This document shows positions 1 through 32,000 of a stretch of 32,000 nucleotides of DNA, piece by piece. A program made the translations under genes and the position numbers. Each line of letters opens with the position of its first letter. Position 1 is the stretch's first letter. The stretch is from assembly GCF_008065095.1 (NCBI RefSeq), contig NZ_CP042911.1, positions 2,370,001-2,402,000 on the forward strand. Reading direction: 5' to 3'. The notes beneath the pieces are model-generated. The model ran no database searches, was not told where the DNA came from, and was given only the letters and a program-made list of their open reading frames with translations. This stretch comes from Gemmata obscuriglobus (GTDB taxonomy: Bacteria > Planctomycetota > Planctomycetia > Gemmatales > Gemmataceae).

Positions 1-1357
1 TGCGGCCGAGGTGCTAAGCTCCTCGTGGCTGGCGTGCGTGTCTGTGATGATACTGGTTCCCCCGCTGGCGTACGGGCTCGGTGGGCGCGAAGTGTTCCGG
101 CGAGTGCTTCCTGCGTGGGGGCTGCTTTGGCTGCTCGTGCCGCCGCCGATGGATTTCGATCGGCTTCTGATTCTCCAACTCCAGGGCCTCACGACCGTGT
201 GGAGCGGCGCGGTTCTGGATGCGCTGGAGGTGTTTCACCTTGCTGCCGGGAACGTGATCGAGATCGACGGTCGGTCTTTGCTCGTCGAGCAGGCGTGCAG
301 CGGCATTAACTCGTTGTTCTCGCTATTGGCTTGCACGCTGTTCCTCGTTTTGCTGACCCGTCGCGGGTGGGGGCGCGGAACGCTTTTGATGTTGGCGGCG
401 GTTGGGTGGGTGCTGGTAGCCAACGTGACCCGTGTGGTGCTGGTTGCCATGCTTGAGACCCGTTGGGGGGTGACCGCTGCGACCGGTTGGCGACACGAGG
501 CGATTGGGGTGAGCCTGTTTACGGTAGCCGTTGGGCTGTTGCTGAGCACCGATCGGCTGCTTGAGTTTCTGACCCGTCCGAGCGCACGTGCCGCCGAATC
601 GCCGCGCCCGGTGCCGGCTGCTGCTACTGTGCAAATGCCGGTGCCCCCAAAACAAGCCGTGCGGGTCGCTGCGGTCGTCGTGCCTTCGTTCCTCGTGATT
701 GCCGGCCTGCACTGGGCGGCACGGGGTAACGAATCGATTGCACCCGTGACCGTGCCGTCGGAACTAGCGTCGAGCCCCGAACTGCTCCCCGCGAAAGTGG
801 GCGAGTGGGAGCGGCGCGACTTCGGCACCGAGACTCGCGAGGCGCACAACTTCTTTGGCGAGCACTCTCAGAACTGGCTCTATTCTCGTCCAGAAATGGC
901 TGTCAAATCCTCTCTGGCGTATCCGTTTCCCGGGTGGCACGATTTGACGTGGTGTTACCGCAGTACCGGCTGGCAGATCGACAGCCAGGAAGTGCGGACC
1001 CCGGCTAATGTGCCAGGCGGGTTTGTGCAGGTGCGGCTGTCTAAGCCGGGGTTTCGGCATGGGTTCTTGGTATTTTGTGAGTTTGATCGCTCGGGGCGTC
1101 CGTTTCTTGCTCGCCCGGGTGGCGCGCGTGAGCCGCTGTTTCGGCACGAAGCATCGTTCGACCGAATTCAAAGGCGGCTCGAAGGGCGACCGCTGCCTCC
1201 CCCTGAGCCCACGGGAGCGGCTTACCAATTTCAAGTGTTTGTGGAAGGGGCAAGCCCTCTCGCGGCTGAAGGTGAAGAGGATGTGCGGCAATTGTTCGTC
1301 GCGCTTCAGTCGCACCTGCGAGAGAGATGGGCGGCAGAGGGTGGTGCAAAACAATAA
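1..1357 (+). CDS. Exosortase fused to a C-terminal EpsI-family (exosortase-associated) domain; 5'-partial, ORF open to the window edge
   Basis: Frame is open from nt 2. The membrane half carries the exosortase signature LLVEQACSGINSLFSLLA (catalytic Cys) plus downstream NVTRVV (Arg) and WRHEAIG (His). Only about 2 TM helices precede the Cys, so more N-terminus probably lies upstream. The C-terminal ~210 aa are soluble (LPAKVGEWERRDFGTE..., WHDLTWCY) and resemble EpsI-type domains. Family recall only. Confidence 0.8.
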   Translation, partial: AAEVLSSSWLACVSVMILVPPLAYGLGGREVFRRVLPAWGLLWLLVPPPMDFDRLLILQLQGLTTVWSGAVLDALEVFHLAAGNVIEIDGRSLLVEQACSGINSLFSLLACTLFLVLLTRRGWGRGTLLMLAAVGWVLVANVTRVVLVAMLETRWGVTAATGWRHEAIGVSLFTVAVGLLLSTDRLLEFLTRPSARAAESPRPVPAAATVQMPVPPKQAVRVAAVVVPSFLVIAGLHWAARGNESIAPVTVPSELASSPELLPAKVGEWERRDFGTETREAHNFFGEHSQNWLYSRPEMAVKSSLAYPFPGWHDLTWCYRSTGWQIDSQEVRTPANVPGGFVQVRLSKPGFRHGFLVFCEFDRSGRPFLARPGGAREPLFRHEASFDRIQRRLEGRPLPPPEPTGAAYQFQVFVEGASPLAAEGEEDVRQLFVALQSHLRERWAAEGGAKQ

Positions 1358-1820
1358 TCACAGTTGTTAGTGATGTGATGGTCGCGTGTTTTGCGGCCAA
1401 CTGCATTAAGTGGGCTCCCTTGGCGCTCAAGCAATATTGTCGAAGTGAATGCATAGGTAATTGCAAGGTTGTTGAGTGCCGGCGAGAACTTGCGGATATG
1501 ACGCGTTTCTTGTGTTTTTGGGCGATGATCGACAGATGGCTCATGAGGTGTTCGAGGTGAAGGGTTGGCGCTCGCTTCCGGCCGACATGGCTCGTGATGC
1601 TCACCGACCACCTCTGACGCTTCTATGAGGTACGGCCGTTTTGCTGTTAATGCTGTATCGCTTTTCTCTCGGCGTAATGGATTTTGTGGTTGTCGCGGAA
1701 TGAGTTTGGTGCTGTACGCCGTAAAAATACTGAAGTTGCTGGCAGGGCTTTTATGGGTTGGTTCACTGCCAATGCCTCTGCCGGTCATTCGGAGGTGTCC
1801 CTCGGCATGATTGCGCTAAA

Positions 1821-1861
1821 TTGACAAATTTTGTTGATTCCACAGGAAAAATAAATTTTCC
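1821..1861 (+). promoter_or_regulatory. AT-rich putative regulatory patch: TTGACA hexamer (1821-1826) and palindrome GGAAAA-N5-TTTTCC (1845-1861) upstream of the initiating transferase gene
   Basis: Read directly: aaattgacaaattttgttgattccacaggaaaaataaattttccac. I could not pair the TTGACA with a convincing -10 box at 16-18 nt spacing, so function is speculative. Confidence 0.25.
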
Positions 1862-2111
1862 ACATGCAATTTACTCATATATTGAGTAGCCTGAGTCTGG
1901 CTCGGAGGCGGCTCGGGTCGCAATCCTCCCGGACTACCGGAGATGTCGCGGCTGGTGGTTATGTTCGTCGTTCGGGTAATATCCGGATGTCCGCTCCGGA
2001 TCGAGGTTGCGCCGCGAACTGGTCTGCTGCGAGCTTTACCTCTCCGCTGATGTGTACCGGGACGATCGCCCGTCCCGGTTTGCGCCGCCCGACTCGACGT
2101 AGAGGGTGCCT

Positions 2112-3617
2112 ATGAATTCGCCTGTTGGTTTCTTGGCAATGCTCTTTGCCCTAGGGCTTGTATGTTCCGTCGGCTTTACCGGTTTGGCGCGGATTGCGGC
2201 CCGCCGGATCGGTTTGGTGGATAAGCCGGACGGCCGTCGGAAAATGCACGGGCGCGTGGTGCCGGTTGCGGGCGGCATTGCCGTTTTCACGTCCACAGTG
2301 CTTGTCTTGGCTCCGGCCTCGCTGCTTCCGGGTGCAGTGGCCGAAGCGGTTGCTGGCCACCTTAACGCGCTTTTGTGGCTGCTGATCGCATCAGCGCTAA
2401 TCTGTCTGGTTGGTGTTGTCGACGACGCTCGCGGGTTGCGCGGGCGCTACAAGCTATGTGGTCAGATTGTTGCCGTAATGGTGGTTGTGGCGACCGGGCC
2501 GCAGATCACCTCCGTTGCACTGTTCGGTTGGACTGTTGAACTGGGCTATTTGGCGATTCCGCTGACCGCGTTCTGGTTGCTCGGGGCCATCAATTCGCTA
2601 AACCTGCTTGATGGTATGGATGGGCTGCTGGGCACGGTGGCTACCATCATCTGCCTGGCCATTGCGGGTATGGCTGCGATGCACGGGCAGTACGTGGAGG
2701 CGTGCGTCGCGGTGACTCTGGCCGGTTCGCTGGTCGGCTTCTTGCGCTACAACCTTCCCCCCGCAACCATTTTTTTGGGAGATGCGGGCAGCATGTTGAT
2801 CGGCTTGGTGATCGGCGTCCTCGCCATTCGGTGCTCTCTCAAGGGGCCGACCACCGTAGCTCTCGCCGCGCCGGCCGCTCTGTTGGTGCTACCCATTTTT
2901 GATACGCTGGCCGCGGTGGTCCGGCGGAAGCTCACCGGTCGCAGCATTTTTAGCACGGACCGGGGGCACCTCCACCACTGCCTCCTTCGTGGTGGCCTGT
3001 CCCGTCCGCGGGTGCTCCTACTGGTCGCCAGCCTGTGCATCGTTGCAGTTTTCGGGGTGCTCGCCAGTATTGCTTACCACAATGAGGCGCTGGCAGTGGC
3101 GTCGGCCCTGGTTGTTGTTGTGATCTTGGTTGCTACGCGATTGTTTGGGCACGCGGAGTTTATGCTGCTCGTGCAGTCCGCTCGCGCCTTGTCTCGTTCG
3201 GTTTTGGGGGGGGCGCCGCCGTGCGGTAAGCGGTTGGAGGTGCGCCTGCAAGGCACGGCTGAGTGGGGTGAGCTGTGGACCCGGCTTACTGACTGTGCCG
3301 GCCGGCTCAATTTGCGGACCGTCGCTCTCGACGTGAACGCGCCGGCGCATCATGAGGCGTACCACGCCCGCTGGTCTCGTCCAATGGAGACCCGTGGCGA
3401 AGAGCCGGTCTGCTGGTCGGCCGTGCTGCTGCTAACGGCGTGGGGGCAAACGGTTGGGCAGGTGACGGTGAGTGGGTTACCCGACGGCGAACCGGTGTGG
3501 CAGAAGCTTGCCGCACTCGGTCGCGTGACGGACGCGGCTGAAACGGTTCTTGCAGAAGCTGCCCGGCCGCCCGTAACCGTGCCGGCCGCAACTGTGGCTG
3601 AAACCGTTTCTGCGTGA
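2112..3617 (+). CDS. Polyprenyl-phosphate N-acetylhexosamine-1-phosphate transferase, MraY/WecA (GT4 PNPT) family, with ~155-aa C-terminal extension
   Basis: Motifs VGVVDDARGL, INSLNLLDGMDGLLG and IFLGDAGSMLIG in a polytopic membrane protein. ATG 2112 sits 5-6 nt after AGAGGG; the ORF-track start GTG 2106 lies inside that SD-like sequence. Residues from about HAEFML onward (nt 3150-3617) are soluble and unassigned. Confidence 0.85.
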   Translation: MNSPVGFLAMLFALGLVCSVGFTGLARIAARRIGLVDKPDGRRKMHGRVVPVAGGIAVFTSTVLVLAPASLLPGAVAEAVAGHLNALLWLLIASALICLVGVVDDARGLRGRYKLCGQIVAVMVVVATGPQITSVALFGWTVELGYLAIPLTAFWLLGAINSLNLLDGMDGLLGTVATIICLAIAGMAAMHGQYVEACVAVTLAGSLVGFLRYNLPPATIFLGDAGSMLIGLVIGVLAIRCSLKGPTTVALAAPAALLVLPIFDTLAAVVRRKLTGRSIFSTDRGHLHHCLLRGGLSRPRVLLLVASLCIVAVFGVLASIAYHNEALAVASALVVVVILVATRLFGHAEFMLLVQSARALSRSVLGGAPPCGKRLEVRLQGTAEWGELWTRLTDCAGRLNLRTVALDVNAPAHHEAYHARWSRPMETRGEEPVCWSAVLLLTAWGQTVGQVTVSGLPDGEPVWQKLAALGRVTDAAETVLAEAARPPVTVPAATVAETVSA

Positions 3618-3651
3618 GTGTGCCCTTTCCTTCGCACCGCCCGAGCGCGCC

Positions 3652-6015
3652 ATGGACGATTTTTCCCAGCAGCCCGATCTGGCCCCTAATGCTTCTGGTT
3701 CCGCTCGCGGTGGGCGGGACGTGTTTCAGGTGTTTTGGCAGCACCGCGGGTTGCTGTTGTTGGGGCTTGTTGTCGGGTTGGTGCTCGGTGGGCTCGGCTT
3801 TTCTCGCAGGCAGCCTGTGTACCGGTCGTACGCGCAGGTTCTCGTCGTTAAGAAGCAATCAATCGGCACACTCATTGGTGACAGAACGGACCCCAACACT
3901 CGCCTCGTTGATGATTACATCGGGTCACACTTGCTCGTGCTTCGCAGCCCGCTGCTGATCGAAGAGGCTGTACGGAAGCGTGACCTGGGCTCGCTCCGGT
4001 CGTTGCAGGGCGGTCATCCGGCCACTATCATTCAGGCCGGTTTGCGTGCTGAGCGCGAGGTGAGTAAGGACGCCCCCGTCGGGGCGAGCAGTAACATTAT
4101 CAACCTGTCGTACAGCGGCGGGGATCCGGGTGATTGTGAGATTATTATAAATGCGGTAATTGAGAGCTATAAGGATTTCCTCGATCGTACATATAGGACG
4201 ACGGCCGAGGGTACGTTTGAGTTGGTGCAGGAGGAAGCCCGGAAGCTTACCAAACAGCTGAAGGAAAAGGATGACGCGTACGCCAAGTTCCGTCAGGATA
4301 AAAGTCTACTGACGACGGCTGATGGGCTGCCGTTTAACGAGACAAAGATTCAAGAGTATGTGCGGAGGGAGGCCGCTAAACGCGACGACGCGAAAGAGTT
4401 GCGTGACCGTCTTGCGACTGTTCGGAAGGCGATTGACGAGAACAAACCGCTCCCCCTCATTTTGGCTTTGGCGGAGAAAAAGTACGATCGCGACGCCCCG
4501 GTGGCGAAAGCTGAAGCGGCCGGGGCTGCTGCGTTGCAGGCCTCGCTGTTTCCTTTGCAGCAGCAGGAGCTCGATCTGGTCCAGTTTTATGGTAAGGATC
4601 ATCCAGACGTTCAGCGTATTCGTCAAAAGATTGAAGCTACAAAAGTGTTCTACAAGGGGCTCGATGCCATTGTTGCTGAGGTAAAGGGGCCGAACGAGCA
4701 GAGCCCCGCCCAGGCGGCGCTGAACGCGCTCGAGATCGAATTGGTGCTTGCCGAGGGCAATCACCAATATGCGAAGTCGGTGCTCGAGGATGAGGTCAAA
4801 CAGGCGAAGGCGCAAGAAGGGTTGCATGCTGCCGATAAGCAGTACCGCGAAGACATTAAACGCACCACCGTGTGGCTCGACGGAATTTTGAAGCGCCTCC
4901 AAGAGGTCGATACGAGCCGCGGCTCCGGTGGGTTTAGTGCTCAGGCGATCACTCCCCCGGGTGTCGGTTTGAAGGTGTCGCCAGTTTTGTGGCAGTTCAT
5001 CTTTATGGGGGGGGCTTTGGGGCTGGCTTTGGGGGCCGGCGGGGCGTATTTGTTGGACGTGGCCGACAAGAGCTTCCGCACCCCTGAAGAGATCCGCAGG
5101 CGGCTCGGGCTGGCGCTCATTGGGCACATCCCGTTTGCCCATAAGCCTTCGGCTCCTGTGACGGTGGCCGACGCGGCCGGTAACGCGGTCGAGTTGGATT
5201 CGGGCCTTGCCACGGTCCACAGTGCCATGTCGCCAGAGGCCGAGGCGTATCGCGGGGTTCGGACGGCGCTGTTCTTCAGCACCCATGGCGAACGGCATAA
5301 AGTCATTCAGGTGACTAGCCCACACATGGGAGACGGTAAAACAACACTCATCATTAATCTCGCGGTGTCGATTGCGCAAGCGGGCCGCAAGGTGCTGCTT
5401 TTGGACGCAGATCTTCGGCGCCCGCGGGTCCACCGTGCGTTTGGTTTGACCAGCCGGATCGGGTTGGCGGAGGTGCTCACGGGTACCGCCGAACTGGCTG
5501 ATGCGATTCAGATGACCGCGATCCCGAACCTGTCCGTGCTGCCCTGCGGGCGCCGGCCAAGCAATCCGGCGGAGTTGCTCACGACACCGGCGTTTGAGGA
5601 CGTGCTCGACGACCTTCGTGCGGCTTACGACTACGTTCTTGTTGACAGCCCGCCGCTTCTGGCAGTGAGCGACCCGTGCGTCGTCGCCCCGCGAGTCGAC
5701 GGCCTCGTTCTGACCATCCGGGTCACTAAAAACGGACGCCCGGCGGCCGAGCGTGCGCGCGACCTGCTTGTCCGGTTGAAAGTGAACTGCCTCGGTGTTG
5801 TGGTGAACGGTGTCGGCAAACAGGGTGCGATGGCTGGTTATGGGTACGATTATTATCGGCACGCGGACGACTACAGCGCTCCGTACACCACTGCCGATCA
5901 CGACGAGCCAGGTATGGGCGAAGGCCAACCGTTAACTCCTCCTGCGCGGCTGAGCTCGGAACCAGCCGGTCACGTTGAGCCGGTTGCAAACGGGCCGGCG
6001 CACGCCCCGGAATAA
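3652..6015 (+). CDS. Polysaccharide co-polymerase / BY-tyrosine autokinase (Wzc/GumC/EpsG-like, fused form)
   Basis: N-terminal TM, a long K/E-rich coiled-coil periplasmic region, then a second TM (VLWQFIFMGGALGLALGAGGAYLL). Kinase domain has Walker A SPHMGDGKTT, A' LLLDADLRRP and B YVLVDSPP. Tyr cluster GYGYDYYRHADDYSAPY is followed by a ~45-aa acidic/Pro-rich tail. Confidence 0.9.
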   Translation: MDDFSQQPDLAPNASGSARGGRDVFQVFWQHRGLLLLGLVVGLVLGGLGFSRRQPVYRSYAQVLVVKKQSIGTLIGDRTDPNTRLVDDYIGSHLLVLRSPLLIEEAVRKRDLGSLRSLQGGHPATIIQAGLRAEREVSKDAPVGASSNIINLSYSGGDPGDCEIIINAVIESYKDFLDRTYRTTAEGTFELVQEEARKLTKQLKEKDDAYAKFRQDKSLLTTADGLPFNETKIQEYVRREAAKRDDAKELRDRLATVRKAIDENKPLPLILALAEKKYDRDAPVAKAEAAGAAALQASLFPLQQQELDLVQFYGKDHPDVQRIRQKIEATKVFYKGLDAIVAEVKGPNEQSPAQAALNALEIELVLAEGNHQYAKSVLEDEVKQAKAQEGLHAADKQYREDIKRTTVWLDGILKRLQEVDTSRGSGGFSAQAITPPGVGLKVSPVLWQFIFMGGALGLALGAGGAYLLDVADKSFRTPEEIRRRLGLALIGHIPFAHKPSAPVTVADAAGNAVELDSGLATVHSAMSPEAEAYRGVRTALFFSTHGERHKVIQVTSPHMGDGKTTLIINLAVSIAQAGRKVLLLDADLRRPRVHRAFGLTSRIGLAEVLTGTAELADAIQMTAIPNLSVLPCGRRPSNPAELLTTPAFEDVLDDLRAAYDYVLVDSPPLLAVSDPCVVAPRVDGLVLTIRVTKNGRPAAERARDLLVRLKVNCLGVVVNGVGKQGAMAGYGYDYYRHADDYSAPYTTADHDEPGMGEGQPLTPPARLSSEPAGHVEPVANGPAHAPE

Positions 6016-6093
6016 TGCAAGCACCTGTGGTGGCTGAGATCGTCACGTGGTTGTGTCCCGCAAGGGCGACTTTCTGAAGGTGAGGCCCGAGTA

Positions 6094-6876
6094 GTGACTC
6101 CGCTCGCCGACCTGCATCTTCACCTGCTCGCCGCCCTTGATGACGGGCCGCGCACCTGGGAAGACTCATTGGCGATGTGCCGCATCGCGGTCAGCGAAGG
6201 TGTTAGACACACTGTTGCCCTTGCGCACCAAAGCGAACGATGGGGTGTGACACCCGGCCAGATTCGTACCGCTGTTCTGGAACTCCGGCGACTGTTGGTC
6301 GAGCAGGGAATCCCGCTCGAAGTGTTTCCGGGTGCTGAGGTGATGGCCGCTCCGGACCTGCCTGAGGCGTGGGATACTGGCCGATTGCTAAGTATTGGGG
6401 ACCACCGAAAGTACATATTGATTGAAATGCCTCACCGACTGTTCATCGACCTGCGACCAGTCGTGCAACGGTTCGTGGCGCGCGGCGTGCGCGTCATTTT
6501 GGCGCACCCCGAGCAGCACCCCGAGCTGCTCCACGAATCGGGGCGGATCGAAGAGCTGATTGGAATGGGGTGCTTGGTTCAGGTGTCATCTGGTAACATC
6601 ACTGGGCCGAAAACTCCTGCCGATGAGGCGGCACTCAGGGCGTGGTTCCGGCGCGGCTGCGTCCACCTTTTGGGGTCGGATGGGCACTCCCCGCGAAAGC
6701 GCCGCCCGCTCCTGGCTGCTGCGGCAGGCAAGGTGCAGGAATGGGTCGGGCGTGAGGCTGCGCAGGCCATTTGCGGGTGTAATGGTGAAAGGGTATTGCG
6801 TGGTGAGGTTTTGACGCCTGCTCCGCCGTTGGCGGAGCGGCGTTGGTGGTCCTTCCGGACGCTCTTTGGTACCTGA
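6094..6876 (+). CDS. CpsB/YwqE-type PHP-domain protein-tyrosine phosphatase
   Basis: Block-by-block resemblance to CpsB: DLHLHLLAALDDGP, GAEV, YILIEMP, VILAHPEQH, LIGMGCLVQVSSGN, VHLLGSDGHSPRKRRP. GTG start lies ~9 nt after AAGGTGAGG. Confidence 0.85.
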   Translation: MTPLADLHLHLLAALDDGPRTWEDSLAMCRIAVSEGVRHTVALAHQSERWGVTPGQIRTAVLELRRLLVEQGIPLEVFPGAEVMAAPDLPEAWDTGRLLSIGDHRKYILIEMPHRLFIDLRPVVQRFVARGVRVILAHPEQHPELLHESGRIEELIGMGCLVQVSSGNITGPKTPADEAALRAWFRRGCVHLLGSDGHSPRKRRPLLAAAAGKVQEWVGREAAQAICGCNGERVLRGEVLTPAPPLAERRWWSFRTLFGT

Positions 6877-6915
6877 GTTCGCGCGGCGGCTGTTGCTCGA
6901 ACCGCCGGGCGTAGC

Positions 6916-8241
6916 TTACGGGAGGGTTGCTGTGCCGACGGTGTTGAAGAATCGGCTCCGGATCGCTTGGTAGGCCGAGTTGAACCGGAAGTTCGAGGTC
7001 AGGTATTGCGCGCCGGCTTCTCCAACTGTGGATTGGAGCAGCATGATATCGCCGGATCGCAACGCGATCCGTTCTCGCGGGTCTTTCAATGCCCGGTTCA
7101 GATTCACAATGATCGGGATCTGGGCCCCCGACTTCAGGCGACGCAAGATGGTCACTTGGCTCGGTGACGGGAACCCGAGACCGGTTTGCACGATCTGGCC
7201 GGACAGGTTGTTGGTGTTCAACCCGCCGTTGAGTAACGGCCCGCCGACGAGGAGGAGCGCCTCGATCACATCAAGATCGCGGTCTGCAGGTAGCGGAAAC
7301 GTTCGCGGCGGCAGCAACCCGCCGGTGTAGAAAAGCTCACCGGACCGCGCTTTGACAAGCACGATGTCACCGCTCTGGAGCACAAGGTCCTCCGGGCGCA
7401 CGGTCAGAGGCTCGCCGGGACGCAATCGCAGGGGGACGCGAAGTGACTGCGCCTTTTCAGTGGCCGCGGCCGGGATTTCGGGCACCTGCCCGTTTGCACC
7501 CGGTTGGTACGCTCCGCGGAGAATGAGAACCTCGTCCTGTGCCTCGGCACCTGGTAGCCCGCCCGAGCGAGTGAGGGCGTTCAAGAGGTTGTTTTCGTAT
7601 ATGGGCAGATCGAGTGGGTAGCCAGCGGCACGCCGGGTTTGGGAGAACGTGGCGCCGGTGTTGCCGAATCCGCCCGCTCCGCCGGACGAACCGAAGGTGG
7701 TGCCGCCCGCATCCTCCCGGAGGACGAGGACGTGGTACTGTCGCGGCCGGAGCAAAGTGACGATGATTCTCGCTTTGTCCGGATCCGCGAGTAGCTCTTT
7801 GGGTTTGAGATAGGCGTCTCGCACTCGATCTTGTGCCTGTGCTAGCGTTAGCCCTTCGAGTTTGAGGGGCGCGATGAGGGGCAACGGGACTGTCCCGTCC
7901 TCGCGAACCGGAATGGGGAAGCCGATGCCCGGCGGCGCGCTCCCTTGCTCGGGGATACGGACCGGTGGTTGACCGCCGCGCTCGCCGAGGATGCCCTCAA
8001 TGAACACGCCGAGGGTGTCTCCGGGGCCGATCAGGTGCACGGGTGGAACGGGCGGTATTAGTGCTGCTAACGGCACCGAGTGGAGGTCCGCCTTGCTCTC
8101 GCCGAGTGCCTCTGGCGGGAGCCGCCTGACGGGTATGCCGTCGGCCACCGGATTGGTGACCGACGCGCATCCGCTCGTCAGTGCGGCCGCCAGGCCTACC
8201 ACGGTAGCAGCGATTCGGAGCGAGGAACCGGGGCGGTTCAT
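6916..8241 (-). CDS. Wza-like polysaccharide export lipoprotein (Poly_export + SLBB domains)
   Basis: Lipobox LAAALTSGC at the N-terminus, GPGDTLGVFIEG export motif, and repeated SLBB-like GDIVLV / GDIMLL segments. Convergent with the phosphatase gene (39-nt gap). Confidence 0.85.
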   Translation of the reverse strand: MNRPGSSLRIAATVVGLAAALTSGCASVTNPVADGIPVRRLPPEALGESKADLHSVPLAALIPPVPPVHLIGPGDTLGVFIEGILGERGGQPPVRIPEQGSAPPGIGFPIPVREDGTVPLPLIAPLKLEGLTLAQAQDRVRDAYLKPKELLADPDKARIIVTLLRPRQYHVLVLREDAGGTTFGSSGGAGGFGNTGATFSQTRRAAGYPLDLPIYENNLLNALTRSGGLPGAEAQDEVLILRGAYQPGANGQVPEIPAAATEKAQSLRVPLRLRPGEPLTVRPEDLVLQSGDIVLVKARSGELFYTGGLLPPRTFPLPADRDLDVIEALLLVGGPLLNGGLNTNNLSGQIVQTGLGFPSPSQVTILRRLKSGAQIPIIVNLNRALKDPRERIALRSGDIMLLQSTVGEAGAQYLTSNFRFNSAYQAIRSRFFNTVGTATLP

Positions 8242-8286
8242 TGGTCGCTATCCTTTAGGTGTTCGGCGGTGCCACCAAGCCAGAAA

Positions 8287-9165
8287 TCACTGGTCGCGAA
8301 CAAGTTGTGATGTGCGGAGAAGTTTCGCGACCGTTTCAGCCGACTGCCACGAGCCGAAATCGCCTTTTAGCTTCGAACGGCTGGATGCAGTGAGTATCTC
8401 CAGCACGGTGGGTGGGTGGGTTTTGACCCTTACTACCGGTTTACGGTTTTCGGCGGTTGATTGATTGGGCTCCCACGGGCCCGCGGGTTCGGCGGCTTCG
8501 CCCGCTGGGGCGGCAATCGCCGATGCCGGTGTCGCCTGCGCGCCGCCAAACTTGGACGCCGGCGGGATCGGCGGTGGCATCTGCGGAAGGCTGCCCGGCG
8601 CCTGTCGCGGGGCGGGCAGCGCTTCGGATTTCGGACCCGATCCCGTTGGGGCGGGTGGAACGGTTGCGGCATGGGGGGCTGAGGGGGGCGCGCCGTGTGC
8701 GTCTACTGGAATCGCCGGGCCGGGAAGCGGGATGTAGTTCAGCTCTCGCAACCCACTACCCCGGGCCACGGCGGCGCCGTGCCGGAACCCAGCGTACCAA
8801 TCCTCAATGGCTCGGAGGCCCTCGGTGGTGCGGTACTTGGTGAGCCGATAGCGGAACGGGGGCAAGTAGGGCGGTTCGCCCGTCCCGCCGGCCTCAACGT
8901 AATCGACGAAGCCCTCGCGGAACCCGTGGCCGTACGGGTCGCTGTGTCGCCACCCGGACGAGCCGCACACCTGCTCCCAGGCGTCCTTCGCGCGGCGCTC
9001 GACCATGCGGGTGAATTTGCGCTCGTCGTGGTGGGCGATCGGTTTCTCGGTCAGGTTGCGGGCGGCATGGTGGTAAAACCAATCGGGGCCGGACAGACGC
9101 GCGTTGAAACACCCCGACCCGGTAAGCGTTGCGAGCCCGAGCAGTGCGGCACGAACTGGGTTCAT
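8287..9165 (-). CDS. Hypothetical lipoprotein with proline-rich central region, immediately upstream of and co-oriented with the Wza-like gene
   Basis: Internal Met gives MNPVRAALLGLATLTGSGC (signal peptide + lipobox). The 103 aa upstream of it in the ORF-track call (to 9474) are low-complexity and would overlap the divergent protease gene. No family recognised. 45-nt gap to the Wza start. Confidence 0.6.
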   Translation of the reverse strand: MNPVRAALLGLATLTGSGCFNARLSGPDWFYHHAARNLTEKPIAHHDERKFTRMVERRAKDAWEQVCGSSGWRHSDPYGHGFREGFVDYVEAGGTGEPPYLPPFRYRLTKYRTTEGLRAIEDWYAGFRHGAAVARGSGLRELNYIPLPGPAIPVDAHGAPPSAPHAATVPPAPTGSGPKSEALPAPRQAPGSLPQMPPPIPPASKFGGAQATPASAIAAPAGEAAEPAGPWEPNQSTAENRKPVVRVKTHPPTVLEILTASSRSKLKGDFGSWQSAETVAKLLRTSQLVRDQ

Positions 9166-9191
9166 TGGGCCAGACCCGCGAACAAGTGGAA

Positions 9192-9214
9192 CTGCCTGTG
9201 TGACGCACAGGCAG
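9192..9214. promoter_or_regulatory. Perfect 9-bp inverted repeat (ctgcctgtg-tgacg-cacaggcag) in the divergent intergenic region between the lipoprotein and protease genes
   Basis: Read directly from the sequence. The position in a 145-bp divergent promoter region suggests an operator or a 5'-UTR hairpin; function not established. Confidence 0.3.
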
Positions 9215-9310
9215 ACGGTTGCAGAGAATATCGGCTGCCGGGGAACCGGACTTGACGGTAGGATTGATTGTGCCGACTGGGCGGTTTGGTGGCGGTGAGT
9301 AGGGGGCATT

Positions 9311-9979
9311 ATGCGGGTGTGCTTCGCCGTGGTCGTGCTCGCGGGTATAGTGGGTGCGGACCCTGCGAGCGGATTTTCACCCGCGGCCCGCGAACGTGGG
9401 GTGAGCGCGACGGTCAAGGTTACCAGCGCTGCCGACGATAAGATCGGCAGCGGGGTGGTGATCCGGCGCACCAAGACGCAAGCGTTTGTGCTGACGGCGT
9501 GTCACGTCGTCGAGAAGGCGAAGGTGGTGGAGGTGCGGGTTCCTGGAACAAAAGATACACCTGGAAAAACGCTGAAGGCCGAGGTGCTGGAACGCGAGCC
9601 GGCGGCGGATTTGGCGGTTCTGCGGTTGTCCGTTGAGGGCGTTCCCGGGGCCGTGCCCCTCGCACCCGCTGGGGTCAAGCCGAAACTGGTTCTGAGCGTC
9701 GGATGGGAAAAGGGTGACGCCCCGGGGGCACTCGATGAGTCGCTCAAGGGGCGAGTGAGCTTGCGGAAGCCTGGTGCGGCGAACGTGGTGGCGTGCTTCG
9801 AAACGGTTCGCAAACAGGCGGAGGGCCGTTCCGGCGGGCCGCTGCTCGACGAGTCGGGGCGGGTAATTGGGGTCGCGACCGGGCACGACGGAAAAACTGG
9901 CTATTACGTGCATGTGGACGAAGTGCGGGCGTTTCTCAAAGCGAACGCGCTGGGATGGATCGTCGAAGAGGACCGGTGA
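9311..9979 (+). CDS. Secreted trypsin-like (S1/chymotrypsin-fold) serine protease, no PDZ domain
   Basis: Signal peptide MRVCFAVVVLAGIVGA. Catalytic triad context: LTACHVV (His), ADLAVLRL (Asp), GRSGGPLL (Ser). AGGGGG lies 5 nt before the ATG. Confidence 0.8.
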   Translation: MRVCFAVVVLAGIVGADPASGFSPAARERGVSATVKVTSAADDKIGSGVVIRRTKTQAFVLTACHVVEKAKVVEVRVPGTKDTPGKTLKAEVLEREPAADLAVLRLSVEGVPGAVPLAPAGVKPKLVLSVGWEKGDAPGALDESLKGRVSLRKPGAANVVACFETVRKQAEGRSGGPLLDESGRVIGVATGHDGKTGYYVHVDEVRAFLKANALGWIVEEDR

Positions 9980-10076
9980 GCGCGGGCTGGCTGGGGTGTC
10001 CTCGGCTGGCGGCCCGGCGATTGTTTCGTGGGGCGGCCCGGTTTGGCTAGTTCATTTACTTGGAGGGCTTGAACTG

Positions 10077-10376
10077 ATGAATGCAGTGTCGATGCTCAGA
10101 GGGGGGCCGTCGCGACGGGCCTCCTTGGGGGCGGTACTCGTGCTCCTCGTGGCGCCACTCGGCGCCGTGGTCGCACTGAACCCGTGGGCGGGCGCCGCGG
10201 CCGCGCCGGCCGTCGCGCCGGCCGATGCCATCGGTCTGAACGTGATCGAACCGGTCGATAAGGTCGGTACCCCGGTGGCCCCGGTCGCCATGAGTAAGGG
10301 GGATACCGAGCGGGCTGTCGGAGAGTGGAACCCGACCGGCGGCGGTAGGGGGAAAGGTGGCTCGCCCAAGGGGTAA
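10077..10376 (+). CDS. Small secreted protein (99 aa), Tat-like N-terminus, Gly/Lys-rich tail; unknown function
   Basis: High GC3 in this frame. GGAGGG lies 9 nt upstream of ATG 10077. N-terminus is GGPSRRASLGAVLVLLVAPLGAVVAL followed by AGAAAAP. The longer ORF-track version (from 9867) overlaps the protease gene. The start could also be the Met at 10092. Confidence 0.5.
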   Translation: MNAVSMLRGGPSRRASLGAVLVLLVAPLGAVVALNPWAGAAAAPAVAPADAIGLNVIEPVDKVGTPVAPVAMSKGDTERAVGEWNPTGGGRGKGGSPKG

Positions 10377-10385
10377 GTCTATTGG

Positions 10386-10415
10386 CGCCCCGCGCCCTGC
10401 GGGCGCGGGGCGTTT
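10386..10415 (+). terminator. Intrinsic-terminator-like hairpin: 12-bp perfect GC stem, 3-nt loop, then TTT
   Basis: cgccccgcgccc-tgc-gggcgcggggcg followed by ttt, 10 nt after the stop of the small ORF. It lies inside the ORF-track N-terminal extension of the next gene, which argues for the downstream start at 10495. Confidence 0.6.
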
Positions 10416-10494
10416 CGTGAACAGAACCGTTGTCCCGGTTCAAGAGCACGTGTCACTGAGAGCGGCCCGTGCCGCGCTGACATTTCGGAGCGAG

Positions 10495-12951
10495 ATGACT
10501 TCACCGACCGATTCGCCCATAGCCCCCGACCCGCGGACGCGGTTCCTGCGCGCGACCATCGAAGCGGTCGTGCTGAGCGGGTGTGTGTTGTCCCCGTGGG
10601 CGTTCGCGGCCGTTCACCCGGTGTCGGTGTTCGGACTGTTTGTTTTAGTTGCGGTCGCCCTCGCGCTTTGGGCCTTGGTGCTCCTGATCGAGCGCCGGTT
10701 CGTGGGGGTGGTGTGTCCGGTGCTCGTGTGCTTCGCCGGGTTCGTCTCGCTCGGCGCGTGGCAACTCGTGCCACTTGCGCCTGCGGCCCTTTCCGCCCTG
10801 GCGCCGGCAACGGCGGAGGCTCGCGCTTCACTGGTCCCCGCAGAACCTGAATCGCTGACCGGTGAGGTGCCGGTGCCGGAGCCGGCCCGCATCAGTTTCG
10901 ACCCGGGGGCGACCCGGCGAGAGGTCGCGAAGCTGCTCGCCGTAATGGCCCTGTTCGCAGTTGTAAGATACGCCGTAGCCACCCCCGCCAGCTACCGCCG
11001 GTTCGCACTGGTGTGCGTCGCCAATGGGGTTGCACTTTCGGTGCTCGCGCTCGCGCAGCGGTTCAGCTCAAACCCCCACACCATCTACTGGAACTTTGAG
11101 ACGCAAGGGAGTGTGTTCGGCCCGTTCGTGTGTAAAAACCACTTCCCGTACTACGTCACTGTGTGCTTTGGGCTGGGATTGGGGCTGTTGCTCGGGGGGC
11201 ACGCGTTTCGTGAGCGGGCCGCCGGCCTCTCCGGGCGCTTGGCCGCACTCGGACGGGACCCCCGCGCGCCGTGGCTGTTGGCCGCGCTGGGACTCATGCT
11301 GGCAGCGAACCTGTACAGCCTGTCACGGGGTGGGATCGTTGCCCTGGTCGGTGCCGGGGTGGTGTGTGCCGCGCTGGCCGTACTGATCGGCGGACGAGCC
11401 GGCGGGGCGGCCCGAGTTGTCCCGGTAGTCGCGCTGATCTCGGCTCTCGCGGCGGGACTGGTCGGCTGGTTCGGGGCGGACGCGGTGAGCAAGCGGTTCG
11501 GCACCTTGGGCGATGCCGATGCGCTTGACGTCGGCCGCCGTGACCTGTGGGCGCGCACTTTGCCGCTAGCACTGAAGTACCCGATTTGGGGCACGGGACA
11601 GGGGACGTTCGTGTCGGCCGAGCCGCAGCAGCGGCACCCGGGCGACACGCAACTCGTTACCTGGGAGCACGCACACAACGATTACCTTGAGACCCTCGTC
11701 GAGGGCGGTCTCGTTCAGTTCGTGTTGCTGCTGTTCGTGGCAGCGCTGGTGTTCCGAGCCGGCGTGCGTGCGGTTCGCACCGCGGGCACTCGAGCGGACG
11801 CGGCGTTGCGCCTCGGTGGGTTGTTCGGGCTCAGCGCGGTTGCGCTCCACAGCCTCGCGGACTTCGGGCTTCACATGCCCGCGATCGTATTCCTGGTAAC
11901 GGTGCTGGCCGCGCATTTGACCGCCGCGGGTGCGACCGGGGCCGTACACGCGGGCCGGCTCGTCGGGCCGCGTTGGGCCGTTATACCGGTCGTGGCGGGG
12001 TGCCTCATCGTGGCAGTAACGCTGCCGGCCGAAGGATGGCGCCGGGAGCGGGCCGAACATTACCGGCTCGCAGCGATCCGAGCGGAAAAGCGGTTGCCGG
12101 CCGGCGAACGTGAGCCGGTGGTCGGGTATCTCACTGCTGCGGTGGCGTTTGCGCCAGATGACGCGGCGCTGTGGCTGCGGCTCGCTGACGTGCAGCACGA
12201 GGAACACCTTGCGCTCCGGGGCCGTGCCCCGGGCGCCGCAAGTGAGTGCCTGCGTTCAGCGCTCCGGAGCTACCTGCGGGCGCGGGCGCTGAACCCGCTT
12301 TTGGAGCGACCGCACGCGCGGCTTGCCGCAGGGCGATCCCACTTAACCAACTCGGCTCCGGCCGCAGTTTATTTGGACCGGGCGGCGCGCCTCCGCCCGT
12401 CCGACCCCGGCCTTTGGTATCTTGCGGGCCTCGCGCACCTTGATGCGAACGCGGATGACGCCGCATGGGAGTGCTGGCGCCGGTCCCTGATCTGTTCGGA
12501 CGCGCAATTAGAAGGGATCGTTGCGGCCGCGGTTTCGCGGCTCGATGGGGCCGGGCTCCTCGACCGAATTCTCCCTCCTGATCCGAAACTGATGGTTGCC
12601 GCGTCGCGCCTTCCCGCGCTGGCCGAGCGGCCGGCGGATCGGGTAGCCATTTTGGAACGGGTCGGGCAACTGCTTGAGGCGGCCAGCGACCCGGACGAGT
12701 TGCACTTGCGAGCCCGGGTCCTGCTCGACGTGGGGCGCCCGGTGGACGCGTTGCGGGCTTACGAGCGGGCCGTGCTGAAAGCCCCCGGTCGGTCCGAGTG
12801 GCGGTTCGAGCTGGCCGAACTGTGCTTCGAGCAGGGCCAAATTGAACCAGCCGCCGAGCACGTTCGGCAGGTCCTCCGGGACCGCCCGGACTGGCCCGCG
12901 GCGCGCGATCTGAATGCCGCCATCGTCCGCGCCCGGGCCGGGTTGCGGTGA
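10495..12951 (+). CDS. O-antigen ligase/polymerase-like (Wzy_C) polytopic membrane protein fused to a C-terminal TPR-repeat domain
   Basis: About 12 TM segments. Wzy_C signature: YPIWGTGQGTF ... WEHAHNDYLETLVEGG. The C-terminal ~270 aa have TPR-like helical repeats (AALWLRLADV, LWYLAGLAHLDANADDAAWECW, ALRAYERAVLKAP). GGAG lies 6 nt before ATG 10495. Confidence 0.8.
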   Translation: MTSPTDSPIAPDPRTRFLRATIEAVVLSGCVLSPWAFAAVHPVSVFGLFVLVAVALALWALVLLIERRFVGVVCPVLVCFAGFVSLGAWQLVPLAPAALSALAPATAEARASLVPAEPESLTGEVPVPEPARISFDPGATRREVAKLLAVMALFAVVRYAVATPASYRRFALVCVANGVALSVLALAQRFSSNPHTIYWNFETQGSVFGPFVCKNHFPYYVTVCFGLGLGLLLGGHAFRERAAGLSGRLAALGRDPRAPWLLAALGLMLAANLYSLSRGGIVALVGAGVVCAALAVLIGGRAGGAARVVPVVALISALAAGLVGWFGADAVSKRFGTLGDADALDVGRRDLWARTLPLALKYPIWGTGQGTFVSAEPQQRHPGDTQLVTWEHAHNDYLETLVEGGLVQFVLLLFVAALVFRAGVRAVRTAGTRADAALRLGGLFGLSAVALHSLADFGLHMPAIVFLVTVLAAHLTAAGATGAVHAGRLVGPRWAVIPVVAGCLIVAVTLPAEGWRRERAEHYRLAAIRAEKRLPAGEREPVVGYLTAAVAFAPDDAALWLRLADVQHEEHLALRGRAPGAASECLRSALRSYLRARALNPLLERPHARLAAGRSHLTNSAPAAVYLDRAARLRPSDPGLWYLAGLAHLDANADDAAWECWRRSLICSDAQLEGIVAAAVSRLDGAGLLDRILPPDPKLMVAASRLPALAERPADRVAILERVGQLLEAASDPDELHLRARVLLDVGRPVDALRAYERAVLKAPGRSEWRFELAELCFEQGQIEPAAEHVRQVLRDRPDWPAARDLNAAIVRARAGLR

Positions 12952-12977
12952 CCGCTCATTGCCGCCGCTTTACTAAT

Positions 12978-13006
12978 TTGATAATGATATGGATGGTTTG
13001 TGTTAT
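12978..13006 (+). promoter_or_regulatory. Candidate sigma-70-like promoter (TTGATA-17 nt-TGTTAT) in the AT-rich spacer upstream of the beta-helix gene
   Basis: Hexamers and the 17-nt spacing were read directly. The match to the E. coli consensus is moderate, and that consensus may not apply in this phylum. Confidence 0.25.
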
Positions 13007-13140
13007 TTGAGTCGTAAGTTTTTTTGTACCCGCGATAATTCGCGCTGAGCCGCTTTAGCGGCACGCGGACCGTTCTGCCACGGGCCAATCCCGCGGTGGT
13101 ATTTGATGACCGCTCCTTCCCCCCTCGGAGGATCTTGCCG

Positions 13141-14583
13141 ATGTTGCGTTCCACCTTAAAGAAGCTCTTGAGCCCGAAGCCGTCTGTCCCGGTTCGCCCA
13201 ACTCCGGCGAGGGTGCTGCGGATGGAGGTGCTAGAAGACCGGAGCGTGCCTGCGACTTTCACGGTCGGCACCAACGGGTTAACCACGATCCAGGCGGCTC
13301 TCAACGCGGCCGCCGCGCGCACTGGGTTCGACACGGTTGTGGTGCCAACCGGCACGTACACTGAGTCCGTGGTAATCAACGACACCTTCGGGGTGACGCT
13401 GAGGGCGAGCGGGAATGCGATCATCAAGGCGCCGGCGACGGTCGCGGCCCCGAGCGATCTGGCCGCCCTCGGTGGCGCGGTGATCGACGTGTATTCGAAG
13501 AACGTGACGATCACCGGGCTGACGGTAAACGCCGCTGGCAGCAACGCGAACGCTGGCATTCGGGTGATCAAAGGTGGCGACGCGACCATTCGGAACAACA
13601 CCGTAACTGGGGTCAACGCTCCGGCTGATCCGGCGTTCGGTGTCGGAATCCAGGTCGGCTCCCGGCGGGTCGGAATTGTTGCTGGTGCGGGGAACGCGGT
13701 TCTGGAAAAGAACAAGATCACCGATTACTTTGCGGCGGGCGTGCTGGTGGACGGGGGCGCTGCGTCGGCGACCGTCACCGAGAACACGATCATCGGCCGC
13801 CGGGGGCTTAACGGCGGGGTGACGCAGTACGGCGTGCAGATGAGTTATGGGGCCTCCGGTAGCATTGAGTACAACCGGATCAGCGGCAACGACACGGGGA
13901 ATCTCGGTCAGTTCGACGTGTCGGCCGGCGTGTTCCTCTATCAGGTTGGTGCGAAAGACGTTCTGGTTGACGCGAACAGGGTGTTTGGTAACGAAGACGG
14001 CATTTTGGTGCAGTCGAGCGCGGGTGGCCCGGGTAGCATCGTGATCTCAAACAATCAAGTGTACTCCAACACTGGATTTGCTGGGATCGATGTCATCGAC
14101 TCGTCCGACGTGTCGATCACGGGCAACGAGGTGTATAGCAACGATACTCTGAACGGAATTGCGCTGGGCGATTCGAGCCAGATTACGGTCGACGAGAATA
14201 ACGTGTTCGACAACGTGCTGGCGGATGGGATTTATGTGTACGGCGGGGGCGGCAACACGATCAGCAGCAACGTCTCACGCAACAACGGTTACAACGGCAT
14301 TTTCCTTGAGGATTCGAGCAGCAACACCGTGGCGAGTAACACGACTCGCGCGAACGATCAGAATGGCGTCAAGGTGCTCCGGGGTAGTAATAATACCCTT
14401 TCGTTCGGCACAAGTAACGCAAACGGGTTCGATGGCATTTTGCTCGAAGACACTGCCAACAACAGCGTGACAAACTACACGCTCAGGAACAACGGCGGCT
14501 ACGGGCTGCACCTGGTGTCTGCGATTGGCACGACTAAGTCGAACAACACATTCAGTGGAAACGATCTAGGCGATACGAACTGA
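13141..14583 (+). CDS. Right-handed parallel beta-helix (PbH1/NosD/pectate-lyase-like) repeat protein; candidate polysaccharide-modifying or -degrading enzyme
   Basis: Many ~22-aa repeats of the form N.I.GN...GI.v..s....i..N (e.g. VTITGLTVNAAG, ATIRNNTVTG, IVISNNQVYSN, VSITGNEVYSN, NTISSNVSRNNGYNGIFLE). GGAGGA lies 8 nt before ATG 13141. The N-terminus lacks a hydrophobic core but contains RMEVLEDRSVPA. Confidence 0.8.
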   Translation: MLRSTLKKLLSPKPSVPVRPTPARVLRMEVLEDRSVPATFTVGTNGLTTIQAALNAAAARTGFDTVVVPTGTYTESVVINDTFGVTLRASGNAIIKAPATVAAPSDLAALGGAVIDVYSKNVTITGLTVNAAGSNANAGIRVIKGGDATIRNNTVTGVNAPADPAFGVGIQVGSRRVGIVAGAGNAVLEKNKITDYFAAGVLVDGGAASATVTENTIIGRRGLNGGVTQYGVQMSYGASGSIEYNRISGNDTGNLGQFDVSAGVFLYQVGAKDVLVDANRVFGNEDGILVQSSAGGPGSIVISNNQVYSNTGFAGIDVIDSSDVSITGNEVYSNDTLNGIALGDSSQITVDENNVFDNVLADGIYVYGGGGNTISSNVSRNNGYNGIFLEDSSSNTVASNTTRANDQNGVKVLRGSNNTLSFGTSNANGFDGILLEDTANNSVTNYTLRNNGGYGLHLVSAIGTTKSNNTFSGNDLGDTN

Positions 14584-14667
14584 TGAATCCTGGGACGGTG
14601 TGGGGCGAAAACCCGTGCCGCATTGAATCAGCTACTGTATCGTTTGGCTTTCGCGGAAGTCGTATCG

Positions 14668-14698
14668 CCGCGCCCGGTCGCCACGGGCGCGGTGTTTT
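14668..14698 (+). terminator. Intrinsic-terminator-like hairpin (9-bp GC stem, 7-nt loop) followed by TGTTTT
   Basis: ccgcgcccg-gtcgcca-cgggcgcgg-tgtttt, about 85 nt after the beta-helix gene stop. Confidence 0.6.
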
Positions 14699-15316
14699 AA
14701 GGGTCTCTTCAAGCTGCGCGGCTCTGGGCCGAAAGTGAAACGGTCGCTAGTGATAAGGCTTCGCATGGGAGCAACGGGACGTGTCTTGCGAAGTTCGTCC
14801 GAATTGTGGGTCGTGTTGGTGTTTCGTCCGTAATCGCTCGCGTTCATGCACCGCCCCGCTCCACCGCACGCGCGTCGAAATACACTTTCAGGCGGACTAC
14901 GAGGAGCCGGGAGAAAAACGGGCGCCGTCGGCAGCGAATCGTTTAGTCTGCCTCTTTTTCCGTTTGCCGCCGTGCAAAGTGTGGCCAAGCACTCGATACC
15001 GGTGGGGGATGGGTGCAAGGGGCGTTTCGAGCGTCGATGCAACACGTTCACGAAAAATGATCGTTGCACTTCATTGCGTTATTGCGGTCTGAAATTGCCT
15101 CCGGGATCCGCAAGCCTTTGTTAACACCCACGGCGAAAAGTTCGTAAATTTTGCCTCAATTATGAAGCCGACTCGGGCGGTGCCGCTAAGATCACGGGCG
15201 GACGTTGCTTCGATCGGGTTGAACGGAATTCATTGAAGACTTGTGTCGGATGTCTGACATAAGGCTCGCGGAGCGCTGCCCTGGACCAGTTTACCCCCGA
15301 GACCGGTCGGCTGCGG

Positions 15317-16483
15317 GTGATTCACCTGGGCAAGTATTACCCGCCATCGCCCGGCGGAATCGAGGGTCACACCCAATCTCTCGCCCGCGCGCAGGCGGCG
15401 CTTGGGGCCGATGTGCGCGTGGTGGTGGTGAACCACCGCGCTCGCGACGGCCACGATGCGACTTTCGAGAAATGGACCCGCACCCCGTGGGCTGAAGACG
15501 CCGACGGCCAGGTGCGGATCACACGGGTCGGGCGACTTGCGAACGTTGCGAAGCTGGATGTGGCCCCGGGGCTGTCTGGTCTGCTCAACGATCTGGCCCG
15601 GAACCCGCCGGACGTGTGGCACCTGCATGCGCCGAACATTACGATGATGCTTGCGGTGCTGCGGTGCCGCTGGCTCGCCCCGCTCGTCATCACTCACCAC
15701 AGCGACATCGTCCGGCAGAAGTTGCTGAAGCACTTCGTCCGGCCGCTTGAAGTGGCGCTGTACCGAAGGGCTGCCCGCATTCTCCCCACCAGCGGGTCGT
15801 ACGTTGACGGCTCCGATCTGCTCCAGCAGTTCGCGAATAAGCTCACGCCGGTTCCGCTCGGCATGGACCTGTCACCGTTTCAGACCCCTTCGGCCGCAGC
15901 GCGTGCGTGTGCGGAGCGGTTCCGGGAGCGGTTCCGGGGGCCGGTGTGGCTCTGTGTCGGCCGTTTGATCTACTACAAGGGTTTGCACGTCGCCCTCGAA
16001 GCGCTCAAAAGAGTGCCCGGCACGCTGGTGGTGATCGGCACTGGCCCGCTCGGGGCCGAACTCAATCGTAAGGCACAGGAGCTGGGGGTTGCGGATCGGG
16101 TGGTCTGGTACGGGCACGCGTCCGCAGACGAACTCGTTGGCGCGTACCTCGCGTCCGCCGCTCTCTGGTTTCCGAGCGTGGCCCGGAGTGAGGGGTTCGG
16201 GTTGGTGCAAGTGGAGGCCATGGCGGCCGGTTGCCCGGTGATCAACACCGCGGTGCCTGCGAGCGGTGTTGCCTGGGTCGCGCGGCACGAACAGGAATCG
16301 CTGACGGTTCCTGTGAGCGACTCGGCCGCCCTGGCGGCGGCGGCGAACCGTCTGTTGACAGAGGCTGGGTTAAAGGACCGACTCGTCGCTGCGGCGCGTA
16401 TGCGGGCCGCGGCTGAGTTCGACTGGCTGGTGATGGGGAGGCGATGTCTGGCCGTTTACGGCGAGGTTGCCGGGCGGGTGTAG
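15317..16483 (+). CDS. Glycosyltransferase family 4 (GT-B fold)
   Basis: N-terminus IHLGKYYPPSPGGIEGH. C-terminal EX7E region: FPSVARSEGFGLVQVEAMAAGCPVINT. GTG start as in the ORF track; exact start uncertain. Confidence 0.85.
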   Translation: MIHLGKYYPPSPGGIEGHTQSLARAQAALGADVRVVVVNHRARDGHDATFEKWTRTPWAEDADGQVRITRVGRLANVAKLDVAPGLSGLLNDLARNPPDVWHLHAPNITMMLAVLRCRWLAPLVITHHSDIVRQKLLKHFVRPLEVALYRRAARILPTSGSYVDGSDLLQQFANKLTPVPLGMDLSPFQTPSAAARACAERFRERFRGPVWLCVGRLIYYKGLHVALEALKRVPGTLVVIGTGPLGAELNRKAQELGVADRVVWYGHASADELVGAYLASAALWFPSVARSEGFGLVQVEAMAAGCPVINTAVPASGVAWVARHEQESLTVPVSDSAALAAAANRLLTEAGLKDRLVAAARMRAAAEFDWLVMGRRCLAVYGEVAGRV

Positions 16484-16534
16484 CCGCTTGCGTCGGGCGG
16501 CGGGGCGGGTTAGATTGAGCCGATTAAGAAACAC

Positions 16535-16918
16535 GTGACGCAGATCGCCTTCACCGTCGGCAAGAAGACGTTGTTCAACATAACGCAGAAGGTTCCGAAT
16601 TTATGGATAGTCATGACCAGTAATTCGCTGCTGAACCCTGCATAGGCGTTCTCGCGGTCAAACGGGCGTTTACGCCCGCCGCGCGGCTCGAATTGAGGCA
16701 TCGCACCGAGTTCGGTTGCGTTCGAGGCGGCCACGCCGAAAGCTGCGGCCGCGGGGATGCGAGAGGTGATCCGCCGGGTCCTGGAAAACCGCGCGGAGGT
16801 TGCGGCCGGTTCTCGTCAGGTCGCTGAAGGGTATCAGTCACTGATGACGGTGGTAAACAAGCTCGAGTGGGTGCTCCGTGGGGAGCCTGCCGATTGCCAA
16901 ATGGGGAGGGCGATGTGA
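16535..16918 (+). pseudogene. Possible degraded glycosyltransferase remnant (frame-broken fragments; last fragment 16697-16918 keeps coding-like GC3)
   Basis: Fragment 16535-16645 reads VTQIAFTVGKKTLFNITQKVPNLWIVMTSNSLLNPA*. Fragment 16697-16918 reads GIAPSSVAFEAATPKAAAAGMREVIRRVLENRAEVAAGSRQVAEGYQSLMTVVNKLEWVLRGE..., which resembles a GT4 C-terminal tail. Its TGA (16916-16918) overlaps the GTG start (16915) of the next GT. Interpretation by eye only. Confidence 0.3.
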
Positions 16919-18027
16919 GGGTCCTCCATTTGACTGCCGGGAACTTGTACGGTGGTATCGAAACATACCTGGTGACCTTGGCCCGGTCCCGGCACCTGTG
17001 TCCAGAGATGGAACCGGAGTTCGGGCTTTGCTTCCGCGGGCGGCTGTGGGACGAGTTGTCTGCAGCGGGAGTGCCGGTTCACGACTTGGGAGCAGTTCGG
17101 TTCAGCCGCCCGTGGTCCGTGCTCCGCGCGCGGCGGCGGTTAAAACGAGTGCTCCGGGGGGCGCCGTTCGGTGCGGCGGTGACGCACGCGAACTGGCCGC
17201 ACGCGGTGTTTGCGCCGGTGGTACGTGGGAGCCGGGTGGGGTTGGTCAACGCGGTTCACGACGCGCTCGCCCGGCCCATCTGGTTGGACCGGTGGGCCGC
17301 CCGGACCGCTCCTGACTTGGTGCTCGCCAACAGTCAGTTTACGGCCGTCCCGGCGGCAACGTTCTTTGCCCGCTCACCGGTCGAAGTCGTGTACCTGCCG
17401 GTTGCGCCTCCGGAGTCGTTCGACCGCGCGGCCACGCGTCACGCGGTGCGGACCGAACTCGGTGCGCCGGCCGACGCGGTCGTGCTGCTCCAGGCCTCGC
17501 GGCTGGAGCGGTGGAAAGGGCAGCGCGTTCATGTGGAGGCCTTGGGGCGGCTGAAGGGTGTGCCTGGGTGGGAGGTGTGGTTCGCGGGCGGCCCGCAGAA
17601 GGCCGGCGAAGCGGAATTTTTTGCCGAACTCAGGGCGGCGGTCGCTCAGCTTGGGATCTCGGACCGGGTGCGTTTCTTGGGCCAGCGGTCTGACGTGCCT
17701 CGGCTGATGGCCGCGGCGGACGTGTACTGCCAGCCGAACGCCGGCCCCGAGCCGTTCGGGGTTGTGTTCGTGGAGGCCCTGTACGCGGGTCTGCCGGTCG
17801 TTACCTCGGACTTGGGCGGCGGGCGCGAGGTGGTCGATTCGAGCTGCGGGGTGCTCGTCCCGCCGGGCGAGCCTGCTGCGGTTGCTGCCGCGCTGGCGGA
17901 ACTGATTTCCGATCCGGCCCGCCGCGCCGCCTTGGGTGCGGGCGGGCCGAAGCGGGCTGAAGAACTGTGCGCCCCACACCGTCAACTGGACCGTATCGCG
18001 GGTCTGTTACAAAAGGTATCGTCGTGA
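16915..18027 (+). CDS. Glycosyltransferase family 4 (GT-B fold)
   Basis: VRVLHLTAGNLYGGIETYL N-terminus and PNAGPEPFGVVFVEALYAGLPVVTSD motif. GGGGAGGG lies 6 nt before GTG 16915; the ORF-track start 16867 adds 16 non-conserved residues. Confidence 0.85.
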   Translation: MRVLHLTAGNLYGGIETYLVTLARSRHLCPEMEPEFGLCFRGRLWDELSAAGVPVHDLGAVRFSRPWSVLRARRRLKRVLRGAPFGAAVTHANWPHAVFAPVVRGSRVGLVNAVHDALARPIWLDRWAARTAPDLVLANSQFTAVPAATFFARSPVEVVYLPVAPPESFDRAATRHAVRTELGAPADAVVLLQASRLERWKGQRVHVEALGRLKGVPGWEVWFAGGPQKAGEAEFFAELRAAVAQLGISDRVRFLGQRSDVPRLMAAADVYCQPNAGPEPFGVVFVEALYAGLPVVTSDLGGGREVVDSSCGVLVPPGEPAAVAAALAELISDPARRAALGAGGPKRAEELCAPHRQLDRIAGLLQKVSS

Positions 18028-18704
18028 CGACTCTTGCCCGGGCCGAGCAAACGCACGGCACCAGTGGTGTGGCTATCTATCAACTGGTCGCAGCGGTTTT
18101 GACCGCGCGTCACAGCGGCGGGGGAACCGTCGTCGACGTGGGTTGTGGGCGTGGAGAGTTGTATCAGTACATCAAAGGCCGATTCGGGTCGTATGCCGGC
18201 ACGGACGTGCTCCGCTACGACGGTTTCCCCGATGAAGGCGCGTTCCACCTCACCGACCTGGACAGCGGCCGCGTTGCGCTACCGGACGCCGTCGCCGACT
18301 GCGTCGTCGCCGTGGAAACGATCGAGCACTTGGAAAACCCTCGCGCTTTCGCCCGTGAACTCGTGCGGTTGGTGAAGCCCGGCGGGTGGGTGGTCGTGAC
18401 GACCCCGAATCAGTTGAGCTTGTTGAGCCTGCTCACGCTGGTTGTGCAAGGCGAATTTAACGGTTTCCGGGAGCGCCCGGGCCTCTACCCGGCGCACATC
18501 ACGGCGCTGCTGGAGATCGATCTGCGGCGCATTTTTCGTGAGTGCGGCTTGGCCGACGTGGCTGTCGAATACACCAAAAGCGGTCGTGTTCCCGGCATCA
18601 GCCGTCACTGGCCTCGGTGGGCGTCCCGGTTGTTCCCCCGGAGGCTGTCGGATAACGTGCTGGTAGTGGGTCGGCGGCCGGTCTCAAATGGCGATCGCAC
18701 ATGA
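18024..18704 (+). CDS. Class I SAM-dependent methyltransferase
   Basis: Motif I VVDVGCGRGELY, then CVVAVETIEHLENP and LVKPGGWVVVTTPN. GTG 18024 overlaps the upstream GT stop (GTGA), consistent with translational coupling. Confidence 0.85.
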   Translation: MTTLARAEQTHGTSGVAIYQLVAAVLTARHSGGGTVVDVGCGRGELYQYIKGRFGSYAGTDVLRYDGFPDEGAFHLTDLDSGRVALPDAVADCVVAVETIEHLENPRAFARELVRLVKPGGWVVVTTPNQLSLLSLLTLVVQGEFNGFRERPGLYPAHITALLEIDLRRIFRECGLADVAVEYTKSGRVPGISRHWPRWASRLFPRRLSDNVLVVGRRPVSNGDRT

Positions 18705-18905
18705 TCAGGTGCCGGCACCCCGGCTCGGTCAGTGGTCCGGTGACTGGGGTGCGGAATGGTTCGAACGCGACCCTGGTGTTCATTCCGATCGGTAGGCAAA
18801 ACGTCGATGATTGCGGTGGCCCCTGCGGGCCGTGCGAAGTCGAACGTGATGGCCGCAGGCGGGTGTGAAACTATCGAGCCGTTTCCGCAGCGTAAAGTGA
18901 TCGCA

Positions 18906-20273
18906 ATGTACCCTCAGCCCGTTGCACCGCCGAATCCCGTTGGGGTCGCTTATACCGGTCCCGGCGCCGCACGCTGGCTGTACGGCTTCTTACTTTTCCA
19001 GTTCGTTTGCCAGGCCTCTCTTGTTGCCCCGCTCGGTCCGCTGCGGATCGGGTTCCGGGTTGCTACTTTCGCGAGCAGCTTACTGATGCTGGTGCTGCTC
19101 CCGCGCTACGGGCCGACGCTCCCAAACTCGTCCTGGGTGTGGCTCGTGATCGGTCTGACCGGGCTCGGGGCGCTTCACCCGGATGTCAACTCGCGACTCG
19201 CTGCCGTGGCGCAACTGGGGCTGACTGTTGCGATCTGGGCACCGGTTTTTTGGGCCACCCGGTTTCGCTTGACCGCCCAGCACTTTCGCACGGCCATGCT
19301 GCTTCTGTGGGGCTTTCAAACGCTCAGTGCGGTCGTTGGCGTCTTGCAGGTGATGTACCCGGACCAGTTCTCCCCGGACCCAGAGTTCGTTAAGGCGCAG
19401 AGCGGTGAAATGGCGGAGGGGCTAAAAATCGAACTCGCCAACGGCGAGCGCGTGTGGCGGCCGTTCGGTCTGACTGACACGCCGGGCGGTGCCGCCGGTG
19501 CCGGAATGTTTGCGGTGCTCGCCGGTTTGGTTCTGGTCTCTTACGAGCGCAGGTTACTGCTCCGGTTGGCTGGTGCTGGCGGGGCGGTCATAGGCATGTT
19601 CTGCTTGTACGTGTGCCAAGTTCGCACCGGCATCGTTCTCACCGGCATTGGGCTCATCGTGTCACTGCTTCTGGCGGTGTCTCGCGGAAGGCTCGTTCAG
19701 GCGGCCTGGATCGGTGGCGGGGCGGCGGCGGCAGTTGCAAGTGGCTTCGTCTGGGCGACGACCGTTGGCGGCGACGCGGTTACGGCCCGGCTGGAAACAC
19801 TGGTCGCAGACCGGGCCGATCAGGTCTATTACTCCAGCCGTGGTCGCTTCCTGGAGCACACGATTGACTTGATCACCGAGTACCCTGTTGGGGCCGGCGC
19901 GGGGCGCTGGGGGATGATGACGGCCTACTTCGGCGACCCGATGAACCTGGAGTCGCCCTCGCTGTGGGTCGAGATCCAACCGACGGCGTGGCTTTATGAC
20001 GGCGGTGTGTTCCTCCTGCTCGCGGGGTACGTGGCCGTGCTCGTCGGGGGCTGGGCGTCTCTCCGGGCCATGCTTTGGGTGAAAGATCCGGTTGTAGCCG
20101 GGTGGGGGGGGTTGATCGTTGCCATGAATATTGCCACGCTCGCGAACACATTTTCCTATGCGATTTTTGCAAGCCAGACCGGAATGATGTGCTGGGTGTT
20201 CACGGGCGTTCTGTATGCCCGCGCCTTTCCTTGCGCTCCGAACCGATTCGCACCAGGGCGGCCCATCGCGTGA
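18906..20273 (+). CDS. Wzy-like polymerase / O-antigen-ligase-family polytopic membrane protein
   Basis: About 10-12 TM segments. A Wzy_C-like loop reads SSRGRFLEHTIDLITEYPVGAGAGRWG. Start placed at ATG 18906 (MYPQP...); the upstream 50 aa of the ORF-track call look non-coding. The start is uncertain. Confidence 0.65.
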   Translation: MYPQPVAPPNPVGVAYTGPGAARWLYGFLLFQFVCQASLVAPLGPLRIGFRVATFASSLLMLVLLPRYGPTLPNSSWVWLVIGLTGLGALHPDVNSRLAAVAQLGLTVAIWAPVFWATRFRLTAQHFRTAMLLLWGFQTLSAVVGVLQVMYPDQFSPDPEFVKAQSGEMAEGLKIELANGERVWRPFGLTDTPGGAAGAGMFAVLAGLVLVSYERRLLLRLAGAGGAVIGMFCLYVCQVRTGIVLTGIGLIVSLLLAVSRGRLVQAAWIGGGAAAAVASGFVWATTVGGDAVTARLETLVADRADQVYYSSRGRFLEHTIDLITEYPVGAGAGRWGMMTAYFGDPMNLESPSLWVEIQPTAWLYDGGVFLLLAGYVAVLVGGWASLRAMLWVKDPVVAGWGGLIVAMNIATLANTFSYAIFASQTGMMCWVFTGVLYARAFPCAPNRFAPGRPIA

Positions 20274-20377
20274 CCTCGCCCGCGACTACCTTTGCCATCG
20301 TTGCAGGCGATTTTGTTCCGACGGGCGGGATGGATCGGGCGAACTACGCCCTGGCATCCACCTGGCTCGGTCCAGGC
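20173..20377. repeat. Direct repeat copy 1 (~205 bp): genuine 3' end of the Wzy-like gene plus a dead GT 5' end
   Basis: Aligns by eye to 21391-21596 with about 14 substitutions and one 1-nt indel (hand count, roughly 93% identity). The offset is 1218 bp before the indel and 1219 bp after it. Confidence 0.85.
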
Positions 20378-20449
20378 GTGCTGGATTTGTGGAGACGTTG
20401 CGCTTGGGCCGGGGTGCGGGCTAAAGAGGTGATTTTATATTTATTATAG
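20270..20449 (+). pseudogene. Truncated, frameshifted N-terminal fragment of a GT4 glycosyltransferase (paralogous to the start of the 21488 gene)
   Basis: VTSPATTFAIVAGDFVPTGGMDRANYALAS matches VTSPSTTFAIVTGDFVPTGGMDRANYALAS of the intact GT. A 1-nt deletion (tccacctgg versus tcctatctgg) then shifts the frame, similarity ends near 20377, and a stop follows at 20449. Confidence 0.6.
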
Positions 20450-20471
20450 CGTGTTATTAAAGGGGTTGTTT

Positions 20472-21335
20472 GTGATTTCATTGTCAGTACTAAAGCCGTG
20501 GTATGTCTACCGGCCCAGGCAGGTGCTGCGTCGAATAGTGCGAGGCCTGCGTCCGCCCAAGGACCCCATCCAAGTGGTGCGACTCCCGTGGGGTTGTGCA
20601 TTGGAAATTGATATTCGTGAAGATATTGGCCGTAGTGTGTGGACTGCTGGTGTGTTTGATCTTGCTGTCGCAGAGGTGCTGTTTCGAGCTGCGGACCCCG
20701 CGCTGCTCGCGCTGGATGTTGGGGCGAATATCGGTTCGATGTCTGGGCTGCTCGCGGCTCGGGCTGCCGAAGTGTGGGCGTTCGAGCCTTACCCGCCAGT
20801 GCTTGAGCGGTTGCGTCGTAATGTGAGTCGCCTCACGGGGGCCGGCCAATTTGCTCACTGTCAGGTGTTTCCCCTCGCGCTAAGCGACCATGAAGGCGAA
20901 GCTCGACTCGCCTGTCCAGATGGCTCCGATAAGAACCACGGACTGGCGCGTATAGCTGATTCCGGCAGCGTTGCCGTTCGTGTCGCTCCTCTTGATGCCC
21001 TTCTTGGTAATCGGGAGGTTGGGGTGATGAAGCTCGATGTGGAGGGGCATGAGCAAGCCGTTCTCTCTGGTGCCACGCATTCCCTCGCGGCAGGCCGCAT
21101 CCGAAACATCGTGTTCGAAGACCACGTTGGCCCAGGCGGAGCAGTTGGCAAAATCCTACGCAGCTATGGTTACAAATTGTACGCCATTGGTTGGGTGCTT
21201 CGCGGTCCTGTACTCAAACCGGCGGACGAAACGGCGCACCGCGTGTACGAGGCGCCGAGTTACTTGGCAACACTTGCGCCTGAAGTTGTGGCCAGCTGTC
21301 GGCAACGCGGTTGGCGATGTTTAGGGAGAGGATAG
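20472..21335 (+). CDS. FkbM-family methyltransferase
   Basis: FkbM motifs LALDVGANIGSMSG and VMKLDVEGHEQAVLSG. AAGGGG lies ~6 nt before GTG 20472 (ORF-track start GTG 20451 is also possible). Third codon positions are visibly less G/C-rich than in the neighbouring genes. Confidence 0.85.
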   Translation: MISLSVLKPWYVYRPRQVLRRIVRGLRPPKDPIQVVRLPWGCALEIDIREDIGRSVWTAGVFDLAVAEVLFRAADPALLALDVGANIGSMSGLLAARAAEVWAFEPYPPVLERLRRNVSRLTGAGQFAHCQVFPLALSDHEGEARLACPDGSDKNHGLARIADSGSVAVRVAPLDALLGNREVGVMKLDVEGHEQAVLSGATHSLAAGRIRNIVFEDHVGPGGAVGKILRSYGYKLYAIGWVLRGPVLKPADETAHRVYEAPSYLATLAPEVVASCRQRGWRCLGRG

Positions 21336-21390
21336 TATGCGGGTTTTTAGATTTTCGGGCGGCCAATGGTCGCGTTTTTTTGATCAACGG

Positions 21391-21596
21391 GCCAGACCGG
21401 AATGATGTGCTGGGTGTTCACGGGCGTACAGAACGCCCGTGCCTTTCCTTGCGCTCCGAACCGATTCGCACCAGGGCGGCTCATCGCGTGACCTCACCCT
21501 CGACTACCTTTGCCATCGTTACAGGCGATTTTGTTCCGACGGGCGGGATGGATCGGGCGAACTATGCCCTGGCGTCCTATCTGGCTCGGTCCGGGC
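21391..21596. repeat. Direct repeat copy 2 (~206 bp): dead Wzy 3' tail plus the genuine 5' end of the GT4 gene
   Basis: See copy 1. The same GTGA stop/start junction is retained at 21488-21491. Confidence 0.85.
21419..21441 (+). other. Perfect 9-bp stem / 5-nt loop hairpin (cacgggcgt-acaga-acgcccgtg) followed by cctttcctt, between the FkbM stop and the GT start
   Basis: Read directly. The homologous stretch in repeat copy 1 pairs only 7/9. Possible terminator, attenuator or RNA-stability element. Confidence 0.4.
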
Positions 21597-22627
21597 ACGC
21601 CGTCGAACTGGTTACGCACCGGGCGAGCCCTGAACTCGCGGCCCTGGACCGGGTCCGCGTGCGAACGGCCCGCAAGCCGCTCGGCTCGTACTTCCTCGGC
21701 CGATGGCCGCTCCGGTGGGCGGCGGCGCGTGCCGTTCGGGAGGGCGGGTCCAAACGGGTTGTGGCGAACGGCGGCAATTTTGTCTCGACCGACATCAACT
21801 GGGTTCATTACGTTCACGCCGCGTTCCGGCCGACTGCGCCGGCCTCGTTCGCCCGACGGTTAAAGGGGCGGGTCGATCGGGTGCTCGAGCTGCGGGCCGA
21901 GCGTGTCTCGCTGGGGGCCGCGCGAACGGTGGTCTGCAACTCGGAGCGGACCCGCTCGGACGTCATCAACCGCTGTGGGGTCGATCCGGAGCGGGCCGTG
22001 GTCGTCTATTACGGCACCGATCCGGACCTGTTCAGGCCTGCAACAGAAGACGACCGAAGGGAGCTACGTGCGAAACTCGGCTGGCCGTCCGACCGGCCGG
22101 TGGTGATGTTTATCGGCGCTCTCGGTGACCGGCGGAAGGGGTTCGACACTCTGTTTGCGGCGTGGTCGACGCTGTGCCAAGAGTCGGGGTGGGATCCGGT
22201 TCTGGCCGTTGTCGGCCGCGGGGCAGAACTCGCCGCGTGGGAGGAGCGGGCGCGGCAGGGCGGGTTGGCGGACCGTGTCCGGTTTCTGGGGTTCCGCAGC
22301 GACGTTCCGGATCTGCTCCGCGCCGCGGACGCGCTCGTCGCCCCGACGCGGTACGAGGCGTACGGGCTGGGGGTGCATGAGGCGCTGTGTTGCGGCCTGC
22401 CGGCTCTGGTCACCGCTTCGGCGGGAGTGGCCGAGCGGTACCCGCCCGAACTGGCCCACCTCCTGCTTCCCGATCCGGATGACGCGCCCGATCTGGTCCA
22501 GCGCTTGCGGCGGTGGCGGTCCGATTCGGCCGCGGTTCGGGGCCACCTTCAGGTGCTTTCAGACACGCTCAGAGCATTTACCTGGGATGATATGGGGAAG
22601 CGGTTCGTGCAGGCTTGCGGGGCGTAA
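21488..22627 (+). CDS. Glycosyltransferase family 4 (GT-B fold)
   Basis: N-terminus TFAIVTGDFVPTGGMDRANYALASYLARSGHAVELV and EX7E region APTRYEAYGLGVHEALCCGLPALVT. Start set at GTG 21488 because the ORF-track extension (from 21311) reads through the dead Wzy tail and overlaps the FkbM gene. Confidence 0.85.
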   Translation: MTSPSTTFAIVTGDFVPTGGMDRANYALASYLARSGHAVELVTHRASPELAALDRVRVRTARKPLGSYFLGRWPLRWAAARAVREGGSKRVVANGGNFVSTDINWVHYVHAAFRPTAPASFARRLKGRVDRVLELRAERVSLGAARTVVCNSERTRSDVINRCGVDPERAVVVYYGTDPDLFRPATEDDRRELRAKLGWPSDRPVVMFIGALGDRRKGFDTLFAAWSTLCQESGWDPVLAVVGRGAELAAWEERARQGGLADRVRFLGFRSDVPDLLRAADALVAPTRYEAYGLGVHEALCCGLPALVTASAGVAERYPPELAHLLLPDPDDAPDLVQRLRRWRSDSAAVRGHLQVLSDTLRAFTWDDMGKRFVQACGA

Positions 22628-22991
22628 CGCGGCTTCAATGATGTATAGAGCTGAGCCGCTGAGAAGTATAGACGCCGTTGCCAAAACACCCTTGATCAAC
22701 GCGTGTTGTATGTGCTGTGGTGATAGCCGATCGGTTGCGATACGTGGCGAGAGCTTCTGGCGTAGCTGTTGCGTAGGCGGTAAACGGTCTGTTTGATGTT
22801 GTGTTGATGGTTCTTTGACCGCGACCAGCCTAGCGGCTCGACGGCTCGTTCTCGCGAACTGTTTGTTCGCTCTTCTGGGGCATGGCCGGTCTTGGGCGAG
22901 AGCGCGCTACTGCGGCCCTGCGAGTCGGGTGTATAACTCGTCACCGGAGTGGGGGGCAGGTGCTGGCAACCGTAATCTTGAGAGGATTCTC

Positions 22992-24614
22992 GTGAGTCGC
23001 ACAGCGAAGATAGCCCGCGCACTGACCATCGGGTATGGGTTCCAAATCACAGTTGCGATTGCCGGGCTGATGTTGACCCCGTTCATGCTGTCGCGGCTTG
23101 GATCTGTGGACTACGGGCGGTGGTTAGTTGCGGGCCAGGTGCTGGCCTTAATGTCGCTGCTTGATCTCGGGGTGACGGCTGTGCTGCCGCGTGAGGTTGC
23201 ACGGGCTGTAGGCGCTGTCGAACCCGTGGGAGAGGTGGTGCGTCGGGCCAGGTGGTTGGTCTGGTTCCAGACGCCAGTGGTTGCGCTGGCCGCGATTGCT
23301 GTGTGGATGGGGGTTGCATTTGTGCGTCCCGAGTTAGGTGAGCCGCTGGCCATCGTGTTAGTCGGATTTGTGGTCCAGTTCCCTCTGAGGTTGTACGGGG
23401 CCGTTCTCGCAGGGCTCCAGGATCTGGCGTTCGGATCTGCTATTGCGGCTGGGGCGTGGGCCGTGACAACGGTGGTGTCGGTGGGGCTTGTGATGGCCGG
23501 GTACGGGCTCGTTGCTCTGTCGGTGGGGTGGACTGCCGGGCAGGTAGCCGCGGTCCTGGCGACGTGGATGCGGGTGCGGATGAGATTCCCTGCGGCTCAA
23601 GGTGTCAGCGGGTGGCCTGGGCGTGCAAGCCTGGTGCGTCTGATCGGACCGAGCTTGTGGACGAGCATAAGGCAAGTGTCTCAGCTCCTTTTAAACGGGG
23701 TCGAGTTGATCGTGCTGGGATGGGTCGCTGGTCCGACTGTTGTGGTGGCTTACGTGTGTACCACTAAGATAGTGTCTTTGGTGAATAACCAGCCGTATTT
23801 GCTGGCGATCTCGTCACTGCCAGCGGTAGCTGAATTGCACGCGGCTGGAAACCGGGAGCGGGTGTGGCGGGCGTGCCGTGCGTTGGGACTGGGAATGGGG
23901 ATGGTGAGTGGCCTCCTTATGCTTGCGGTGCTGGCGCTGAACGCCGCATTCGTTCCGCTGTGGGTCGGGCCGGCTCAATACGTCGGCCCTACGGTCACGT
24001 TCTTGGCGGTGGTTGCGATGTTCGTTCGGCATATGGCTTGTGCAAGCGGAGTGGTCCTGGCCGCCCTGAGGTTCGACGCATTGATGGCGGTTATGGGGTT
24101 GTTGGATGGATTGGTGTTTGTGCTTTCTGCTGCACTGTGGGTGTACCTGCTTGGACCGGTCGGGGTGCCACTCGGCTCTCTGACAGCCGCGTGCCTCGTG
24201 AACGGCCCGGTCACGCTGTACGTATTGCGTACCGGGTTCGGGCTCGCCCCTGTCGAGGTGTTCCGGTGGCTCGCTCCGCTCATCGTACGGTTAGCCGCAG
24301 TGCTGATTCCATTCGTGGCATTTGGCTACTCGTCAATGGCCAGTGATCCCGCAGCGGCCGGGGTAGTCGCGGCCGTTGGGTTTATTGTTTATGCCTTCGC
24401 GCTGTACCCGCTGCTTGGGCGTGACCCGCTGCGCGACTACACCCGGGGGTTCCGTGTGTCAGTCCGGCGCCAGTTGGGTTTTGCGCCTCCTGCGTCTGAT
24501 GCGCTCCGCGCAGAGGCGGCTCCTCAAGGTGCTTCTGCTGGTGAATCGCCGGCAGAGCCGTACGCTGTTCAAAGAACTGAGCCGTCAGGCGGTTCAAGCA
24601 TCCCTCCCGCGTAA
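22992..24614 (+). CDS. Wzx-type oligosaccharide flippase (MOP/polysaccharide biosynthesis protein family)
   Basis: About 12-14 TM segments. Typical N-terminus: AKIARALTIGYGFQITVAIAGLMLTPFMLSRLGSVDYGRWL. GAGAGGA lies 6 nt before GTG 22992. A ~60-aa hydrophilic C-terminal tail follows. Contains rare-looking codons (TTA, TTG, ATA, AGG). Confidence 0.75.
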   Translation: MSRTAKIARALTIGYGFQITVAIAGLMLTPFMLSRLGSVDYGRWLVAGQVLALMSLLDLGVTAVLPREVARAVGAVEPVGEVVRRARWLVWFQTPVVALAAIAVWMGVAFVRPELGEPLAIVLVGFVVQFPLRLYGAVLAGLQDLAFGSAIAAGAWAVTTVVSVGLVMAGYGLVALSVGWTAGQVAAVLATWMRVRMRFPAAQGVSGWPGRASLVRLIGPSLWTSIRQVSQLLLNGVELIVLGWVAGPTVVVAYVCTTKIVSLVNNQPYLLAISSLPAVAELHAAGNRERVWRACRALGLGMGMVSGLLMLAVLALNAAFVPLWVGPAQYVGPTVTFLAVVAMFVRHMACASGVVLAALRFDALMAVMGLLDGLVFVLSAALWVYLLGPVGVPLGSLTAACLVNGPVTLYVLRTGFGLAPVEVFRWLAPLIVRLAAVLIPFVAFGYSSMASDPAAAGVVAAVGFIVYAFALYPLLGRDPLRDYTRGFRVSVRRQLGFAPPASDALRAEAAPQGASAGESPAEPYAVQRTEPSGGSSIPPA

Positions 24615-24787
24615 CCGTCGTGCCGATTGAAGGCGGTCGCTTCAGCGTGACTCGGGGGCTGTTTGGTGGCTGTGGTTGCCCTGGTGCTGCTGCGTGTAAT
24701 TTTCGACTGCTGATATGTTAAATGATAGTGCCCGTATCGGCCGCGTATAGTCCTGGTCGTAGGTGACGTGATTCTAGCAGGGGCCGC

Positions 24788-25933
24788 ATGAACCGACCGA
24801 TCATCGTTCTTGACGGCGGCGGGCTTGATGTTCCGGTCCCGAGGAACGGCCAGTTTCGCTACGTCTCAGACTTGCTTCGTGGATTGGCAGACATCGCCCC
24901 GCCTGCGCGGTTCGTATTCCTCGGTGGTACTCCAGAACCGCAGCCCGAATTTGCTGGCGTGTTCGAGGCCCGAAGCCGGTGGCGATACGAGCACTTTCCC
25001 CGCACGCACGGGCGGGGTTCAATGGTGCTCGACCAACTCCGCCTTGCGATTGTACTGTGGAGGCTGAAGGCTGACCTGTGTCACAGCCTGCACACCGCGC
25101 TGCCAGTTTTAGCCCCGTGCCCGGTTGTGGGGACCGTTCTTGATCTGATGTTCGAGCTGTTTCCCGAATACGCGCAGGCGGTACGGTCTCGTCCGTATCG
25201 GTTGTTCCGTTGGGCGGCGCGGCACCAGGCGCGGCGCCTCGTCTGCATCTCCGCGACCACGGCCGATGACGTGAAGCGGCTTTGGCGCGTGCCGTCGTCG
25301 CGGATTGATGTGATTCAACTGGGGACCAACTTTCTCGGCCACTCGACCGCAGTGGCCGTTGCAGAAGTTCTGGCGCACGATCGCGTGGTGCTTTCGCCGT
25401 ACAACCTTGAGCCGCGTAAAAACCTTGCAGGGCTGCTGCGCGCCTTCGCCCGGTGTCGCCCGGCCTGTGCGCAACTCGTACTCTATGGCCGTGCCGCCGT
25501 CACGCCGCAACGCGAGGCCGAGTTTGATGCCTTAGTTGCTGAACTCGGTCTCGCGCCGAAGGTCATTCGTGTGGGCTATGTGACGGACGCAGAGCTCAGA
25601 TGGTTGTATCGCCGGGCGTCCGTGTTTGTGTTCCCGAGTTTGTACGAAGGGTTTGGTTATCCGGTGCTTGAGGCGATGGCGGCGGGCGCGCGAGTGGTCG
25701 CGCGAACTGCCTCGGCTCCGGCCGAAGTGGTAGGCCCCGCGGGCGTGCTGGTCGAAACCGCCGATCCAGAGCAGTTGGCGAGCGCCATCGATCGGTTGTT
25801 AGCCGACAGCGAGCGCGCTTCTGTCCTCGGTCGGTTGGCGGCCGCACGGGCGGAGGAATATACCGTGAGCCGGATGGCTGAGCAGACGTGGCGGGTTTAT
25901 CAGAAGGCGCTTGGCCGGTGCGACCAGACATAG
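24788..25933 (+). CDS. Glycosyltransferase family 4 (GT-B fold)
   Basis: FPSLYEGFGYPVLEAMAAGARVVA motif and a GT-B two-domain layout. ATG start as in the ORF track. Confidence 0.85.
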   Translation: MNRPIIVLDGGGLDVPVPRNGQFRYVSDLLRGLADIAPPARFVFLGGTPEPQPEFAGVFEARSRWRYEHFPRTHGRGSMVLDQLRLAIVLWRLKADLCHSLHTALPVLAPCPVVGTVLDLMFELFPEYAQAVRSRPYRLFRWAARHQARRLVCISATTADDVKRLWRVPSSRIDVIQLGTNFLGHSTAVAVAEVLAHDRVVLSPYNLEPRKNLAGLLRAFARCRPACAQLVLYGRAAVTPQREAEFDALVAELGLAPKVIRVGYVTDAELRWLYRRASVFVFPSLYEGFGYPVLEAMAAGARVVARTASAPAEVVGPAGVLVETADPEQLASAIDRLLADSERASVLGRLAAARAEEYTVSRMAEQTWRVYQKALGRCDQT

Positions 25934-26183
25934 TACAGGTATACGACGTGGTGCCGGCTCCTCCATTGGTGCTTGGTCGGAGCGCCCGCCGCTTGAACAA
26001 GTGCCGACGGTCGTAACAAGACTGCGAAAGAGTGCTTTGCTGTCCTTCCGTTTATTTCGTGAAGGGCGATCGACGGTGTGGTGGTTCTTCGGGTTGCTGC
26101 TGCTCGAACGTTCGCACCGCGGAAGTGCGTGCCATCGGGCGTTCGACCTTCTAATCTGCGACGGCCTCAACCGAGGCGAACGA

Positions 26184-27131
26184 ATGGCACAAGTTCAAGC
26201 TCCAACGCCTACCGCCCTGCAGTACTCGGTGGTCATCGTTACCTACCGTCGCCACGAACCGCTGTGCGACACGCTGCGCGCGCTCGGTCCGCACATCGAC
26301 CCGGCGGTCGGCGAGGTTCTGGTGATCGACCAGTTACCGCCCGGCCCTCTGCCCGCGGACGTCCTCGCCACGCCCGGGTTGCGGTACGTCTCTCTGGACC
26401 GGCCGGGGATGGTCCCGGCCCGCAACGATGGCATCCGCCGCGCACGCGGGGAGATCGTGCTGTTCCTCGACGACGACATCGTGCCGCTCCCCGGTCTGAT
26501 CGACGGGCATTTGGCCGCGTACCGCGATCCCGCGGTCGGTGGCGTCGCGGGCCGTATTCTGGACCCCGGAGTTGAGCCGGCGGCCGAGCAACCCGACCCC
26601 CGGTCCTTCGACTCGAGGCGGGGCTGGGAGTACGCCACGTTCGACCACACCACCCCGGCCGACGTGCTGACTGCTCGGGGGTGTAACATGTCGTTCCGCC
26701 GGGAGATACTGTGCCGGCTCGGCGGGTTCGATCGTAACATCGAGATTTTCCGCGATGACACGGATATGTCCCTACGGGTGATTGCGGGCGGGTGGAAGGT
26801 GCGGTTCGCGCCCGCCGCGGGGCTCGTCCACCTGAGCACGCCGAGCGGCGGCACTCGCCAGGCGAAGACCTCCGCCGGGTACTGGGGGCGCGAGTGGGGT
26901 ATCTATCGGCAGAGCTTTCGGCACTATCGCGACAACCTGTACTTCTTATTTCGCCACCTGCGAGGCCCGGCGCGTTGGTCGGCGGTCTGGCGTGCGTACC
27001 GTGGATACGTCGGGCTGTCGCGGTGGCCGTGGCGACTGGCGGCCAAGAACGCCGCGTTCGGCTTGGCCCTTTTGCACGCAACTCGGATGGCGCGTCGGCG
27101 CCGGTACCAACCATGCGTTCTGGACGAATGA
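26184..27131 (+). CDS. Glycosyltransferase family 2 (GT-A fold)
   Basis: YSVVIVTYRRHEPL N-terminus, VPARNDGIRRARGEIVLFLDDDIVP (DxD), and GCNMSFRRE. Start at ATG 26184 (MAQVQAP...); the ORF-track extension from 25911 overlaps the previous gene. Confidence 0.85.
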   Translation: MAQVQAPTPTALQYSVVIVTYRRHEPLCDTLRALGPHIDPAVGEVLVIDQLPPGPLPADVLATPGLRYVSLDRPGMVPARNDGIRRARGEIVLFLDDDIVPLPGLIDGHLAAYRDPAVGGVAGRILDPGVEPAAEQPDPRSFDSRRGWEYATFDHTTPADVLTARGCNMSFRREILCRLGGFDRNIEIFRDDTDMSLRVIAGGWKVRFAPAAGLVHLSTPSGGTRQAKTSAGYWGREWGIYRQSFRHYRDNLYFLFRHLRGPARWSAVWRAYRGYVGLSRWPWRLAAKNAAFGLALLHATRMARRRRYQPCVLDE

Positions 27132-28213
27132 GCCATCCGCGAGTGGTCCACGTCACCCCCGCCCTGTTCGGGGAGGGGGGCGTGTTCGGCGGCGCCGAGC
27201 GGTACTCGCTCGAACTCGCCCGCCACATGGCGAAGGTCGTGCCGACTGCCCTTGTGGCTTTCGGCGACGAGCCCAGGCGGTTCACCACCCCCGAAGGGCT
27301 CCGGGTGCGCGTGCTCGGGCCGGCGTGGCGGGTCCGCGGGCAGGCGTTTAACCGGTTCCACTCGGGGGTCGTGCGCGCGGTTGCGGGTGCCGATGTGGTC
27401 CACTGCCACCAGCCCCGCATGCTCGCCTCGGAGGTTTGCGCTTTACTCGCCCGCGCCACCGGGCGGCGGGCGTTCGCGTCCGACCTCGGCGCCGGGGGGT
27501 GGGGGTTCTCCTCCCGGCTGAATACGGACGGCTGGTTCCACGGGCACTTGCACATCAGTGAGTACAGCCGCCAGGTGGCTGGCCACGTCGGGCGTCCCGG
27601 TGCCGGCGTCATTTACGGCGGGGTGAATACCGACCTGTTCGCGCCTGATTCGAGCGTGCCGCGCGAGCCGCTGGTCGTGTTCGTCGGCCGGCTGATGCCG
27701 CACAAGGGCGTGGACGTCCTTATTGACGCGCTGCCCGGCGGGATGGACCTGGAGCTGATCGGCCGGCCGTACCACGAGCGGTTCTTCGCCGACCTGAAGC
27801 GGCTGGCGGCCGGCAAGCGGGTCACGTTTCGGCCCGACTGCGGGGACGACGACATCGTCCGCGCCTACCGACGGGCCGCGTGCGTAGTGCTGCCAAGTTT
27901 GTATCGAGATTGCTACGGCAATGAATCGAAGGTGCCGGAGCTGCTCGGCCAGACGCTGATCGAGGGAATGGCCTGCGGTGCGCCCGGCATTTGTACCGCG
28001 GTGGCCAGCCTGCCTGAAGTGGTCACGGACGGCGAAACCGGGTTCGTGGTGCCGCCCAACGACCCCTCCGCGCTCCGCGCGCGGCTCGAGTTCCTCCGGG
28101 ACAATGCGACCGCAGTTGGCGAACTCGGGCGGGCCGCCCGCACGCGGGTGCTGAACCATTTCACCTGGGGCGGTACCGTGATGCGATGCCTGGAAGCCTA
28201 TGCCGCAGGGTGA
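27128..28213 (+). CDS. Glycosyltransferase family 4 (GT-B fold)
   Basis: RVVHVTPALFGEGGVFGGAERYSLELARHM N-terminus and ELLGQTLIEGMACGAPGICT motif. ATG 27128 overlaps the GT2 stop (ATGA). Confidence 0.85.
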   Translation: MSHPRVVHVTPALFGEGGVFGGAERYSLELARHMAKVVPTALVAFGDEPRRFTTPEGLRVRVLGPAWRVRGQAFNRFHSGVVRAVAGADVVHCHQPRMLASEVCALLARATGRRAFASDLGAGGWGFSSRLNTDGWFHGHLHISEYSRQVAGHVGRPGAGVIYGGVNTDLFAPDSSVPREPLVVFVGRLMPHKGVDVLIDALPGGMDLELIGRPYHERFFADLKRLAAGKRVTFRPDCGDDDIVRAYRRAACVVLPSLYRDCYGNESKVPELLGQTLIEGMACGAPGICTAVASLPEVVTDGETGFVVPPNDPSALRARLEFLRDNATAVGELGRAARTRVLNHFTWGGTVMRCLEAYAAG

Positions 28214-28214
28214 C

Positions 28215-29384
28215 ATGCGAGTTCTGATTGCGACACAGCATTTGAGTATCGTTGGCGGCGTCGAAACCTACCTTCGGGCCGTGCTCCCGCACCTCCGTGC
28301 GCGCGGTTTTGATGTGGCCCTGCTGGCCGAGCACGGCGCGACCGACGCGGGGGTGGGCGCGGGCGTCCCCGGGGTGCCGGTGTGGGTCGGGCCGGAGGCT
28401 TTTCGCGAGGTGGTGCGGTGGGCGCCCGACGTGGTGTACAGCCAAGGGCTGGCGGACACGGTGCTGGAGGCCGCCCTCGCCGACCGATTCCCAACCATAT
28501 TTTACGCGCACAACTACCACGGCACTTGCGTGAGCGGAACCAAGTGCCACTCGCGGCCCCGGTTCGAGCCCTGCGACCGGGTGCTGGGGTTGGGGTGCCT
28601 CGCGGCGTACCTGCCGCGGGGGTGCGGCGGGCGGAACCCGCTCACCATGTTGGGCCTGTACCGGACCCAGCGCCGGCGCCGCGCGAACGTGGACCGGTAC
28701 CGTGCCGTCCTCGTCGCCAGCCGGCACATGGCGGCCGAATACGGGCGGCACGGGGTGTCTGCGGACCGGCTACGGCTCCTGCCGCTGTTCCCCCCGGACG
28801 CCGTGCCCGACCCGGAGCCGCCCGTGCCGCGCCGGCGGTCCGACCGGGTGCTGTTCGTGGGCCGGGTGACCGCGCTGAAGGGGCTCACGCACCTGATTGA
28901 GGCGATGCCCCGGGCGTGTGCGGAACTGGGGCGAACACTCACGCTCGTGGTTGCCGGAGACGGTCCGGCGCTTTCAGCGGCGACGACCGAGGCGACACGT
29001 TTCGGGGTTCGGGTTGAGTTCCTGGGGTGGGTGAAGGCCGACCGGCGGGCGGCCGAGATGCGAGCGGCCGACGTACTCGCCGTCCCCAGCGTGTGGCCGG
29101 AGCCCTTCGGGTTGGTCGGTGTCGAGGCCGGCTGCGTCGGGCTGCCGGCTGTAGCTTTTGCGACGGGTGGGGTTCCGGACTGGCTCGAACCCGGTGTGTC
29201 CGGTGAGTCTGCCCCGGGGCTCCATCCGAATGCCGAAGAGTTGGCCTCGGCGTTGGTCCGTATACTCTCCACCGAGGCCCATTGGCACCAACTACGTATT
29301 GGCGCGTGGGAGACCGCGAAGCGATTCAGTGCTGAGGCGCACCTCAGCCGATTGATCAACGTACTTCGGCAGGCGGCTACCTAA
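28215..29384 (+). CDS. Glycosyltransferase family 4 (GT-B fold) with a 5-Cys insertion in the N-terminal domain
   Basis: MRVLIATQHLSIVGGVETYL N-terminus and VPSVWPEPFGLVGVEAGCVGLPAVAF motif. ATG 28215 starts 1 nt after the upstream stop. Cys cluster: C-x5-CH-x7-C-x7-C-x8-C (aa 105-137). Confidence 0.85.
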   Translation: MRVLIATQHLSIVGGVETYLRAVLPHLRARGFDVALLAEHGATDAGVGAGVPGVPVWVGPEAFREVVRWAPDVVYSQGLADTVLEAALADRFPTIFYAHNYHGTCVSGTKCHSRPRFEPCDRVLGLGCLAAYLPRGCGGRNPLTMLGLYRTQRRRRANVDRYRAVLVASRHMAAEYGRHGVSADRLRLLPLFPPDAVPDPEPPVPRRRSDRVLFVGRVTALKGLTHLIEAMPRACAELGRTLTLVVAGDGPALSAATTEATRFGVRVEFLGWVKADRRAAEMRAADVLAVPSVWPEPFGLVGVEAGCVGLPAVAFATGGVPDWLEPGVSGESAPGLHPNAEELASALVRILSTEAHWHQLRIGAWETAKRFSAEAHLSRLINVLRQAAT

Positions 29385-29386
29385 AA

Positions 29387-30520
29387 ATGACTCGTCGTTG
29401 GGCGATTATTACCGGCGAGTACCCGACGAAATCCGGCGGGGTCGCGGACTACACCCAACTGGTGGCTCGTGGGTTGGCCGCGGCCGGGGACACTGTGACG
29501 GTGTTCGCGCCCCGGTACTCAGGGCCGACTGCGGACGATCCAGGTGTGACGGTCGTTCGGTTGCTGGACCATTTCGGCCCCCGCGGGCTGATCGCCCTCG
29601 ACGGCCAACTCGCCCGGCTGCGCCCGGATCGGATACTGGTGCAGTACGTGCCGCACGCCTACGGGTACAAGGCGCTGAACCTACCGTTCGCTGCGTGGGT
29701 GGCGGCCCGGGCTCCCCGGATCGCACCGGTCTGGGTGATGTTTCACGAGGTTGCGTTTCCGTTCGCGTGGCGCTACCCGCACCTGATCCTCGGAGCCGCG
29801 AACGCGGTTATGGCCCGGCTCGTTGCCGGCGGGGCGGATCGAGTGCTCGTCTCGGTGCCCCAGTGGGCCGAGCGGTTGCGCCGGCTCAGCCCGCGCGCGC
29901 GACCAGGCGAGTGGGTGCCGGTGCCGAGTAACATCCCGCACGTTCCGCGCGTTCCGGCTCTCAAGGCGGATGGGAATTTTACCATCGGCCATTTTGGGAC
30001 GTACGGGGCGGCCGTCGCGCCCCTGCTCGAACCCGCACTCGCACGCCTCCTCGCGCCCGCGGGACGGGTCGCGTTACTGCTCGGACGCGGCGCGGGCAAG
30101 TTCGCAGGTTCGTTCGGGGATCGGCACCCCGCACTGGCGCACCGGGTGACCGCGGTCGGGGGGCTGTCGGGCTCCGGCATCGCGGAACATTTCCACCGCT
30201 GCGACATGCTACTTCAGCCGTACATTGATGGGCTCAGCTGCCGACGCGGAAGTGCGATGGCGGGGCTGGCGAACGGTATACCCGTGGTGTCGAACGCGGG
30301 CGCGGCCACGGAAAGGATGTGGGCTGTTGAGGGGGCGGGATGTGTCGCGCTTGCGCCCTCTGCCAGTTCTGACGCCCTGGCGGCCGAGGCCGAGGCCCTG
30401 ATCGCGCTGCCCGCCGGGGCGCGGGAGGGCGTCGGCCAGCGCGGTGCGGAACTGTATCACAAACGATTTAGTTTAGAGAATACGCTCGAAGTGCTTCGCG
30501 GTCGCTCGGCGGCGGGATAA
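29387..30520 (+). CDS. Divergent GT-B-fold glycosyltransferase-like protein
   Basis: N-terminus WAIITGEYPTKSGGVADYT is typical of GT-B enzymes. The C-terminal region LLQPYIDGLSCRRGSAMAGLANGIPVVSN replaces the canonical EX7E. ATG starts 2 nt after the upstream stop. The assignment is weaker than for the other GTs. Confidence 0.6.
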   Translation: MTRRWAIITGEYPTKSGGVADYTQLVARGLAAAGDTVTVFAPRYSGPTADDPGVTVVRLLDHFGPRGLIALDGQLARLRPDRILVQYVPHAYGYKALNLPFAAWVAARAPRIAPVWVMFHEVAFPFAWRYPHLILGAANAVMARLVAGGADRVLVSVPQWAERLRRLSPRARPGEWVPVPSNIPHVPRVPALKADGNFTIGHFGTYGAAVAPLLEPALARLLAPAGRVALLLGRGAGKFAGSFGDRHPALAHRVTAVGGLSGSGIAEHFHRCDMLLQPYIDGLSCRRGSAMAGLANGIPVVSNAGAATERMWAVEGAGCVALAPSASSDALAAEAEALIALPAGAREGVGQRGAELYHKRFSLENTLEVLRGRSAAG

Positions 30521-30584
30521 AGCCCGAGTCATGAGACGTTCGCTGGTACCGCGGCTGGCCGCGAACTGGCACTCCGCTGGTACA

Positions 30585-30606
30585 TCGCTACCCACTCGCT
30601 ACCCAC
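30585..30606. repeat. Tandem direct repeat, 2 x 11 bp (tcgctacccac tcgctacccac)
   Basis: Read directly. It lies in the 265-bp spacer upstream of the last GT gene. cgctggtac also occurs twice nearby (30541 and 30575). Confidence 0.8.
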
Positions 30607-30628
30607 TAACGGCAGGGCATTTTCACAG

Positions 30629-30646
30629 ACTGTTCGCGCGAACAGT
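30629..30646. promoter_or_regulatory. 18-bp perfect palindrome actgttcgc|gcgaacagt (candidate operator or RNA hairpin)
   Basis: Read directly; about 140 nt upstream of ATG 30786. Not followed by a T-tract, so not a typical intrinsic terminator. Confidence 0.35.
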
Positions 30647-30785
30647 TCTAAACCAGTCGCGTGCCATCTGACGGTTGTGAGCGAACGCCTTGGGCGCCAC
30701 TGCTGTTAGGCCGCTGCTACCCGTAACATCGACAGTAGCGGTAAAAAGCCGCAAGCGGCCCTGATGGGCTCCAGGTGGAGAGCGA

Positions 30786-31949
30786 ATGAAGGCCCGTCGT
30801 TTGCTAACCGTTGGCCACTCGTACGTGGTGGCGCTAAATCGCCGGCTGGCGCACGAGATGGCCCTTGCCGGAAGAGGGACGTGGGAGGTGACCGCGGTCG
30901 CCCCGAAATTCGTGTACGGTGACCTTCGGCAGATCGAATTGGAACCTTATCCAGGCGAGGCGTGCCGGCTGGAACCGGTCGCCGCGTACCTGTCTCGCTG
31001 GATTCACGTTATGGCCTACGGCCGGCGGGTGCGGGCGCTGCTACGCGAACCGTGGGATCTCGTTCACTGCTGGGGGGAGCCGTACACGCTTTCCGGCTTT
31101 CAGGTGGCCCGGTGGGCGCCCGCCGGGGCGCCGTTCGTGTTCTGGACCGCCCAGAACTTGGCAAAGCGGTACCCGTTGCCGTTCCGGTGGTTCGAGCGGT
31201 CCGTTCTGCGCCGGGCGGACGGCTGGCTCGCGTGCGGCCAGACAACGGTGGACGCACAGTTGGGACGCGACTCGGGCTACGACAGCAAGCCGCACCGGGT
31301 GATGCCGCTGGGCGTTGACCTTGATGTGTTTCGGCCGGATCCCGTGTCCGGTGCGGCCGTCCGCCGGCAACTCGGGTGGGACGTTAATGGCCCACCGGTG
31401 GTCGGGTACTTGGGGCGGTTCATCGGCGAGAAGGGGCTTCCGCTTCTGACCCGGGCGCTTGACATGCTCTCGGTTCCGTGGCGGGCGCTGTTCGTCGGGG
31501 GGGGGCCGCTCGAGATCGAACTGCGGACCTGGGGGCAGAAGTACGGTGACCGCGTCCGGGTGGTTACGGGGGTGCCGCACGATCGGGTGCCCGCGCACCT
31601 CGCCGCGATGGACGTACTGGCGGCGCCGAGCCAAACCACGCCGCGGTGGAAGGAGCAACTCGGTCGAATGCTGATCGAGGCGTTCGCGTGCGGGGTTGCG
31701 GTCGCCGGCAGCGATTCCGGTGAGATCCCGCACGTCATTGGCGACGCCGGGCGCGTGGTTCCCGAGGCCGACGAGGCGGCGTGGGCTGTGACACTGGCCG
31801 AACTGGTCGAAAACCGGAACGCGCGCGACGAACTGGCGGCCCGCGGGTTGGAGCGGGCTCGCACCGCGTTCGCCTGGCCGGTCGTTGCCGGTCAACACTT
31901 GGACTTTTTCAATGAGTTGCTCGATCGTTCCAGGTATAATCGCGGTTGA
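30786..31949 (+). CDS. Glycosyltransferase family 4 (GT-B fold)
   Basis: LLTVGHSYVVALNRRLAHEM N-terminus and APSQTTPRWKEQLGRMLIEAFACGVAVAGSDSGEIPHVIGD motif. GGTGGAGAG lies upstream of the ATG. Confidence 0.85.
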   Translation: MKARRLLTVGHSYVVALNRRLAHEMALAGRGTWEVTAVAPKFVYGDLRQIELEPYPGEACRLEPVAAYLSRWIHVMAYGRRVRALLREPWDLVHCWGEPYTLSGFQVARWAPAGAPFVFWTAQNLAKRYPLPFRWFERSVLRRADGWLACGQTTVDAQLGRDSGYDSKPHRVMPLGVDLDVFRPDPVSGAAVRRQLGWDVNGPPVVGYLGRFIGEKGLPLLTRALDMLSVPWRALFVGGGPLEIELRTWGQKYGDRVRVVTGVPHDRVPAHLAAMDVLAAPSQTTPRWKEQLGRMLIEAFACGVAVAGSDSGEIPHVIGDAGRVVPEADEAAWAVTLAELVENRNARDELAARGLERARTAFAWPVVAGQHLDFFNELLDRSRYNRG

Positions 31950-32000
31950 TCAATTTTGCTGGTTGTATCGGGGCGATTGTCGTGTATGAGTGCCCGCGGA

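Follow-up and report, generated by a model that had tools for sequence, protein, structure and literature searches.

The window analysed here is a 32-kb (32,000-nt) stretch of the Gemmata obscuriglobus genome in which a gene for a Wzy/WaaL-like membrane protein, an FkbM-family methyltransferase gene and a GT4-family glycosyltransferase (GT) gene follow one another, and in which the methyltransferase gene is bracketed by two direct copies of the Wzy/GT junction. The features concerned are listed below in window positions.

18756-20273, plus strand: Wzy/WaaL-like polytopic membrane protein gene, stop TGA at 20271-20273
20173-20377, plus strand: direct repeat copy 1, 205 nt, comprising the live Wzy 3' end (20173-20273) and a relic GT 5' fragment (20270-20377)
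20201-20223, plus strand: imperfect hairpin in the live Wzy tail, CACGGGCG-ttctgta-TGCCCGCG, -6.2 kcal/mol
20270-20449, plus strand: relic GT open reading frame, 59 codons, a dead GT N-terminus with 30 conserved amino acids followed by a frameshift
20378-20471, plus strand: insert leader, first part about 62% G+C, second part (20429-20471) 26% G+C
20472-21335, plus strand: predicted FkbM-family SAM-dependent methyltransferase gene, 287 amino acids, GTG start, intact, the cargo of the insertion
21336-21390, plus strand: insert 3' tail, with a weak terminator-like hairpin (21359-21373) and then a T7 run (pattern match)
21391-21596, plus strand: direct repeat copy 2, 206 nt, comprising a relic Wzy tail (21391-21491) and the live GT 5' end (21488-21596)
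21402-21491, plus strand: mini-ORF in the relic Wzy tail, read from the sequence, 29 codons, MMCWVFTGVQNARAFPCAPNRFAPGRLIA and a stop that overlaps the GT start (GTGA)
21419-21441, plus strand: perfect hairpin in the relic Wzy tail, CACGGGCG-tacagaa-CGCCCGTG, -12.3 kcal/mol, z=-4.4
21488-22627, plus strand: live GT4-family glycosyltransferase gene, 379 amino acids, PF00534 and PF13439

The start of the Wzy-like gene lies at 18756 in the longest open reading frame and at 18807 in GenBank, and the N-termini of homologues suggest a position near 18906. The window protein had no match in Pfam, including PF04932 (Wzy_C), even at E<=10, and its profile found nothing among PDB sequences; one 54%-identical homologue (P0124) scored 29.2 bits against Wzy_C, below the cut-off of 31.7. 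The only significant PDB match of its AF2 model (pLDDT 90.4) was the O-antigen ligase WaaL (7TPG_B; E=2.7e-5, probability 1.00, TM 0.48/0.53), and the modelled polytopic membrane fold resembles that of WaaL in a way that fits a polymerase and a ligase role equally. Among the 53 homologues found, the closest is that of G. algarum, at 71% identity. The GT4 protein contains a Glyco_transf_4 N-domain (PF13439, E=1.1e-18) and a Glycos_transf_1 C-domain (PF00534, E=7.2e-27), and is 82% identical to its G. algarum orthologue, whose gene overlaps the Wzy gene directly.

The two repeat copies are identical in 192 of 206 aligned columns (93.2%) in MAFFT and global alignments, differing by 13 mismatches and one 1-nt indel, a deletion in copy 1 close to the 3' end of the repeat; blastn likewise gave 93.2% over 206 positions (E=2e-83). 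Perfect runs of 37-43 bp are present, the longest being 43 bp, and the boundaries are sharp, the flanks being no more alike than shuffled sequence (p ~0.3 on each side). A preliminary description of this DNA had placed the copies at 20173-20377 and 21391-21596, 1218-1219 nt apart, with about 14 substitutions and one indel (about 93% identity). A repeat search and both alignments recovered these two copies, the offset is 1218 ahead of the indel and 1219 past it, and the tally of differences was essentially right. A 206-bp repeat cannot arise by chance within 32 kb, and the arrangement is not an assembly artefact, since an independent draft assembly of the same G. obscuriglobus strain (ABGO01000009) matches the window at 100% identity across 12,336 bp that include both copies. 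The same insert state is found in three of three available assemblies, all from one strain. The one Wzy/GT junction of G. algarum (L004, 9313-9511) aligns with copy 1 as well as with copy 2, so that each represents one contiguous target segment.

In copy 1, the stop of the live Wzy-like gene overlaps the relic GT start as GTGA. The relic begins at GTG 20270, reads VTSPATTFAIVAGDFVPTGGMDRANYALAS, shifts frame, runs into the insert leader and stops at TAG 20447-20449, 22 nt upstream of the FkbM start; its open reading frame had no match in Pfam. In copy 2, the relic Wzy tail (ending in GQTGMMCWVFTGVQNARAFPCAPNRFAPGRLIA and a stop) overlaps the live GT start, GTG 21488, which is also the start in the GenBank gene model. 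Since the stop of the mini-ORF in this tail overlaps the GT start, the native upstream context of that start is preserved. These reading frames agree with the preliminary description, which saw in copy 1 the real Wzy 3' end passing through GTGA into a dead, frameshifted GT N-terminus that stops at 20449, and in copy 2 a dead Wzy tail passing through GTGA into the intact GT. Because the junction itself was duplicated, the Wzy 3' end and the GT 5' end both survived, and only an insertion that preserves both in this way can be tolerated where genes overlap.

The hairpin loop of copy 1 has the same orientation as in G. algarum, the 7-nt loop of copy 2 is its exact reverse complement, and in copy 2 the two arms pair without a mismatch, so that one hairpin-loop inversion accounts for 5 of the 13 mismatches between the copies. 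Template-switch (quasipalindrome) mutations and hairpin-loop inversions are known from the Ripley model and from the loop inversions of chloroplast DNA. The exactly reverse-complemented loop and the perfect arms of the changed copy are the signature of such a template switch, although here it would be a secondary mutation inside the relic and not the cause of the duplication. In a pattern search, the hairpin at 21419-21441 also scored as terminator-like.

The insert between the repeats measures 1012 bp and holds only the leader, the FkbM gene and the 55-nt tail. The leader contains an AAAGGGG Shine-Dalgarno-like motif 6 nt upstream of the FkbM GTG start; nothing similar to it occurs in the rest of the window or in any fetched relative locus, and a pattern search gave no plus-strand sigma-70-like promoter in it. 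The tail shows no homology to Wzy 5' ends or to the other loci compared. The predicted methyltransferase matches PF05050 (Methyltransf_21) at 54.7 bits (cut-off 22.7, E=1.8e-14) and aligns end to end with 32 homologues, keeping all 46 invariant columns of an alignment that includes the window protein itself; the start of the public gene model was corrected in this analysis. The preliminary description had likewise seen here a segment of about 1.0 kb made of an AT-rich leader and the methyltransferase gene. It had also seen fewer G/C third positions in the FkbM gene, whose computed GC3 of 0.559 compares with a mean of 0.742 (sd 0.045, range 0.67-0.82) in the other 19 window genes (z=-4.0). The nearest FkbM homologue outside the species is 68% identical and has a GC3 of 0.93, and the FkbM genes of relatives have values of about 0.9, in line with the neighbouring genes there. 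With a GC3 so far below the range of the other window genes, the FkbM gene looks horizontally acquired.

No terminal inverted repeats pair the two ends of the insert, which contains no vector backbone or origin. Domain searches of the major ORFs in the 32-kb window found no recombinase, transposase or integrase domain in any of them, in keeping with the earlier remark that the window holds no recombinase, and on plasmids and phages there was no close FkbM homologue and no relative above 35% identity. Target-site duplications made by known transposases span 2-15 bp or so. The G. obscuriglobus insert shares with transposons and IS elements a directly duplicated target on both sides, but its duplication is 206 bp long and comes with no terminal inverted repeats and no transposase, which does not fit an IS, MITE or transposon. 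Nor does it fit an integron gene cassette, which would end in an attC site, a structured imperfect palindrome closing with GTTRRRY: the tail (21336-21395) folds no better than shuffled sequence (z=0.32) and contains no GTTRRRY, and the window has no integrase.

The nearest relative, G. algarum JC673, has a single Wzy/GT junction with directly overlapping genes and no FkbM in the locus, which is the insert-free state that the preliminary description had proposed to look for among relatives. In more distant relatives the order is FkbM-Wzy-GT, as established by sequence in loci L002/L003, L008 and L025 and by gene pattern in the P0009 contig, and none of the compared relative loci has the order Wzy-FkbM-GT. 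An FkbM gene is not alien to this type of locus, related loci encoding one just upstream of Wzy; since that order is conserved in distant relatives, the G. obscuriglobus gene would be a xenologous copy at a non-canonical position. Several gene-sized indels separate the loci of the two Gemmata species. The case against a mobile or switchable cassette had earlier been framed as an old, fixed rearrangement common to all relatives and devoid of compositional contrast; age and fixation agree with the present results, whereas the compositional difference is real and G. algarum lacks the arrangement.

The canonical order also allows a relocation within the locus, in which an FkbM-Wzy-GT ancestor would have tandemly duplicated FkbM-Wzy-GT' and then lost the first FkbM, together with most of the second Wzy, to yield Wzy-GT'-FkbM-'Wzy-GT. 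Such a history predicts exactly the two relics observed, and the identity of the FkbM protein to its L002 orthologue (58%) falls within the range of other locus genes (49-69%). It requires three events, however, and leaves a gene whose GC3 (0.56) is unlike that of its supposed long-term neighbours. Moreover, at about 4% decay the leader and tail should match the MT23-Wzy spacer, in which no match was found and no FkbM relic is present (hmmsearch, -4.6 bits), and the G. algarum locus is without any FkbM. Relocation is accordingly improbable.

The differences between the copies were polarised with G. algarum as the single outgroup, which is about 81% identical in the region and resolves 9-11 events. 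Relative to it, the dead GT part of copy 1 carries five derived substitutions and the 1-nt deletion, and the dead Wzy tail of copy 2 carries one substitution (Pro to Leu) and the loop inversion. The live GT part shows one synonymous change and the live Wzy tail either none or two, depending on how the hairpin stem is read. The dead halves thus hold 8 of 9 events (one-sided binomial p=0.02), or 8 of 11 under the other stem reading (p=0.11). As the polarised changes fall mainly in the dead halves, the copies were most likely identical at the start, being a resident-derived duplication made at insertion, and decayed afterwards. The redundant halves have decayed by about 0.04 per site (about 4%), compared with a four-fold-site divergence of d=0.57 from G. 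algarum, which would date the event to about one-seventh of the age of the G. algarum split.

This polarity bears most directly on the Campbell-type single crossover that the preliminary description had put first, in which a circle would carry the FkbM unit and a junction fragment of about 206 bp from a closely related strain. A single crossover gives precisely this topology, the repeat contains perfect runs of 37-43 bp, and the relic GT ahead of its frameshift differs by two synonymous and two conservative changes, as a once-functional allele might. Donor differences confined to the dead halves, however, would need a crossover inside a window of about 15 bp out of 206 bp. A junction about 95% identical would imply as donor a close, high-GC3 Gemmata in which an FkbM gene of GC3 0.56 was already foreign, adding a step, and vector backbone, origin, recombinase and close plasmid or phage homologues are all wanting. 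We consider this route unlikely, if somewhat less so than relocation. What holds of the earlier proposal is the topology, an insert between junction duplicates to which Campbell-type integration and duplication with capture both correspond; given where the differences fall, it is unlikely that a circle brought in a diverged homologous fragment of another organism. Campbell-type elements can carry a replacement end of their target gene, e.g., e14 and phage 21 in the icd gene of Escherichia coli. As in these elements, direct target repeats flank the integrated DNA, the target gene is intact and a redundant fragment is left as a pseudogene. In contrast to them, the G. obscuriglobus insert is without integrase, att core, replicon or other element genes, its cargo is a single 1-kb gene, and the polarity indicates that both copies derive from resident sequence.

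We favour, as the probable history, a natural duplication-insertion that took place after the split from G. algarum and placed a foreign FkbM unit between two overlapping genes, both of which were kept. About 1 kb of foreign DNA, in which a single complete FkbM-type O-methyltransferase gene was preceded by a ribosome-binding leader of its own, would have entered an exosortase-linked polysaccharide operon at the GTGA overlap of the Wzy/WaaL-like gene and the next GT4 gene. The joining event would have duplicated 206 bp of the resident junction, the left end of the insert becoming attached 108 nt inside the GT gene and its right end 98 nt before the Wzy stop (101 nt with the stop codon). The two attachments were presumably made on two sister chromosomes or, equivalently, via a circular intermediate or a staggered break. 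Wzy would thereby have kept its true 3' end in copy 1, and GT its true 5' end and upstream start context in copy 2, while the redundant GT 5' fragment and Wzy tail would since have decayed neutrally by about 4%, including the frameshift and the hairpin-loop inversion. Two alternatives to the one-step duplication fit the sequence equally well, namely that an integrated circle carried resident-derived junction DNA, or that a pre-existing 206-bp tandem duplication was later hit by the insertion.

The closest parallel to such a duplication-insertion is engineered. Dup-Ins (marker-held tandem duplications made by duplication-insertion recombineering; Nasvall et al., NAR 2017) are proposed to arise when two sister chromosomes are bridged, and recombination between the copies can remove them (PMC5389514). 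The topology is the same: a chromosomal target segment is present as two direct copies with one insert between them, the left end of the insert joining the right edge of the target and the right end its left edge. Dup-Ins, however, are made with lambda Red and designed 40-nt homologies, whereas the G. obscuriglobus case is natural, its duplicated segment spans a gene overlap so that both genes survive, and its copies have diverged by 7%. By this analogy, the locus would be a natural instance of a topology already known from Dup-Ins, and it reveals no new kind of mobile element or regulatory system.

The preliminary description had also suggested an on/off or strain-variable switch, in which the repeats would be kept under selection so that RecA-mediated removal of FkbM varies glycan methylation within populations. 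Efficient homologous recombination usually requires a minimum length below 43 bp, a value reached by the longest perfect run. A crossover between the repeats would recreate a Wzy-GT overlap of the kind seen in G. algarum, and at most positions it would leave the genes intact. Against this, loss of FkbM is one-way and irreversible, and the repeats are decaying rather than conserved, being only 206 bp long and 93% identical, with no perfect run beyond 43 bp. Engineered duplication-insertions of 100-210 bp segregate at a rate indistinguishable from background, i.e., are lost at background frequency (PMC5389514), and the present insert has survived about 4% of neutral divergence and is retained in every assembly of the one strain represented. 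An active, selected switch is thus very improbable, and the arrangement reads instead as an old, slowly decaying insertion scar.

The locus is a clean natural example of how a translationally coupled operon can take in a gene and leave both neighbours unbroken, with an insertion joint that is still readable and roughly datable. It is conceivable, if rather doubtful, that duplication of overlap junctions is a general and so far unrecognised way for coupled operons to accept a gene between overlapping genes, in which relic mini-ORFs (the 59-codon GT' and the 29-codon Wzy tail) keep the chain of translational coupling and the repeats allow rare, precise loss of the methyltransferase and strain-level variation in glycan methylation; the coupling role of the 29-codon mini-ORF in particular is putative. 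Deletion of FkbM through the repeats would give a scar-free mutant for work on glycan O-methylation in a planctomycete. Wzy-dependent O-antigen and capsule loci gain low-GC modification genes in their central region, and the G. obscuriglobus locus resembles them as a mosaic in which a modification gene of lower GC3 adjoins wzy. Unlike in those loci, a long duplication here still marks the insertion joint, and the gained FkbM, a xenologue of a conserved Wzy neighbour, lies on the opposite side. The outcome would be that a Wzy-dependent glycan locus gained or regained a predicted O-methylation of its sugars, a step whose gene lies immediately ahead of Wzy in related loci. The polysaccharide loci of Gemmata are mosaic in make-up, and the present case suggests that a predicted methylation step kept in related loci came back from an outside source and took up a different position.

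An old, fixed duplication-insertion probably placed a horizontally acquired FkbM methyltransferase gene between two overlapping genes of an exosortase-linked, Wzy-dependent polysaccharide locus, the upstream one encoding a Wzy/WaaL-like protein (Wzy, 18756-20273) and the downstream one a GT4 glycosyltransferase (GT, start GTG 21488). The features concerned are:

20173-20377: direct repeat, copy 1
21391-21596: direct repeat, copy 2
Locus products: EpsH; PF00953 priming transferase; CpsB; Poly_export; Wzy_C-TPR protein; beta-helix protein; many GT4; one GT2
Further locus product: Wzz-like protein with a P-loop NTPase domain, a tyrosine-kinase-type chain-length regulator

A trypsin-like peptidase gene (9311-9979) and a gene for a Wzy_C-TPR fusion protein (10357-12951) also lie within the locus, which therefore encodes two Wzy/WaaL-superfamily membrane proteins. 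None of the window's major ORFs showed a recombinase or transposase domain, in keeping with the preliminary description.

The repeat is real and lies where that description had placed it. Over 206 aligned columns its copies agree at 192; they differ by 13 mismatches and by one nucleotide deleted from copy 1, and blastn confirms both extent and identity (93.2% over 206 bp, E=2e-83). The copies have thus diverged by 7%, and the longest stretch of perfect identity is 43 bp. The edges are sharp, and the flanking sequences are alike only at shuffle level. Local alignments of the 55-nt 3' part of the insert (tail, 21336-21390) with Wzy upstream of copy 1, and of the 5' part (leader, 20378-20471) with GT downstream of copy 2, score about as shuffled sequences do (p=0.32 and p=0.26, respectively); at that level, a TATGCG..TTTTT likeness outside the repeat was dropped. 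The insert measures 1012-1013 bp (20378/79-21390). Because the window matches ABGO01000009, an older independent draft assembly of the same organism, at 100% identity over 12.3 kb that take in both copies, an assembly artefact is ruled out.

The described division of live and dead gene parts also stands. Copy 1 carries the true 3' end of Wzy, whose stop overlaps a relic GT start in a GTGA at 20270-20273, and the relic retains 30 conserved residues before a frameshift and a stop at 20449; in copy 2, a dead Wzy tail likewise runs through GTGA into the live GT at GTG 21488. These relics leave one mini-ORF of 59 codons (20270-20449), ending 22 nt upstream of the FkbM start, and another of 29 codons (21402-21491), whose stop overlaps the GT start; as pure conjecture, they could act as ribosome relays along the operon. 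The FkbM protein matches PF05050, and alignment with 32 homologues supports a full-length product of 287 aa from GTG 20472, preceded by AAAGGGG, in which every alignment-wide invariant residue is kept; by the same alignment, the public gene model (P0001, 253 aa) is N-terminally truncated. The Wzy product has no Pfam match, and a sequence search with its family profile against the PDB returned 0 matches. An AlphaFold model (pLDDT 90.4), for which 30 homologues were used, gave a single significant PDB match in a fold search, the WaaL O-antigen ligase 7TPG (E=2.7e-5, TM ~0.5), because of which the name 'Wzy/WaaL-like' is justified, on the predicted fold, at the superfamily level.

Comparison with relatives places this arrangement in context. 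In the closest genome found, G. algarum JC673 (Wzy 70-71%, GT 82% identical), Wzy and GT meet at a single junction, overlapping in the same GTGA, and FkbM is missing; this is the directly joined pair envisaged in the preliminary description, and its junction can be aligned with each of the two G. obscuriglobus copies. In more distant relatives, FkbM directly precedes Wzy and GT comes next, the genes often overlapping by 4 bp; this order was established by sequence in the loci L002/L003, L008 and L025 and by gene pattern in the contig of one homologue protein (P0009). Loci L006 and L007 were rejected as examples and left uncounted, the ORFs 3' of their FkbM genes falling outside this Wzy family. 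The order Wzy-FkbM-GT was seen in no other examined locus. Judging by gene order, FkbM is thus a usual member of such loci, which in G. obscuriglobus lies to the 'wrong' side of Wzy. The FkbM and Wzy products of the window are 100% identical to G. obscuriglobus proteins, and protein searches with the two returned no relatives between 100% and 68-71% identity.

Several neighbouring regions vary as well. The slot between Wzy and the upstream class-I methyltransferase gene (MT23) holds FkbM in the distant relatives, nothing in G. obscuriglobus, and genes for GT8 and acyltransferase_3 in G. algarum (L004, 5628-7804), both of lower GC3 than their neighbours and without relics in the window; this slot appears to be a variable hotspot. 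Between two GT4 genes, G. algarum has an intact 526-aa ORF (L004, 2035-3615), and the corresponding spacer at 16541-16672 (between GT4 genes 15317-16483 and 16867-18027) matches its C-terminal part only weakly in tblastn (E=3e-4) and could be what is left of a deleted gene. The 599-aa ORF next after GT (22815-24614) has no Pfam match; its G. algarum counterpart (L004, 10927-12459; 40% identical, adjoining the 82%-identical GT) matches Polysacc_synt_3, so the ORF probably encodes a flippase. Downstream of this ORF the two loci are unrelated; the polysaccharide locus is mosaic, and a breakpoint lies near 22630-22815. In the metagenomic locus L002 (1-1390), of FkbM-Wzy-GT order, transposase fragments (rve, DDE_3, HTH_Tnp_1) lie a few kb upstream of the polysaccharide genes.

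Composition sets FkbM apart, as the preliminary description had noted from its third codon positions. Its GC3 is 0.559, against 0.67-0.82 (mean 0.742, sd 0.045) for the other 19 genes of the window (z=-4.0), and orthologues in relatives have a GC3 of ~0.9, matching their neighbour genes. The leader includes a 43-nt stretch at 26% G+C. No FkbM homologue above 68% identity was found in the protein collection outside the species, and a plasmid or phage origin was rejected, the best tblastn identity there being 35%. On these grounds, FkbM looks to have been acquired horizontally from an unsampled lower-G+C donor. The insert contains no terminal inverted or internal repeats of the mobile-element kind and no attC-like structure, and only its FkbM coding region was matched elsewhere in the window or in other loci (65-71%). 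A promoter and terminator of its own were rejected: no plus-strand sigma-70-like site was found, and the tail's terminator-like hairpin and T7 run are thermodynamically weak. The tail was also rejected as a donor Wzy 5' end, its peptide (MRVFRFSGGQWSRFF...) being unlike all 53 Wzy-family N-termini. A relocation within the locus, by tandem duplication of FkbM-Wzy-GT' (GT' being the GT 5' fragment) and reciprocal deletions, would leave the same relics as observed but is quite improbable: it requires three events and predicts native FkbM composition as well as a leader and tail still homologous to the MT23-Wzy spacer, and neither prediction is borne out. An ancestral FkbM relic in that spacer was likewise rejected; hmmsearch with an FkbM profile over six frames of 18600-18950 gave a non-significant -4.6 bits, its best alignment falling on the FkbM C-terminal motif.

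The differences between the copies, polarised with G. algarum as outgroup, are informative about their origin. Derived changes in the dead GT fragment comprise five substitutions plus the 1-nt deletion; those in the dead Wzy tail are a Pro-to-Leu substitution and the inversion of a hairpin loop. Among the live parts, the GT start shows a single synonymous change and the Wzy tail 0 or 2, also synonymous, depending on the reading of the hairpin stem. The redundant halves thus hold 8 of 9 polarised events (p=0.02), or 8 of 11 (p=0.11) under the alternative stem reading. The hairpin, with an 8-bp stem, reads:

copy 1, 20201-20223: CACGGGCG-ttctgta-TGCCCGCG
copy 2, 21419-21441: CACGGGCG-tacagaa-CGCCCGTG

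The 7-nt loop of copy 2 is the exact reverse complement of that of copy 1, and its 3' arm exactly complements the 5' arm, giving a perfect stem (-12.3 kcal/mol, versus -6.2 in copy 1); in G. algarum the stem is likewise perfect, and the loop is oriented as in copy 1. Of the 13 mismatches, five lie in this hairpin, and a single template-switch mutation suffices to explain all five. The concentration of events in the redundant halves fits copies that started identical, as duplicated resident sequence, and then decayed where free to. A diverged junction fragment brought in by a donor through Campbell-type crossover would mimic this pattern only if the crossover fell inside a ~15-bp window, and is unlikely. 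About 8 events in 207 redundant bases correspond to ~0.04 per site, while four-fold-site divergence between the two species is d=0.57 (~0.28 per lineage), which would give the insertion roughly 1/7 of the age of the species split, within a wide margin of error; the single junction of G. algarum agrees with this. The insertion is, on this sequence dating, old, neither recent nor ongoing. The preliminary description had set against a mobile cassette an old, fixed arrangement common to all relatives and without compositional difference; age and fixation hold, whereas FkbM differs in GC3 and G. algarum lacks the arrangement.

In topology the duplication-insertion matches a marker-held tandem duplication (Dup-In), the left end of the insert joining the right edge of the target and its right end the left edge, here on a 206-bp target. 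Engineered Dup-Ins are thought to arise by sister-chromosome bridging (PMC5389514). Foreign FkbM DNA would have been joined with duplication of the resident 206-bp Wzy/GT junction; the same product would result if a staggered break were filled in or if a circle with junction DNA of resident origin integrated, and these routes are inseparable by the data because leader and tail have no detectable relatives. The Campbell-type or junction-duplication topology proposed earlier thus stands in that the insert is flanked by junction copies, while its routes converge on one product and polarity disfavours a diverged donor fragment. Because Wzy and GT overlap, only a junction-duplicating insertion would leave the two of them whole, along with the stretch that precedes the GT start, and we infer that this explains the survival of the product. 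Recombination between the repeats would, as suggested, restore the Wzy-GT pair with a G. algarum-like overlap; a deletion switch removing FkbM, and with it on/off control of glycan methylation, is nevertheless highly improbable, as the loss could not be reversed, the repeats are short, diverged and decaying instead of being maintained, engineered Dup-Ins of 100-210 bp are lost at background frequency (PMC5389514), and the insert is present in three of three assemblies, all of one strain. The duplication-insertion at Wzy/GT is a tidy example of a known rearrangement class, not a new system.
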